Positions 1-64,000 of a stretch of DNA of 64,000 bases are shown in pieces. The stretch's first letter is position 1; each line of letters begins with the position of its first letter. A program made the translations under genes and the position numbers. Under the pieces are notes generated by a model. It made no database searches, was not told where the DNA came from, and saw only the letters and a program-made list of their open reading frames with translations. The stretch is from IMG/VR virus record IMGVR_UViG_3300030060_002740, positions 28,414 through 92,413 of that record. One strand, given 5' to 3'. Source of the stretch: a virus.

Positions 1-78
1 TATCTGCCAAGTGTTCGGGAACAGGCTCATCCTCTTTACCACAAAGAGTCTTTCCTAGTATTGAGAAGTGAATGTACT

Positions 79-234
79 TCACTCCTCCTCCTCCATCTTA
101 ATCTTTACATCTTTTATCTCTCTAACTAACCACTTCACAGTAGCAGAGTCAACATCTCTTCTATTGACTATGTTCAGAGCCTTTTCCAATCCTCTTAGTT
201 TACCCATGAGATAGAACTTGTAGTCAGGAGTCAA
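79..234 (-). CDS. small hypothetical protein (51 aa, TTG start)
   Basis: Read manually as MTPDYKFYLMGKLRGLEKAL...; start overlaps the stop of 231..413. Confidence 0.45.
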   Translation of the reverse strand: MTPDYKFYLMGKLRGLEKALNIVNRRDVDSATVKWLVREIKDVKIKMEEEE

Positions 235-413
235 GACATAGCCCTCCTCAATCTCTCCGGTAGAACGACTTCATTCTGACACTTATCACAACATCTACCA
301 ACTACAATCGGTTCTGCATTGTGTCCATCTGCCCAATAGGGAGTTCCATCTTCCTTGTAGTGGATATCAATGGGTTTTCCACAGATATCACATGTCTTCA
401 TCTCAATCTTCAT
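231..413 (-). CDS. small Zn-finger protein
   Basis: CDICG...HNAEP...CCDKC; overlaps neighbouring genes. Confidence 0.6.
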   Translation of the reverse strand: MKIEMKTCDICGKPIDIHYKEDGTPYWADGHNAEPIVVGRCCDKCQNEVVLPERLRRAMS

Positions 414-655
414 TCTTCTTTCCCCCTATATGCCGGATGTTTCTTTGGTAAACGGTGTAGTCTACTTGTGATTAGTTTCTGCATTTGACGAGCAATCTCA
501 CCACTTCCATCTTCCCAACGCTTTACCAATCTAGGGTACTTATCATCTTCTTTGTATTGATGTACCATCTTCTCCTCTAACTCAGACAAGTCAATCTTAT
601 CCATTAGATGTTTAAGCACTTCATACTCAACGTGAATCTTTGAACCTGCTCTCAT
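410..655 (-). CDS. hypothetical protein
   Basis: 81-aa ORF with 4-bp overlaps on both sides. Confidence 0.6.
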   Translation of the reverse strand: MRAGSKIHVEYEVLKHLMDKIDLSELEEKMVHQYKEDDKYPRLVKRWEDGSGEIARQMQKLITSRLHRLPKKHPAYRGKEE

Positions 656-1242
656 ACGTTCAACACCATCTTATCTGCAACATTCTCATTATCAATGAAC
701 CATCTTTGAATCCACTGAGAAGCAACACCTGCAATTGCAATCTGCATACAGTTCACTTGTTCAGCACTACCATCCCAATCTCCACCTTGACAGGAGAAAG
801 AACCTTCTGAACCTGCTAACAAATCATCAACTAGATTCTCGTTGACCTTGTAAGAGATTAGTGCGGCGTTTCTGCCTTGCGCTCTCAAATCTAACCACTT
901 GAGTTTAGCGTCATCACCGTATCCTTGACGGTACAACATTCTTCTTACGGCTAAGTTATCTGCACAACAGATTACCAAATCATATCCTTTCAGTTGCTTT
1001 TCGACTAAAACCAAAAAGGGCTGTTCATCTACTAATTTCAACCCATTGACCTTCAATCTTTCATTGACGGCACTTACTTTGGTTTGACCCACTGTATCGG
1101 GGATGTAGTTCTGATATGTCAGATTCTTCTCTTCTAACTTATCATCGTCAAATACTGTTATGTCGTATATTCCTATGCGGGAAAGGGAGTCAATCAAATA
1201 ACTACCAATTCCACCTGCTCCTATTATCATTATCTTTCTCAT
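652..1242 (-). CDS. ThiF/MoeB/E1-like adenylyltransferase (ubiquitin-like activating enzyme family)
   Basis: IIGAGGIGS nucleotide-binding loop, DDDKLEEKNLTYQ, GQTKV, CCADNLAVR; candidate catalytic Cys in SFSCQ. Confidence 0.85.
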   Translation of the reverse strand: MRKIMIIGAGGIGSYLIDSLSRIGIYDITVFDDDKLEEKNLTYQNYIPDTVGQTKVSAVNERLKVNGLKLVDEQPFLVLVEKQLKGYDLVICCADNLAVRRMLYRQGYGDDAKLKWLDLRAQGRNAALISYKVNENLVDDLLAGSEGSFSCQGGDWDGSAEQVNCMQIAIAGVASQWIQRWFIDNENVADKMVLNV

Positions 1243-1251
1243 TTTTATTCC

Positions 1252-2163
1252 TCAAATTACTATTGCATTTTGCATTATATCATTCAATCCATATAGATGA
1301 ATGTTCTTTCTTTCTATTCCCAACATCTCACAAATAATATCAGTGTGATTACGTAGTGTTACCTCTGATACACTGAAATGTTGCTTTACGTCTATTTGCC
1401 TTATCGGTGTGTTAGTCAGTTTACCTACCATCCACAGTGTTGTTGCTAATTGGCTATCGGCAAACCTCAAATCTCTTTCATTGTATTTGTTCTGAATAAA
1501 CTCAACGAAATTGAAGTAGTCTCTTCTATCTTTAACCGACTGATAGTTTGATTCAAACCAATCCAAGAACCCCGTCACCATGTTGTGTATATCTCTTTCA
1601 GCAAAGATATGTGACTTCCTGTAAAACTTGGCAACCTTCTTTGCTATTCTTGAAACCCTTCTCATCTCTATACCGCTTGTCTTAACAAAGTCCTTCAATG
1701 AAACATTGCCATTATCCATCAACATGAAATATGCTAAACCTGCTGCCCTGTCATCTATCGAATGCCCCCGAAATATCTGATGTTGCATTAGCCGTTGGTA
1801 TAGGTATATTACATGGTCAACGTCTATTGCATCACCACTCTTGTAAGGAGACATGAACATAACACACAAACGATGTGCTTGAGCATCGGTTTTACTATGG
1901 TACTGTTTATCTGAAACAACTCTTCTTTGAAGTTTAGATAGCATATGCTTTCTTGTCAGTATGTTCTGCTCGTTGAAATTACCGACAAATGACCCCAAGG
2001 TTCTGTTATTATCAATAGAGTGTGTAAATTCACTGTTATGTGTTGCACGAACAGTCTCCTCAAACATATCGCAATTCAAGACTAAACCACAATCAGAACA
2101 TATTGTATATCCTAATCGCTCATCGAACTCAGACGAGTTTGAACCGCACTCCGAACACTTCAT
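1252..2163 (-). CDS. tfb: transcription initiation factor IIB (TFB)-like protein
   Basis: N-terminal Zn ribbon CSECG...ICSDCGLV, then two cyclin-like repeats (IFRGHSIDDRAAGLAY; VSEVTLRN). Confidence 0.8.
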   Translation of the reverse strand: MKCSECGSNSSEFDERLGYTICSDCGLVLNCDMFEETVRATHNSEFTHSIDNNRTLGSFVGNFNEQNILTRKHMLSKLQRRVVSDKQYHSKTDAQAHRLCVMFMSPYKSGDAIDVDHVIYLYQRLMQHQIFRGHSIDDRAAGLAYFMLMDNGNVSLKDFVKTSGIEMRRVSRIAKKVAKFYRKSHIFAERDIHNMVTGFLDWFESNYQSVKDRRDYFNFVEFIQNKYNERDLRFADSQLATTLWMVGKLTNTPIRQIDVKQHFSVSEVTLRNHTDIICEMLGIERKNIHLYGLNDIMQNAIVI

Positions 2164-3476
2164 TTTGAAGCCTCCCTTTTGCGAGCGATGTATAGGTTTT
2201 CCTTCTCTCTAGTCCAAGACTTGAGTTTTGACATATCTAAACGATATTCAGGGTCTTCTCCACGTTTAACTGCTGAATCCACGTGAGTTCTTATAGTGTA
2301 TATTTGTTTAGCAGATGAAACATCATTCATCAAAGCCAATGCTCTTGCAGTTAGTTGGTCGCCAATGCTTGAGTTCCTATGGATGTTATCAATACAGATA
2401 GAACCACTAAGAGCATGTCCTTTCCAAGAACCTGATTTGTTGGCTTGACCTTCAACCATTTTACCAATCATGTATGTGTTAACATTCTGATGTCCTTGCT
2501 TCATTCCCCTTTTCTCGTCAACAACAACCCAATCTGCAACCTTGCCTCTAACAAAGAGAGCCTTGTTCAATGGATTCCTAAACTGAACTAGGCGAATCTG
2601 AGGGTATTCCGCATCCATCTCATGTAGTAACTGTGTTGCTCTATCCTCAACCATGTCCTGTTTCCTGTTTTGCATTAACCATGCTACACAGAGTTTGTTC
2701 TGAACATCAGTTGGTGGTTGACCCATAAGCAGTCTCCATAACTTAGCGGGTGTTGCTCTATACCAAACCTTAGATTTAGATTGATTGTGTCTGAAAGTGT
2801 TCAAAAACACATTCAAATCCTTTAGTGTGATAGCACCCCACACACCTTCTGAAATCTCCAAAGCACATTCATCATTGCTAATCAATTTTGTATTGATTAA
2901 CACTTCTTGTCTTGTTCCTTCACTGTAAAAGTGATAGGGTGAACGGTTCTCAATAGCATGAAGAACATTAGGTGGGAAATGTATAACCTTCTCGATGTAG
3001 TCATCCATTGTGTCTACATTACGAACAAATGCTCCCCTCATGATTATCTTAGCAAGAGTAACTGCCAAATCCTTCTTTGGTATTCTCTTACCATCTATGT
3101 GATGTTGTGTTCCCTTTCTACCGTATACAATGAAACACTCTCCATCTCTGTACTTGAATCCCATAGTACACATGTAATTGTCATTGTTGGTTTTAGGAAT
3201 GAGGTTCATTGCAACACTATCCGCAAGTATCTTCTGAACAGGATTATCGTATTTACCATGTTCTAGGGATGGTCTTGACGATTGAAGTGAAAACTCACCA
3301 AATTGATTCAGGTTACTTGGTTTGTATCTTACTCTGCTTTGACCATCAACTGTACGACTCACACCCGCTCTATACAAGGATGTAAAGTGTTTCTTCTGTC
3401 CTGTTCTGAACAAGAAACTACTTGTCACCCAACCCTTTTCGTCGCCTATTGATGGGATTCTGTATTTTATTTTCAT
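2160..3476 (-). CDS. hypothetical protein (~438 aa) with a C-terminal GSICID motif (possible E2/UBC-like domain)
   Basis: Start re-assigned to MKIKY at 3476, after a GGAGG RBS; function uncertain. Confidence 0.6.
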   Translation of the reverse strand: MKIKYRIPSIGDEKGWVTSSFLFRTGQKKHFTSLYRAGVSRTVDGQSRVRYKPSNLNQFGEFSLQSSRPSLEHGKYDNPVQKILADSVAMNLIPKTNNDNYMCTMGFKYRDGECFIVYGRKGTQHHIDGKRIPKKDLAVTLAKIIMRGAFVRNVDTMDDYIEKVIHFPPNVLHAIENRSPYHFYSEGTRQEVLINTKLISNDECALEISEGVWGAITLKDLNVFLNTFRHNQSKSKVWYRATPAKLWRLLMGQPPTDVQNKLCVAWLMQNRKQDMVEDRATQLLHEMDAEYPQIRLVQFRNPLNKALFVRGKVADWVVVDEKRGMKQGHQNVNTYMIGKMVEGQANKSGSWKGHALSGSICIDNIHRNSSIGDQLTARALALMNDVSSAKQIYTIRTHVDSAVKRGEDPEYRLDMSKLKSWTREKENLYIARKREASK

Positions 3477-3765
3477 TATTATTTTCCTCCTTTTTCCAAA
3501 ATTCTGTATCGCCATAATTGTGATGATACCAACAATCTCTTTCGATTGCTTCTGCAAGTTCTTCCATTGATTTGAAGGTTGAATGACCTCCAATAATGAT
3601 ACGTTTCATACCTCTGTAAAGATATCTGTAAGTACATTGACCCGTCTTATACAGGGTAAATTTACGATGTAGTTGCGATACTTGCGGAACGCCAATACAA
3701 CTTTCTTTCATTCTATTTTCATAGAAGACAAAATCTCTTGGTTTGATTAGTATTTCAGATTTCAC
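3418..3765 (-). CDS. hypothetical protein
   Basis: ORF between RNR and 2160..3476; probable GTG start at 3765 with GGTGGAG upstream. Confidence 0.5.
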   Translation of the reverse strand: MKSEILIKPRDFVFYENRMKESCIGVPQVSQLHRKFTLYKTGQCTYRYLYRGMKRIIIGGHSTFKSMEELAEAIERDCWYHHNYGDTEFWKKEENNNENKIQNPINRRRKGLGDK

Positions 3766-5647
3766 AAACTCCACCGGCACAGGCTAGTTCGCCTTGTAGA
3801 TTGGTGGAGTCTTCGTATTCTTTAACCTCACTCAAGTCAATTGAGTGGAGTTTACTAACGAGACTGTCGTATTCCAATAGGGTTATTTCTTCCATAGGTG
3901 CTTGTTCGTATGTACCCCCATCATAAGGTAGGAAGGCCATACCATTGTAGTATTCTCTGTTATCCCAAAGCCACTCGGTAACTCTCTTCCATTCAACATC
4001 ACGAACATACACTGTTGCTGATACGTTATGTGTATTATTTCCACGAACATGTCCAGTCTTTACCCATCCCTTTGATACTGCCTTAATCCTGTTAAGCATA
4101 CCAATAGCATCTTCATCACTACGAATTATCGCGGAAGTGTCGGGTATCTTTTGTGGGATAGTCAGCACTGCATCTCCATATGACATCCTATCGTCCTCAA
4201 TAAGTTCGGGCAGTTTCTCAACAAGATAAGGATATATTGCTTCTCCCTTGCCTATACGGATTCTTCTTGCATAGTAATATCCATACCATGCGTGAATACC
4301 ACTTGATGTACCTAACACACAACTGGTTGTTCCGGCAGGTTTGACACAAGTAGTTCTTGCTGCCGTATTAATACCAAACATTCTTGCAAATCGTTGATTG
4401 ATTATCTTAACCATATTCGCCCCATCTGATAACCACTCATCCTTTACCTTCTGACTAGCAATGCCAGTCATAGAAACACCAATCAGAGCATCCTTCTCTG
4501 TTGTTCTTTGCCATATGCCTCTAAGGTAGTGGAAGTCGGTGTATGTTGCTTGTAATGTACCCAAGAAAGATGCTGCCTCTACTCTTTGGAGGAAGTCTTC
4601 TTTTGACATTACACTCGATACGTTCACTTCACACAAATTACAAAATTGATAGGGTCTAAGTGCTATCTCACAACAGGGGTTAGTTCCCCAATCCTTGTCG
4701 TTGGATAGGTAAATACCGGGTTCACCGCTACCACTCTTTTCTATCTTCTTCATCAAAGACTTGAATGTGTCTTTGTCTAACTTATGGCGTAGTAGAACTG
4801 CTGAATTGTTTGCTCTACCTCTTTGTGGGTTTAGTTCCCACCAACTTCCTGATTTGCATAGAGCCATCTCTTCATCATCAGCACTGAATAGGCTGATTAA
4901 CGCTGCTCTGCGAATACCACCTGCTAAAACTGAATCAGCAATATGACAAACCATATCGTGAACTTGTATGGATGTCATCTTGTGACCATTAGGCATATCT
5001 CTCAACATACCTTCAATGATAGTAAGGCATATTCTAAGTGGTTCAGGACCGGGTGCTTTTCCTCCACTTGTCTTCAGTCTTGCACCCTTTGCTCTTATGT
5101 CTGAATAATCGAATCTTGGGCTTGCAGTTCTCTTGCCAGTATAACTGTTGAAAAGAACCTTAATTGCGTCAGCCCAACCTTCTATTGAATCTTGAATCTT
5201 ATATCTGTAAGTTCTATCAGATAGTGGTTGTTGAATATGTGGTAGTTTAGCCACATGATGTCTCTGAACAGAATAACCTACACCTGTTCCACCTAATAGT
5301 AAGAACATTGCTTCACTGAAAGATGTAATGTTATCAATTGGCATGTACGCACAATTGTATATTCTGTTCGGAGACAATTCAACTGGTTTACCTGCGAATT
5401 GCATTGACCTCATTGAAGGCAATACTTTCTTAGTCATCACAAAGTTATCATATACATAGTGTATCTGTTTTTCAACAACAGTTCTGTTTGTCTGACTAAT
5501 TGGAAGTGCCTTAATATGCTTAAGGTGCATATCTCGGTTCCTGTTACATATCTCTTCCCAAGTTTCCTTCCTTTCTTCTGCTTCGTTCCATTTTGCGTAT
5601 TTGGTATTAACCACTATTTCTGATAATACTTCATTTCCTAATTTCAT
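3755..5647 (-). CDS. nrdJ: class II (adenosylcobalamin-dependent) ribonucleotide reductase
   Basis: PSMRSM, YNCAY, LLGGTGVG, GGIRRAALI, TNPCCEI active site, CVKPAGT, C-terminal CAGGVC redox pair. Confidence 0.93.
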   Translation of the reverse strand: MKLGNEVLSEIVVNTKYAKWNEAEERKETWEEICNRNRDMHLKHIKALPISQTNRTVVEKQIHYVYDNFVMTKKVLPSMRSMQFAGKPVELSPNRIYNCAYMPIDNITSFSEAMFLLLGGTGVGYSVQRHHVAKLPHIQQPLSDRTYRYKIQDSIEGWADAIKVLFNSYTGKRTASPRFDYSDIRAKGARLKTSGGKAPGPEPLRICLTIIEGMLRDMPNGHKMTSIQVHDMVCHIADSVLAGGIRRAALISLFSADDEEMALCKSGSWWELNPQRGRANNSAVLLRHKLDKDTFKSLMKKIEKSGSGEPGIYLSNDKDWGTNPCCEIALRPYQFCNLCEVNVSSVMSKEDFLQRVEAASFLGTLQATYTDFHYLRGIWQRTTEKDALIGVSMTGIASQKVKDEWLSDGANMVKIINQRFARMFGINTAARTTCVKPAGTTSCVLGTSSGIHAWYGYYYARRIRIGKGEAIYPYLVEKLPELIEDDRMSYGDAVLTIPQKIPDTSAIIRSDEDAIGMLNRIKAVSKGWVKTGHVRGNNTHNVSATVYVRDVEWKRVTEWLWDNREYYNGMAFLPYDGGTYEQAPMEEITLLEYDSLVSKLHSIDLSEVKEYEDSTNLQGELACAGGVCEI

Positions 5648-5810
5648 TTCTCTCCCTCTCTTGAGTGTGTTGATAAGGGCTTCTCACCCTCTTGGCATCT
5701 TACCCGATACTAGGATTATGTAGGCTTAACCTAAGCCTAATAATAGTTACCACTTGTGCATATAAATACCCACAAATGGGTTACGTGTTTCGACATTGTT
5801 ACTTGCTTAT

Positions 5811-6014
5811 TTAGCAAGAGCCGCCGACGATGGCAGGTACAAGGTTAACGGAATCAACGGCTGACCAATCAATGCTTGTCACATTTTCTCGGCTTACCAT
5901 ATCTCCATCAACATACACCCAATGAGTTGGGTGGTCTGCTATCTGCTCAATCATCTCAGCACTGGTTACTTCCAGTTCTGTGTGGCCTGTTTCATTCAAT
6001 ATTCTCAGTTTCAT
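5811..6014 (-). CDS. ubiquitin-like (beta-grasp, SAMP/ThiS-like) protein with GG plus a 2-aa extension
   Basis: 67 aa; WVYVDG and C-terminal VNLVPAIVGG-SC, typical of ThiS/MoaD/SAMP ends. Confidence 0.7.
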   Translation of the reverse strand: MKLRILNETGHTELEVTSAEMIEQIADHPTHWVYVDGDMVSRENVTSIDWSAVDSVNLVPAIVGGSC

Positions 6015-6041
6015 TCTTATTACCTCTGTTATGTTTTTTTT

Positions 6042-6284
6042 CTACTGTTGTAGTTGTTGTTGTTGTACCGCAATCGTCTTGTTGAGTTCTTGGACTCTGC
6101 CCGAAAGGACATTGATTGTTTGCTCATAGTGAGCGCACAACGCCATGTACTGCTGCAACTGGCTTATCGCCTGTTGTGCAGTCTGTTGGAGTTGAGCGTT
6201 GTTTGCTTGCATTGCCGCAAGAACCTCACTCGCATCCGACTCTTCTTCTGTTTGCTTTACTTCTGTTTCTTTTTTCTTACTCAT
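6042..6284 (-). CDS. Gln-rich coiled-coil protein
   Basis: Heptad-like LQQTAQQAISQLQQ...; 80 aa. Confidence 0.6.
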   Translation of the reverse strand: MSKKKETEVKQTEEESDASEVLAAMQANNAQLQQTAQQAISQLQQYMALCAHYEQTINVLSGRVQELNKTIAVQQQQLQQ

Positions 6285-6288
6285 GTTT

Positions 6289-7455
6289 TCATCTCCTCTC
6301 GTTTAACAGTGCGTCAATAAACTTAGATGCACTCTCTTTTGTTAGCGAGTCTGTTTCTCCTTCATAGCCCAATCTTCGTAAGTACCTAACTTGCTTCTCA
6401 GTAGCAGGTGTCTCCTCCGCAGTATTGGCAGTATTGTCTGTAAAGAGTATACGCTTTAGGGTTTCGGATTGTTTCTCTGTTGGTTCTGCACCACGAATGA
6501 ATCTCCTTTTCATATCTCTGAGGAAGTTCCTTTCCCATCTGTTAGAGCCATCTTCATGAGAATCAAACACTGGTAGTCCAAAGTAAAGACAGGCTTCAAG
6601 GAACTTACGCTCCCTCCAATCTTCTTCCATAAGACCACGCATCTTATCCTTAATCTCCAAGTCAAGAGTCTCCAAGAACACCTTTCTATCCTCAATATAC
6701 TTGTCTTCAACTTCAATCTGTTTTAGATAGTCGTCAATCAGTATAGAGAACAAATCCATATCTTTCAGAAGTTTATCATTAGGATACCCTCTTGTGTTAA
6801 TCTGAGCCTTCTTGTTGTCGGGATGATTCCATCTCCAAACAATAGAAGCCATCTTGTAATCTTCTCGACCAAACTTACCCGAACCAGTTTTCCTGATGTA
6901 TGTTACAGGGCGATACTCTTTCAATTCGTCATCATAGTATTGTTTACCTGTCTGCCTTACATTCAACCTCAAGTCCAAGTCTTTGATTTCATCGAATAAC
7001 TCAGTGAAACCATCACCATTCTCAATCCACCACGCTTCTTTGATTAGAGTTTCAACTGCTTGCTTTTTCCATTGCTCAATCTTTTCCTCTGTAATAGCGG
7101 ATAGTGGCATGTTCAAGGTTTCAGCCATGTGTCTGAGAACCATCCAGTTGTTGATACAGGTTGAACCTACAATCTCCAATGTTCCATTCTCAGTGTTCTC
7201 AATCTCAAAGTTGTAAACAATGTCCTTACCACAAAGACAGTGATGTGGATGATTGCTTGGGTGATTCTCGATAATGTGTCTATGAGTTCCATAGATGGTC
7301 TTACGCCAAACTCTACCTGTTATCCTCCATTCCTTCTTTGCCTCTTCGTAGTTGTCTGATACAGACAAATCAAGAAGCCTTCTTGTTAGTGCCGGATAGT
7401 GGTGACTTGTTTCAGCAGTGTTATCTACCATTTGTATATCACTAATACCATTCAT
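6289..7455 (-). CDS. hypothetical protein with a Cys/His Zn-binding motif and a C-terminal PATEKQ...LTKESAS helical motif
   Basis: HCLCGKDI...VGSTCI; 388 aa. Confidence 0.65.
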   Translation of the reverse strand: MNGISDIQMVDNTAETSHHYPALTRRLLDLSVSDNYEEAKKEWRITGRVWRKTIYGTHRHIIENHPSNHPHHCLCGKDIVYNFEIENTENGTLEIVGSTCINNWMVLRHMAETLNMPLSAITEEKIEQWKKQAVETLIKEAWWIENGDGFTELFDEIKDLDLRLNVRQTGKQYYDDELKEYRPVTYIRKTGSGKFGREDYKMASIVWRWNHPDNKKAQINTRGYPNDKLLKDMDLFSILIDDYLKQIEVEDKYIEDRKVFLETLDLEIKDKMRGLMEEDWRERKFLEACLYFGLPVFDSHEDGSNRWERNFLRDMKRRFIRGAEPTEKQSETLKRILFTDNTANTAEETPATEKQVRYLRRLGYEGETDSLTKESASKFIDALLNERR

Positions 7456-7697
7456 TGTAAATCCAACCGCTCGTTGTTCCTCTGTTCTTTCAAGAATCCA
7501 TCAAGGAGATGGTCTATCTTACCATAAAGTGCTTCAGGTAGACCACCTATTGTTTTTCTGTTCAGCGATAGCCAAATCAAAAAACGTGTGTTAAGTATTA
7601 CCTTAACTTCATCATTCTCATTCATCGTTATTACCATAGGTGGCATTTCTTCATCAGTTACCATCCTAAATTCTACATTACTTTCTTGTTTTATCAT
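7452..7697 (-). CDS. hypothetical protein
   Basis: 81-aa ORF with a 4-bp overlap. Confidence 0.55.
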   Translation of the reverse strand: MIKQESNVEFRMVTDEEMPPMVITMNENDEVKVILNTRFLIWLSLNRKTIGGLPEALYGKIDHLLDGFLKEQRNNERLDLQ

Positions 7698-7792
7698 TTT
7701 TATTCCTCTTTATTCATCGTGTTCAAATCTGTCGCCAGTTGTCCATTTTAGTGGGTTGGCTATTCTATACAGTGTTCCTAATATTCCTAACA

Positions 7793-8014
7793 TTATATTC
7801 TTCCTCCTTCATCTATCAGTTCTTTTATTATGCCATCCATTGTTACCATGATGACGTGCATCGCGTCTTCCAAAATCTGCTTCCTTACAGGTTTCAGTTC
7901 GGGAAGACCCTCGTATCCTTCTACCATATCATTGAAGCCATTCTTCATCTTCTCGATGTTAATTGCAATCTCTTCGTAGATATCCAACTTTCTAGGTTCA
8001 GGCATAATGCTCAA
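7793..8014 (-). CDS. hypothetical protein
   Basis: 73-aa ORF in the operon. Confidence 0.55.
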   Translation of the reverse strand: MSIMPEPRKLDIYEEIAINIEKMKNGFNDMVEGYEGLPELKPVRKQILEDAMHVIMVTMDGIIKELIDEGGRI

Positions 8015-8486
8015 CCTCAGTGTGTAGTTGTTTGAATCTGTGTCTCATTTTCTCCATGTTGTTCTTCGTGCAAGCGGTAACAAAGTTCTGACCACCACGA
8101 AGGAAAATAACCAACTTGAAGTATTTCTTCTCCTCTTTACCATTCATTTGATTCTTGAATAAGTTAGAAAGAGACTCTGTTTCCTTCAAGGTTGACCACG
8201 TAAAAGCCTGAATATCATTTAGGTTAACAATCCCGTTTATGAATCTGATATACTGCTTCTTCGGGTGTTCCATAACCTCTTGCTGAGAGGCTACGGTAGT
8301 AATATTTTGTTCTTCATCAATCCCATGCAAACGAAAGAAGTCATCTTCTGCGAGGCACAAACAAGGTTCTTGTTCATGTTCTCCCCATTTGTTTTGGAAT
8401 ACTTTTATCCCCGTTCCTGAGCAAATACGACAAGTGGAAACTTTTGCTGCGTTTTTATTTTCATTAACTTGTTTATTTCTAATCAT
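7998..8486 (-). CDS. hypothetical protein with CxxCxGxG...CxC Zn motif
   Basis: CRICSGTG...EPCLC. Confidence 0.55.
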   Translation of the reverse strand: MIRNKQVNENKNAAKVSTCRICSGTGIKVFQNKWGEHEQEPCLCLAEDDFFRLHGIDEEQNITTVASQQEVMEHPKKQYIRFINGIVNLNDIQAFTWSTLKETESLSNLFKNQMNGKEEKKYFKLVIFLRGGQNFVTACTKNNMEKMRHRFKQLHTEVEHYA

Positions 8487-8710
8487 TTTATTACTTCCAT
8501 TTATTTCTATTATGAATATAATTCAAATAAACTACTTTGTGTAAATTCTTTACGCTGCTTAAATAATCTGGACAGAAAATAGGGCATTGTCAGAGTTTTT
8601 TACATCAAGTTGTTTATTTTGGTCGGGGAGTGATATGCGGGAGAGAGCAACGTCTACTTTGGGAGAATCTCACTCATTACCGTAGCAAACCGACACGAAT
8701 ATACATTCAA

Positions 8711-9241
8711 TCAGTAATTAACCGCCATTTGTGTGTACCACTCAGGCGGATAATGAGGCCACTTCCAAGAAGCGAACCATTTCTTATCATGTATGTAGTA
8801 GGCACGATACTTTTCGACAACTGAAAGGTCATCGAAATTCTCAACCTTTTGCCTACATAGTTGGTTGTGGGATATTGCAACTGCAAAGGGCGTTAGCCCA
8901 ATATCAGGAAGCATTTCCTCAACCTTATCGAAAACATCGGAATACTCTTCCAATGTCATTGCGACTTTGTGTGTGTTACCAGTGTACCAGTAACGTTTTG
9001 CGTATGTGTCAAGCAATCCTTCAAGATGGCTTCTCAACCACTGGAAGTTCTGTCTTGTTTCTCTTGCCCAAATAGTGCAAGGATGGTTTAACATTATGGG
9101 GTCATAAGGACTATCCAAACCTAAGTGGTCTGCAATAGTGGACATCATCTGCATTGATTCAAGTGGCATCTTCACGGAATGTTTGTCTATTACCAAACTT
9201 GCCGCTACTTTAGGGTCTTCGTCAAGGATGAATATGTTCAC
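8711..9241 (-). CDS. pyrimidine-dimer DNA glycosylase / endonuclease V-like protein
   Basis: MNIFILD, DKHSVKMPLESMQM, NHPCTIW and YRAYY motifs of the phage DenV-like family. Confidence 0.75.
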   Translation of the reverse strand: MNIFILDEDPKVAASLVIDKHSVKMPLESMQMMSTIADHLGLDSPYDPIMLNHPCTIWARETRQNFQWLRSHLEGLLDTYAKRYWYTGNTHKVAMTLEEYSDVFDKVEEMLPDIGLTPFAVAISHNQLCRQKVENFDDLSVVEKYRAYYIHDKKWFASWKWPHYPPEWYTQMAVNY

Positions 9242-9567
9242 TCTTCCTCACCTGCCATTGCATCAATATAATTCATACGAAGTGCCTCCTCAAGACTCTT
9301 TATTCTCTTGTCCATTGCAATTAAGACAGAACGAACAGAGTCGAATTTAGCATCGTATTCATCTATCTTATTATCATAAGACTTCATCATCTTATCAACG
9401 AACTTTGCCTTCTTCTCAATCTTAGCATCAACCGCTCTCCTGTTTCTGGAAACACCAGAATCGCAGTCGTGACAAAACTTGAGATGACTTGTGTTAGTTC
9501 TAACATAGAATTGCTTGTTGCATCTATGTCCATCTTTCATTACTTTCTGACAATATTTGTAAGGCAT
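9238..9567 (-). CDS. Zn-finger plus coiled-coil protein
   Basis: YCQK...RC...FCHDC followed by a helical region. Confidence 0.6.
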   Translation of the reverse strand: MPYKYCQKVMKDGHRCNKQFYVRTNTSHLKFCHDCDSGVSRNRRAVDAKIEKKAKFVDKMMKSYDNKIDEYDAKFDSVRSVLIAMDKRIKSLEEALRMNYIDAMAGEEE

Positions 9568-9589
9568 TATTATTTCTCTCCATTCTCAT

Positions 9590-10270
9590 TTGTTGGTTTA
9601 GGCAAGAAAGCGTAGGGCAAAATAAGTCCCTTTAACCAAAGGTAAATGACTTGTGCTTTTTTACTTGGTAAACTTGCCTCATAATCCCCGCCCAACAGTA
9701 GGGGTTTGAGTGTAATAGTAAGGTGAAGACATTGCACCGCAACTGGTTTCGTCTTCATTAAGTTCGTATTGCCTCGTCAGGACTTACGCAATTGAACGCC
9801 TTACTCTTGTGTGATAACATGAGTGTGTTGGGAGTGCAGTTTTACCTGCACCCCCGTTATCAGGGTTTGAGTCCTGATTGTTTTGTGTGATATTTGTGAG
9901 TGTGTGTTGTGGGGATGAATAACGTACTGTGCCGTCTATCTCGGAGAGCATACAAAAAGTAAAGGTAACTCTTCCAATTTATTTACCGCAATGCCGACTA
10001 CTCTTTTTTATAGCGCAAAGTAACCCAATGGTATGTTCAAAGGGTTAGGCAACTCATTAACATCTTTCTAAATCTCACCCGCCTAAACGGGGCTTGACTT
10101 GTCCAGTGCCAAAGGCGAACTCCTGTATCTTAAATTCAATTACTGATAGATACCCACAATCCCAACTGTGCCGTTACTAGGTCACTCCGTCATTCCTCCT
10201 AAGAGTCACTACTTCGCTTGTCAGATGACAAACCGCTAAGTTTGCCAAACGCTTTTCACGTCCTTCCACA
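9590..10270 (-). ncRNA. putative structured non-coding RNA or long 5' leader
   Basis: No credible ORF; nested inverted repeats (9600-9606/9673-9679, 9717-9723/9799-9805, 9724-9730/9751-9757, hairpins at 9834-9851 and 9859-9878) separated by CA-rich linkers. Confidence 0.4.
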
Positions 10271-10279
10271 AATGTTGAG

Positions 10280-10700
10280 TATGTTCATTTATCATCCATT
10301 TCTCACGCCGATGATAAATATTAATCTGCGTAAACAATACCGTTTCGCAGGTTTTTGGCGTTCATTTCTCGTTTCTCACGTTTATCATCACCCCTAGTAA
10401 TAATAATAGGGGGTATAATATATTAGAGAGAGTGTGTGTGTAGTAGTAATAATATAATGATAATAATGATAAATGATAATTGAATATCAAAAAATATTGA
10501 TTCTATCCAAGAATCCCAACTTTCTACCCCTCGACCTTTCTCATTTCTATGATAATCGGTGAGAAATGAAAGGAGAAATCAGAACTCATATCAGATAGAA
10601 TATAACTATACTAAATCTCATACTAATATTAGTATAATATATTATATTATATTATGACCCTGTTTGATACCCGATAAATTATAGTGATATTTAGGGAGCA
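10280..10700. other. AT-rich, low-complexity strand-switch region (candidate replication origin or divergent promoter region)
   Basis: TAA/ATT runs, (GA)n(GT)n, perfect 10-bp IR at 10287-10296/10310-10319; lies near where gene orientation flips. Confidence 0.35.
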
Positions 10701-10864
10701 AACCTTTCGTGATGAACAACTAGTGTTCGTTAAGTAGCACATTAGGTAATGACTACGCTGAAGGGGTCGGATTCTACAATATGAAATCCACCTCCGAGGG
10801 TATATGTACCCTGCCCGACCACGCTGACCCCTCTGCCGACTTTATTTCCAATGCGTGTCTAACA

Positions 10865-10900
10865 ACCATATGGTAGGCTACTTTGTCAGACACCCCATAT
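10865..10900. repeat. palindromic cassette-boundary site 1 (core plus right arm only)
   Basis: ACCATATGGT-aggct-ACTTTGT-cagac-ACCCCATAT. Confidence 0.85.
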
Positions 10901-11210
10901 GAACCTTAGATTGGTCAGGGCTTACATCCCAAGTAGCCTTGTGAATGCCTGTTGTGAGAATATATGGGGCATCGGAACATTGACGCCAGTGCTATATGAG
11001 TTTTCAAGGTCATCTAAGATTCACTGTCCAGTCAGTGTCATGAGTAACTGAACCATTTGCCCGAAGAACTTTCCGTTCTCGCATTCCACTTGTGTTTTAC
11101 TCCTCTCATTAACTCTATTGTTTGTTCGTCAGCCCCATATGGGAATAGGTCGAGGATGAGAATGCGAACTATTCTCATAAATCATCTTCGCTGATGAAAC
11201 CTCGTTATGT

Positions 11211-11393
11211 TTATTGTCTAAGGATGGTATTGAATACCTTCAATGCTGAATCTAATTGTTCTAATGCACTGGGTAGGTCATCACTACGAACCTTAAGGCT
11301 CTTGATGATTAGAACGTGGTCTTGACCCGACTTGGAGTGAGCCACTTCTAACTCGTATGGGTATAACTTGCCCTCAACTATCTGTGCTGTCAT
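11211..11393 (-). CDS. hypothetical protein (cassette 1)
   Basis: 60-aa ORF; TATA-like CATATAT about 25 bp upstream, within the left arm of site 2. Confidence 0.55.
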   Translation of the reverse strand: MTAQIVEGKLYPYELEVAHSKSGQDHVLIIKSLKVRSDDLPSALEQLDSALKVFNTILRQ

Positions 11394-11416
11394 ACCTTGT
11401 ACCTACGAAGTGAGAT

Positions 11417-11484
11417 ATATGGGGTCTTTCCTACAAAGTGTCACTACCATATGGTTGGTATACTTTGTCAGATAAACCCCATAT
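11417..11484. repeat. palindromic cassette-boundary site 2
   Basis: ATATGGGG...ACAAAGT-N6-ACCATATGGT-N6-ACTTTGT...CCCCATAT. Confidence 0.9.
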
Positions 11485-11558
11485 AGTTAATATCCGACTA
11501 ATACAGTGCTTAGAAGGGTTTGAGAAAATCCGATTGTTTTGAATAAAGGTGATAAAAG

Positions 11559-12029
11559 ATGGAATGGAAAGAATTTTCAGGTACAACATTAGCATGGCTA
11601 AAGAATGACAAGACTGTTGATGAAGCAGACGCTTCAACTATCAGCAGAATGATTGAGAAGGGTAACGCAAACCCTACACGACAGGTTCGTATTTCGACCA
11701 CAATCCGAGAGATTGCGAGAGATTACGCAACTGCCCCATATGGACAGAGAGGATACGCTCTACCCACAAACGCACAAAGCATTGTAAACGATGTGACTGC
11801 AATAGTGAATGAGATGGCTTCTCTCTTTGATAACGGTGGAGATGCTATTAGAGCATTGCTTCTACCTAACCAAAGGAGCAAGGTCAAGCATTACCCTAAC
11901 GGGTCTGCTTGGGCCTCTTCAGTTCTAAAGAACGTGAACGGCGTAGCAGTCAAACTATCCAAAGACGGAACTTGGGATGGTTCGGCTGAGAGTCTATCCG
12001 CTACAATTTCGGAGGTAACTTCGGAATAA
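11559..12029 (+). CDS. hypothetical protein (cassette 2), paralog of 13210..13740
   Basis: 156 aa; shares the WxEF...W...KG...RxxRIxxTxR...D...P pattern. Confidence 0.75.
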   Translation: MEWKEFSGTTLAWLKNDKTVDEADASTISRMIEKGNANPTRQVRISTTIREIARDYATAPYGQRGYALPTNAQSIVNDVTAIVNEMASLFDNGGDAIRALLLPNQRSKVKHYPNGSAWASSVLKNVNGVAVKLSKDGTWDGSAESLSATISEVTSE

Positions 12030-12067
12030 GCGGGTAACTCTCATTGCCCTTCTAAGCACCCGTTCTT

Positions 12068-12130
12068 TGGGGTTTGAGATTACAAAGTATCTCTTACCAT
12101 ATGGTTTTGCACTTTGTCGTTAGAACCCCA
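12068..12130. repeat. palindromic cassette-boundary site 3
   Basis: TGGGGTT...ACAAAGT-N7-ACCATATGGT-N5-ACTTTGT...AACCCCA. Confidence 0.9.
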
Positions 12131-12158
12131 CTTATACCTCAGTTAGAACCTAATTAAC

Positions 12159-12347
12159 ATGAGTAGCAATCTATTTACAAAGAGACATTACGAATGGCTT
12201 GTTGATATGGCTTTATCCTTACAACTAACCCAAGAACAATGCAGAGAATTGGCTGATATGTTAGAGAAAACGAATCCTAAGTACAATAAGGCTAAATTCA
12301 TTACCACCATTGTCCATACAAGAAATACGAGGAGTGGAGGAATATGA
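12159..12347 (+). CDS. small hypothetical protein (cassette 3)
   Basis: 62 aa, FTKRHYE...NPKYNKAKF; TATA-like CTTATAC about 25 bp upstream. Confidence 0.65.
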   Translation: MSSNLFTKRHYEWLVDMALSLQLTQEQCRELADMLEKTNPKYNKAKFITTIVHTRNTRSGGI

Positions 12348-12463
12348 TAAGGGACAACATAATGAAAGTTTGCAGAGGATGCCTATACGTAATGGAACAT
12401 AAGTGGACAAGGAAAGGGTATGCCTGTAAAAGATGCCTACATATAACAACGGAGAGATATTAA
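12344..12463 (+). CDS. Zn-ribbon microprotein (39 aa)
   Basis: Manual translation with CRGC...CKRC; ATGA overlap and GGAGG RBS. Confidence 0.55.
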   Translation: MIRDNIMKVCRGCLYVMEHKWTRKGYACKRCLHITTERY

Positions 12464-12603
12464 TGTATAAAATAATAAGATTTAGGTTTGATGGAAATCA
12501 TAGAACAATGAAGAGAGGACTTACTCTTGAAGAAGCAAAAGCACATTGTCGCGACCCTGCAACTAGTGGCGACGGTTGGTTTGATGGATATACGGAGGAG
12601 TAA
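12463..12603 (+). CDS. viral microprotein (46 aa)
   Basis: MYKIIRFRF...GLTLEEAKAHCRDP...WFDGY; TAATG overlap. Confidence 0.6.
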   Translation: MYKIIRFRFDGNHRTMKRGLTLEEAKAHCRDPATSGDGWFDGYTEE

Positions 12604-12606
12604 GAT

Positions 12607-12735
12607 ATGATAGAGTGCATACGGTGCAAAGAATGCGGAAATATAACAATCAAGCCGGAGGATGAAGAGTTCTTCAGTGAATGGGATGAATGTATGTGTA
12701 GAGTAAATGAAATATTGGAGGAATACGAATTATGA
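12607..12735 (+). CDS. Cys-rich acidic microprotein (42 aa)
   Basis: MIECIRCKECG...CMC; GGAGG RBS. Confidence 0.5.
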   Translation: MIECIRCKECGNITIKPEDEEFFSEWDECMCRVNEILEEYEL

Positions 12736-12860
12736 GTATAATAACAAGTTGGAGAATTGAAGTAACGTTAGAGAATGGAGAAACAGTGTATGTATCAGAC
12801 ATGCCTAATGACGTTTCTAGTGTGGTTGATGAATACCTCACTGAGTTGGAGGCTGATTAA
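12732..12860 (+). CDS. acidic microprotein (42 aa)
   Basis: MSIITSWRIEVTLENG...; ATGA overlap and GGAGG RBS. Confidence 0.55.
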   Translation: MSIITSWRIEVTLENGETVYVSDMPNDVSSVVDEYLTELEAD

Positions 12861-12918
12861 ATGATGAAATTAGTTTTGAGAGTAGAAACAGAAGAATACA
12901 TCTTTGAAAGGTGGGTCT

Positions 12919-13080
12919 ATGCGTGAGAGAAGTAACGCATTACCGGAGGATAGTTTGCCCTCTTGGGTTTTCTATATGGAGGAATGCCCTAAATGCGATT
13001 GTGTAATCAATGAAGGCCATGACTACGCTGAATATGATATTGAAGTGTGTGACCCCGATGAATGCGGAGAAGAGGAATAA
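12919..13080 (+). CDS. Cys-rich acidic microprotein (53 aa)
   Basis: MRERSNALPED...CPKC...CDPDEC. Confidence 0.5.
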   Translation: MRERSNALPEDSLPSWVFYMEECPKCDCVINEGHDYAEYDIEVCDPDECGEEE

Positions 13081-13096
13081 ATCTCTTACTCCCATC

Positions 13097-13158
13097 AGGG
13101 TATTATGACAAAGTATCCTACCATATGGTATGAACTACTTTGTGAATTTGAATACCCT
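13097..13158. repeat. palindromic cassette-boundary site 4
   Basis: AGGGTATT...ACAAAGT-N5-ACCATATGGT-N7-ACTTTGT...AATACCCT. Confidence 0.9.
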
Positions 13159-13209
13159 AATACCCTAAATAGAGACATAATACCGTCTAAAACGACAGGA
13201 GAAACAAAT

Positions 13210-13740
13210 ATGACCGAAAACAAATGGACTGAGTTCACTGAGAAGATAACACAATGGAAAAGAGCGAATAAGGGATGGAACGACCCCGAACATAAGTCGT
13301 ATCAAGAGGATTTAGATTCTCTTGACCGAATCATGAAGAAGGGTAGGAAGGATGAAGGCCGAAGGGCTAGAATCATGTCTACTGTTCGCACTCTCTTTAT
13401 GGATATACCAACATCACCATTCAGAACAGGCAAAGCCTCTTCGATTGATGCGGGTATGCTTGCAAAATACAACAAAAGCCGAATTGATGCCCGAACTGCC
13501 TTGATTACTGCATGGAATGCGTCAAAGTTCCTTCAGATGTATGAAGTAAAGAGCAAAAGAGGCGGAGGCGGAGTTTTCGCCACTGCTGAAGAGTATGCTG
13601 ACTATCAATTGAGTTCATCGGACTCAAGAGTTCACTCAGCAATGCGTGGAACATCAAAAGACTATCAGTTCGCTGATGGTAAGCCTCTAATCAACCTTAT
13701 ACCTCAAAAGGTAGTACCTCTATCAGAGTTATTTGATTAG
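13210..13740 (+). CDS. hypothetical protein (cassette 4), paralog of 11559..12029
   Basis: Start re-assigned to MTENKW after an AGGAG RBS; 176 aa. Confidence 0.75.
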   Translation: MTENKWTEFTEKITQWKRANKGWNDPEHKSYQEDLDSLDRIMKKGRKDEGRRARIMSTVRTLFMDIPTSPFRTGKASSIDAGMLAKYNKSRIDARTALITAWNASKFLQMYEVKSKRGGGGVFATAEEYADYQLSSSDSRVHSAMRGTSKDYQFADGKPLINLIPQKVVPLSELFD

Positions 13741-13751
13741 ACGGACCAAAA

Positions 13752-13805
13752 GTAGGGGGGGACACCCTAAAACTCGCCTCAGTCCCCCTCTACACCCTTC
13801 GGGGT
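13752..13805 (+). terminator. hairpins after the cassette 4 ORF
   Basis: GTAGGGGGGGAC...GTCCCCCTCTAC, then ACCC-TTCG-GGGT (cUUCGg loop). Confidence 0.5.
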
Positions 13806-13865
13806 CTTATGTTCGCAAAGCAATTACAACCATATGGTTGCTACGAACTTTGTGACGTTAAACCC
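13801..13865. repeat. palindromic cassette-boundary site 5
   Basis: GGGGT...GCAAAGC-N7-ACCATATGGT-N8-ACTTTGT...AACCC. Confidence 0.85.
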
Positions 13866-13870
13866 TGAGA

Positions 13871-13889
13871 GGATGCCCGAAGGCAATCC
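13871..13889 (-). terminator. UUCG hairpin after the cassette 5 ORF
   Basis: Minus strand GGATTGCC-TTCG-GGCATCC immediately after the stop codon. Confidence 0.5.
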
Positions 13890-13891
13890 AA

Positions 13892-14155
13892 TCAGTATCC
13901 GTCCTGAACCCTAATTGTCTCAACGAAATACTTTGGGTTTTTGAGCATCTCACGGATTTGGTGCATCCTTTCAACGCCCTTACCACGAATAGCACCATTG
14001 AGGGTTGCAATTTCAGCAGTCAATCTGTCTATCTGTATTGCATTCATTCTTTTTACTTCCCGAATTGCACTTCTCTCATATTGGTGGTATTCTGTGATTC
14101 TAACTGTGTCATCTGCGTAGTTTCTGCTCTTTATTGCATACATTGTTCTTGTCAT
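13892..14155 (-). CDS. hypothetical protein (cassette 5, inverted)
   Basis: Start re-assigned to MTRTMYAIK (87 aa); TATA-like AATTATAC about 25 bp upstream. Confidence 0.6.
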   Translation of the reverse strand: MTRTMYAIKSRNYADDTVRITEYHQYERSAIREVKRMNAIQIDRLTAEIATLNGAIRGKGVERMHQIREMLKNPKYFVETIRVQDGY

Positions 14156-14176
14156 GTAGTATATATCCACCTTTTC

Positions 14177-14255
14177 GGGTATAATTAGGGTTCTTTCTGC
14201 AAAGCATAGAACCATATGGTAGTATATACTTTGTAGAAATGCTACCCTAATACCC
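14177..14255. repeat. palindromic cassette-boundary site 6
   Basis: GGGTATAATTAGGG...GCAAAGC-N5-ACCATATGGT-N7-ACTTTGT...CCCTAATACCC. Confidence 0.9.
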
Positions 14256-14274
14256 ACAATATCTTGATAATACC

Positions 14275-15039
14275 ATGAGCGTAACATACGAACAAACAGC
14301 GAAATACACATACAGCGAAGAGAAGTTTAGCGACAAAGCATTCTGCAAGGTTGCTAAGAAACTAATGGACAGAGGGTTGACTTTAGTTGGTTGGCACTAT
14401 TCAGCATCGCCACCAGAGATAGTTTATGGCGAAGTCGAAAAGGAAACAGTCGCAACCGACTATGAGATTACTATTGGTGGTAAATCTGCATTCACTACTC
14501 AGTACCGTTCAACTGCTAACGATATTGTAGCGGAGTTGGAAGGCAATGGTTTTGATGGTGGTATTTCAGAGGTCACTAGGAAGACCACTAAGATGGTGTG
14601 GCAACAGCCAAAAGGCTCTAAGATGTATATGCAAGTCTCAAACTTTGAGGGTGAATTGTCATACTACAAGCAGTATCTCACATACAGTATAGTCCATCCA
14701 AGGAATGACGGCATGGAAGATGACTTGGCTGAAGTGGAACTAGTACCTAAACTCACTAACTCAAACGATGGAGTCATACTGACTATGAAAACGATTCTAA
14801 AGTTAGATAGGGTTCTGAGGGCTGACAGAGTAAAACCGAGTATGGTTGATATTACTCTACATGACTTTGGCCTAATCAAGAGTAAGGTCGAAGACGCACT
14901 CGGTATTCGTAATGCTATATTGAAGGACTGTACTTTCAATGTGAATACCCTCAGTGAAACTGAGTGTTCACCCGATATCATTTACCAAAGGGAAGTAGCG
15001 ACCCAATCAGCGAGGGATGGCCCACAAGAAGAAGAATGA
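14275..15039 (+). CDS. hypothetical protein (cassette 6)
   Basis: 254-aa ORF followed by a GAAA-loop hairpin at 15053-15066. Confidence 0.7.
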   Translation: MSVTYEQTAKYTYSEEKFSDKAFCKVAKKLMDRGLTLVGWHYSASPPEIVYGEVEKETVATDYEITIGGKSAFTTQYRSTANDIVAELEGNGFDGGISEVTRKTTKMVWQQPKGSKMYMQVSNFEGELSYYKQYLTYSIVHPRNDGMEDDLAEVELVPKLTNSNDGVILTMKTILKLDRVLRADRVKPSMVDITLHDFGLIKSKVEDALGIRNAILKDCTFNVNTLSETECSPDIIYQREVATQSARDGPQEEE

Positions 15040-15061
15040 ACGTAAACCCATTGTCCCGAAA

Positions 15062-15102
15062 GGGGCTTTGTGGTCGTTTATACAAAGTTATCCAACCATA
15101 TG
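15062..15102. repeat. palindromic cassette-boundary site 7 (left arm plus core only)
   Basis: GGGG...ACAAAGT-tatcca-ACCATATG. Confidence 0.8.
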
Positions 15103-15179
15103 CTTTGCATTGCAAAATTTTTTTGTTTCATTGTTTCTATTACCCAAAGTTAATTTGTATAACCTCTTAGCGAACACCA

Positions 15180-15407
15180 ATGACCGATGAGGCTGTTATT
15201 TTAGAACTGGTAAAAAACGCCAATAAGATACTGTCCTCAATACGAGAAGAAATTGACAACATAAAGGTTCAAGGCAAGTTAGACCCTTCTTTGGATAAGA
15301 AATTAGTTGCAATAAAAACCGCTACAAAACAACTCGGTAGTGAGATATTAAACAAGGTATTCAGACAAACACGCTTAACAGATTATGAGGGCTTTGGCAC
15401 TAAATGA
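15180..15407 (+). CDS. hypothetical protein
   Basis: 75 aa; TATA-like TGTATAA about 20-25 bp upstream. Confidence 0.6.
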   Translation: MTDEAVILELVKNANKILSSIREEIDNIKVQGKLDPSLDKKLVAIKTATKQLGSEILNKVFRQTRLTDYEGFGTK

Positions 15408-15425
15408 TTTTTATTCTGGTTATAG

Positions 15426-16016
15426 GTGAAAAAGATGGAAAAAATTTTTGCTAGTCCCGAAAAAATTCCAGCCCATTTTTTGAAAAAAGACGGGGTAGAA
15501 TCTTTTGACCTATGGTTTGATACACTTCACAAGGACTTTCAGATGGCTAAGACCGAAGGTGGTGTTGATGATGCTATTGATGAGTTAGAGGAAGTAGTGG
15601 AAGAGTTCGACTTGACCGAGAATGAATGGGCTTCGGTTGATGATGCGTCTGATTACCTCTTTGAGCATAAGTACAAAGATAAGATGAAGAAGAGTTGGGC
15701 CGATATCATAAAAGCCACTATGAAAGCACCCCGTATTCCAAGAAAGAAAGGACAGAAAAGAAACTCAAAGGAGCATTCTGATTTGTATACAGATGAAAAC
15801 CCAAAAGGAACTATTCATGGTTTGGGATTCAAGGATGAGGAGAAGTCTAGGAAGTCTGTTTCTAAGATAAAGAACAGTAACAGAAGTCATGCACATAAAA
15901 CACAAGCCGCAATAGCAATGGAGCAAAGAGCAAGGGAAATGGGTAAGACCAAAGAAGCAGCGATATACAGGAAGTTCATAGAACAGCAGAAAAAGAAAAC
16001 CGAGGCTAGAAAATGA
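15426..16016 (+). CDS. hypothetical protein with acidic N-half and basic C-half, joined by an SWADIIK motif
   Basis: C-half HSDLYTDENPKGTIHGLGFKD resembles, from recall, widespread marine phage proteins. Confidence 0.65.
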   Translation: MKKMEKIFASPEKIPAHFLKKDGVESFDLWFDTLHKDFQMAKTEGGVDDAIDELEEVVEEFDLTENEWASVDDASDYLFEHKYKDKMKKSWADIIKATMKAPRIPRKKGQKRNSKEHSDLYTDENPKGTIHGLGFKDEEKSRKSVSKIKNSNRSHAHKTQAAIAMEQRAREMGKTKEAAIYRKFIEQQKKKTEARK

Positions 16017-16288
16017 AACAGTGGTTGATTAGAAAGTTGATTGCCTTAATGGGTAACACCTATGTTTGGTTGGACAAGAAGTTAGTTCATCCTGATGGGC
16101 CAGTTCTAGGTTTGGAGATTGATGATGACTTTGCTAAGATGAGCAGATATGAGTTATGTTGTCACATTGAGGATAAGTTCGGATTAGAGAGAGATTCTTT
16201 TTGGAAGTTGGAATCTACACAGAAGATAAGGTTCTGTTCTCAAACTGCAAGGAACATACTTACGCCAAAAAAGAGGAAGAAGAAATGA
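16013..16288 (+). CDS. hypothetical protein
   Basis: 91 aa with 4-bp overlaps. Confidence 0.6.
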   Translation: MKQWLIRKLIALMGNTYVWLDKKLVHPDGPVLGLEIDDDFAKMSRYELCCHIEDKFGLERDSFWKLESTQKIRFCSQTARNILTPKKRKKK

Positions 16289-16542
16289 GTAACTTAAGCA
16301 AGTTTGATAGTCTTCATCATAGTGCGACTATGCAGGGTTCACTAAGCACCGATGATGATTCTTGGTTTAACATACTAAGAATGGGAGGGGCGGTAACGTC
16401 AACCTCAAGTGGTACATCGGCATTATTCAACAATAAAACGGGAGGGGGAAAAAGACGTGGTAAAAAGAAAAAGAGTCTCAAAAGACAAAGGTATCAAGAC
16501 GAAACTACCAGACGGGACAGACGCTACAATCAACGTAAGTAA
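16285..16542 (+). CDS. basic hypothetical protein (SWFNILR motif)
   Basis: ATG overlaps the previous stop codon. Confidence 0.5.
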   Translation: MSNLSKFDSLHHSATMQGSLSTDDDSWFNILRMGGAVTSTSSGTSALFNNKTGGGKRRGKKKKSLKRQRYQDETTRRDRRYNQRK

Positions 16543-17569
16543 AAGGTCTTTTGGACAGAATTTCCAAGAGTGGGAAAGAAAAGCCGGAGGACTTTCAGGT
16601 GATTCAATTGGGATGATTAGTCCTGAAGCCAGTAACATGACTTTACTCGATGTAGTGAAAGAACAAGGAGTAATTGGAAGAATCAAGGGAAAGAAGGGAA
16701 GTAAGATAAAGGGCAAAGGTGGAGTTGCTATCTTCAAGGCGTTGAAAACTATCTTCAATAAACCTGATATGTCCAAAGGACAGTTACCTGCCTTGAAAGC
16801 ATTGGATACACTAATGAATGCGATTGAGGGAAGTTCTGCTGACCCTCGTAATATTGTATTCTCTAATCCGGTGGATTGGTCAGAAGACACTGGAAGAGTC
16901 TTGGATACTGAACCTGTTTATGGACATTATAGAACTGATGAGTATGAAACTGTTAGAGATTTGAAAGACGAGGATGTTCCCGCAGTTTCATCAGAATGGT
17001 ATAATGATTCCAAGAATGCTGCCACACCACCATTTTGGCAAGCACTTTATGGTAAGGGAACTAATGCTCCTTTCAATTCTCCAAGCCTACATATGATAAT
17101 TAAACAGGCTATCAAAGATATTGGGGATGCCCCAATAATTATCAACAAGGACAACCCTGTTCCCATCGAGGGTAAGAAGGCTGCAACTACTGCCCTCACA
17201 ATTTCTGTATTGAGAGGCATAGTGGAAACAGAGTTGAATAATGGAAAAGAGGGTAAGTCATTTCCTGATAGTAAAGTTAGAAGATTGATTATGGGGCAAC
17301 CGTTTGATATTAGAACGGAAAAGGAATCCGAAGCAGTCAAGTCCCTCAAGAAACTGAACATTCCAAATGACATCGAGGAGTGTTGGTTCAAGTTATCAAG
17401 AAGACAAGTTAAGTTGATGGCTTTTGAACTTGCTAAGAGAAAAGGCGTGAAGATGCACTTCAGACAAGCAAGTGGAGATATTGCAAGAAGCCCATTGGTC
17501 TTCGGAGAAAGACCTGACCCTGATACTGAGAAGAAATCTCTTGATTGGAAAGGGATGTTAGCGAGGTGA
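16457..17569 (+). CDS. hypothetical protein, putative virion-internal
   Basis: GTG start after GGAGGGG; ends KKSLDWKGMLAR. Confidence 0.7.
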   Translation: MVKRKRVSKDKGIKTKLPDGTDATINVSKRSFGQNFQEWERKAGGLSGDSIGMISPEASNMTLLDVVKEQGVIGRIKGKKGSKIKGKGGVAIFKALKTIFNKPDMSKGQLPALKALDTLMNAIEGSSADPRNIVFSNPVDWSEDTGRVLDTEPVYGHYRTDEYETVRDLKDEDVPAVSSEWYNDSKNAATPPFWQALYGKGTNAPFNSPSLHMIIKQAIKDIGDAPIIINKDNPVPIEGKKAATTALTISVLRGIVETELNNGKEGKSFPDSKVRRLIMGQPFDIRTEKESEAVKSLKKLNIPNDIEECWFKLSRRQVKLMAFELAKRKGVKMHFRQASGDIARSPLVFGERPDPDTEKKSLDWKGMLAR

Positions 17570-17663
17570 TTAGTGTTGAAGTGTTGTAAAATAATAGGTT
17601 CATTTGATAATTGGTCTAATACAATGTGTCCTTATTGTGGGAATTACATAGAGAGGTGAGAGT

Positions 17664-17774
17664 TTGTTTTGGGGAGTCTGTTGTTTTTGTTTAGCAGTAA
17701 CTCCCTTTGAGTCATCAACTTCTTCCGGTGATTTTTGTGTTACATGTGGAACATACGAGGGGGCGTTATTTTGA
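17664..17774 (+). CDS. Zn-ribbon microprotein (36 aa)
   Basis: Manual translation MFWGVCCFC...CVTCG; GAGGTGA RBS. Confidence 0.4.
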   Translation: MFWGVCCFCLAVTPFESSTSSGDFCVTCGTYEGALF

Positions 17775-18430
17775 CTGTAACAAGAAAAAGATGTCGTCTT
17801 TGTATGCACGAAGACAGGGAAATCTTTGAGAGAGATTTGGAGAGTATGCACCTTCACCCTGATGACTTGGACAGTAGGATGAACTGGCCTAGTGGGACAT
17901 CTGCCAAACATCAGAGAAATCACATGGGAGGTTATGCTGATGCCTCTAACCCCAAGTGTGCATTGTGTGTTTATGAGAATCGTTCAGAAATTGAACAGGA
18001 ATTGTATTCGGGAGATATGACTCCTGAACTTGCCGCCAAGATAGTGGGTTGTTCAAAGGAGCAAGTTGTTAGACACATCAAGAAACATACACAACCATTG
18101 GTGCAAAAAGCAGCAGCACAAATATTGGCGACAAAGGAAGTCAATGAGATTGATACCCTAAGTGGTAACATCACTAACCTTGAGAGAAAGTTGGAAGCCT
18201 TGTTTGAGATAGAAGACTTAGACCACAAATCAATTGATTCACTGACAAAGTTAGCGAAGGAAGTAAGAGAGTCGCTAAAGTATCTAATGGAGTTCAAGGG
18301 TAAACTCGTTCACAGAAGACAAGACACAATCATTGTTCATCAAATGCAGATTATCAAAGAAGTGTTAGCACAAAACCATCCCGAAGTTTGGTTGGATGTC
18401 AGAAAACAAATGGAGGATAAGTTACAATGA
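17771..18430 (+). CDS. putative terminase small subunit (duplicated Zn/HTH module plus coiled coil)
   Basis: CRLC...HQRNH and CALC...HIKKH repeats, helical C-terminus; upstream of TerL. Confidence 0.5.
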   Translation: MTVTRKRCRLCMHEDREIFERDLESMHLHPDDLDSRMNWPSGTSAKHQRNHMGGYADASNPKCALCVYENRSEIEQELYSGDMTPELAAKIVGCSKEQVVRHIKKHTQPLVQKAAAQILATKEVNEIDTLSGNITNLERKLEALFEIEDLDHKSIDSLTKLAKEVRESLKYLMEFKGKLVHRRQDTIIVHQMQIIKEVLAQNHPEVWLDVRKQMEDKLQ

Positions 18431-20226
18431 GTTGGTCAAGGGTTCTGAAGAGAAAGACTCTACGGGATAAGGTAGTTCAAGCATCCAAGGATGGTAACTT
18501 CGATGAACTTCTTCAGAACCATAAACCCGCACAATTGCGTAGAGCAGTAAACGAATTATTAGACATTGATATGCCACAAGAGAGGTTTCAGCCTTTGTTG
18601 GATAAACTTGGAACTGCTAAGAGGGTTGATGGTAAAAGAAACCCTGAATATGAAGACCCTAATACTAAGGAAATAGAAATGTATGAATCCTTCATGAAAG
18701 GTAATCACGAAGAATTACTTACATTCCTAACAGAAGGAGGAAGAAGCACAGTAACAAATAGAATTTCACGCTTGATGAAATGGAACTCTGAGAACGGAGA
18801 TGCACTTCTGAAATACGTCAAGGATAAACCCGAACTCTATGGCTACATCACTAAGGACATAACACTCACACTACCCAATAACTTTGATAGGGATATTTTG
18901 GATGATTACCAATTTGTAATGGAGAGAGGTATCAAAGTAACTTTACCTGAGTTCCTAACAATAGAACAAGGAAAGGCACTTGCAGGTGGTCAGCCATCAC
19001 AACCAATTGAGAGAACTGCTTTTGCTAGAATCTTCAAAGCCCCTGAATACAAGGATAAGATTGTAGCAACTTCTGTCAAATTAGAGGAAAGCACAATTGA
19101 TGGTGGATTTGCAGCAGATTATCTGAACATGGTTGTAACAAATCTACGTGGTAATACAAGAGAACCATTCATGCCTACATTCTCAGTATCAGAAGCCCCT
19201 TCTTCGGGACAAATTAGAGAAGCACAAAAGTTGTTCTTCGGTGCTAAGACTGGTGGAGGCACAAGTAGGATGTATCCCGCAATGGAGTATATTCTAAGAA
19301 ATGAGAAGTTGGACTTGGATGTTGGTTTTGTTAGAACTCAAACTAAGGAAACACTACAAGAAGTGGAGTTGGCTAATAAGTTCCAAAGGGCAGAGATAGA
19401 TGATGAGGAATTGAATAAGTTATACAATAAGTTTGTAAAAACCAAGACTGATGAGGATGGTAATGTAACAAGCGTTACAGGTTATGCTAACTTCAAACGA
19501 GCAGTTGTTGATGCAGGGCTTGAAGACAGGTATAACAAGTTCTTGAAAGAAACCCAAGTCAGACGCTATACTCTACCTGTTGAAGTTAGAGATGCTTTAG
19601 TTGCTATGATTGACAATGAAGCAGATGATAAACAAGTTAAATTGGTAAAGGCCAAATTAGGGCATCTATTCTCAAAGGTTGGTTTCAAGCGTTCAGTCAG
19701 AGAGATGCGTAAGAAGAAGGTAAACTACGGCGACCCTGATAAGATAAAAGAGGCTCTACTTTCTATGGAAGAAAAAGCAGAGGGAACTGTTTCTATAACA
19801 GACAAACTATTCCTTGAGAGAGTTAACTTCCTATTCGATGATGTAGACCAAGACCCATTGGGTAATTTCCTTTCGGGAATGGATAGTGGTGGTAAGTTTA
19901 GATTAAGGGATATGCAACTTTCTTCTAAGCAGGTTCTACAATTTTCAGATTTATTGGTTATGGTTCTACAATTATCGAGAAAGATGTTGAGGGATTCTAA
20001 GTTGCAAATGTCCTTGAAGAGATTACTTAGAGAAACAGATGCTAAGAAAAAGAAAGAAACGGAAGACGAGTTTAAGACAAAACTATCAGAATCATATTCT
20101 AAAATACATAAAGGTGTATTAGACGCAATAAGAAGAAAGATGGTGCAAGTGATGGAAGAACCATTGCTACACAATAAATCAGGAGCGATTCAACCATACG
20201 ATTGGATTAACGAGAACAGGAGTTGA
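18427..20226 (+). CDS. hypothetical protein, putative virion-internal (MSWSRVLK N-terminus)
   Basis: 599-aa charged helical ORF. Confidence 0.75.
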   Translation: MSWSRVLKRKTLRDKVVQASKDGNFDELLQNHKPAQLRRAVNELLDIDMPQERFQPLLDKLGTAKRVDGKRNPEYEDPNTKEIEMYESFMKGNHEELLTFLTEGGRSTVTNRISRLMKWNSENGDALLKYVKDKPELYGYITKDITLTLPNNFDRDILDDYQFVMERGIKVTLPEFLTIEQGKALAGGQPSQPIERTAFARIFKAPEYKDKIVATSVKLEESTIDGGFAADYLNMVVTNLRGNTREPFMPTFSVSEAPSSGQIREAQKLFFGAKTGGGTSRMYPAMEYILRNEKLDLDVGFVRTQTKETLQEVELANKFQRAEIDDEELNKLYNKFVKTKTDEDGNVTSVTGYANFKRAVVDAGLEDRYNKFLKETQVRRYTLPVEVRDALVAMIDNEADDKQVKLVKAKLGHLFSKVGFKRSVREMRKKKVNYGDPDKIKEALLSMEEKAEGTVSITDKLFLERVNFLFDDVDQDPLGNFLSGMDSGGKFRLRDMQLSSKQVLQFSDLLVMVLQLSRKMLRDSKLQMSLKRLLRETDAKKKKETEDEFKTKLSESYSKIHKGVLDAIRRKMVQVMEEPLLHNKSGAIQPYDWINENRS

Positions 20227-20230
20227 GCAA

Positions 20231-23017
20231 ATGATATCAGATGAAGAATTATACAACGCATTTAGGATTTTAATGCTTGAGCCTGATGAGTTCGATGAGT
20301 TTACTGAGAGGATGGTTGCTGAACAGTATAAGGATGAAGACCCTAAAGCAATAGCAGATAAGGTTGAATTAGAAGCCGATGATAGAGCAGAAGACTATCT
20401 TAGGTCTTTCAAGCCTGAGTTCCTATACAACTTGATTAAAGATGATGCAGACTTCATGGAGAATGGGAAGTTATCTTCTAAGTATCAGAAGTCAGGCAAA
20501 CAATTGGGAGAACTAACTCAATTACTGATAGAGGACATTTCTTCCAAACACGAAGAGTTTGAAGAAATACCCGATGCTATCAGAAATAGCATGATTAAGA
20601 AATTATTAGAGTTAGGCGGTGTATCAGGTAGAGTTCTGACTACTGACTTAGAAGAAGCAACAACTGACCCTAGTAGGTCTATTGCAGTTGATGTTAAGAA
20701 ATTGGATAAGGTTTTGAGGGCTTTTTTAGATGAAACTGGTAAACAGTTAACGTACAAGAATACAATAGAGAGTGGTGTAAAGAAAAGAAGTGATTTTGCC
20801 TCAACAGAAGCATATGAGGAATACTTAGAATCAATAAAAGGTAAACCACGTCAAGAAAGAGATTTAAGCAGAGTTTCGTTGAAGAATAGAAACATAAGGA
20901 AGAAAGAAGTAGAACAGATGAAGTTTATTCTTGAGAATCAAAAGCCTTCTGTCAGAGACAGGCTTTCACCGTTAATGGTTGTATTGAGACAATTCGATAA
21001 GGTAGAAGAGAGAATAATTCAATTAGACGCTGACCAAATAATTGGTGAGTTGGATTTGAAGATGCTGAATAGAAGAAACAGAATCTATTCCTTTTGGAAA
21101 GACCATCAAGGTAAGTATGGTGATTTCAAAGAAGCGTATAACAATTGTAGGACTGCATTCGCTAAAATACTAGCACCCTTGATTGAAGAGAATAAGGAAA
21201 ACAAAGAAATCCAAGAGTTCAAAAAAATATTAGATAATTTCTTGGGATTTGCATCAGCAATAAACAATGACGAAATGAACTATGTTGTTAAGTTCAAACC
21301 AAAGGACATGGAAGTTTACTTTAGGAATCACAAGGGACTTGCTCTATATGAGAAGTTCATGGAAGATAGTGGTTTAGTTCGTGGTGAAACAAGGGAAGAC
21401 GAAGATAGGAAAGCGAGAAGCGAGGGGTACTATGATGAGACAACTGGTGAATTCAAGGAAACCGTTTCCGTAGAAGGTGTCGAAACTCTTGATTCTGAGG
21501 AAGAAGTAATGGAAGCAGAGAGGAAAAAGGAAATGGAAGAACTCTCATTGTTTGGAGCAAAACTCAAGAGGCTTGAAAGCAAGAAAGTAGACCCACTATA
21601 CTATCACGCATTCACTAAAGAAACAGGAGCGTTCAAGGATACTGTTGCCTTTGCCCAAGATATTCAAGCAATTCGTGAAGCCATGTTAGGTGCGGGAGCA
21701 GTTAGAGAAATGGCTACTGGTATTGATATGGATGACGAGATAAATGATTACGTCAACCAATTAGAAAGAACATTAGCAAGAGGAGGAAATGGCCCGTATT
21801 ATCTACCATTATCTGAATCTGTTAGTAAGTTTGCAATCGAAGAGAACTGGAATGCTGACCCTATAAGTCTGAATACTGCAAGGGGAATCAACAATCGTCT
21901 TAGACAGATTGGAGACTTCTTGGATAATCTCAGCCAAATCTTAGATGCAGGGGATGATTTGGATAGAGCGTCAGCACCCAGTTCCGCAATTGCAGATAAA
22001 CAGGGAGAAGGTGTACCAAGTCAGAAGATGCCGCACCTTGGAACAAAGAACAGAAAAGACCATCTCGATAAAATCGAAGAGGCAAGAGAAGAGTTTGATG
22101 ATTTGATAGAAGCAGTGTTAGATTACTTCGTAGTTCCTATGAGCGGTTCAAACAAACCATTCGATGACCCTCTACCTTTCGACACAAAGACAAACAAGAC
22201 CCGTAGGATTTTCAGAGCATTAGCAACAGGAAAAACCGACACTGCATTGTTCAAGGTATTAGCACTGGAAGGCAGAGCAGGTTATACAATGGTGAAAGCC
22301 TCAGAGTTAGAAAGCCTAACGAGAATGTTGGAGTTCTTACAAGATATAGAAGGTAGGAAAGACTTGCCTACTTTGGTTAATGAATTGGAAAAGGGAATCA
22401 AAACTGTCAATTTCATAATGCTAAACAAAAAAGGTTCTGCACTAGCAGAGGAAACTATGGTAGAGTTTGGTCATTATCTACATGAAGTCTTAGAGGCTAA
22501 CGATATATCTTGGCCTTCCGACATGAAGTTCCCGAATAACAGTAGAGGCAAGACTCCCGAAGAGTGGAGTCAGATGTATGATACTGGTAAGGTGTATCCG
22601 TTTGAAGCAATAGAAACTCACATCAAGAGGAACATTGGAGGATACTCAGACAGTATGAGAACAATGGTTAGGGGTAGTGATAGAAGAGGAAAAGGCTCTA
22701 ACACTATTGTTCAAAGATTCATCAATGCGATAAATGGAATGAAGATTCTAAGAAGTGAAAAGGAAAACACAATCCTATCGGTTCATGACGAGATTCGTAA
22801 GATGATGGGTAAACCCGTATACTACAACAATGCTAAGTTGGACAACTATGACCATGTAAATAGTGCAATTGGTCTGATGAAATCAAGATTCAAGGTTGAT
22901 GTAACTGCACATGAAGTGGAGTCCATTGTAGGTGAATTGAACTCAATGGAAGAACTGAGCAAAAAGCATGGTGTTCCAAAGGAAGGTGTATATTTCTTGA
23001 AGGCTAATTTCAGGTGA
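20231..23017 (+). CDS. large acidic hypothetical protein
   Basis: 928 aa. Confidence 0.75.
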   Translation: MISDEELYNAFRILMLEPDEFDEFTERMVAEQYKDEDPKAIADKVELEADDRAEDYLRSFKPEFLYNLIKDDADFMENGKLSSKYQKSGKQLGELTQLLIEDISSKHEEFEEIPDAIRNSMIKKLLELGGVSGRVLTTDLEEATTDPSRSIAVDVKKLDKVLRAFLDETGKQLTYKNTIESGVKKRSDFASTEAYEEYLESIKGKPRQERDLSRVSLKNRNIRKKEVEQMKFILENQKPSVRDRLSPLMVVLRQFDKVEERIIQLDADQIIGELDLKMLNRRNRIYSFWKDHQGKYGDFKEAYNNCRTAFAKILAPLIEENKENKEIQEFKKILDNFLGFASAINNDEMNYVVKFKPKDMEVYFRNHKGLALYEKFMEDSGLVRGETREDEDRKARSEGYYDETTGEFKETVSVEGVETLDSEEEVMEAERKKEMEELSLFGAKLKRLESKKVDPLYYHAFTKETGAFKDTVAFAQDIQAIREAMLGAGAVREMATGIDMDDEINDYVNQLERTLARGGNGPYYLPLSESVSKFAIEENWNADPISLNTARGINNRLRQIGDFLDNLSQILDAGDDLDRASAPSSAIADKQGEGVPSQKMPHLGTKNRKDHLDKIEEAREEFDDLIEAVLDYFVVPMSGSNKPFDDPLPFDTKTNKTRRIFRALATGKTDTALFKVLALEGRAGYTMVKASELESLTRMLEFLQDIEGRKDLPTLVNELEKGIKTVNFIMLNKKGSALAEETMVEFGHYLHEVLEANDISWPSDMKFPNNSRGKTPEEWSQMYDTGKVYPFEAIETHIKRNIGGYSDSMRTMVRGSDRRGKGSNTIVQRFINAINGMKILRSEKENTILSVHDEIRKMMGKPVYYNNAKLDNYDHVNSAIGLMKSRFKVDVTAHEVESIVGELNSMEELSKKHGVPKEGVYFLKANFR

Positions 23018-23021
23018 TAAG

Positions 23022-23522
23022 ATGTTAGAGTTTCAAGAGATGTCTGAGGATGATGCCGTTAGAGTATTCTTAGATGATGGGTATTATGAATACCAAAAAA
23101 GAAGAGAGCGTTACCAAAAAATATCTCCTAATTCATCTTGGGCTACTGCACCCGCAAGAATGTTTGTTGGTTTTTTAGAAGATAAACCAGTAGGAGTTAT
23201 TGGTTTTTCTAAATACAAAGGAGTTTTGTTAGGAGCAGGTATTCACGTTAGAAGAGGATTTAGAGGTAGAGGACTATCACAATTATTAGTTCAAAAACTC
23301 ATAGAGGAAAAAGGAGGTCAAACTCTTTTTGTTAATATCGGCAACCCAAGAATTGCTAACACATATAGAAGATACGGATTCAAAGATATGAATGAAGAAG
23401 AGTTACCCGATGAATCAAGAAATGCTATTCAAGGATTAGAATTTGCCGACCAAGTTCAGAAGTGGGTTTGGGGAGTTCATCGAGATGTTTGGTTTGATGT
23501 GGTGAAAAATGGAATTAGATGA
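23022..23522 (+). CDS. GNAT-family acetyltransferase
   Basis: GIHVRRGFRGRGLSQLL acetyl-CoA motif A and N..IANTYRRYGF motif B. Confidence 0.8.
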   Translation: MLEFQEMSEDDAVRVFLDDGYYEYQKRRERYQKISPNSSWATAPARMFVGFLEDKPVGVIGFSKYKGVLLGAGIHVRRGFRGRGLSQLLVQKLIEEKGGQTLFVNIGNPRIANTYRRYGFKDMNEEELPDESRNAIQGLEFADQVQKWVWGVHRDVWFDVVKNGIR

Positions 23523-24942
23523 TTTAGATTTTGTTTCAGCAATGGATATGGAACTATCTAAAACTTCATTTCCATACTTTTTTCAGAATGTTCTTGGAAT
23601 GATGTTTCCCCCATACATGCAAGAATGGCTAGAGACAATGGAAAAAACAGATAGAACTGTTATTGTTTGTAGTCGTGACCACGGAAAATCTGTTTTTATG
23701 CACAGTTGGGTAGTATGGAATCTTGTCTTTCAAGAACCACCATATCAAATGCTTTACATTTCCTCTAACCAAAAGCAGACTCTTGTTCACATGAGAGAGA
23801 TTGACAGATACTTCAATCACCCTGCTCTTAAGAAATACAAACCCAGTAGAGGTTGGGCTATTGGAAATATACAATTAACAAACGGTAACGCTATCTTGGA
23901 GCGTTCCGTTGGTTCTCAAATCAGAGGACTTCACCCACAGGAGATTATCATTGACGACCCTTTGAAGGAGTTCAGTCTTGCAGGTATTCAACGAGTTACT
24001 GATTGGTTCTTCGGAGATATGATACCAACACTTCATCATACATCTAAGTTGAGGATGATTGGAACTCCATTTACCTATACAGATATCTTTGCTCAGTTAG
24101 AGGAAAATGAAGCATATTCTGTTCAGAAGTATCCATGTCTAAACTCTTTGAATGAACCACTATGGCCTGAGCGTTGGGACTATGACGCACTAATGAAGAG
24201 AAAAGCAGAAATAGGCTCTCTCAAGTTTACAAGAGAATATCTTTGTGTTCCTATATCTACGGGAACTGCTCTATTCAATCCTGAGTTTATCGAGAAGTGC
24301 AAGAACAAGGACTATGTTTTGAAACTTGGACATCGTAAGGAGAAGGGATACAAGTATTATGTGGGCGTTGACCCTGCCATCTCAACAGATGGAGACTACA
24401 ATGTAATCACGGTTTTGGAAGTTGATGATGAGAAAAATAAAACCATAGTCCATGTAGATAGGGCCAAGAATGTAGAGTTCAGAGAGAACATAGAGAAGAT
24501 TAGATTAATTGGTAAAATCTTTGAACCAGAAGAAATACTCTATGAAACCAACACGTTTGCAAAAGCATTCACACAGGAACTAAGAAACATATCCGATTTG
24601 AATGTTAGAGATTTTACCACTACAAGAAAAAAGAAGCAAGAGATAATTCTGAGTCTTCAAATGAACATAGAAAATGGAAAAATAAACTTTCCATATGGCG
24701 ATAATGCAAGCAGAAGATTGACGAATGCTTTGATAGAGGAACTGTCTATGTTCTCTATTACCACTGCCGGAAAGTTTGAGGGTGTAGGAGCGCATGACGA
24801 CTTAGTTATGAGTTTAGCATTGGCAGTGGCTTGTGCTACAAAGACATCAGATGTGTTCCTGTTGTTAGATGATATGGGAATATTTGATGAGCCTAAACCA
24901 ATGAACAGGTCTTTAGGCGGAATGATGGGGCTGAACTTCTAG
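23509..24942 (+). CDS. terL: terminase large subunit
   Basis: SRDHGKS Walker A, IIIDD Walker B, IGTP coupling motif, GVDPA and HDDLVMSLALA nuclease motifs. Confidence 0.93.
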   Translation: MELDDLDFVSAMDMELSKTSFPYFFQNVLGMMFPPYMQEWLETMEKTDRTVIVCSRDHGKSVFMHSWVVWNLVFQEPPYQMLYISSNQKQTLVHMREIDRYFNHPALKKYKPSRGWAIGNIQLTNGNAILERSVGSQIRGLHPQEIIIDDPLKEFSLAGIQRVTDWFFGDMIPTLHHTSKLRMIGTPFTYTDIFAQLEENEAYSVQKYPCLNSLNEPLWPERWDYDALMKRKAEIGSLKFTREYLCVPISTGTALFNPEFIEKCKNKDYVLKLGHRKEKGYKYYVGVDPAISTDGDYNVITVLEVDDEKNKTIVHVDRAKNVEFRENIEKIRLIGKIFEPEEILYETNTFAKAFTQELRNISDLNVRDFTTTRKKKQEIILSLQMNIENGKINFPYGDNASRRLTNALIEELSMFSITTAGKFEGVGAHDDLVMSLALAVACATKTSDVFLLLDDMGIFDEPKPMNRSLGGMMGLNF

Positions 24943-24953
24943 GGGGGTAGTGC

Positions 24954-26282
24954 GTGACGGAGGAAGATAGCGAAATCTTGGAAGATATTCTTGAGCGAAC
25001 AAAGCGAAGAGAGACTTTAGACCAAGAAATCGAAGAACGCACTAAGGATTTGAAACGCGCTTGGCTATCCAGTGTTCCAATAGAAGACCACAGTATTTTG
25101 GAAAAGAAATACGCAGAAGATTTCAGAATGAGCCTATCTGATGCAAGAAAGGAATTGAAGTATACTCTGACTAAGTATGAGATTGAGGGTTCTGATATTC
25201 CAAAGACAATAAAGGAATTGAAAAAATACCGAAGGACTCTCAAAGGAGAGGACAAGGTGAAGATTACCAATTCGATTGAGAATTTAATCAAGGCATATTC
25301 TGACCACTTGGATAAGAGTATGGATGACATTTACTGGATTAGTAAGTATAAACCAGTTCTCAAAGACATGACTTGCTCGGAAGATAATCTAATCAAACTA
25401 TCATATGTTGATGATGCAAGTACAAGGCGAGAACTAGTTGATACTCTCTGTAAATATTGGGAAGCAAAAATAGAGAAGGAGGGTATGCCCTTCAATTCTG
25501 ACTACTCAAGATTAACAAAGGAAATGACTAACACAAAAAGACAATTCAAAAGATTGCTGAAGAAGCATATGAAAACCACTTCTCCAAAGGATAAAATCAA
25601 ACATCACATTCTAAAATCAATATGTGAAGAACCCGGAATATCAGCAAGGCAGATACATGAGAGACTACCGAAGAGTCTCTTTACTAGAACAACACCAAAC
25701 GTTATTGCTAAAATGGCTAAACAGGAAAACATCACCACTGTTAATGGTGCTTTCTACAAGTTTAGTGATGAGATAAAGAAAGACATCTATGCCTATACTG
25801 CTGCGTTTATTGATTCTGATGGCTACATTACAATGGATAAGAATTACAATCCAAGAGTCGGTTTGGTTGCAACAGGAGAAAGAGGCAAGGCTTTCATGAT
25901 GGAGATGCACAAGTCATTGGGATGTGGCAGATTGCATCTTGACCAAAAATCTCCACAGGACACAAGACCAGTAAACAGGTTGAACTTTTATTCGGGTGCT
26001 GATGTTACAGAACTACTCACAAAATGTAGGCCACATTTCAGAATGAAAGGTAAGAATGCTGACATTCTATTAGAGTTAATCAGAATGAAGAAATCGCATA
26101 AGAAGGCTGATTGGTACAAAGAAAGAAGGGAAGAACTATTCAAGTTGATGAAATATGAGAATCATAAAGACCACGTAGGTTATGATTTCACACGATATGA
26201 TATTGATATTGATAGTGTTGCCAAGTTACATGATAATTGTAAGATGGGTGCAATGGATGTTATTGAGGGGGTGATTGCATGA
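24954..26282 (+). CDS. LAGLIDADG endonuclease-domain protein with helical N-terminus and winged HTH
   Basis: YTAAFIDSDGYI motif, MHKSLGCGRL, LLTKCRPHFRMK; HTH-like PGISARQIHERL. Confidence 0.75.
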   Translation: MTEEDSEILEDILERTKRRETLDQEIEERTKDLKRAWLSSVPIEDHSILEKKYAEDFRMSLSDARKELKYTLTKYEIEGSDIPKTIKELKKYRRTLKGEDKVKITNSIENLIKAYSDHLDKSMDDIYWISKYKPVLKDMTCSEDNLIKLSYVDDASTRRELVDTLCKYWEAKIEKEGMPFNSDYSRLTKEMTNTKRQFKRLLKKHMKTTSPKDKIKHHILKSICEEPGISARQIHERLPKSLFTRTTPNVIAKMAKQENITTVNGAFYKFSDEIKKDIYAYTAAFIDSDGYITMDKNYNPRVGLVATGERGKAFMMEMHKSLGCGRLHLDQKSPQDTRPVNRLNFYSGADVTELLTKCRPHFRMKGKNADILLELIRMKKSHKKADWYKERREELFKLMKYENHKDHVGYDFTRYDIDIDSVAKLHDNCKMGAMDVIEGVIA

Positions 26283-26524
26283 CTTGGTTTGACGTTCTAA
26301 AAAGAAAGTCTGGTAGGCGAGGAAAAAAGGCTCGCAAGAAGAGAAAGAAAGGTAAGTCAAAGGTGAATCAGGCTGGTAATTACACAAAGCCCACTATGAG
26401 GAAGAAACAGTTTGCAAGAATCAAAGCAGGTAGCAAAGGTGGCCCTGCGGGTAAGTGGTCAGCGAGAAAGGCACAGTTGCTTGCTCGGAGATACGAGAAA
26501 GCAGGTGGTGGCTATCGTGACTGA
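26279..26524 (+). CDS. highly basic small protein (MTWFDVLK)
   Basis: K/R-rich; NYTKP...WSARKAQ...YEKAGGGY. Confidence 0.75.
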   Translation: MTWFDVLKRKSGRRGKKARKKRKKGKSKVNQAGNYTKPTMRKKQFARIKAGSKGGPAGKWSARKAQLLARRYEKAGGGYRD

Positions 26525-26864
26525 TTGGTTTGATATCATTAGGAAAAAAAGTAAACCCCGAAGAAGAAAGGGTGCTAAGTCTAGTAAGAAAAAACTTAGG
26601 CGTAGAAAACAAAAGAAAAATCTGAAGCAGGGTCAACAGGCTCTTGTAGAATGGACTGATGAAGAGTGGGGAAGTGCAGAACAACACAGTGCCAAAGAAA
26701 AAGGAAAAAAAGCACCCTCCAAGACAAAGGGCAGATATATGCCAAAGGCTACTTACAAAAGAACTCCTAAATCTAGGTTGAAGTATCAAGATAAAAAGAA
26801 AAAAGAGGGACGTAAGAAAGGAAAGCAAAACGTCCCAACAGGAAAGAAATTCTCTCAGAAGTGA
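26517..26864 (+). CDS. highly basic small protein (MTDWFDIIR)
   Basis: GTG start after AGGTGGTG; K/R-rich; EWTDEEW...RYMPK. Confidence 0.7.
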   Translation: MTDWFDIIRKKSKPRRRKGAKSSKKKLRRRKQKKNLKQGQQALVEWTDEEWGSAEQHSAKEKGKKAPSKTKGRYMPKATYKRTPKSRLKYQDKKKKEGRKKGKQNVPTGKKFSQK

Positions 26865-26868
26865 TATT

Positions 26869-27174
26869 ATGGATTGGTTTGAAGTTCTAAAGAAAAAGGG
26901 CAAGCACCCTGCTTTGAAGAGAGCGGGTGTTAGTGGTTTCAGTAAACCAAAAAGAACTCCTAAGCATCCTAAGAAATCTCATGTGGTTGTCGTCAAAGAT
27001 GGCAAAAAGGTAAAGACTATTCGCTTTGGGCAACAAGGTGCTGATACAGTAACCGAGAAAGACCCAAAGGGAAAAAGAAAAAAGAAACAAGCATCATTCA
27101 AGGCTCGCCATGCTAAGAATATTAAGCGGGGGAAAATGTCTGCGGCGTATTGGGCTAACAAGGTAAAGTGGTAA
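26869..27174 (+). CDS. highly basic small protein (MDWFEVLK)
   Basis: KPKRTP...IRFGQQG...SFKARH...SAAYWA..VKW. Confidence 0.75.
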   Translation: MDWFEVLKKKGKHPALKRAGVSGFSKPKRTPKHPKKSHVVVVKDGKKVKTIRFGQQGADTVTEKDPKGKRKKKQASFKARHAKNIKRGKMSAAYWANKVKW

Positions 27175-27176
27175 GT

Positions 27177-28835
27177 ATGGTAGAAGAAAGAAGAAGATTT
27201 AGTTTAACAAATTTGTTTAGGCAAACTACGCCTAAGCCCGCAGATAGAACAGTATACAATCCGGGTATACAAGAGAGAGATAATTCATATCTTTTGACTA
27301 GTCCAATCATCTATCACATAGTATCTCAATCAACTATTGTTAGAACCTGTATCACTCAGTTGAAACAGGAGATATTCAGAAGAGGATATCATTGGGATTC
27401 TAAGTTTGCTCTAAAATGTAGAAATTGTGGTAAGGAACACGAAAACACAGTAAAGCAATGTGTTGAATGTGAAAGCACTGATTTGGCAAAGCCTAATGTT
27501 GAACAACTAAAATATGCTAAAGAGTTCTTAGATGGGTATGTGAATTGCTCAGAGCAGATGTTTATTGATGTCCTAAAGGAACTTGAAGATGACTTGAATA
27601 TAATGGATGACGCATACTTGGTAATGGTAAAGGAATACTATGCCGATAACAACTCCAAGGTCAGGATGCACAGAATAAAGGAAGTATACAGAGGCGACCC
27701 AGTTACTATGCACATCTATTCAAACGATTTGGGAGAAAGAGGCAAAGCCGGATATACTTGTTTAAGACATAGAGATAGAGTATATTCAAGTCCAACTGAA
27801 CTTTGCGAAACTTGTAATTCAGAACTCTATCCTATTCATTATGTTAACAGGGTAAATGGTGAAGAACAGTATTTCGTAAAGGGAGAAGTTCTACACTTCA
27901 GCAAATACTCTCCAAGTAGATTATATGGACTTTCACCTATAATCACTCTATGGAATAATGTTACAACATTGATTGCTATGGAGAATTATGTTAACTCATC
28001 ATATACCAAAGCAAGAATGCCGAAGGGACTTCTTGCTGTTCAAACAAGAAACATGGATTCGATGAAGTCATTTTGGCGTGGTGTCAAAGAAAAGATGGAG
28101 CAAGACCCACACTTCATACCTGTAATGGGAATAGAGGGAGAAGGCGGTAAGGGTTCTGTTGAATGGGTCAAGTTCATGGACAGTCTAAAAGAAATGGATT
28201 ACATACAAGTTAAGGATGATTTGAGAGATAGGATTTCAGCATTCTATGGTGTGAGTAAAATCTTCATGGCAGATAACTCTGCAAGTGGTGGATTGAACAA
28301 TGAGGGTATGCAAGTATTAGTTACTAATAGAGCAGTTGAAATGGCTCAAACAATTTGGAATAACTATGTGTTCCCATTTATGACGGAAGAATTTGGTATA
28401 ACTGATTGGCGTTTGAAACTACCACCATCCGAAGAAGAGGATGAAATTGCAGTTCTACGTAAAAGAGAGATAGAAGTGAATGTCGCTGCTGCAATTAAAA
28501 ACTTAGGATTTGAAGTAGACATGGATGATGAAGGTGGATTCATTTACACAAAACCTGAACCTAAAGAACCAACAGAAGGAGAAGGTGAAGAAGGTAGCGA
28601 AGAAGTTGAATTAGACCCATACGCCGGAACTGATATTGATGCCTCTCAACTAGGACAATTACAAGAACAAATGATGGGTGGTGGAAATAAGTCTGAGAGC
28701 AAACCTCAAGAGAACCCCCCCGCTACGAGAAACAAACCATCTATGGCAACTGGGCCGGATAAAAGATTTACAGGATTACCAAGAGAAGCCGGAAATGAAA
28801 ATGTTGACGAAAGAACAGAGAGGAGAGTAGGATGA
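27177..28835 (+). CDS. portal protein with Cys-rich insertions
   Basis: Downstream of TerL; EVLHF...YGLSPI, ISAFYGVS, LNNEG portal-type motifs; acidic C-terminal tail. Confidence 0.85.
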   Translation: MVEERRRFSLTNLFRQTTPKPADRTVYNPGIQERDNSYLLTSPIIYHIVSQSTIVRTCITQLKQEIFRRGYHWDSKFALKCRNCGKEHENTVKQCVECESTDLAKPNVEQLKYAKEFLDGYVNCSEQMFIDVLKELEDDLNIMDDAYLVMVKEYYADNNSKVRMHRIKEVYRGDPVTMHIYSNDLGERGKAGYTCLRHRDRVYSSPTELCETCNSELYPIHYVNRVNGEEQYFVKGEVLHFSKYSPSRLYGLSPIITLWNNVTTLIAMENYVNSSYTKARMPKGLLAVQTRNMDSMKSFWRGVKEKMEQDPHFIPVMGIEGEGGKGSVEWVKFMDSLKEMDYIQVKDDLRDRISAFYGVSKIFMADNSASGGLNNEGMQVLVTNRAVEMAQTIWNNYVFPFMTEEFGITDWRLKLPPSEEEDEIAVLRKREIEVNVAAAIKNLGFEVDMDDEGGFIYTKPEPKEPTEGEGEEGSEEVELDPYAGTDIDASQLGQLQEQMMGGGNKSESKPQENPPATRNKPSMATGPDKRFTGLPREAGNENVDERTERRVG

Positions 28836-29161
28836 GTTGGGAAGATACGATAAGAAAGAATGTGTTTGATAAAAACCCTAATGATATGACTGACTTTATG
28901 AATGTCAGTCCTAGAATGGAAAGGGAAGCAGAAAAGAGAACACAGGGGGAAAATAGATACAAGATAGAGAGAATGTTACTGGATGCTTCTGTTGCTTTAG
29001 GTAATGCAGAAAAGTTGTTAACTGAGTTAAATAGAGAACATAAAGATGAATTAAACTCTACTGAATATATGAAAGGAGATAGATTAAAGAATAGTATGTC
29101 TAAACTCATAAGAAGAAGTGTAAAGAACATCTCAGTTGTTGAAAAAGAATTGTTTAGGTGA
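28832..29161 (+). CDS. hypothetical protein (MSWEDTIRK)
   Basis: 109 aa. Confidence 0.65.
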   Translation: MSWEDTIRKNVFDKNPNDMTDFMNVSPRMEREAEKRTQGENRYKIERMLLDASVALGNAEKLLTELNREHKDELNSTEYMKGDRLKNSMSKLIRRSVKNISVVEKELFR

Positions 29162-29167
29162 TTTAGA

Positions 29168-29569
29168 ATGAGTTGGCGGGTTATTCTGAAAGAGGTTTCT
29201 TGTCCTTTAGCCACTCAAGATTTAATGTTGAATACAAAAAATAGAGATGCTTCAGTAAAAAATCCTAACATCAGATATGGCCCACTTAATCTTGAAGATG
29301 AAGATTATTGGGTAGAATATGGAAAGAGATGGAATACTACTGCTGATGTAGCAAAAGAATCTAATTGTAGCAATTGTGTTGCTTTTGATATATCACCGAG
29401 AATGGATGACTGTATGCCGTTGACTACTGATGAAGATGGATATTTAGGTTACTGTTGGATGCACCATTTCAAATGTCATTCAGCAAGAACATGTTATACT
29501 TGGGCTAAAGGTGGCCCAATAGATGATGATGCAACATCAAAAGAAAATCAAATGAGGGGTAAACAATGA
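29168..29569 (+). CDS. Cys-rich phage protein (MSWRVILK)
   Basis: CPLATQD...YGPLN...CSNCVAF...GYCWMHHFKCHSARTC. Confidence 0.7.
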   Translation: MSWRVILKEVSCPLATQDLMLNTKNRDASVKNPNIRYGPLNLEDEDYWVEYGKRWNTTADVAKESNCSNCVAFDISPRMDDCMPLTTDEDGYLGYCWMHHFKCHSARTCYTWAKGGPIDDDATSKENQMRGKQ

Positions 29570-29682
29570 ATTGGTTCGATGTATTAAAGAAATTAAAAGG
29601 TAAACAAAAACTACTTGACAAAGATGATGATGGAGATATTGATGAAGAAGACTTCAAAGCACTAAGGGAGGAGAAGGAATGA
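29566..29682 (+). CDS. microprotein with EF-hand-like DxDxDG loop (MNWFDVLK, 38 aa)
   Basis: Manual translation ...LDKDDDGDIDEEDFKALR; ATGA overlaps at both ends. Confidence 0.7.
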   Translation: MNWFDVLKKLKGKQKLLDKDDDGDIDEEDFKALREEKE

Positions 29683-29933
29683 GTTGGCAAGATATACTAA
29701 AAAACGAGATGGACATAAAGACATTAGAAGAAATAGCAGGTGAATTGGAGAAAGCAGTTGAAGCACATGGTTCTCAAGCAAAGAGAATCAGAGAGATAAT
29801 TTCTCAATACAAGAAAGAACCACCCACAAAAATGCCCTCACCACAATACATAACCAATAGGCCAAAAACCGCAGGGCAACAGTCTATGATAGATAGAGCA
29901 ACTAGGAACTTGAGAGAACAAGAGAGAAGGTGA
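29679..29933 (+). CDS. hypothetical protein (MSWQDILK)
   Basis: 84 aa. Confidence 0.7.
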   Translation: MSWQDILKNEMDIKTLEEIAGELEKAVEAHGSQAKRIREIISQYKKEPPTKMPSPQYITNRPKTAGQQSMIDRATRNLREQERR

Positions 29934-29937
29934 TTAC

Positions 29938-30165
29938 ATGAGTGAAGAAAAAACAGTAAGAGAGTTAGAAAGAGAATTGAAGGCAGCAAGGGTTAGAGAA
30001 AGAAAGGAACACACCGATAAGGTGACTGTTAGTAGAGACTATTCTATTGGTGGTATTGATAGAGATACCACAGTAGAAAAGAAAAGTCCTGATTCTGCTG
30101 ATATACCTGATGCTATTCTGCTACCTAAGAGTAAGAGAAACCGAAGAGAGAACATACCTTTCTGA
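29938..30165 (+). CDS. hypothetical protein
   Basis: 75 aa; AGGTGA RBS. Confidence 0.65.
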   Translation: MSEEKTVRELERELKAARVRERKEHTDKVTVSRDYSIGGIDRDTTVEKKSPDSADIPDAILLPKSKRNRRENIPF

Positions 30166-30174
30166 GTTGGTTAC

Positions 30175-32004
30175 ATGACATGGACTAGTATTCTCAAGAG
30201 AAGCGAAATCCATGCTGATGTTATGTGGGCTTACAATCAAGCCCAACAACAAGAATCAACCAAGTTTCCTATTGCAGATTTGCGTGAGGCGCATCGTGCA
30301 TTAGACGATGCAGCCGAAAAAGACGCAGAAGAAAGAGATGAATCGGAGGCTAAGGTTACAAATATTTTGAGTAGAGGTTTTTTCTCTAACTCAAGGGATA
30401 GGTTAACTCCTGTTGAGTTTGAGAAGGATAAAAGAAAGTTCGTCAACAGAATAAATAATTTAGAAAGATTACTAAACAAAAGAAGTACAGAATCTATGAA
30501 ACTTCCCGAAGGACAGACATTGAACATAAGAGATTTAGATGCTATAAGAGAAGAAAACTCTTTGCTAGAATTATTGTTTGAGGGAGAGAAAAAAGTTCTC
30601 GTTAAACTAAGAGAAGGATTAGGAGAAAGAAAAGATGCTGCCATTGACTTTGCAGAAAAACTTACTGATGCAATGGAATCATGGGATAGGTACGGAGATA
30701 ATACCCGTAGTAGAAATCTTGCTGATAACCTAAGACCACGACTATCATCAGGAGCAAAGAACCTACAAGCATATTTGTTAGAGGGAAAGGGTCGAATTAG
30801 AACTGAGGTTTCTTCTGTATTTCACGAAAAGAATGCAGAGTTCGATGATGAAAGTAAAACTTGGAGTCCTCTTAAGGTATATCCAAAGGGAAACACTTCC
30901 TTGGAATTACTTGAGCAAATATACTCTTATCTTAGAATACCAATAAAAATATCAGGAGAAGATGAAGCCGGAGAGAAGGCAATACGAAGTTATTTCTCAT
31001 TGGATGTGGATGGTTTTGTAGAAGAGATTCATGATATGATAGGCAGTGATGACCCAAAGATTCACGCTAAATTATTCTTTAACAAGGATGATGTTTTGAG
31101 AAAGATATACAGAATAGTTCCTGAAATCATACAGATTGCAGAGGAAAAGATGGATGAGAAGGAAAAGAGGGATTTGCTTACTAAGCATTTTGACGTGTTG
31201 GAGTATCTGATTAGGATTAATTCTTTGACTGGTGATTATAGTAGACTCAAAGAAAGCAGGTTGGACAAGGTGAAAAGATTTGCTCATATGCGAAAGGGAA
31301 AAAGAAATCTCAGTATGAATAGAAACTTCCCGATGTTAGAAGATGCGTATGAGGAGTATGAGGCAAACCCAAGTGAATATCATGAAAGTGGTAGAAAACA
31401 AAGAAGGGCAGGGAAAGACGCTTCTTCTCTACAAACCCTTGGATTGAAACCAATACCTGACGGAGCAGTTAGGGGAACTTACCCTAAGAAAAAGAAGGTA
31501 GAAGACTTACAAAGAGAAATTGTTTCTTTCGGGGAAAAAGCAAGGGAAGCAATCAAAGAAGAACAAAAGAAACTTGCTGTTAACAAGCCTAAGACAGAAA
31601 AAGAAAAAATTCAAGCAGAGAGAACTTTCTTACTTCCTCTCAAGAGGCAGATAGAGAGATACACGAAAGAAGTAGAAGAACTAGGGTTACTGTTTGAGGA
31701 TACTCCTGAGTCTGCTGCCGAGTTCCATGACTATGGAGATTTAAGTTCTGATAACTTAGATGAAAAAATAGAAGAAGCAAAGGAGCAATTGAAACTCGCA
31801 GAGGAGGCAAAATTGGAAGAAGAGGAATTAGAAACATACAAGGATTATGTTGTTACTCTGCAAACTATCAAGAAACTCCCCCAAATTAGAGAAACAGTTG
31901 GTAGGATTCAAAGCATAATAGATTCTGCTAAATATCCTATAATGTCTGAGCAACAATCATTAGATGAACCCTCATCTGAAGATGCAAAGGAGGAGTCTGC
32001 ATGA
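30175..32004 (+). CDS. large charged helical protein (MTWTSILK)
   Basis: 609 aa. Confidence 0.75.
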   Translation: MTWTSILKRSEIHADVMWAYNQAQQQESTKFPIADLREAHRALDDAAEKDAEERDESEAKVTNILSRGFFSNSRDRLTPVEFEKDKRKFVNRINNLERLLNKRSTESMKLPEGQTLNIRDLDAIREENSLLELLFEGEKKVLVKLREGLGERKDAAIDFAEKLTDAMESWDRYGDNTRSRNLADNLRPRLSSGAKNLQAYLLEGKGRIRTEVSSVFHEKNAEFDDESKTWSPLKVYPKGNTSLELLEQIYSYLRIPIKISGEDEAGEKAIRSYFSLDVDGFVEEIHDMIGSDDPKIHAKLFFNKDDVLRKIYRIVPEIIQIAEEKMDEKEKRDLLTKHFDVLEYLIRINSLTGDYSRLKESRLDKVKRFAHMRKGKRNLSMNRNFPMLEDAYEEYEANPSEYHESGRKQRRAGKDASSLQTLGLKPIPDGAVRGTYPKKKKVEDLQREIVSFGEKAREAIKEEQKKLAVNKPKTEKEKIQAERTFLLPLKRQIERYTKEVEELGLLFEDTPESAAEFHDYGDLSSDNLDEKIEEAKEQLKLAEEAKLEEEELETYKDYVVTLQTIKKLPQIRETVGRIQSIIDSAKYPIMSEQQSLDEPSSEDAKEESA

Positions 32005-32345
32005 GTTGGCAAGATGTTCTAAAGGAAGAGGGATTCTACTTCGCTCCTGTTTTCATTGAGAAACTCGACGGTAAGCAGAAAAAGAAGTTGAAGAAACTCA
32101 TACAGAAGGCCCAACCAACAAACATGATGGGTCAAGACATGACTCAACTCTCAGATATAATCGAAGAACTGAAAGATATGGATTTAGTAAAATCCGACAA
32201 GAAACTAAGTAAAACCGTAGAAGGGTTTGATGAGAAGAACTTGGATATCCTCGCTTCTGCCTCTGAGTTGAGGAAAGACTACGAAACATTATTCACACAA
32301 CTAAGGAAAATGGTTTATCCACCATCAAAGAAAGGTAAGCAGTGA
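32001..32345 (+). CDS. hypothetical protein (MSWQDVLK)
   Basis: 114 aa; GGAGG RBS. Confidence 0.7.
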   Translation: MSWQDVLKEEGFYFAPVFIEKLDGKQKKKLKKLIQKAQPTNMMGQDMTQLSDIIEELKDMDLVKSDKKLSKTVEGFDEKNLDILASASELRKDYETLFTQLRKMVYPPSKKGKQ

Positions 32346-32349
32346 TACA

Positions 32350-32430
32350 ATGAATTGGAAAGAAGAACTAAGAATACGGATTAAAGAAAGTTTATCTAAA
32401 ATGTATGAGGAGGAAGCATACAATGAGTGA
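32350..32430 (+). CDS. microprotein (MNWKEELR, 26 aa)
   Basis: Manual translation; fills the gap and carries a variant of the W motif. Confidence 0.4.
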   Translation: MNWKEELRIRIKESLSKMYEEEAYNE

Positions 32431-32644
32431 CGAGATGTTGATGCTGATGAAAGAATTGGTAGACAAAGTGAAAGCCTTAGAGCAAGCAGTTTACCACAAA
32501 GACAACCTATTGATGAAATCAGGATTTGTTGTTTACGATTCACCTACACCCACAATGAATAGTAAAGATGTTGTAGGTAGTAGTACGATAAAAAAGAGTA
32601 TGGATTGGGAAGACATACATGAATTAGTAAAACAGATGGAGTGA
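32423..32644 (+). CDS. hypothetical protein ending KKSMDWEDIHELVKQME
   Basis: ATG after GAGGAGG; C-terminus resembles the scaffold C-terminus. Confidence 0.7.
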   Translation: MSDEMLMLMKELVDKVKALEQAVYHKDNLLMKSGFVVYDSPTPTMNSKDVVGSSTIKKSMDWEDIHELVKQME

Positions 32645-32868
32645 GCGATATGCCGGAGAGAGTAACAAAAGAAGAGAAAGTAGTCGAATTGGCTATTGCA
32701 AAAGCAAAAGAAGTATTGCAAGAGGCTAAACACCTTGGGCAGTTAGAGTTAGATGAGCCTCTTACTGGTGAAGAAGTAAAAGTAAAAAGACCAAAGAAGA
32801 ATCCTTCGGAAGAACCTTTGCCAAAAACAAGTAATGTCGAAGGAAAAGAAGATAAGTTAAATGACTGA
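32641..32868 (+). CDS. hypothetical protein
   Basis: 75 aa, charged. Confidence 0.6.
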   Translation: MSDMPERVTKEEKVVELAIAKAKEVLQEAKHLGQLELDEPLTGEEVKVKRPKKNPSEEPLPKTSNVEGKEDKLND

Positions 32869-32895
32869 ATCCCTACGAAAGACTTGAGGGGTCAG

Positions 32896-35487
32896 ATGCC
32901 GCAAACAGGAATAGAGTTTGAAAAAGAAACTAGTGGCCTCACAAAACAGGTCTTAGATTTCTTTGAGAAGGTTCGTTATTCCTATCTTTCAGCAAGAGAA
33001 AATCCCGATGACTACGGGGATGCTTGGAAAAAAACAGTAAAGGATATCAGAGAACAATTAGATTCTCTTGATGATTTCAGCAATGAGTTGAAAACTTATG
33101 TCAAGGAAGACTTGGCTCAATCTGATGAAGCATACAATCCAAAGTCAAGACAAGCAAAAGAATTGTACGAAGCGGTAAAAGAACTTAGGTTCAAATCCGA
33201 AAAAGTCAGTGACCCGTTTTCAAAACAACTTGGTGATGATGTAATACCTAAGTTGTTGAAGAATGAAGCATTATTCGCTTATTTTATTCATTATGCACTA
33301 CGCTCTCATGCAAATGCTTTACCTGAAAAAGCGTGGAAGGCAGTGGAACTCAAACCTGACAAGATAACTCAAAACGTGATGGGTTTGGATTTAGAGCCAA
33401 AGGACATACCGCTATACATCATAGAACATTATGGCGGGGAAGAGGAAGACACAAGAAGAGTAGAGAGTAAGTTCAAGGGGGCTTACAAATTATTGGAGAA
33501 GGTGTATGCCTCTCAATATGATGAGGGTAAATGGGAGAATCTTGTTGAGTTAGATATTGCTAAGAGTGAGCAAAAGCAAGAAATTGATTTTATCGTTCCC
33601 AACAAACCAATGTATAGAATCTTTGAGATAGATGACATGAAGGAAATCAAGGGTCTTACTGGTGAGTACATTGTCCAAGAGAAGTATGACGGGATGAGAA
33701 TACAACTTCACAAGTTCAATGGTAAAGTCAGAATATACTCTTTCAATGAAAAAGACATTACAGATAAGTGTTCAAAACAAGTTAAGCAATTAGAAAAGAA
33801 AGCATTTGGGGATTGTATCTTAGATGGAGAACTCATGTTGTTTGACGGTGATGAACCACTACATAGAGCAGATACAATAGCCCATGTTTTCAAGAACAAA
33901 AAGGGTGGTGAACTAAAAGCACACGTCTTTGATATTATGGTTCATGAAGGAAAGAACATCGCTGATGAAACCCTAAGAGAAAGAAATAACATTCTTCTGT
34001 ACCAATACGCTCAACATTCATCAGAAGACTTAGCATTCCCATCTAAGAAAGATACAAGGATTGCTGACTCCATAAAAGAAGTAGAAACCTATGCTAAAGA
34101 AATAATGCAGTTACCTGCATCAGAAGGTGTGGTAATCAAGGATATAGAATCAACATACTACATTGGGGTTAAGAAAAATCCTAAGTGGATTAAGTGGAAG
34201 AAGTTCGTTGACTTGGATGTTATAGTTTTAGATGATAAGAAAACAAAGAGCAACTTACATTCCTACACAATGGGAGTTGGGCCAGTAAATGCTGAAACTG
34301 CTAGGAACTACAAGACTGTTGAGTTTGAGGATAAAGACTACTTAGAAGTAGGTAAGGCTCTCAATACAAAACAATCAGTAAAGATTGGTAGCATAGTCAG
34401 AGTGAAAGTTGACGAGGTTAAAAAAGGAAAGGACGGTTTCAAATTGTTCTCTGCTAAAGTTATAGAGATACCTGAAGTAACACAATCGGATACTGTTGAA
34501 ACATTAGAGCAATTAGCAAGTAAGACAAAGAAATCTCTCAATGCAATCGGATACACCTTTGGAGAAACAGTAGGCGGTGCATTTGAAGTTACATCAGGAA
34601 TGAAGAACCCAAGAGGTCAGACTAAGAAAGATGTAAAGAAAGGATATTACATTACAGACCACATACATGGAACTGCTGAGATTATTCTAAAGGAGGACAT
34701 GGATGGTTTCACAATCTATGGGTTTGAGGGAGATTCTCTTATGCAGAAGAATGCTCTATACAACATAGATATGTGGAAAGAACAAGTGGTTAGTATAATG
34801 AAAAGTAAACGTTCTACCTTTAGATTGGCTATCCGCAATGAGATATTAGACAGTGGTAGAGATAATCTAAGGTTTGAGCAGATATTAGATTATGTCAAAG
34901 ACAAACATCAAGGAACCTTTGAGGATTTATTCGACTCAGATGAAGGAAGATTAATGTCTTGGATGAAACAACAAGAAGATTTGGTTTATCTTCATCCCAA
35001 CAAGTTTACTGCAAGAGAAGACGTATTGGAAAAGGATGTTGAAGAATTACAAAAAGAAGAAATGGGAAAGTATACAATTAATCTTAGAGAAGATAATAAT
35101 GTTGATTTAATCATAGAATACAAAGACGAGCGTATGGGTTGGACTATTGATATTGAAGAGTCAGAAGACATATACGAGTTGTTTGGTAAATCAGGTAAGT
35201 ATCCGGCTATTGTTATGAAGAATGCAGGTGAGCCTAAGAAAGTCTTAGATAAAGGAAATATAGAATTAGGAATTCAAAAAGATGGATACCATGAATATAG
35301 ATTAGATGGAGATAAGTTCCAAACAAGAATGCACTTTAGAGTAATTCCTTTAGATGAACAAAAGAGTTGGATAGCATGGACAGGAAAGAAACAGGAAATG
35401 TTAGACGATGAAGAGAACCCAAATAAATGGAATCTGAATGAAGACTCTTATGCTCAATTACCTTTCCCTTCGGATAAAAAAGAGTAA
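32896..35487 (+). CDS. lig: ATP-dependent DNA ligase with N- and C-terminal extensions
   Basis: Motif I EKYDG, III ILDGEL, IIIa HVFDI, IV EGVVIK, V WIKWK, followed by an OB-fold-like region. Confidence 0.9.
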   Translation: MPQTGIEFEKETSGLTKQVLDFFEKVRYSYLSARENPDDYGDAWKKTVKDIREQLDSLDDFSNELKTYVKEDLAQSDEAYNPKSRQAKELYEAVKELRFKSEKVSDPFSKQLGDDVIPKLLKNEALFAYFIHYALRSHANALPEKAWKAVELKPDKITQNVMGLDLEPKDIPLYIIEHYGGEEEDTRRVESKFKGAYKLLEKVYASQYDEGKWENLVELDIAKSEQKQEIDFIVPNKPMYRIFEIDDMKEIKGLTGEYIVQEKYDGMRIQLHKFNGKVRIYSFNEKDITDKCSKQVKQLEKKAFGDCILDGELMLFDGDEPLHRADTIAHVFKNKKGGELKAHVFDIMVHEGKNIADETLRERNNILLYQYAQHSSEDLAFPSKKDTRIADSIKEVETYAKEIMQLPASEGVVIKDIESTYYIGVKKNPKWIKWKKFVDLDVIVLDDKKTKSNLHSYTMGVGPVNAETARNYKTVEFEDKDYLEVGKALNTKQSVKIGSIVRVKVDEVKKGKDGFKLFSAKVIEIPEVTQSDTVETLEQLASKTKKSLNAIGYTFGETVGGAFEVTSGMKNPRGQTKKDVKKGYYITDHIHGTAEIILKEDMDGFTIYGFEGDSLMQKNALYNIDMWKEQVVSIMKSKRSTFRLAIRNEILDSGRDNLRFEQILDYVKDKHQGTFEDLFDSDEGRLMSWMKQQEDLVYLHPNKFTAREDVLEKDVEELQKEEMGKYTINLREDNNVDLIIEYKDERMGWTIDIEESEDIYELFGKSGKYPAIVMKNAGEPKKVLDKGNIELGIQKDGYHEYRLDGDKFQTRMHFRVIPLDEQKSWIAWTGKKQEMLDDEENPNKWNLNEDSYAQLPFPSDKKE

Positions 35488-35532
35488 ATATTACTATTAC
35501 TTCATATAGTAAGAGTGTAAAACTTACCGACA

Positions 35533-36774
35533 ATGCTGATGATGGGTACTCCTTTACTAAAGGCTGAGAGTAACCATGAGTTTAGTATTTTGAAGTCTGA
35601 CAACCTAATTATTGGTGGTTATGCTTCAATCGAAATAGTGGACAAGCAGAATGATTTAATCACACTTGAAGCACTACAAGATGCAGTAAACAAATACATG
35701 GTTGATGAGAAATACAGAAATGTAATGTCTAACCATTCTAATGTGCAAGTTGGAGAAGTTGTAGAACAGTATAGAGATGCTAACGGAGTTTTGCACAAGA
35801 CTGCGGTAGATGACGTAGGATTCTATGTTGTAATAAAACTACGAGATGATATTGAGAAAGCAAAAGAAATTTCAAGAGGAATTAGAAAGGGAACTCTACG
35901 TTCCTTTAGTATTGGAGGACAAGCCATTTCAAAGAGACAGAGAACTTCTGATGAGTATGGGGAGTACAATGAGATAGACAGGTTGGAACTGCATGAAGTT
36001 ACAATCTGCGAGAAGGGGATAAACCCCGAAGCGAAATTCGACATTTTAAAAATGGAGGAAAAAAACATGAGTGAAAAGTTAGAAAAAGCACTTGAAGAAC
36101 TGAACGACCTGATGAAACAGGTTAGTGATGTTACTTCAACAGAAAATGAAGACGTAACGAAGAACGAAATGGCCTATATGGACACCAAAGACGACGAGAT
36201 GGCTATGGCTGATGATGAATCAGGCAGCATGGACAAGGGTATGTACGGCGGCAAGGATATGGACAAGGCAGATGATGAGGAGATGGACGACGACACGAAG
36301 AAGGAACTTGATGAAGATTCAACAAGAGACTACGATGCCGGAGAGTTGGTTGTAGATAACGGCAACCCCACTGATACTCCAACCGAACTAAAGTCATTTG
36401 GTCTTGATGGAGCAGACTTTGCTACACTAGACCTATCTGCTGAGAACGTAGAAAAGGCATATGCAAAGTATAAGGCGGAGAAAATGGAAGCAATGGCTTA
36501 CGATTCTCTATCAAAGCAATTTGAAGCCCGTCTTACAGAAGAGTTGTCTGTAAAGAAAGCGGAAGCAGAAAAAGCATCTTACGATGCTCGCACAGATGTA
36601 GCGGCACTAAAAGAAGAGTTTGCTGAACTACGCAAGTCATTGTCCGAGAAGGACACAGAAATAAGGAAGGCACAGGAAGTAGCATTTGCTCTACCTGATG
36701 GAATGCCAACAAGCATTGAGGCGGCGGCTGATATGTCTTGGGAAGATATTCACGCATTAACAAGAGGTGATTAA
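35533..36774 (+). CDS. prohead protease (HK97-type) fused to a scaffold domain
   Basis: GYAS..IVDKQND, MSNH, SFSIGG, LHEVTIC..GINPEA; acidic coiled-coil C-half; directly upstream of MCP. Confidence 0.88.
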   Translation: MLMMGTPLLKAESNHEFSILKSDNLIIGGYASIEIVDKQNDLITLEALQDAVNKYMVDEKYRNVMSNHSNVQVGEVVEQYRDANGVLHKTAVDDVGFYVVIKLRDDIEKAKEISRGIRKGTLRSFSIGGQAISKRQRTSDEYGEYNEIDRLELHEVTICEKGINPEAKFDILKMEEKNMSEKLEKALEELNDLMKQVSDVTSTENEDVTKNEMAYMDTKDDEMAMADDESGSMDKGMYGGKDMDKADDEEMDDDTKKELDEDSTRDYDAGELVVDNGNPTDTPTELKSFGLDGADFATLDLSAENVEKAYAKYKAEKMEAMAYDSLSKQFEARLTEELSVKKAEAEKASYDARTDVAALKEEFAELRKSLSEKDTEIRKAQEVAFALPDGMPTSIEAAADMSWEDIHALTRGD

Positions 36775-36776
36775 AC

Positions 36777-38171
36777 ATGTCAGGATACATTAAAACATTG
36801 AAAGACCTAGAAGCAGCAACATACGGATACGGTGGAAACACTGGTAATGCTCTACTCAAAGCGGGTGGAGTTGTTGGAGGATTCGGAACTCCTCACGATA
36901 CAGCAAGTAACCCATTTACTGCTGCCGCAGGTCTTGGCGACCTTTACAACGTTCTGTATGGACAGAAAGTTTGGTCTATGCTAAACCAAGAAGTTAACCC
37001 TCTTGCTATGTTGGCTAAGAGGCCATACACATCTTCAGGTTGGAGAGTTCTAAAGAGCCGACCTATCGGTGGTAGTGGTTCTTCCTTCGCAACAGGTTCT
37101 AACGCTGTAACTGCAAACATTTCGTCTGCAAACGCAGCAACACCAAGAGCAGATACAATTGGTGGAGTTGGAGAAAATGCAGTTCTTGGAACTGACTTTG
37201 TTGCACTTGCACCTGAGTACACCAAACTGTATGTCAGCCCTAAGACTATTGCACACCTGTTTGAGTTCTCAGAACTCGGTATGGAACTTGCTGCAATTGA
37301 TGATGGTGTCGGTGACATCAGGGCAATTGTTCGTGAGGACATGGGTAAACTACACGCAGAAGTTCAGAGCAAGATGCTAGTTATGCCTCTTGAGAAATAC
37401 TCAGAGAACGGAACAACTGGAATTGAGAAGAACTATACTTCTCTACTAAAGATTGTTTCATCTGCTGCGGAATTGGCTCAAATGGCTGATGACGATGTAT
37501 TCTACCACAACCAGACAAACAACGGAACTGCTGCACAACTTGCTGATGCAACCAGTATCTTTGGAACTGAGAGAACTGTAACTGTCAATACATCCGGTGG
37601 TAGTGGAAACTACACATACACTGGTGTTGCATCTTTCCTTGATGCAGAGGTTGACTTCGGAGCAAACTACACATCAGGCGGTTGCCGTGTACTAACTCTA
37701 AGTCTACTAAATGACATGATTCGCAGAATCAGACAGAATGGTGGAAACCCGAAAGTTATCATTACCGGATACGATACCATCCAAAAGATTGCTGACTTGC
37801 TACAAAGCCAAGAGCGATTCATGGACAGGAAAGAGGTTGTTCCAACCCACAACGGAGTTCGTGGTGTAAAGGGACAGGAAGTTGGATTCAGAGTTGCAAC
37901 ATACTATGACATCCCAATTATCCCTGCAAAGGATATGCCTTCTACTGGTAAGTCAACAAGCAACAGGCTTAGTGACATACTGGTTCTTGACACTGACCAC
38001 CTGTGGCTATCTGTGATGAAGCCTACTCAATACTTTGAGGATGGTATCACTAGTGGAAACCCATTCGGTGTTGGCAAACTTGGGAACCAAGGAATGTACC
38101 GCACTATGGGTGAGACTTGCTGTTCCTTCTTCAAGGGACAAGGTAAGATTACCAACCTAAAGAGTGCTTGA
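36777..38171 (+). CDS. major capsid protein (HK97 fold)
   Basis: Follows the protease/scaffold; 464 aa; haloarchaeal/magrovirus-type features by recall (YGQKVWSMLN, GGNPKVIITG, YYDIPII). Confidence 0.85.
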   Translation: MSGYIKTLKDLEAATYGYGGNTGNALLKAGGVVGGFGTPHDTASNPFTAAAGLGDLYNVLYGQKVWSMLNQEVNPLAMLAKRPYTSSGWRVLKSRPIGGSGSSFATGSNAVTANISSANAATPRADTIGGVGENAVLGTDFVALAPEYTKLYVSPKTIAHLFEFSELGMELAAIDDGVGDIRAIVREDMGKLHAEVQSKMLVMPLEKYSENGTTGIEKNYTSLLKIVSSAAELAQMADDDVFYHNQTNNGTAAQLADATSIFGTERTVTVNTSGGSGNYTYTGVASFLDAEVDFGANYTSGGCRVLTLSLLNDMIRRIRQNGGNPKVIITGYDTIQKIADLLQSQERFMDRKEVVPTHNGVRGVKGQEVGFRVATYYDIPIIPAKDMPSTGKSTSNRLSDILVLDTDHLWLSVMKPTQYFEDGITSGNPFGVGKLGNQGMYRTMGETCCSFFKGQGKITNLKSA

Positions 38172-38214
38172 TTTCAACACTGAATAAGTAAGTAAATCTG
38201 AAAAACGTAAAGTA

Positions 38215-38250
38215 GTAGCCTCTGCCCCGACAGTATGGGGCAGGGGTTAC
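38215..38250 (+). terminator. GC-rich hairpin after MCP
   Basis: CTGCCCC-gacagtat-GGGGCAG with extended flanks. Confidence 0.55.
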
Positions 38251-38277
38251 TGCCGAAACAAAAAAAGAGGTAATAAT

Positions 38278-38712
38278 ATGGCTTATATTAGATTGAAAGA
38301 ACACAGAACAAGAGGCGATATAGAGATACAAGGCGCAGGTGAAACGGTATATTCTGTCAACGAAATACCTGTTGAGATACCTGCAAGAATTGCTGCACTT
38401 TACTTGGGTGACGAGCAAATGATTGTAGAGTTTATTGATAGCGATAAGAAAGATATCAAGAGTATGCCTGAAAATAGATTGGTTTCTATTAGAAACCATT
38501 TGGGTTTAGATGAGGGTGCAGATGTTTTGAACGTCCTATATCCTAAGAAAGCAAGAACTACTGTTAAGAAGAAAGTTGAGGAGGTTGTTGAAACTGTTAC
38601 TGAAACCGTTGTTGAAACAGTTATACCAGAAAAGAAAACACCTGCTCCTAAGAAAGCAACAACCAAAAAAGAACCTGCTAAGAAAACAACCACTAAGAAG
38701 GAAGTGGAATGA
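38278..38712 (+). CDS. hypothetical head-associated protein with K/T/P-rich tail
   Basis: 144 aa, directly after MCP. Confidence 0.65.
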   Translation: MAYIRLKEHRTRGDIEIQGAGETVYSVNEIPVEIPARIAALYLGDEQMIVEFIDSDKKDIKSMPENRLVSIRNHLGLDEGADVLNVLYPKKARTTVKKKVEEVVETVTETVVETVIPEKKTPAPKKATTKKEPAKKTTTKKEVE

Positions 38713-38993
38713 TGGTAGGAGGAGTAGCGGGTAGTCCAGTTAGAACCGCTAGTGCAGTGTTAAATGTAGGTAACTGTAAATTGAACAGTGTTCATTTTAC
38801 TTCTACTGGAACTGCAACTCTAAAAATATACGACCACAATAGCACAACTGTTGGTTCTGCTGATGAGGTCGCACGTCTAATTTTAACCGCTAATACAACA
38901 ACTGAGTTCGATTTGCATGGGAGAGCAATGGGAACAGGTATTACGGCAATATTAAGTGGTACAGGGGGAGCGTACTCTTGCACATGGAGTTGA
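38709..38993 (+). CDS. putative small beta-rich virion (decoration) protein
   Basis: ATLKIYD...GITAILSG; G/T/A-rich. Confidence 0.55.
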   Translation: MMVGGVAGSPVRTASAVLNVGNCKLNSVHFTSTGTATLKIYDHNSTTVGSADEVARLILTANTTTEFDLHGRAMGTGITAILSGTGGAYSCTWS

Positions 38994-38997
38994 TTGC

Positions 38998-39408
38998 TTG
39001 CCGGTTATAGACACAGATACACGCTTAATAATGACTATGCTCTTTGTTGGAGCAGTAAGTGGATTGAACATTTACGTATACGCCTTAGTGGGAGTTTCCT
39101 TCCCATATGGCGGAGTGGCCCATGCAGTGTTATTCGGAGTTAGCACTGTCGGTGGGATAATGATATTGAAAGTAGTATTAGATTTAATTGCCAATGACTT
39201 CATAGAGGAGTTCTTACTAAAGAGAAGAATAGATTCTTATTGGAATAGAAAGGCAAACGATGAAGAAAACAGAAAGAGGGTCAGAGAGTCCTTACTTCAA
39301 TTCCAACAGGCATATTATCAGAACCAACAGATGCAACAGAATGTTGTGGTTCAGCCAGTGAACGACAATACTCTAAGCCCTACTTTCTTGACACAGTTCC
39401 AAGAGTGA
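38998..39408 (+). CDS. membrane protein (2-3 TM segments)
   Basis: Hydrophobic N-half, Gln-rich soluble tail; TTG start. Confidence 0.65.
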   Translation: MPVIDTDTRLIMTMLFVGAVSGLNIYVYALVGVSFPYGGVAHAVLFGVSTVGGIMILKVVLDLIANDFIEEFLLKRRIDSYWNRKANDEENRKRVRESLLQFQQAYYQNQQMQQNVVVQPVNDNTLSPTFLTQFQE

Positions 39409-39417
39409 GGTTAGTGC

Positions 39418-39645
39418 ATGGTCGGAGAAATCCTAATGGGGTTCGATGAATCCACATTAGCATATGACTTACAAAGAGCGCATTCTGCTGATATTTGGTT
39501 TCTAAGAGCAAGGTTCTACATTTGGGGAGCATTGGCTTCTGTCGGAACTTTTCTAATAGGCCATGCTTTGCCGATGTTCGGTGTTAATCTATACTCTATC
39601 TTTTGGGATGGGTTTGTCTCTCTTTGGAATCACTTATGGGGGTGA
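39418..39645 (+). CDS. small membrane protein
   Basis: FYIWGALASVGTFLIGHAL hydrophobic segment. Confidence 0.65.
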   Translation: MVGEILMGFDESTLAYDLQRAHSADIWFLRARFYIWGALASVGTFLIGHALPMFGVNLYSIFWDGFVSLWNHLWG

Positions 39646-39651
39646 AGCCTA

Positions 39652-40350
39652 ATGTCCGTGATGACGGGCTTTGCCATACTCATAGTTGAGGCTATGAACA
39701 AAATGTATCAACGGCTTCACTCTATACCGTTTGGGGTGTATGGTGCAAGCAAAGTAGGTAAAACAACATTACACCACCAATTGAGAACAAGAGGGGAAGT
39801 CCCTGCTATTACTGATAGAACAGTTGGTTTGCATCGAGCCACAAGAAAGTATGTCAAACTTGACGGTGATGCTCACACAATAAAATCAGCAGATGTTGGA
39901 GGAGAAACGGTTTATTGGAACGAATGGTTAGAAGACATGCGTGGTCGTCATGTAAAATACATTATTTTTATGATAGATGATAGACATATGGATAAGCACT
40001 ATGATATAGAACAACAACTATGTTGGACATTTTTAGTTGATACTATTTGTTCATCCTATTGGAATGTGAACGGAGTTAGCACTATTGGTGGATTGATGGG
40101 GAAGAAAAGAAAAAAGAAACCTCATGATTACCCAATAGCAGTATCTATTTGGGCCAACAAATATGACTTGTGGAAAGACAAATATGATTACAATGGAGAT
40201 ATGGATAAACACCCTATATTTGAATCATTTAAACCGGGTATGCAAAAGTTGAATGATAAGGGAATACCATGCCATAAGTATATTGTAAGTGCTAAATCTG
40301 ATTCGGAGATGGTATATAGGGGAATCCTAACAATCATAAAGGACTACTGA
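39652..40350 (+). CDS. Ras-superfamily (Arf/Rab-like) small GTPase
   Basis: G1 GASKVGKT, G2 RTVG, G3 DVGG, G4 NKYD, G5 SAK; hydrophobic N-terminal helix. Confidence 0.85.
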   Translation: MSVMTGFAILIVEAMNKMYQRLHSIPFGVYGASKVGKTTLHHQLRTRGEVPAITDRTVGLHRATRKYVKLDGDAHTIKSADVGGETVYWNEWLEDMRGRHVKYIIFMIDDRHMDKHYDIEQQLCWTFLVDTICSSYWNVNGVSTIGGLMGKKRKKKPHDYPIAVSIWANKYDLWKDKYDYNGDMDKHPIFESFKPGMQKLNDKGIPCHKYIVSAKSDSEMVYRGILTIIKDY

Positions 40351-40362
40351 GGGAGGGATACC

Positions 40363-41037
40363 ATGTCTATGCAATTTCAGCCACCTAGTTTAATTGGCGC
40401 ACAGTCAGCAAATACAGGAATGAACCCATTCCTTGACAGACTCTCTGCTGCAAGAGCGGCAGGTTCAGTCATGCTTTATGAGTACAAAAGTGTTAAGCCA
40501 AAAAAACAATTGAAAGAAATAACTAAGGTTTTGATGCCCGAAAAGAAAAAATTGTTAGGAATAAAATACGGGTTCAAATACAACATAAAAGATAGATGTG
40601 TAGTATGTGGAACACAGAAGAATTGGGAAGCAGGGGACACAATGAGGCCACCCCTTCCTTTACATAAAGTGCGTAAAGGATACCCGATGAGAGGAACATA
40701 TTGTGAGAAACACGCTCAGATACATAGGCAGTATGAAATGTTAGAGCAACAAATGTTAGCAGAGGAACATGGTCTTTCTTTTAGTGCTTATATTCCATCG
40801 GCAAGAAGTTTGAATCCTCTAGCAAGTGGCCCTATGACTAGTCTAAAACAGGGAGATATTACTTCTTTAACATCATTAGGTTGGACTATCAAACCTCCTA
40901 TTGCTTTAGTAGAAACTAAAGAAGAAGAATTGTTCAGATTAATCATAGAAACTAATGGAATCAATAGTAGGATGAAAACTCTATTAGCCGAAGGCACTAG
41001 GGTATCATCAACACAAGACGAGGAGGATGTAGAGTAA
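40363..41037 (+). CDS. Zn-finger protein
   Basis: CVVCG...YCEKH. Confidence 0.65.
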   Translation: MSMQFQPPSLIGAQSANTGMNPFLDRLSAARAAGSVMLYEYKSVKPKKQLKEITKVLMPEKKKLLGIKYGFKYNIKDRCVVCGTQKNWEAGDTMRPPLPLHKVRKGYPMRGTYCEKHAQIHRQYEMLEQQMLAEEHGLSFSAYIPSARSLNPLASGPMTSLKQGDITSLTSLGWTIKPPIALVETKEEELFRLIIETNGINSRMKTLLAEGTRVSSTQDEEDVE

Positions 41038-41735
41038 TGGGATTATTTGGAACAAGTAACAGTTCGTTGTCTACTCAAATACAAGGACAACAACAAACTA
41101 ACTTCAAAGCCATGAATAATCTATTGACACTACAAGAAAATCACGTAGAGGATTTCTTTCAGTATCATGGAGAAGCATTTTTGGGTGCTTTGGAGAAGTT
41201 AATTGAGGATGTGGTAACACGTTCAGTAAGTCAAATGTTAACTAAGTTAGAGTTTAATCAGAGTTCAAGTGGTAATCTAACAATCGCTCCTGAAGCACTT
41301 ACTGAGTTTACGTCAATAACCCAAGAAAATATTGATTTGGATTTGGCTAATCTTTTGGCTACCGCAATAAATAGTGAAGTTGTTATGCAAAGGAGAATGG
41401 CTAAACAACAGTATCTTGAAGCACAAGGGTTCTCCTCTCCTTCTCAACCACAACCTACAACAACTCCAATGGGTATGAATCCAAATGGATTAGACCCATC
41501 ACAGATACAAGGTGCTAATATGGCAGTTGGAATGAATAACACCATGATGCAACAACAAATGGCTTTCAATAACCAATCAGGATATCCTGTTCCTCCTTCT
41601 GGATATGACAGTATGAACAATCCATATTGGATTGACCCCGCAACAGGCCAACCAACATACAGTCCACCGCAGAGTGGATTAGGTATAGCATCAGGACTCG
41701 GAAAAGCAGTTGCATGGGCTAAGTGGTTAGCATAG
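41037..41735 (+). CDS. Q/P/N-rich protein with C-terminal amphipathic helix
   Basis: Low-complexity region; ends GLGKAVAWAKWLA. Confidence 0.65.
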   Translation: MGLFGTSNSSLSTQIQGQQQTNFKAMNNLLTLQENHVEDFFQYHGEAFLGALEKLIEDVVTRSVSQMLTKLEFNQSSSGNLTIAPEALTEFTSITQENIDLDLANLLATAINSEVVMQRRMAKQQYLEAQGFSSPSQPQPTTTPMGMNPNGLDPSQIQGANMAVGMNNTMMQQQMAFNNQSGYPVPPSGYDSMNNPYWIDPATGQPTYSPPQSGLGIASGLGKAVAWAKWLA

Positions 41736-41750
41736 GATGGGGTCTGATGG

Positions 41751-43874
41751 ATGGCGGAGATAAAAGTAACAAGTAGGGTTGTTGACGGGTTAAAAGTAGG
41801 ATTTATTCTCAAACCCGAAAAGAAAAAACAATCTGTTGATGACTTGTTTAGTGATGATGAGTTATTCAGAACTCTTACTGCTTTTATCTTCAATGGTATT
41901 TCTAACACATCACCCATGAAAGGAGTTCGTAGATTAACTAGAAAATTAATCTCACTAGATGATTCTGATTATAGAGGTACAGACTTAGAGTTCAATGAAA
42001 TAGAGTATGAAAAATATCTTGATAACTACTTTACTAAAATAGAGAAAGCACAATTAGATGAATTAGTTGATATGCTTGAGAATATGAATTTCGTTACTAA
42101 CTCAGGTAAAAATCGTGCTTTTTCACAAGGACTTCGTAAAGAGATGGCAAAAGAAAATATTAGACTTTTAGATTTGAGGAACGACTTGAAAGTTAGTAAA
42201 TTACTAGGTAAGAGATACGGTAAAGGATTAGATGAAACTGATGTTGATGATAGTGTAAAAGGTAAGAAGGCTGCTGAGAAAAGAAGAGAGGAAAAATATG
42301 AGCAAAGAAGCAGTAGATTGTTAGGGGCTTTTGATAGAAGTGAACCCGCACTCTATCCATCAATATTAATGAAGCACATTACTATTTCAGGTGGAGTAAT
42401 AACTATTGATACAGAAGAATATTTCAAAGAGATTTTCAAGAAAGAAGGGTATGGAACAATAGGAACAGGCTCATTTCAATTTAATGTAGGCGGAGCATCA
42501 AAATCAACATTTGAAGGTAAGGATGAAGAATCTAAGAAGGAAAAGGATAAGAGATTAGATAGAGAAGGAGAGGAACAAGCATTAGAAGACTTTGGTTCAG
42601 ATATGGAAACTGATGAAGGCATAACTCAAGAAGAAGTAAAAATGCTGACTAAAGCAAATCCTGATGCTATCATTTCTGAAAACTATGGACAACCAGTTGA
42701 CCAATTAGTATCTCTTGTGATTTTAGATGGTGGTAAATATGAATTGTTTGTGTTTGGAGAAAGACAGTCTTTCAGTTCTAATAGTAGAGATGAGAATATG
42801 GAAGATGTTTGGAATGCTATTCAAGACGTAAAGATGCCTGATAAGAAGTCATTACTTGATATTCTTCGCTCACAGAGAAAATCAGTATTGAAAGACACTA
42901 TCCTTTCTTTCATTACTCCAAGAGAAAATAAGATATCCATAGGAACTGCTACTATGACGTTAAAGAGAAAAGAATGGAAAGATGAAGAAGATTTTATTCT
43001 TTGGTTGACCAAAGGAGCAGGTAGTGAGCAAGATAAGAAAGTCGTCACAAAGGCGAGAAAACTTTCTGAACATCTTATGAAGATTGATAATCAGATAGAT
43101 GCTATTGAAAGTAGTTGGAATGAGTATAATACCAATGTTTCTTTTGATAGATTTTTCTCATACTTAATGTCTAAACAAAGAAAGGAAATGGTAGGTTGGC
43201 TTCAAGATTTAATCACAAGCATAAAGGATGACAAGTATAATGTTGATAATCCAATACAACAAGAAACAAAACCTGTCGTAGATGCAGAAGGAAACCCTGT
43301 TTTAGATGAAAGAGGATTTGCAGAGCGAGAGGTTGTAAGAGAGGGGAGGATACAGGTTGAGCAACAGGGTAAGAAAGTTAAATACGAACCAGTATATGAT
43401 AACCATGAAAAACTCATGGGGTTATTATCCACATTAAGAAAACAATTGCGTAATAGTAAGATAACAGAGGGACTTAACGTTGGTCAGTTCTTTTTACAAG
43501 AAGGAAAGAGAGAGGACTTAATCTTGGAAGAACTACAAAAAGATGTATTAGACGCTCTAAAAGGACAAGGAGACTTTCAGACTTACAAGGATGAGGAAAC
43601 AGGAGAGTCTACTGAATTTAGAATGACTACAAACAAATACGTTCCAATAATCAAATACACATCAAATGCTCCTAAGAAAATGGTGATTGATACTAAGTTA
43701 GACGGAATATCAAGTAGAGAGTTCAAGCGCGGAAGATTCAGTGAATCAAGAGTCAGAGCAACTGATAAACAGAAGGAAGAAAGAGCAGGTAAAGGGGATA
43801 AGAATGACCCTGAAGAATTACAACTTGTTTATAATGAATATATGGCTTTGAAGGAATTAATAGGAAGTGTATGA
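41751..43874 (+). CDS. large charged hypothetical protein
   Basis: 707 aa. Confidence 0.7.
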   Translation: MAEIKVTSRVVDGLKVGFILKPEKKKQSVDDLFSDDELFRTLTAFIFNGISNTSPMKGVRRLTRKLISLDDSDYRGTDLEFNEIEYEKYLDNYFTKIEKAQLDELVDMLENMNFVTNSGKNRAFSQGLRKEMAKENIRLLDLRNDLKVSKLLGKRYGKGLDETDVDDSVKGKKAAEKRREEKYEQRSSRLLGAFDRSEPALYPSILMKHITISGGVITIDTEEYFKEIFKKEGYGTIGTGSFQFNVGGASKSTFEGKDEESKKEKDKRLDREGEEQALEDFGSDMETDEGITQEEVKMLTKANPDAIISENYGQPVDQLVSLVILDGGKYELFVFGERQSFSSNSRDENMEDVWNAIQDVKMPDKKSLLDILRSQRKSVLKDTILSFITPRENKISIGTATMTLKRKEWKDEEDFILWLTKGAGSEQDKKVVTKARKLSEHLMKIDNQIDAIESSWNEYNTNVSFDRFFSYLMSKQRKEMVGWLQDLITSIKDDKYNVDNPIQQETKPVVDAEGNPVLDERGFAEREVVREGRIQVEQQGKKVKYEPVYDNHEKLMGLLSTLRKQLRNSKITEGLNVGQFFLQEGKREDLILEELQKDVLDALKGQGDFQTYKDEETGESTEFRMTTNKYVPIIKYTSNAPKKMVIDTKLDGISSREFKRGRFSESRVRATDKQKEERAGKGDKNDPEELQLVYNEYMALKELIGSV

Positions 43875-43875
43875 A

Positions 43876-44949
43876 ATGAGTAAGGTTCGTTCTCCAAGTG
43901 ATTTTACAGATATTAACGTGAACTACGCAATAGGAAATGGACATTATACCACACATACAGATGTTTCTAATCTCTTGCAAATAAGTGCCTTCAGTGATAC
44001 TACTACTCCTACTAGAGCGGAAGTAGGTAAGATAATCAAGAGAGTAGAGGAAAAGATTGATGATAGCATAAAACAATCTTACAGGCCAATAATACATCAT
44101 GAGGAGTTCTATTCTTTTGATGGATGGAATAAGGGTTCATACCCTGTTCAGCCTTATCGTGATTATGTAGGTTTTATTCAACTATCACAACCCAAGATTC
44201 AGAAGTTAGTTCGGCTAGAAGTATGGCAAGGTGATAGGTATATTGACTTGGCATCTGCAACTGCTAGGCTAACCCTACCAACTTCTGTTACTAATAGTGC
44301 ATGGACAATATCTCTCACTGCCGGAACTTACACTTTCAATCTCGTAGAGGGAACTCACTTCTATGATAACTTTGGTTCAAGCACAACCGCAAGTCAACTG
44401 TCTGATGCAATCAATGAGAGATTCCCCGCAAAGACTGCTAGGTTTACGGGAGAAACTGCTCGTAAGACTTTGAAGGACACCACTAATACGGTGAGCATAT
44501 CTGATTTCTTCTATGCAACAGTTGATTCTGAGAATGGAGATACCGTTGTAATATCCTCATTACTATTGGGTAATGATGGTTCAAGTTGTAATATAACATC
44601 CACATTCGGGACTATTGAATCATTTACTGGTAATCAGGACTCAGGAAGAACAAGAGACTTTTGGCAGATGAAAAAAGAGGGTAAGATATTCTTCTATCAA
44701 GAGTACCCTCATGTTACTAATCATTCAATCAGAGTTGCATATGTTGCGGGTGATGGTAGAGTACCTGCACCAATACATGAGGCAGCGACTAAGTTTGTGG
44801 CGGCAGAAGTAATACGACATGATGATAACTCAATCATGATTGCTGAAACAGAATCAAATATAGATTTGAAAACTAAGCATGATATTCTTCTTGAGGAAGC
44901 AAATAAGATAATTGACGGCAAGAAAAACATAATCCATTTCATAACGTGA
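43876..44949 (+). CDS. putative head-tail adaptor with an inserted beta domain
   Basis: YTTHTDV...EEKID N-terminus and IRVAYVAG..VPAPIHEAATKFVA C-terminus, typical of gp6/gp15-like adaptors. Confidence 0.6.
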   Translation: MSKVRSPSDFTDINVNYAIGNGHYTTHTDVSNLLQISAFSDTTTPTRAEVGKIIKRVEEKIDDSIKQSYRPIIHHEEFYSFDGWNKGSYPVQPYRDYVGFIQLSQPKIQKLVRLEVWQGDRYIDLASATARLTLPTSVTNSAWTISLTAGTYTFNLVEGTHFYDNFGSSTTASQLSDAINERFPAKTARFTGETARKTLKDTTNTVSISDFFYATVDSENGDTVVISSLLLGNDGSSCNITSTFGTIESFTGNQDSGRTRDFWQMKKEGKIFFYQEYPHVTNHSIRVAYVAGDGRVPAPIHEAATKFVAAEVIRHDDNSIMIAETESNIDLKTKHDILLEEANKIIDGKKNIIHFIT

Positions 44950-44953
44950 TACT

Positions 44954-45142
44954 ATGGCGAACCTAATTTCTACCTTTAATGAGATTCTAAAAAGGGAACA
45001 GGAAAGGAATGAGATACTAAACGAAGTAGGTTTAGCAGGGTTTTCTCTAAGCGATGATGAAGTATTCAAACACGCAGTAGAAGCCTTTGTGGACAAAGTA
45101 AGAGAGCAAGCAGTGGAGGCGGCGTATGGCAGAACTCCTTGA
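44954..45142 (+). CDS. hypothetical protein
   Basis: 62 aa in the neck module. Confidence 0.55.
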   Translation: MANLISTFNEILKREQERNEILNEVGLAGFSLSDDEVFKHAVEAFVDKVREQAVEAAYGRTP

Positions 45143-45659
45143 TGAAGTTACATTCGTGAAAAGACTTCTTTCTGATAATTGGAGTGCCTCTGCTTTATCA
45201 CTATACAACAGTGGCAAGATAGCAACTAACCTCCCTGTTCCTAAAATCATAGATGTTCGCTCGATTGAGCCACAAGAAGGGAGAAGGGTAGATGTAGACT
45301 CAAACAATGTGATTGTCATCTTTGAAGATAGTTCCTCCACCACATATCCTACTATTGATTATGCTGTTAGAAACGAGACATTTACCTTTACGGTACACAT
45401 ACGAGTATTGCATAGAAGGGACTTTCCCGACAATACAACTTCAAGAGATAGGCTCAGAATACTATATCGAATCGTGCGACACATTCTTGAGACAAACTCT
45501 CTTAGCCCGACCATAACGACTACAACGGGAGGCTCAACTTACACTGATAGTGCAGAGGTAATCAAACTAACAAGTAGAAGTGAAGCCAATGATAGAAAGA
45601 AAAGGTTATTGGGCTACAAACTAAGCGTAGAGATGAAGAGAATGGGGAGAAGCATATGA
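45126..45659 (+). CDS. putative tail terminator/completion protein
   Basis: Position before the tail tube and size (177 aa). Confidence 0.5.
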   Translation: MAELLDEVTFVKRLLSDNWSASALSLYNSGKIATNLPVPKIIDVRSIEPQEGRRVDVDSNNVIVIFEDSSSTTYPTIDYAVRNETFTFTVHIRVLHRRDFPDNTTSRDRLRILYRIVRHILETNSLSPTITTTTGGSTYTDSAEVIKLTSRSEANDRKKRLLGYKLSVEMKRMGRSI

Positions 45660-47227
45660 CGACAACCGCAATATTGACTGATGAGGTGTTTACCGGAGCA
45701 GGTTCATCTGCTACGATGATACCTGAATGCGACATACACTTGCCCTCTTGCGACCTTTCCTCTGTTTTCTCAGTTGTTGATATTGAGAGTGCATCTACCG
45801 AATCAGTAGCGATGCACTTAGTTCCCAATCTATATGTTGGTTGTATGGCTAAAGTGGTTAATGCAACAAGTGCCTCTTTTAACGGAACATACATGATAAA
45901 GAGCAACACGATAAACTCAATCACATTTGGAGAGGATGTTGGAGATGCTGCCAATGACGATATTACAATTACAATACAGGCATTTGGTGCGCCATCACCT
46001 GCACCCAATGTGATATCAGGAAAGCCTACGTTGTTGGCTGATAACTGGTTAGGCTTAGTCAATACAATTACTCCTCCATCAGTTGAGGTTGAAGTGGGAC
46101 AACTAAATCTCGCATTGGGAGGAAGCAGAAACTTCGGATACCAATTCAAGAAGGGAGAAACCGTCAGTGGTGGTTCTCTTGATATCTCAATGAATAATGG
46201 TTCATGGCTTTACTATGTCTTAGGAGATTACACTGTATCTAATGGTTCAGGTGGAGGTGGAACTTTACACTCATTAGGTGGAAGTGGAAGCCTATCAGGA
46301 AATGGAGTAGCATTAGATACTACTGCTGACAGACTGGTTAGAGTTATTGGTGGTAAAGAGTATCCACCATCATCAAGCATAGGAAACTTACAAATGGTCA
46401 CAGAGAATACTGGTGGGTACTTTGTCTACAACTTCACTGAAAATAATGGAGATTCATTGCCTTCATTCGCATTGGAACTGGCTTATGAGAAAACAGGATT
46501 AGCAGATGCAAATTACTACGTTGGTTCGGAGGGAACATCAACTGATGCTACTACAAAGCCAATCAAGGATATCTATGCAAAGGTATTCACTGGATGTCAA
46601 GTAAACAGTATGACCATGAACTTTGAAGAAGGTCAAGAGTTGAAGACAAGTTTAGACTTGGTTACAAGAAGGGCATTTGATGCACCAATAGATTACACTC
46701 CAAGAAGAAGAGTTCGCACAAACACTTCTCTATTCAACTACCATTCTGATGATACTAACAACAGACCATACCTTTTCTCAGGTGGTCTGATACAGTTGTA
46801 TGGTCAGACTATTGCAAGAGTAAAGTCAGGAAGTTTGACTATTGCTAATAACATAGCCCCTCAGAGATTCATAGGACAGTCCTCAAGGCAAGTCATGTCT
46901 GCCCATATTCCGGCACAAAGAACATATGATATCTCTCTAACACTATTAATTACAGACTCAACAGTTTGGGATGAACTCAGAAAGGAAGGAGAGTCATTAG
47001 GAACAGGTCAAAGGCTCACCCTAAAGTTTGCAAAAGATTTGGACAATGCCACTGTTGATGATTTCATTGAGTTGAAGTTCAATGACTATCTAACCCAAAG
47101 CGTAAACATACCGTTCCCCGAAGACAAAGGGCCAGTAGAGGTAGAAGTTACCTTATCGGCAAGGACTTTGGAAAGTGCAACATATCAAGGAGATTGGAAG
47201 ATACTACAATCTGCGTCAGGAGTATAG
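45656..47227 (+). CDS. major tail tube protein
   Basis: SLPSFALE, FTGCQVNSMTMNFEEGQEL, SGSLTIANN; followed by chaperone and tape measure. Confidence 0.75.
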   Translation: MTTTAILTDEVFTGAGSSATMIPECDIHLPSCDLSSVFSVVDIESASTESVAMHLVPNLYVGCMAKVVNATSASFNGTYMIKSNTINSITFGEDVGDAANDDITITIQAFGAPSPAPNVISGKPTLLADNWLGLVNTITPPSVEVEVGQLNLALGGSRNFGYQFKKGETVSGGSLDISMNNGSWLYYVLGDYTVSNGSGGGGTLHSLGGSGSLSGNGVALDTTADRLVRVIGGKEYPPSSSIGNLQMVTENTGGYFVYNFTENNGDSLPSFALELAYEKTGLADANYYVGSEGTSTDATTKPIKDIYAKVFTGCQVNSMTMNFEEGQELKTSLDLVTRRAFDAPIDYTPRRRVRTNTSLFNYHSDDTNNRPYLFSGGLIQLYGQTIARVKSGSLTIANNIAPQRFIGQSSRQVMSAHIPAQRTYDISLTLLITDSTVWDELRKEGESLGTGQRLTLKFAKDLDNATVDDFIELKFNDYLTQSVNIPFPEDKGPVEVEVTLSARTLESATYQGDWKILQSASGV

Positions 47228-47319
47228 GGGGATTTCTAAAGTAAATAGAATCCCTATACAGTTCATACATTCCACCAACATTGTTTGTTTGTTGGTTTTT
47301 AGTTAGGTGGAAAGACATT

Positions 47320-47685
47320 ATGAGTGATGAAAAAATAGTAAGTGATAAGAACAGTTTGTTTGCGACAGTAAACACCGATTGCCATACGTTGAAGGTTAGC
47401 CCTGATTCGGATGAAGTGCTGAAAGTTTGGGTAAAAGAACCCACTTGGCTACAAGTAGAACAAGCACTATCATCTGTTATGAATATGAGCGATAGTGGTG
47501 AAATGAGTCTTGATTTAAATAAAATGTATAAGTTTATGTGTCAAGAGTTTGTTGAAAAGACAGAACCACATCTTACTAGTTTAGAATTGCTCAGACTAAG
47601 CCCTTATGTTGGGTCACAGTTGAAAGAAGTCCTCCCAAATCCATTCTTTGAATTACAGGAGGAGGATACAAAAAAAGCAATATAA
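47320..47685 (+). CDS. tail assembly chaperone (G-like)
   Basis: Between tail tube and TMP; ends in the slippery sequence A AAA AAA. Confidence 0.7.
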   Translation: MSDEKIVSDKNSLFATVNTDCHTLKVSPDSDEVLKVWVKEPTWLQVEQALSSVMNMSDSGEMSLDLNKMYKFMCQEFVEKTEPHLTSLELLRLSPYVGSQLKEVLPNPFFELQEEDTKKAI

Positions 47686-47903
47686 TTCGGCAAGCATTAA
47701 GTGGTAGAGAAGTAGACCCGTCTATTGCTTTTAGGATTATATTGTATTCATACTGCAAGACTTTCTCAATAAGTCCCGCAGAAGCACAACACACCCCAAT
47801 GAAATTAATGAGTGAAATGCTACAAATACACGCAGAAGTAGAAACATTGAAGGGTAAAGAAATAGAAAAGGAGTTAAAGAAACATGACAGAATCAACAGA
47901 TGA
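47670..47903 (+). CDS. tail assembly chaperone -1 frameshift extension (GT-like)
   Basis: -1 frame open from 47670 (KKSNIIRQALSG...ISPAEAQHTP...HDRINR*), overlapping the TMP start. Confidence 0.65.
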   Translation, partial: KKSNIIRQALSGREVDPSIAFRIILYSYCKTFSISPAEAQHTPMKLMSEMLQIHAEVETLKGKEIEKELKKHDRINR

Positions 47904-49329
47904 TTTGTCTAAATTGGCCTTAGCATTTGATAGGGCTAACAATTCTATAACAAGAACAGGTCAAGCATTCGGTGAATTAGCAGAAAGCAGTAAAGAGTGG
48001 ACAGTTGTTAGTCGTATTCTTTCTGGTACAGGAGCATGGAGATTACAGAATCAGATTCGTGCTATTGGTCAAACAATTAACATATTTCATAAAAGACAAG
48101 AAGAAGCGACTAAGAGTACAATTGAAGCAATTGATGCAAATGTGAAATTAGCAGAATCGTTCAAGGATATACAGGACGCTAGAAATAAATTAGCAAAGGG
48201 TGGGGAAGCACTAGAGAATGACCCGATATTCAGTATGTTTAGTGGAACGGCAGGTGTTGATGCTGTAAAAGAGTATGGTAAATACTTAGACTTAGCCGAA
48301 AGCAGATTAAATAAAGCAAAAAAAGGAGTTGGCGTAGCAATAAGAAAAGCAGCACTACCTGACGCTGCTACTGATTTTATGAGAGGAGGTTTCTTTGCAG
48401 ATGAAAAGGGAGAAGGCGGTGTTGTAAATTTTATGAAACAGAGTCGTCAACAATTTATGAGTCAAGGACTTGGAAGACATTTTGTTAGAGGAGGAGGAGG
48501 ACTTAGAGATATAGGTATGGCTAGAGATACATCAGGTGAAGTTTTGAATAAAACTGCATTTGGTGATAGAAAAATGTATAGACAAAGGATGAACAATATC
48601 GCTAAGAAACTGTCACCAATAGCAGGGAAGATAGGTCAATACTTTGTCATTGGTACTTTTGCACTGTCTAAATTTTTAATATATTTCTTGGCTATCATTA
48701 CTGGCTTTGCATTATTAGTCTTCATAGTAAGGAAGATGAAAATAGGAACTAAACTAAAGGCATTTGAGAAACGGTTTGGTATTTTCGGAGATATATTTGC
48801 AAACATAAAGGAAATATTAACATCAGTATTTAATTTGTTCAAAGCCGCTTTTGGTGGCGATGGTCAAGGCTTCAAAAAGGCTCTTAAAGAATTTGCAATA
48901 GCAGTAGGAACACTGCTTAAAAATATTCTAAAACTATTACTAGTGTCATTTTTACAAGTGGTTAAATTCTTAGTTTCAGGTTTAGTTACTGTTATTGGAA
49001 AGATAATAGGTAAAATACCACTTATGGGAGGAGTAGGTAAATCAATAGTAAATGTCGGAAAGGACATTAGAGGGATGGCTACTGGTGGTGTTAGTAGTGG
49101 TGGTCTAACGTTAGTTGGTGAACGTGGCCCTGAACTAGTTAGACTACCTTCAGGAGCAAGAGTTCATTCTAACGCTGAAAGTAGAAGAATGGGTGGAGGA
49201 ACAATCAACGTTCATGTTAACGGAAGAGTTGGTGCTTCCGATGCAGAGATAAGAGATATAGCCAGTAAGGTAGCAAGAGAGATTAACACACAAATGAACA
49301 GACAAGCACATACGGTAGGTAGGTTCTGA
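47884..49329 (+). CDS. tail tape measure protein
   Basis: Helical A/G-rich, TM segment, C-terminal MATGG...LVGERGPELV motif. Confidence 0.8.
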   Translation: MTESTDDLSKLALAFDRANNSITRTGQAFGELAESSKEWTVVSRILSGTGAWRLQNQIRAIGQTINIFHKRQEEATKSTIEAIDANVKLAESFKDIQDARNKLAKGGEALENDPIFSMFSGTAGVDAVKEYGKYLDLAESRLNKAKKGVGVAIRKAALPDAATDFMRGGFFADEKGEGGVVNFMKQSRQQFMSQGLGRHFVRGGGGLRDIGMARDTSGEVLNKTAFGDRKMYRQRMNNIAKKLSPIAGKIGQYFVIGTFALSKFLIYFLAIITGFALLVFIVRKMKIGTKLKAFEKRFGIFGDIFANIKEILTSVFNLFKAAFGGDGQGFKKALKEFAIAVGTLLKNILKLLLVSFLQVVKFLVSGLVTVIGKIIGKIPLMGGVGKSIVNVGKDIRGMATGGVSSGGLTLVGERGPELVRLPSGARVHSNAESRRMGGGTINVHVNGRVGASDAEIRDIASKVAREINTQMNRQAHTVGRF

Positions 49330-50018
49330 TGACAGAGCCAAATTACAGAGTCTTCTTGGAACTGCAAAGAAGAAGTGAGTTTGGTTCAGGACAAGAAAAC
49401 AGGATATCACTTCTTGCAACAGATTTGACAGTAGCCACAAACAAAACAGTATTGAACTTAGGAGTTCCCTTTTCAGGTGCGGTTCGTGGAGAATCACTGA
49501 ACTTAGCGATGGACGTAGGCATGGCTCAGAAGACGGTTAGTGTCAGTGGTTTTTTGGTTGAGCAAACTATCACTAAGAAGAAGGATGAAGATGGTTCACC
49601 TACAAGTGTAAAACTAACTTCCTTTGAATTGGCTCAGTTGATACATTCCTATGCAGATGCCAGTTCTTTTCAAAATGACCAAAACATAAACAGGTTAGTT
49701 GTACTCATACCAAGTAGGGTGAATCACAACTTTGAGTATCACACTTCTGATACTGAAACTGATGATATAGCAGACTTACCCTTGATATCTTGGTCATGGA
49801 AGAATAGGGAGTATGATAACTCATTTACTTCGGGTGTTAGTGGGGGAACAAAATATTTCCAACCATACGAATCTACTAACACAGATGCTTCAGGTCTTGG
49901 TATAACTGGATTTATTCGCTCATTTTCAACTACTGTAAGTGGCCAAGAATTTCCGGCGGTTCAATTTCAATTGGAGTTTGAAGAAGCAATGGTGGTAGCG
50001 GATAACTTCTTGGATTGA
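49329..50018 (+). CDS. putative distal tail protein
   Basis: Immediately after TMP; 229 aa, beta-rich. Confidence 0.55.
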   Translation: MTEPNYRVFLELQRRSEFGSGQENRISLLATDLTVATNKTVLNLGVPFSGAVRGESLNLAMDVGMAQKTVSVSGFLVEQTITKKKDEDGSPTSVKLTSFELAQLIHSYADASSFQNDQNINRLVVLIPSRVNHNFEYHTSDTETDDIADLPLISWSWKNREYDNSFTSGVSGGTKYFQPYESTNTDASGLGITGFIRSFSTTVSGQEFPAVQFQLEFEEAMVVADNFLD

Positions 50019-50027
50019 GGGATAGGG

Positions 50028-51119
50028 ATGGTTACAGTAAATGCTTATGTCGGCAATCCATACAAATTGGTTTTCCCTCTTCTATCATCAGGTTATTTAG
50101 AAATAGACTATGATGCAACAGTTACTCCCGCAGGGTCATCTGCTACTGTTGTGTCGGATACAAGGGAGAGGAAAGTATGGGGACATACTGGTGCATTTAC
50201 ATTGGAGTGTTTGATAACTCCCTATGACGTAAACGGCTCTGCTAAGACGGGTGGTTCTGAGTTTGGTGTTTTGGATTCCACTAAGACTCCTCCTTACCCA
50301 AGCGATACTCTAAGCAGTAGAAGTAGCACATATCAAAGCACAAGCATATTAGGGACATCAAGTGGAACTAAGTATACTGATTCTCCTTTGAAGATGATGT
50401 TGTTTCACAATACGAATGTAAAACTGTATTTAGAGAACACAACGGATAACAGTTACAACCAACCTGCTGAATACAAAGTTGTTGCTGAGTTTAAGAAAAC
50501 TGGTGGAGACACAATCAAACTTGAGACTGATACAGTTATCAAAGCAGAGAATAGATTAACAGGATACTATGACCCATATGGGTACTATGAAGGGAGTAGA
50601 ACTTCTCTAACTAAATTGGATGATGCGAGTAGGGATATCTCCAACACTTCAATGATAGAACTGGATACTGCTTCAAATGTTAACAAAGTAGGTAAGGGAA
50701 CAGAACTGTTTGACCAAACAGGGACTTCAATTGGGAAGGTTGTTTCTATTGATACTAGTGCCGGAACACTAACAATGAGTCAAGTTCAATCTGCATCTAT
50801 TTCGTCAGCATATATCTCTCAACTAAAAGAAGCCCTTTACTTAGAACAGATGTATAAGATATCATTCGTCTATCTAAAACACGCCGCAGAGATTCACTTA
50901 GATAACCAGTTAATTGCTTCAATGAGTCATGCAGAACCAGATGTAGTAATTCATCCAAGTGACATTAGACTATGTGGTAGTGGAACAACAAGTGAACAGT
51001 TCTATGGTGAACTGTATGAAATAGCCATGTCAACTAATAACACGGTTAATGTGTCAACGACCAAATCCCTTTCTCCAAGTTTCAGTAACATATTGTTTTA
51101 TTTTAGGTTTGGTGAGTAG
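50028..51119 (+). CDS. tail-associated protein (possible split LamG/ConA-like domain)
   Basis: FTLECLI...AEIHLDNQ...FYGELYEIAM...LFYFRF. Confidence 0.55.
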   Translation: MVTVNAYVGNPYKLVFPLLSSGYLEIDYDATVTPAGSSATVVSDTRERKVWGHTGAFTLECLITPYDVNGSAKTGGSEFGVLDSTKTPPYPSDTLSSRSSTYQSTSILGTSSGTKYTDSPLKMMLFHNTNVKLYLENTTDNSYNQPAEYKVVAEFKKTGGDTIKLETDTVIKAENRLTGYYDPYGYYEGSRTSLTKLDDASRDISNTSMIELDTASNVNKVGKGTELFDQTGTSIGKVVSIDTSAGTLTMSQVQSASISSAYISQLKEALYLEQMYKISFVYLKHAAEIHLDNQLIASMSHAEPDVVIHPSDIRLCGSGTTSEQFYGELYEIAMSTNNTVNVSTTKSLSPSFSNILFYFRFGE

Positions 51120-54100
51120 ATGGGAGCGAACGATAACACCACTGGTAGGATGTTCTATCCAATCAACTCAGGCAAGAAGAGTGGTGATATCACAAACAGT
51201 TACGCAAATAGAAACTCTGAGTTTACTGGAAATGACGCATTCAAGAACGTGAGCGTAAACCCACAATTCAAAACAATAGGCATTCAACAGGAGAACTCAA
51301 CAACAGGAAGTTCCTTCGTTAATTCTGCTAATTTTATAGAGATAAGAGATGCACCAAGAGCGACAGGGATATCAAATGATTCAGGAGATAAAATCGTAAA
51401 CAGGATATTACCAAAAAATACTAACTTGAGTTCTTATGGTGTAAATAATGATGAAACGAGTCCAAGTAAAATAAAGGTGTATGATTTCAATGATTCTTTC
51501 AGTGAAACTAACAGGAAGTTTATTTATAGCACAACTCTCTATCCTAATAGCAATACAGTAGGATTAGACATTGATAACTATGATTACTTTATTCTGATAA
51601 ACCCCGAAATGACTTCTGCCGGTACGAATAGAATAAGGCCACACTTTGCTAAAGTAACTAGAATACTAGCCTTTGATGAGTTTGGTGATGGTTTAGAGTT
51701 TGAACCTGCATACCATACAAGCGTTGCATCACAAAGCAAGTTTGAAATTTTCAAAGGGCCATCCAAAACAGATACATCAGTTGTAGCAGTGAGTTATGGT
51801 CTTAGAGGGGACACTGATGCTAACACTTCAAAGTTTGATATTCTTCAAAGAGCAGTAAGACCAACGTTCTACTTCTACAATGATAGATTAGATGAGAAAG
51901 ACCAATTGGACTATGCAGAGAAGTATACTGCTACTTCTGAAAGATATTGGGAATATGGAACAGAGATATCTATTGTAGGTAGAGATGCTCACACACAATA
52001 TGCGAATACTACTACGCAGAAGTTTACACTTGCAACTAATGCAGATTTAGACAAGTTTATTCATGGTCAATCCATATTCGATGCGAATAACAATTTTATC
52101 GGAAATGTAAAAGAAAAGACATATTCAGGGGCTTTGTATTCATTCAAAATAGACTATGCGAGAACTGCACTGTCTTCGTTTAGTTCAACTAACTCAAGAA
52201 TTGCAACCATTGGGACACATAGCGTTACAGGAACACCATCATCAGGTAACGTTGGAACTAACACATACTCGGCAACTGGTGGTAGTGGTAGTGGTGCTAC
52301 ATTTACTATTGTAGTAGTTGAAGCAGACGGAGTTAGAAGTGTTCAATCTGTTTCTCTCGCTTTTGGAGGCACTGGTTATGCTGCGAGTGATAGTCTTAGT
52401 GTAAGTGTTGGAGGGGCTACCGTGACAATACCCGTTGCTTCTGTTACAGGTGACGATATCAAAATAAAAATAGGAAAGACAATACAGAATGTAGCATTCA
52501 AAACTAAAGGTAAATACTCCAATACAGTACAGAGTTTAGGTAGAAACCCAATCTCTGCTACATTGGTTGACTCAAACAGAACTTCTGATGAAGCAGATAA
52601 CTCATTCGATGCAACTAGATGGCAAACTGCTTTTCCTAAAATGAAAAGACACTCTGCTGATTTAATTACCGCTACTGCTAATTCACTAGATGGTGGTTTG
52701 ACTGGCCCTAACAGATACATCACATTTGAGAAAGCAGAATACAAGAATAGCAAAGTTGAGCCTAGTATCAGTGCTTCTCTCAATAGTCCTAAGAATAAAC
52801 TTACAAAACTTGTTAGATTTCAACTTAGTGATAATAGTGGTCTGCAACATTTGAAGATAAAGGAAAATTCAGACTTAAAAATAAGAAGAAACCTACATAG
52901 TGGTACTTTTACTAAAAAAGAATTTATTGGTTTTGCTAAATCAATAGCCTCACCTAATAACAAAATACAATTAAGCGAGTTAAATAGTGAAATTGATTTG
53001 AAACACATTCTAAGTGTTAATGATATTATTGAATTAAATGGATATCATTTCGTTGTTAATTCAATAGACAATAAATCAAGTGATACTGAACAGGCCATTG
53101 TCATCAAAGATAGAAAGTTGAAAACGGCTAAAGTTTGGGAGTCAAGTTCTGTCGTTCCTACATTTGATAGAGAAAAATTATTCTTAATGCCTTTTACTGG
53201 TGTTTTGAATTTGAACTTTGAAAGCGATACAGAAGTGTTGTTAGATTCAAGTGGTAATTTCCAAACTCTAACCATGAATGGAGTTGCAGTAAGTAAAACA
53301 GATAGTAAACTACACAAGTCATTTCTATCACCACTGTTTTACAATAGTCACTTAGTTGAAGTAGACTATGCAGATAAGAACAACAAGTATGCTAAAATTA
53401 TAGATAGCGATAAGACATTTTACCAAAAGTCAGATGTTTCTGCAAGTAGATTGTATTATTACAATGGAGCATTTAGTATATCAGAACAAGTGCTTAGTGG
53501 TAGTGTTGATGACTTAGAGTTTATCACAGAACAAGGAAATACAACTGTTAAGGTAACAGGTAGAGATGACACAAGTAAATTACTTGGTAAAACTATAACC
53601 AAATCTCTAACACATCATAGTGATATTGTAAAAACAACATTACCACCTACTATTACTACATTTACAAATCTAACAGGGCTAACTGTCACTGCGATTGGGT
53701 CTACAACCATAAGTGTTTCAGGAACACCAAGCACAACATTTAGTAAATATATGCTCTTATTTGATGGAGACAGTAATTTTATTGGAGAAGTAAACAGTTA
53801 TGTTCAAGTTTTGGGTTCAGTGTATTCTATCACATTTACTCATGAACATTATTGCACTAAGACTGTTAGTGAATTGAATACTAGTGGGTTCAAATTCTAT
53901 AATCCCTATTCTGCTACTCAATATAATCAAATTGCAGGGACTAAATCTTTGCAAAGCAATGTCCTACACAGTGGAGGAATAGGTGATTTCACTTCAATTA
54001 GTGAAAGAGGTCTATCTTTTAGAAAGGGACTACATATTAATTATGATGGTTCTTTCAGTTATACTCCTTTGAGTTTGAGTTCTAATCAGAGTAATTCTTC

Positions 54101-57100
54101 TGCCGATACATTGGGATATGACATTTCATCACCCATTTCAATATCAACTGATGATGCAGTATTTGCTTTTAACATTGGAAACGAAAATGGAGTAACAGTA
54201 GATAAACAGGATATAATGACAGTCAATTCTGAGTTATTTGATGTTGTTAAAGTAAGCGAGCAAGATACTGCTTCTACTGTTTTAGAGATAGCCCCTACAT
54301 TTCCTATGGTGTTAGGCAGAATAGATAGTAACACTTCTGATAGTAGAGGAAACGCAAAATTGTATCTTGTGAATAATAACATAGAAACTGGTGGATTTAT
54401 TCATAGATTAAAGGATAAGTTTGTTGGAGGAGATGGGATTGTTCAATTTGCTCCAACAGACACAATAAGATACTGGGATTTACAGATAATAAGACCAAAT
54501 GCCTTAGTCAGAACAGTAGATAGTATATACAGTACAGGTACAAGACCTCAAGCAATACAAGGATATGCAGTTGGATATGGCATTAATGCAACAGGAAGTA
54601 CAACGTCTGTTACAGAAACTCCTGATAACAAACCAATAAACGGGAGTAATACCTTAAGCGGTTGGACTCATTTAACTAATTTCTATGGTAACTATCCACT
54701 GATAACGACATACCCCTCTCATTCTAATGGTGTAAGTGGGGAAACTGATATTATGTATTCTGAGTTTGAGCAAATTGACCCAAGAACTCTATCATATGAG
54801 TTGCTTGCGACAGGAGATATATTTCCCTCGTCTAAACAACGACACAATAATCTGTTTAACACAAGCCATGCAAGAGGATTCAATAATTATGGGATTATGT
54901 TAGAAACACTATCAGACCAAACGAATAGCACATCTCACCAAAAATACACAGGAACTACTTCTCAGACTTTGAAGAGGGATATACATTTTGAGTCTGCATC
55001 CATAACAGATAGTAGTCCTGTAAACACTGACCAAATCAGAAGGTGGGGAGTAATACGTTTAGTAGAAGCAACCTTTGACTGGCATTTTAATCCTTTAGAC
55101 TTCGATTCATTAGCGGATACTTTTGATGCACTAAAGTATTTTGATTATGTTATGATAAGAAAACCAACTGAAATTAGTGGTTACACTCTAACTGTTTCCA
55201 GTGGTAATGCCGGAGGAACTCTAATAGGACAAATGACTGCGGGTGATGTAGCCTACAAGAAAGATGCAATAGGAACTAACAGCAGTGAAACTAGAGCAGA
55301 TTTGAGAATACCCGGAGATACTCATAGTGGGTTTGTTGCGTATCGTGCTAGTAGCACAACCGCAGTAAATGGTAACTTTACAGACAACTTAGGGACTATA
55401 ATCAATACAACCCCTGCTGATAATATACTAAGGTTCGATGGAGTAACAGTTAATGGAACTACTTTCAAGGGGGTGGAGAGTTTCAGGTTGTTCACCGATG
55501 ACCAAATCTCTCTCAATGCTTTGGAAACTGCTAATGATGTAGGAATTTTTATTGATAGAGTAAATGGGCATAAGGACATACACTTCCATAGAAGTTGGAT
55601 TACACACCCACCTGTTGACTATACAGACGGTACTAATGGATTTATGCACCAGTTGTTGAAGAACGCTGACGATGATAAATACGACCCAATGAATGTTATT
55701 CTCCCCATAATCGCAGAGAACAAGTCAGGTAATAGCGATAAGAACGACAAACTGTTCTCGCCTTTCCATAGGCAAGACCATTGGGATGATACCGCTACCA
55801 CAAGTCTAACCTCTGCAAATAGTATAGATATGCTACATATGTCAAGAGTCATAAGTGGGTTAATCAAACCTTCATATGGACAAGGGCCAAGTTTAGACAA
55901 GGGAGATATAGAATTATTAGGATTAGGCCAAGGAGATGTGTATGCTAACTGTATTGGTCTATTTAGAAACCTTGAGGCAATAGGCGAGTCATCAAACCTA
56001 TACCTAAACTGGGACGACTCGATTTCCCTGATAAGTAGTCCGTTGGGTAGGACTGACACAACAAATTATGCTACTAGGGAAGGATATAGTATGAGTTCAA
56101 CTAAATTTAACAGTTATTCTCACAGTGTACTACTCGGTACAAATACATACGGAGCGAACACGGATAGTGACCAACATTCAGAATCAGCAAGATTGTATGA
56201 ATGGACTAATCCCGATGTTACTTCTTACAACACAGGAAGCCCTGTTTTAACATCTCAAAATTACAAAGCGTCTATGTTGGGTATACATACTACTGCCTAT
56301 CCATTTGATAAAAAAGGAACAATGTCGGCAGCACGTAGAGGCTCTGATTATCGAGGTCTTGACCACACCACTCATACTACCTTATCAGGTAATTCCATTG
56401 ATAACTGGGGTCAGATGTGGTCTTCTCAATTTATTGTTAAACCTACATTTAATCTAACTGCCGCATCTAATTTAGTGTATTCAAATTCAGATAAAACAAT
56501 CACATTTACTCTTGATGATGCTTCTACTCATAATTGGTTAAGTTTCATGCCTAACTTGAAGGGGTATTATTTGGTTTCTGAGTCATTAGTAGATGGTGAT
56601 ACTTTAAGAAACGCAAAGCATCATGGTGTCCCGAAGTTCATTGCTAAGATAGTTAACCACACTATCTCTACTGCCCCTAACCATGTTCCGGGTAATACAT
56701 CTGCAAGTACCTTTGAGGCTCAACAGATTGAGTTTGACACTGCGATTGATGTTTCCTCCAATGGAGCAAATTACAGATTAATGAGAATATCAGAAACCAC
56801 CTTTGACGATACTCCTGAAAAGATAGAGTTCAATGTAATGAAAGACACTGGATTAGATTACAATTTAACTTCTGTTAACTTTAGAACTGGTAAAGGAAGC
56901 AATGAAGACAAAACTGATGATAAGAGATTTCACGAAACGGTTTATTCAATGTATTTGAGATTAGATATTGATAATCCTATATTGAGTTCAGAAAGCAACC
57001 CGTTCATAGAAGCAAGAAACACAACAAGGGCAAAGGTTGGTTTTACAGAAGGGGAGATAATTACTGCTTTCGTTTCTGATGGCAATACAAAAAGAAAGGT

Positions 57101-58412
57101 AGACTTGACTGTGAGTTTAACAAGACAAAAGAAAACAAGTTCTTCTACTGAAGATTGTTTAGTATTTACTTATGGAGGTAAACTGAATGGAAGTGGTGTT
57201 GTTTCTTTTGGCGAAGTCATAGATATTACGTTGGGAAGAAAGCCAAGACTAAAGAGATTAAACCGATGTTATATTGGAACTTCATTTGACATTGGTTCTA
57301 ATGTAGATACAGAATTGAACAATGTAGTAACAGAAGCAGGTTTAGAGTATGATTTCACTAAAAGTAATGCGATATTTACAACAAACATAGTAAACACAAA
57401 TGGAACAAACACAATTGTTTGTTTAGAGAATGTTACTGAATTAAGTGCAGGTGATGTAATATATACCCAAGAAGGACATCTAATAGGGGAGATACTTTCT
57501 ATTAACAACCAAACAATAACCTTTGCAAGTGGGAAAAAGTATTACACCCCTCCCCAATACTCAAACATCATCAAATTAAATGAAAGAACATTTGTTAGTA
57601 ATCTAAAACTGAATAGTTCTGATGTTTATAGTACAATTAATTCTCTAACAAGTATGAAAGGCATGGATTATAAAATACAAGACAACAAGGTAATTTTTAG
57701 AAACTTTGAAGATACTTCAAGTCTTTTGAGAAAGGAAGTAACTTTCTCAGATTTAACGGGTACAAGTCCAATTAGCAATAACGTTTCTTTGTTAGATAAA
57801 GTAAACAGAGTGGAAATTAAGGGAGATGGGGTCGAACACATTGTTGAAATATTCACCAATGTAGATAACAAGACAATGGTAGTAAATGACCCAACTATAA
57901 CAACAGTACAAGAAGCAGAGATAAGAGGAATAAAATTATTGCAAATACACAATTCCGATGCAAGAAAAATAACATTGGAAATAAATGCGAAAGGATTTGA
58001 GTTATTAGAAGCAGGGGATTTGCTACACTTGGACTTCCCTACATATAACGTACCAAAAGGAGATTACATAATATTTGAGATTGAAAATATCTTAGGGCCA
58101 ACTATGAGAATGACAGTTGGAACTTATAACAAAGGAATTGCAGAGAGACTAAGTGAAATATCACAAGAAAGCAGTGGGAACATTAGCCATATCCTAACTG
58201 CAAATGCAGAAGGAAGCACTGGACACAAAACAATATTTGAACCATTAAATCTCAAAGTAACTGAATTAGAATACACAGTGCGTGGTGGATTAACCGATTC
58301 AAATATAGGCTTTGACGATATAGCAGGTTTCACTGAAACAGTAGGGTTTGATATTGTCGCAACAGGTGAAATAGGAATAAAGAAAGAATACAAGGATAGA
58401 TTCTATGATTAG
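51120..58412 (+). CDS. giant tail tip/baseplate hub protein (2430 aa)
   Basis: S/T/N/G-rich; hub-like VTGRD and C-terminal NRVEIKG...DPTI...LEAGDLL...MTVG. Confidence 0.7.
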   Translation: MGANDNTTGRMFYPINSGKKSGDITNSYANRNSEFTGNDAFKNVSVNPQFKTIGIQQENSTTGSSFVNSANFIEIRDAPRATGISNDSGDKIVNRILPKNTNLSSYGVNNDETSPSKIKVYDFNDSFSETNRKFIYSTTLYPNSNTVGLDIDNYDYFILINPEMTSAGTNRIRPHFAKVTRILAFDEFGDGLEFEPAYHTSVASQSKFEIFKGPSKTDTSVVAVSYGLRGDTDANTSKFDILQRAVRPTFYFYNDRLDEKDQLDYAEKYTATSERYWEYGTEISIVGRDAHTQYANTTTQKFTLATNADLDKFIHGQSIFDANNNFIGNVKEKTYSGALYSFKIDYARTALSSFSSTNSRIATIGTHSVTGTPSSGNVGTNTYSATGGSGSGATFTIVVVEADGVRSVQSVSLAFGGTGYAASDSLSVSVGGATVTIPVASVTGDDIKIKIGKTIQNVAFKTKGKYSNTVQSLGRNPISATLVDSNRTSDEADNSFDATRWQTAFPKMKRHSADLITATANSLDGGLTGPNRYITFEKAEYKNSKVEPSISASLNSPKNKLTKLVRFQLSDNSGLQHLKIKENSDLKIRRNLHSGTFTKKEFIGFAKSIASPNNKIQLSELNSEIDLKHILSVNDIIELNGYHFVVNSIDNKSSDTEQAIVIKDRKLKTAKVWESSSVVPTFDREKLFLMPFTGVLNLNFESDTEVLLDSSGNFQTLTMNGVAVSKTDSKLHKSFLSPLFYNSHLVEVDYADKNNKYAKIIDSDKTFYQKSDVSASRLYYYNGAFSISEQVLSGSVDDLEFITEQGNTTVKVTGRDDTSKLLGKTITKSLTHHSDIVKTTLPPTITTFTNLTGLTVTAIGSTTISVSGTPSTTFSKYMLLFDGDSNFIGEVNSYVQVLGSVYSITFTHEHYCTKTVSELNTSGFKFYNPYSATQYNQIAGTKSLQSNVLHSGGIGDFTSISERGLSFRKGLHINYDGSFSYTPLSLSSNQSNSSADTLGYDISSPISISTDDAVFAFNIGNENGVTVDKQDIMTVNSELFDVVKVSEQDTASTVLEIAPTFPMVLGRIDSNTSDSRGNAKLYLVNNNIETGGFIHRLKDKFVGGDGIVQFAPTDTIRYWDLQIIRPNALVRTVDSIYSTGTRPQAIQGYAVGYGINATGSTTSVTETPDNKPINGSNTLSGWTHLTNFYGNYPLITTYPSHSNGVSGETDIMYSEFEQIDPRTLSYELLATGDIFPSSKQRHNNLFNTSHARGFNNYGIMLETLSDQTNSTSHQKYTGTTSQTLKRDIHFESASITDSSPVNTDQIRRWGVIRLVEATFDWHFNPLDFDSLADTFDALKYFDYVMIRKPTEISGYTLTVSSGNAGGTLIGQMTAGDVAYKKDAIGTNSSETRADLRIPGDTHSGFVAYRASSTTAVNGNFTDNLGTIINTTPADNILRFDGVTVNGTTFKGVESFRLFTDDQISLNALETANDVGIFIDRVNGHKDIHFHRSWITHPPVDYTDGTNGFMHQLLKNADDDKYDPMNVILPIIAENKSGNSDKNDKLFSPFHRQDHWDDTATTSLTSANSIDMLHMSRVISGLIKPSYGQGPSLDKGDIELLGLGQGDVYANCIGLFRNLEAIGESSNLYLNWDDSISLISSPLGRTDTTNYATREGYSMSSTKFNSYSHSVLLGTNTYGANTDSDQHSESARLYEWTNPDVTSYNTGSPVLTSQNYKASMLGIHTTAYPFDKKGTMSAARRGSDYRGLDHTTHTTLSGNSIDNWGQMWSSQFIVKPTFNLTAASNLVYSNSDKTITFTLDDASTHNWLSFMPNLKGYYLVSESLVDGDTLRNAKHHGVPKFIAKIVNHTISTAPNHVPGNTSASTFEAQQIEFDTAIDVSSNGANYRLMRISETTFDDTPEKIEFNVMKDTGLDYNLTSVNFRTGKGSNEDKTDDKRFHETVYSMYLRLDIDNPILSSESNPFIEARNTTRAKVGFTEGEIITAFVSDGNTKRKVDLTVSLTRQKKTSSSTEDCLVFTYGGKLNGSGVVSFGEVIDITLGRKPRLKRLNRCYIGTSFDIGSNVDTELNNVVTEAGLEYDFTKSNAIFTTNIVNTNGTNTIVCLENVTELSAGDVIYTQEGHLIGEILSINNQTITFASGKKYYTPPQYSNIIKLNERTFVSNLKLNSSDVYSTINSLTSMKGMDYKIQDNKVIFRNFEDTSSLLRKEVTFSDLTGTSPISNNVSLLDKVNRVEIKGDGVEHIVEIFTNVDNKTMVVNDPTITTVQEAEIRGIKLLQIHNSDARKITLEINAKGFELLEAGDLLHLDFPTYNVPKGDYIIFEIENILGPTMRMTVGTYNKGIAERLSEISQESSGNISHILTANAEGSTGHKTIFEPLNLKVTELEYTVRGGLTDSNIGFDDIAGFTETVGFDIVATGEIGIKKEYKDRFYD

Positions 58413-58423
58413 GAGGAAGGAAA

Positions 58424-58762
58424 ATGATAGCAGATGAAGGAGTATCGGATATAATAGCGAATTACATTCAAAGTAATTACACGAAAATAAAAGTCGGAAG
58501 TGGAGGTGATGCTCCATCAGAGGCAGATACAGAATTAGATTCCTTTGTTGCAGAAAAGACTGTTACGCCTTCTTTAATAGGAACTGTAATGACTTGGACA
58601 GTTGAGTTTACTGGTGCAGAGATTGGTCTTGAAGGTATATCAGAACTAGGAATTTTCAAGTCATCAGGAGATAAAATGTTAAGTCGGGTCACATTCAGCA
58701 ATACAGGAGTGTTGGCATCAGCAGACACATTGACTATAACAATTAGAGTGGAGGTAGGTTAA
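58424..58762 (+). CDS. small tail/baseplate protein (tail-collar-like)
   Basis: IKVGSG...DTEL...ISELGIF...MLSRVTF pattern. Confidence 0.65.
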   Translation: MIADEGVSDIIANYIQSNYTKIKVGSGGDAPSEADTELDSFVAEKTVTPSLIGTVMTWTVEFTGAEIGLEGISELGIFKSSGDKMLSRVTFSNTGVLASADTLTITIRVEVG

Positions 58763-61700
58763 TGTCACTAAGAACTAATCCAAATTTTATCAGCACATTG
58801 TCTGCTTCTCCCACACTCAGAATAACTGATGGAACAGACAGTTTGCATAGTGGTCTGATTAATTCATTGAATATCGCTACTGGTGGTAATAGAATAGTAA
58901 ACGGGTTTAACATTACATTATCTCAGGGAACAACTTACACAGTTTATACGATTTCTTCGGCAACCAATACATATCTTAGAGATGGTATTTTCTCTACTAT
59001 CGCACAAAACACCGCAGTAACTCAATCAATTACAATGGCTTCATCGAGTAGTCCAACATATCTAATGTTGGTAATTGCATCAGGAAGTCCTGATACCCTT
59101 GCTTTGAGAGAACACACTGTTGCTAACAAGGTAGCCCCTCTATCAGCAGATGATATTCCAATAGCAATAATAGAAGTTGCAGCAAACAGTTCTGCAAAGG
59201 CCACGGATAGAAGAGTCCAGTTCTTAGGGTATGAACAAACAAATCAAGGTCTTAGTATAATAGATAACAATGCTGAAACACTGAAAATAAATAAAGAGGG
59301 AACTATAACTAAGGGAGGACAAACAATTACCTTCCCTTCATCAGCAGGTACTCTTGCTCTTACATCGGATATACAATACACTTCTGCAATACCAAATGCA
59401 ACTGCATCTCAAACAGGTTTGGCTACATCTACTCAGATAACTAAGTTAGATGGAATCGCCGCCAATGCAAACAACTACTCTCTTCCTACTGCGGCTGCGG
59501 GAACATTAGGTGGAATAAAAGTAGGAACTAATCTCAGCATAAATGGTAGTGGTGTCCTTTCTGCTACTGATACTAATACTCAACTAAGTAATGAGGAAGT
59601 TCAAGATATTGTAGGTCAAATGTTTGATGGAAACACCGAAACAGGAATCAGTGCAACATATCAAGATGGTGACGGAACTATTGACCTAAGCGTTACTGCA
59701 TTGAATGATGATGTTAGTGTAAGCAATTTGGAAAGTAGACTACCACAAATAGACACTCCTGTAACAATAGGAAATGGTGTAGGAGTTACAATGGGAGGTA
59801 ATCTAACTGTTAGCGGTAATCTTACAGTAGCCGGAGAAACAACTACACTTGATGTAACTAACCTAGCAATAGAAGACCATACTATAATACTGAATAAGAA
59901 CCAAACAGGAAACTCAAACACTGATGCAGGGGTAGAGGTAGAAAGAGGGGACTACACAAATGTTCAGATTAAGTGGAATGAAACAACTGATAGGTGGACT
60001 TTCACCAATGATGGTAATAATTTCTTTAACATACCAATACCCTCAGAACTAGCAAACCCATACACTCATCCAACATACTCTACAACTAACATTGATACGA
60101 CTGGCGCAGAAATAGTAGATAGCATAACCACTAACTCTACTGGACATATTACTGCAATGGCTAAGAGAACACTAACTCTTGCTGACTTAGGGTATACAGG
60201 AAGTACAGATGCAAACACATATGTTCACCCTAATCACTCAGGAGATGTAACTTCCAGTGCAGATGGTGCAACTACAATATCCGCTAATGCAGTTACCACC
60301 GCTAAGATATTGAATAGTGCGGTAACTGCTGATAAACTAGCAAGCAACTCAATTACAAATGTCAAGGTAGATTCTAACGCTGCAATTGCACAAAGCAAGA
60401 TTAGTGGTTTAGTTGCATCTCTTGCTGGAAAAGAACCTGCTCTCACTATCAGTGATGGTCTTGATAGAACAGGTACTACATTGAAGTTAGACATAACAGG
60501 GCTAACTAATGAAAATGCGATAGACAGAACTGCCGACTTTATTGCTTACCACGACAATTCTGTTGGTTTGAGAAAGGTAAATCTTGCAAATGTATTCTCA
60601 AAACTAACTGCAAGTGACATTCCTGATTTGAGTGGTTCATATCGAGCAGTTGGAACGCAGATAGTAAATGCTGATGTTAGTAATACTGCGGCAATAAGTG
60701 CAGATAAGATTGCGGCGGGAACAACCAACAAACTATTCACAAGCACATTAGAGGCAAAATTAGCAGGTATTGCAACAGGTGCAGAAGTCAACGTTCAAGC
60801 AAATTGGAGTGAATCGAGCAATAGTTCTGATGCGTATATTCAGAACAAACCAACAATACCAAGCGGTAATCAGATTATTGATTGGACTGCAAGTGGAGCG
60901 GGAACGATTCATGCTTCAAACTACACCAATACAACATACTCTGTTGGTGATGGTGGGTTATCACAAAAGAACTTCACCACTGCTTTGCATGATAAGTTAG
61001 TTGGAATCGCAGCAAACGCCAACAACTTCTCTCTCACAAATGGTTCTGTAACTAATGCTCACCTTGCAGGTAGTATTGCTAATTCCAAACTGGATGATAT
61101 AGCACAAAGCAAAGTAACTGGATTAGTGACTGCTCTAAACTCTAAGGTTGAGAATCTTGGTGATTTGAGTGTAACTGCATCTGCTTCTGAACTTAACATA
61201 TTGGACGGTGTAACAAACGTAAGTGCTACTGAGATAGGCTACTTGGATGGAGTTACCTCATCAATACAAACTCAATTGAACTCTAAACTCTCTTCACTAG
61301 CAGTTACAGGATTAAGTGATATTTCTACTTTTGATACTAGTATAGGCAGTGGAGCGTCAAACAGTGGATTAGCAAGCACTCTAGCGATTAAGACCTATGT
61401 AGATGGCAAAGCAACAGTTGACACTACTTACTCACTAACAACCGCAGATGGAACAGATACTAATGGGGATGACGACCCTACATTCAAGACAATCAATCTT
61501 GCTGATAACACAAGTGGTTCAGGTAGTGTAGTTCACTTAGCGGTAGGAGCAGGTCTTGGTATCTCAAGAAATGCCGCCAACAACACACTAACATTGACCA
61601 ATACTGGTAGTTCTCTAACAAAGGCAACACTAACACCCATTCTTGCCTCTTACAATGGAACAGATACATTGAACATAGGAGATACAGATAATGATACTAC

Positions 61701-64000
61701 TGTAAATATTAGGGGTAATCTAAATGTCTTGGGGACTACTACAACTGTAAACCAAACCCAAGTTAATGTTCAGAATGCTTTTGTCTTTGAGGGTGCTAAT
61801 GCTAATGACTATGAAACCACTTTGACAATTACAGAACCTACTGCTGATAGAACAATCACTCTACCGAACATAACTGGAACGGTAATTACTTCGGGGGATA
61901 CATCAACTATCACTAATAGCATGATAGCAAGCACTGCAATCACTAGTGCTAAACTTGCAAGTAACGCTGTATTGACAAGTAAAATAGCATCAAACGCAAT
62001 AAGCACTGCAAAGATTGCTAATAGTGCAGTAACCTCTGATAAGTTAGCAGCGTCTTCTGTAACCACTGCTAAACTCAACGATGACTCAGTTACCGTAGAT
62101 AAGATAGACGGTGTAACTTCTTTTGGTAGTGGAAGCATTATCAGTTCTGCTGAGAGAACGAAACTAACTGGAATAGAAACTTCTGCTGATGTTACTGATG
62201 CAACAAACGTAGCCTCCGCCGGAGCAGTAATGGATTCAGATTTCAGTTCTAATGGGTTCATGAAAAGAACAGGAGCAGGTAGTTATACTGTTGATAACAA
62301 CACATATCTCACTTCTTTAGCAGTTACAGGACTCTCAGACATCAATGCCTTTGATACCGATTTGAGTAGTGTCAGTGCATCTCACGATACTTTGGCTTCT
62401 GCTAAAGCAATAAAGGCATACGTGGATGCTAATGGAGGAGGAGGAGGGGGAGGCTCTTTCAACTCATTCTACCTATTAGATGGAACAGGAACAAGCGTAA
62501 ACGTCACTGATGGAAAGTACGTTCAATTTACACAAGGAACAGGAATAACCGCTACATGGACTGATACTAACAGTGGAGCATCAACTGACCCATTTGACAT
62601 CACACTTACAAACACAGGTGTAACATCTAATGTTGCGGGAACGGGAATAGGGGTAAGTGGTGCTACTGGTGCAGTAACAATAACAAATACAGATTTGGGT
62701 TCTTCACAGAACATATTCAAGACAGTAGCAGTTAGTGGACAAACTAATATCGTTGCAGATTCCAATAGTGATACTCTCAACTTCGTTGGTGGAACAAACG
62801 TAACAATAGCAACTGATGCTTCTACGGATACAATTACAATCAATGCTGCTGATACAAACACTCAGATTAGCCAAGAACAAGTTGAGGATTATGTTGCGGG
62901 ACTGCTTACAGCAGGTAGTAACATTACTTTGAACTATTCCGATAATAATGCTTCAGCAGGTACTCTTACAATAGCGGGAACTGCTAACGATGACGTATCT
63001 GTTACGAATCTAAAGTCTGCTCTTAACTCAGATTTTGGTGGAGATTTCACCATTGGTAATCAGTCAGACGATACTGTAACTGTCAGTGGTTCACTTACTG
63101 TTGGGGCTGATTTGATTGTCAGTGGGGATACTGTAACTGTAAATACTTCAACTCTAACAGTAGAAGACCCGTTGATTTCTCTTGGGAAGAACAATTCTGC
63201 TGATTCTGTTGACTTAGGATTCTATGGAAGGTACAATGATGGAAGTAATATTCGATACAGTGGTTTGTTCAGAGATGCTTCAGATAACGACAAGTGGAAG
63301 TTATTCTCATCAACAGGTAACTCAAATGCAGAACCTACAAGCACAGTAAACACAACGAGCGGTTTCGCATTAGGAACACTAGTCGCTTCTACCTTTGAAG
63401 GTGGGTTAGTTGGTAATGCTACTACTGCAACAACATTGGCTACTGCGCGAACAATAGCAGGTGTATCTTTTGATGGTTCAGCAGACATAGCATTGCCTTT
63501 GAACAACCTCACAGGAACACTTGCAGTTTCAAGAGGAGGAACAGGATTAACTTCTATTGCTTCACTATTGAACAGTAACGTATCACTAGCGGTTGCAGAC
63601 TTATCTGATATTGCTTCCCTTGATACTGATATAAGTTCAGTTAGCGGTAGTGATGACACTCTTGCTTCTGCTAAGGCCATCAAAACGTATGTAGATGCTC
63701 AGTTTGCAGGTGCAGGTTCAGGAGATATGACTGGTGTTGATATCACCGCAGGTAACGGTATCAGCGTAACTCAAAACAATGTATCGAGCGGGAACTATAC
63801 TGCAACTATTTCCGCATCAGGAATAACCACTGCACAGTTAGCGGGTACGGCTCTACAAACAAGTTCAGAATCTTTCAACAACAACGATACGAGTTTGATG
63901 ACTTCTGCTGCTATTGAAGATAAGATTCTATCATACGGATATGGAACAGGTAGTGGTGATGGGGACATAACCAGTGTAGTTGCCGGAACAGGTTTGAGCG
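58762..64000 (+). CDS. long tail fibre protein (>1745 aa, truncated by the window end)
   Basis: Missing from the ORF track, presumably because there is no in-window stop; ATG overlaps the previous TAA; spot checks of the frame show no stops; T/S/G/A-rich with AVTTAKI pentapeptides, KTKLTGI and AIKTYVD fibre motifs. Confidence 0.8.
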   Translation, partial: MSLRTNPNFISTLSASPTLRITDGTDSLHSGLINSLNIATGGNRIVNGFNITLSQGTTYTVYTISSATNTYLRDGIFSTIAQNTAVTQSITMASSSSPTYLMLVIASGSPDTLALREHTVANKVAPLSADDIPIAIIEVAANSSAKATDRRVQFLGYEQTNQGLSIIDNNAETLKINKEGTITKGGQTITFPSSAGTLALTSDIQYTSAIPNATASQTGLATSTQITKLDGIAANANNYSLPTAAAGTLGGIKVGTNLSINGSGVLSATDTNTQLSNEEVQDIVGQMFDGNTETGISATYQDGDGTIDLSVTALNDDVSVSNLESRLPQIDTPVTIGNGVGVTMGGNLTVSGNLTVAGETTTLDVTNLAIEDHTIILNKNQTGNSNTDAGVEVERGDYTNVQIKWNETTDRWTFTNDGNNFFNIPIPSELANPYTHPTYSTTNIDTTGAEIVDSITTNSTGHITAMAKRTLTLADLGYTGSTDANTYVHPNHSGDVTSSADGATTISANAVTTAKILNSAVTADKLASNSITNVKVDSNAAIAQSKISGLVASLAGKEPALTISDGLDRTGTTLKLDITGLTNENAIDRTADFIAYHDNSVGLRKVNLANVFSKLTASDIPDLSGSYRAVGTQIVNADVSNTAAISADKIAAGTTNKLFTSTLEAKLAGIATGAEVNVQANWSESSNSSDAYIQNKPTIPSGNQIIDWTASGAGTIHASNYTNTTYSVGDGGLSQKNFTTALHDKLVGIAANANNFSLTNGSVTNAHLAGSIANSKLDDIAQSKVTGLVTALNSKVENLGDLSVTASASELNILDGVTNVSATEIGYLDGVTSSIQTQLNSKLSSLAVTGLSDISTFDTSIGSGASNSGLASTLAIKTYVDGKATVDTTYSLTTADGTDTNGDDDPTFKTINLADNTSGSGSVVHLAVGAGLGISRNAANNTLTLTNTGSSLTKATLTPILASYNGTDTLNIGDTDNDTTVNIRGNLNVLGTTTTVNQTQVNVQNAFVFEGANANDYETTLTITEPTADRTITLPNITGTVITSGDTSTITNSMIASTAITSAKLASNAVLTSKIASNAISTAKIANSAVTSDKLAASSVTTAKLNDDSVTVDKIDGVTSFGSGSIISSAERTKLTGIETSADVTDATNVASAGAVMDSDFSSNGFMKRTGAGSYTVDNNTYLTSLAVTGLSDINAFDTDLSSVSASHDTLASAKAIKAYVDANGGGGGGGSFNSFYLLDGTGTSVNVTDGKYVQFTQGTGITATWTDTNSGASTDPFDITLTNTGVTSNVAGTGIGVSGATGAVTITNTDLGSSQNIFKTVAVSGQTNIVADSNSDTLNFVGGTNVTIATDASTDTITINAADTNTQISQEQVEDYVAGLLTAGSNITLNYSDNNASAGTLTIAGTANDDVSVTNLKSALNSDFGGDFTIGNQSDDTVTVSGSLTVGADLIVSGDTVTVNTSTLTVEDPLISLGKNNSADSVDLGFYGRYNDGSNIRYSGLFRDASDNDKWKLFSSTGNSNAEPTSTVNTTSGFALGTLVASTFEGGLVGNATTATTLATARTIAGVSFDGSADIALPLNNLTGTLAVSRGGTGLTSIASLLNSNVSLAVADLSDIASLDTDISSVSGSDDTLASAKAIKTYVDAQFAGAGSGDMTGVDITAGNGISVTQNNVSSGNYTATISASGITTAQLAGTALQTSSESFNNNDTSLMTSAAIEDKILSYGYGTGSGDGDITSVVAGTGLS

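Follow-up and report, generated by a model that had tools for sequence, protein, structure and literature searches.

The closest described systems to the locus studied here are the Arf family of small GTPases, the G-alpha subunits, the archaeal ArvA-ArvB-ArvC system and the holin-based lysis cassettes. In archaea, a small GTPase with a Zn-ribbon partner (ArvA/ArvC) drives vesicle formation (PMC10927574). The egress machinery of head-tailed archaeal viruses has been called 'completely uncharacterized' (PMC10791045).

We analysed a stretch of 64,000 nucleotides (the window; positions 28,414 to 92,413 of IMG/VR record IMGVR_UViG_3300030060_002740) in which an Arf-like GTPase gene lies in a compact five-gene cassette. 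We found no published description of this cassette. The virus is a tailed virus of marine archaea of the magrovirus type, with 39% GC, homologues in Tara Oceans data and a major capsid protein (MCP) nearest to those of haloarchaeal siphoviruses, the nearest cultured relatives being HVTV-1 and HCTV-1. The host is of the marine magrovirus type and is not Haloferax, which the first-pass annotation had suggested for expression and which could serve at best as a surrogate. We tentatively read the cassette as a late, GTPase-gated membrane module, presumably for egress, and give this reading slightly less than an even chance.

The viral GTPase shares with the Arf family (Arf1, Arf6, Arl3, Arl8 and Sar1, and ArfR proteins such as GerdArfR1, 8OUN/8OUM) a Ras-like G domain with motifs G1-G5, the T-V-G of G2, the D-V-G-G of G3 followed by a Trp 11 residues later, and a predicted N-terminal helix that may be membrane-inserting. 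However, it scores below the Pfam cut-off, carries E, Q, H or A at the position of the catalytic Gln, lacks the Trp before the G3 Asp, has a Ras-like G5 (SAK) and contains a polybasic insert of ~29 residues before strand 5. The Ras-like domains of G-alpha subunits, which stand with SR-beta in the wider Arf-G-alpha-SR-beta group, gave the top fold scores (Z of 12.1-12.4), tied with Arf within 1 Z, but the viral GTPase has no helical domain, and its Pfam matches to G-alpha and SRPRB were weak and below the cut-off.

Compared by description, the ArvA-ArvB-ArvC system (PMC10927574) has in common with the cassette a small GTPase of the archaeal world, an N-terminal amphipathic helix and a zinc-type partner gene, and ArvA (HVO_3014) acts on membrane budding. 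However, the partners of the GTPase in the cassette include a Q-rich protein along with two or three membrane proteins, and the DUF2073 and DUF2072 domains of ArvB and ArvC were absent in Pfam searches (window neighbours, E ≤ 1; clade-2 neighbours, E ≤ 0.01). The functional analogy with ArvA and ArvC in vesicle budding, together with the presence of Arf GTPases on Asgard mobile-element regions (PMC11529989), would suit a role in host manipulation other than lysis, such as ArvA-like vesicle formation, superinfection exclusion or cell-surface remodelling. We consider such a role unlikely: no DUF2073 or DUF2072 partner was detectable, a late-operon site is unusual for takeover or exclusion genes, and PADLOC returned no match.

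Organization of the cassette

The ORF listing places five tightly packed genes, all on the + strand, at positions 39031-41735 of the window, separated by intergenic gaps of 6-12 nt and, at one junction, an ATGA overlap. The cassette genes, their flanking genes and one distant marker are as follows.

39031..39408, + strand: TM1, 125-aa membrane protein, hydrophobic in two N-terminal segments and ending in a charged tail of 66 aa rich in Q/N
39418..39645, + strand: TM2, 75-aa membrane protein with a single central hydrophobic segment and a Trp-rich C-terminal end
39652..40350, + strand: Arf-like small GTPase, 232 aa, with an N-terminal hydrophobic helix, G1-G5 and a polybasic loop
40363..41037, + strand: Cys/His protein, 224 aa, with a basic helix, then CxxC ... 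MRGTYCxxH
41037..41735, + strand: Q/N/P/G-rich protein, 232 aa; its central helical part (~37-127) is conserved, and its C-terminal end is hydrophobic and rich in Gly
36777..38171, + strand: MCP, the left backbone flank (Pfam SU10_MCP, E 5.8e-10; phrog_24667, E 4e-25)
41751..43874, + strand: hypervariable 707-aa gene, which accompanies the cassette in this clade only
43867..44949, + strand: g360, a conserved neck-region gene and HVTV1_125 homologue, the right backbone flank (phrog_17057, E 9e-19)
17735..18430, + strand: homologue of the HTH/Zn-ribbon gene, which marks the 'empty site' of the cassette in this genome

The two ORFs that the first-pass annotation took for membrane proteins next to the GTPase were recovered as TM1 and TM2. 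TM1 starts with the ATG at 39031, in a reading frame that is already open from a GTG at 38956. An N-terminal MxW..[ILV][ILV][KR] tag is common to eight ORFs of the head module and occurs on none of the five cassette proteins.

The GTPase is genuine and Arf-like

The first-pass annotation had described a GTPase with all five G motifs, TVG and DVGG signatures and Glu in place of the catalytic Gln, and, position 85 apart, this description held across 24 homologues. Invariant in all 24 were G31xxxxGKT (G1), R56-T57-V-G (G2), D81-V-G-G (G3), W92, N169-K-x-D (G4) and S213-A-K (G5), so that the nucleotide-binding site is complete. Position 85 is Glu in 15 of them, including the window protein (E85), and Gln in the other nine (9/24); across the wider family, the catalytic-Gln position is occupied by Q, E, H, A or D, while G1, G3 and G4 were invariant among 41 diverse members. 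The hydrophobic N-terminal helix noted earlier was borne out by an AlphaFold helix at residues 4-22, and a hydrophobic-then-basic N-terminus was present in all family members examined (41/41). The model is of moderate quality (pLDDT 63, with switch regions <50). Between helix 3 and strand 5 of the window protein lies the polybasic surface loop GKKRKKK, and the loop before NKxD has 6-10 K/R in four clades.

In Pfam, the window GTPase scored 15.2 bits against Arf (PF00025), under the curated cut-off of 22.3, and Arf was the commonest family match (10/15 members at E ≤ 0.1). With a profile of the viral GTPase, six of the ten most peripheral matches exceeded the Pfam Arf cut-off. NCBIfam returned the generic small_GTP domain alone, again under its cut-off. 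The closest PDB sequence match was 8oun_A, an Asgard Arf-family ArfR entry (bioRxiv 10.1101/2024.02.28.582541), and the fold matches included G-alpha-i (Z 12.4), Arf6 (12.0), Arf1 (11.8) and GerdArfR1 (11.5). Pfam tallies, the PDB sequence search and the fold all place the viral GTPase closest to Arf and G-alpha.

The GTPase family is compact and confined to viral or metagenome DNA. The genome collection yielded two GTPase loci only, both from one 'Maricaulis' MAG, and tblastn against INPHARED phages gave no match. For the distant members P0155, P0183 and P0130 among viral contigs, and P0155 among metagenomes, no usable related loci were found.

Conservation and relocation across virus clades

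The order of the five genes is strict in 80 close loci. All 12 kb of the region are collinear within this close clade, and therefore adjacency there alone proves nothing. The same cassette architecture was found in clade 2a (L115), clade 2b (L086) and clade 3 (L184); the GTPases of these deep clades are ~30% identical, with an hhalign probability of 100% between clades. No cross-pair matches among cassette proteins were obtained by hhalign between clades. The first-pass annotation had named a failure of the genes to co-occur in relatives as the result that would speak against a five-gene system. The opposite was found, since the genes stay linked in three or more deep clades of viruses and relocate together.

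In the clade of the window, the cassette is inserted between the MCP and the neck genes, as first described. This placement holds for this clade only; in another, the late operon opens with the cassette, upstream of the terminase. In clades 2a and 2b, the cassette directly precedes an HTH/Zn-ribbon gene (10627-11385 in L115, with sub-threshold HTH matches in Pfam), which is followed by the terminase block. The site that is occupied in one clade is empty in the other. In the window, the empty site was located by tblastn of L115:10627-11385, which matched positions 17777-18412 (E 6.6e-33), and in clade 2 the interval from the MCP to the g360 homologue contains no cassette. The g360 HMM matched HVTV-1 (E 1.4e-17) and the clade-2 genomes (E 1e-48 to 1e-52). 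Halovirus HVTV-1 has the same backbone, and the cassette is absent from it.

Sharing among at least three deep clades and relocation as a unit indicate that the five-gene linkage is functional, beyond local synteny. That the five genes share no function and are neighbours only because gene order is frozen in close genomes would fit the 12-kb collinearity. However, we regard this as highly improbable, because the internal order is kept at ~30% GTPase identity while the flanks change completely; moreover, each of the two sites is vacant in the clade that uses the other one, and the relocation contradicts such a reading.

The genomic context bears also on a possible role in assembly, in which the module would anchor or organize the building of capsids or tails, or the packaging of DNA, at the host membrane, with the GTPase as a checkpoint and without a role in release. 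The cassette appears to be co-transcribed with morphogenesis genes, it stands directly before the HTH/Zn-ribbon gene and terminase block in clades 2a and 2b, and its conservation is as strong as that of the MCP (median identity 76.7% for the GTPase vs 77.5% for the MCP; minimum 72.4% vs 63.2%). However, HVTV-1 builds the same backbone without the cassette, and its free relocation in the genome speaks against a role bound to one assembly step, so that we give an assembly platform only a small probability.

Membrane proteins TM1 and TM2

The 66-aa tail of TM1 contains nine K/R and eight D/E, and the same build was found in three other clades. TM1 is kept in 78 of the 80 close loci and TM2 in all 80. 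Counterparts of TM1 were recognized by position and architecture in L115, L086 and L184, with no significant profile homology across clades by hhalign. Similarly, TM2 counterparts of 69-78 aa occupy the same position in other clades, with an hhalign P of only 0.03 between clades. TM1 is small, has at least one TMD and ends in a charged hydrophilic C-terminus, which is how holins are delimited in PMC10791045.

The cassette resembles holin lysis cassettes in its small membrane proteins (one or two TMDs), its highly charged hydrophilic C-terminal tail and its location in the late region. In clades 2a and 2b the cassette comes shortly before the terminase block, which is also where phage lambda has its lysis cassette. 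However, neither TM1 nor TM2 matched a holin family in Pfam, PHROG or NCBIfam, and the same databases revealed no enzyme domain in the cassette, no lytic enzyme nearby and no endolysin. To our knowledge, no holin governed by a GTPase has been described. Upstream of the cassette, the 144-aa ORF at 38278-38712 gave weak holin matches (E 0.02-0.03) and was rejected as a holin because its protein has no hydrophobic segment.

Cys/His protein and Q/N/P/G-rich protein

The Cys/His gene is the constant downstream partner of the GTPase gene, adjoining it in all loci that extend far enough (160/160). Between clades, the protein is recognizable with an hhalign probability of 96.5% (E 8e-10), and P46, L57, P59, C79, G83, G106, T112, C114, H117 and P157 are invariant residues. 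The first-pass annotation had called it a Zn-finger protein. The motif C79-x2-C82 ... C114-x2-H117 is present, but the putative ligands are not kept in all clades: clade 3 has lost them, and clade 2a has Asp in place of one. Zinc binding is therefore putative, and the case for an ArfGAP-like zinc-finger role is weak. The protein belongs to no Pfam, PHROG or NCBIfam family, its AlphaFold model (pLDDT 61) had no Foldseek match in the PDB at E ≤ 0.001, and in the ESM Atlas it matched only unnamed viral clusters. A complex prediction for the GTPase and the Cys/His protein scored 0.26 against a mark of 0.32, and weighs neither way.

The Q/N/P/G-rich protein is recognizable between clades with an hhalign probability of 79% (E 1.5e-5). 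The first-pass annotation had it end in an amphipathic helix, but its C-terminal end is Gly-rich and hydrophobic, with a low helical moment (0.22), and forms no clear amphipathic helix. Such a Q/G/M-rich composition with a Gly-rich hydrophobic end resembles that of phage internal or ejection proteins. In the nearest named ESM Atlas cluster (score 0.89), 13% of members carry the ejection-protein family P22_gp7; we take this as a lead only. These features would suit entry machinery, in which the virion would carry the membrane proteins together with the Q/N/G-rich protein and eject them to build or prime a channel across the host membrane, with the GTPase and Cys/His protein co-ejected or acting as assembly factors. 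The position of the cassette within the late structural operon in every clade suits virion or entry proteins as well as egress. However, the Pfam P22_gp7 model gave no match to the protein, and a podovirus-style ejectosome is unexpected in viruses that, like these, encode giant tail proteins and a tail tube. A GTP switch needs cytoplasmic GTP, and the lack of the head-module tag from the cassette proteins would also argue against entry, if that tag marks packaged proteins. We therefore judge an entry function to be improbable.

Proposed role in egress

Under the egress reading that we prefer, the five genes would constitute a membrane module that is complete in itself, specific to viruses, centred on an Arf-like GTP switch and transcribed together with the late (structural) genes. 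The relocation of the block as a unit and the conservation of the GTPase at the level of the MCP speak for such a module. In its GTP state, the GTPase would dock by its helix and basic loop on the cytoplasmic side of the host membrane, in the way of Arf and Sar1. Once docked, it might act on TM1 and TM2, the former of which is built like a holin, with two TMDs and a charged tail. The Cys/His protein could be a regulator or effector of the GTPase, in the manner of an ArfGAP or of ArvC, and the Q/N/P/G-rich protein a scaffold or membrane-active partner. Most likely, the host membrane would then be breached or remodelled at a set time and the progeny released. The bolder proposal, that the cassette is the lysis/egress machine of head-tailed archaeal viruses, in which an Arf-like GTPase times holin-like membrane proteins, is in our view less likely than not.

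If that proposal is true, viruses of non-Asgard archaea would use a small GTPase to control the rupture or budding of membranes, with an evolutionary tie to the Arf/Sar1 logic of eukaryotic membrane traffic. The cassette, conserved and relocatable, offers a concrete, clonable egress candidate in which an Arf-like switch is combined with holin-like membrane proteins. It also brings viruses of non-Asgard archaea into the known range of Arf-like GTPases, which bears on the origin of GTPase-driven membrane remodelling. Since the hosts are uncultured, the cassette is testable only through heterologous expression and biochemistry, both of which are feasible.

The neighbouring 707-aa gene

The 707-aa gene downstream of the cassette was found in only 29 of the 80 close loci, with a median identity of 41%, and clade-2 genomes and HVTV-1 lack it between the MCP and the g360 homologue. 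It is probably part of the same insertion, outside the conserved cassette.

Virus assignment and genome context

The source record is linear, 92.4 kb long and judged 96% complete; the window covers its bases 28414-92413 and has a GC content of ~39%. The genes recognized in the window were:

In the window: TFIIB zinc-ribbon protein, ThiF-type E1, class II ribonucleotide reductase
In the window: terminase, portal, ATP-dependent ligase, S78 prohead protease, tail-tube protein
In the window: MCP of the SU10/halovirus type

The only cultured relatives of the MCP were haloarchaeal siphoviruses, such as HVTV-1 and HCTV-1 (23-25% identity). Magroviruses, which have been assigned to archaea of Marine Group II (Poseidoniales), have a published description (PMC5434244), and we infer a magrovirus assignment from the fit of the window's genes, of the family B DNA polymerase upstream of it and of the marine sources of the GTPase's homologues to that description. 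No mention of a GTPase was found in the magrovirus papers searched, and a literature search combining archaeal virus, small GTPase and Arf found only Asgard mobile-element and review papers.

A five-gene cassette with an Arf-like GTPase

Five ORFs at 39031-41735 run in one direction (+); they are spaced 6-12 nt apart except for a single ATGA overlap. TM1 combines two hydrophobic segments with a 66-residue tail (9 K/R, 8 D/E, and 18 Q/N), and TM2 (75 aa) has its hydrophobic segment in the centre and is rich in Trp at its end. They are followed by the GTPase, a protein with the motif C79xxC82 ... C114xxH117 (Cys/His protein), and a Q-rich protein (Q+N 19%). The first-pass annotation had described an Arf-like GTPase with all five G motifs, flanked by two TM proteins and further partners. 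Our ORF and motif readings agree with this description, with two points softened. The supposed Zn-finger protein does carry the Cys/His motif; however, zinc binding is only putative, since the ligands vary between clades. The amphipathic helix proposed at the end of the last protein is weak (moment 0.22), and this end is Gly-rich and hydrophobic.

The G motifs were invariant in 24 homologues except at position 85, where 15 have E and 9 have Q. Homologues of the GTPase came from Tara and other marine metagenomes. Pfam matches of the window's GTPase (MMR_HSR1, Roc, SRPRB, Arf, and Ras) were all sub-threshold; Arf was the commonest match among diverse family members (10 of 15). The top PDB match, with a single sequence as well as with a profile, was 8oun_A, an accession given in a paper that reports HodArfR1 and GerdArfR1, two Asgard GTPases of the Arf family, as crystal structures (bioRxiv 10.1101/2024.02.28.582541); PDB 8oum is titled GerdArfR1. 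The AlphaFold model was moderate (pLDDT 63, switch regions poor). Foldseek and VIA-align placed G-alpha Ras-like domains, Arf, Arl, and ArfR on top (Z 11.5-12.4), with no Ras or Rab among the 50 fold matches listed.

Only 81 clusters reached E<=1e-3 when 1.8 billion representatives were searched exhaustively with the profile, and six of the ten most peripheral ones exceeded Pfam's Arf cut-off. In an unrooted maximum-likelihood tree built without named references, the cassette GTPases formed one clade (support 94/92), adjoining these unnamed peripheral Arf-positive proteins and apart from the Ras-like ones. Across 185,579 species genomes, the gene occurred at two loci only, both in one 'Maricaulis' MAG. 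The two contigs (NZMJ01000101.1 and NZMJ01000024.1, 'Maricaulis sp.') carry GTPases with 72% and 62% identity to that of the window; they probably stem from magroviruses and were mis-binned into this bacterial MAG. In our reading the GTPase is not a bona fide Arf-family member but a divergent branch of the Arf/G-alpha group that is carried by viruses.

In all clades, ~12-14 hydrophobic residues at the N-terminus precede basic ones, and the loop before NKxD holds 6-10 K/R; both features suggest that the GTPase may bind membranes. An E in place of the catalytic Gln does not necessarily inactivate the enzyme; Ras Q61E hydrolyses GTP. The Q/E/H/A variation at this position suggests that a partner may be needed for catalysis.

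Conservation of the cassette across virus clades

The cassette had been proposed as a five-gene module. In 80 IMG/VR loci with GTPases 72-97% identical, the order was strictly protease, MCP, g144, g94, TM1, TM2, GTPase, Cys/His protein, Q-rich protein, g707 (variable), g360, g177, and tube; taken alone, this is collinearity only.

Identities computed over 80 close loci
GTPase: median 76.7%, minimum 72.4%
MCP: median 77.5%, minimum 63.2%
Cys/His protein: median 70.9%
Q-rich protein: median 70.3%
g144, g94, and g707 (genes around the cassette): median 41-47% (g707 41%)

The GTPases of a second clade are ~30% identical to the window's, and a tblastn search of the window's neighbour genes against this clade matched the GTPase alone. 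ORF reading nevertheless recovered the five-part architecture, with a third small membrane protein, in clade 2a (L115), in the deeper subclade 2b (L086), and, on a metagenome contig of 81 kb (L184), in a third clade. The genes thus co-occur in the close clade and in all three of these lineages, and what is new here is that this co-occurrence reaches beyond close collinear loci. Profile-profile comparison supported homology of the GTPase and its two downstream partners; TM1 and TM2 retained their architecture despite non-significant matches.

Profile-profile comparison of cassette proteins between clades (cross-pairs all <=50%)
GTPase: probability 100%, E 3e-39
Cys/His protein: probability 96.5%, E 8e-10
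Q-rich protein: probability 79%, E 1.5e-5
TM2: not significant, P 0.03
TM1: not significant, P 0.16

Some loci showed individual peculiarities. In clade 3, a 260-aa extremely acidic (D/E-rich) protein lies between TM2 and GTPase (L184:7217-7999). Directly upstream of the clade 2a cassette is a gene for a 2203-aa protein with several Cys-rich motifs and a P/Q-rich end (L115:491-7102), which had no Pfam match. In a 91.7-kb relative (L019:6684-7337), the stretch matching the Cys/His gene (only 49% identity) translates with six stop codons when read from the tblastn coordinates, while its flanking genes are intact, and it may be a frameshifted or recombinant copy.

Relocation of the cassette and empty sites

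The location between capsid and neck genes noted in the first pass holds in the window's clade but is a clade-specific accident: in three near-complete clade-2 genomes (G001, G002, and G004), the cassette lies ~7-13 kb upstream of terminase and ~23 kb from MCP. There an HTH/Zn-ribbon gene stands directly 3' of it, and the window's homologue of this gene (17735-18430) has no cassette before it. Conversely, the clade-2 order is protease, MCP, ~2.3 kb, g360 (the conserved neck-region gene, window 43867-44949), g177, and tube, with neither cassette nor g707. HVTV-1 has MCP, four small genes, a g360 homologue, and tube, and likewise lacks the cassette, as well as g707 at the equivalent site. The empty site of either clade is visible in the other, and the cassette is a translocatable unit that has been inserted into a backbone which these genomes share. 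Because it moves as one unit between reciprocal empty sites, its genes are functionally linked.

The hypervariable g707 (41751-43874) was detectable in only 29 of the 80 close loci, with other long genes in its place elsewhere.

Possible role in egress

The anatomy of the cassette and the linkage of its genes are observed directly; a mechanism beyond them would follow Arf/Sar1 and ArvA/ArvC by analogy. On binding GTP, Arf and Sar1 free an N-terminal amphipathic helix to enter the membrane and recruit effectors (bioRxiv 10.1101/2024.02.28.582541); ArvA, partnered by the Zn-ribbon protein ArvC, acts in the formation of vesicles by archaea (PMC10927574). TM1 matches the build used to recognise holins, and the egress machinery of head-tailed archaeal viruses has been stated to be completely uncharacterised (PMC10791045). 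On these grounds we tentatively favour a late, GTPase-gated membrane module that would most likely serve egress, at somewhat less than even odds. Counting against egress, no holin family match or lytic enzyme was found for the cassette, and the Cys/His ligands vary (C82 is Asp in clade 2a; C114 and H117 are lost in clade 3). The late-operon position would suit virion or entry proteins just as well; in addition, the Atlas gives a weak lead from the Q-rich protein to ejection proteins of the P22 gp7 type, which Pfam does not support.

Other features of the genome

The family B DNA polymerase, which lies upstream of the window (G000:C1:14776-15740 in the full record), matches in two neighbouring open frames (564 and 330 aa), recalling the split DNAP reported for magrovirus group B1 (PMC5434244). 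The head module also encodes, between portal region and prohead protease, a protein of 867 aa (32884-35487) that contains an ATP-dependent DNA ligase domain. In the 106-nt gap directly after the MCP stop, a GC-rich hairpin (38222-38243; CTGCCCC, 8-nt loop, GGGGCAG) precedes an A-rich run; the two may serve as a signal for transcript end or attenuation between MCP and the downstream genes.

Eight ORFs upstream of and within the head-morphogenesis region share the N-terminal tag M-x-W-x-x-[ILV]-[ILV]-[KR] (e.g., MSWQDILK and MTWFDVLK), which was absent from the cassette proteins and their neighbours, protease through tail tube. The tagged ORFs start at:

15684, +
18427, +
26279, +
26869, +
29168, +
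29679, +
30175, +
32001, +

The tag may mark packaged proteins for targeting or processing.
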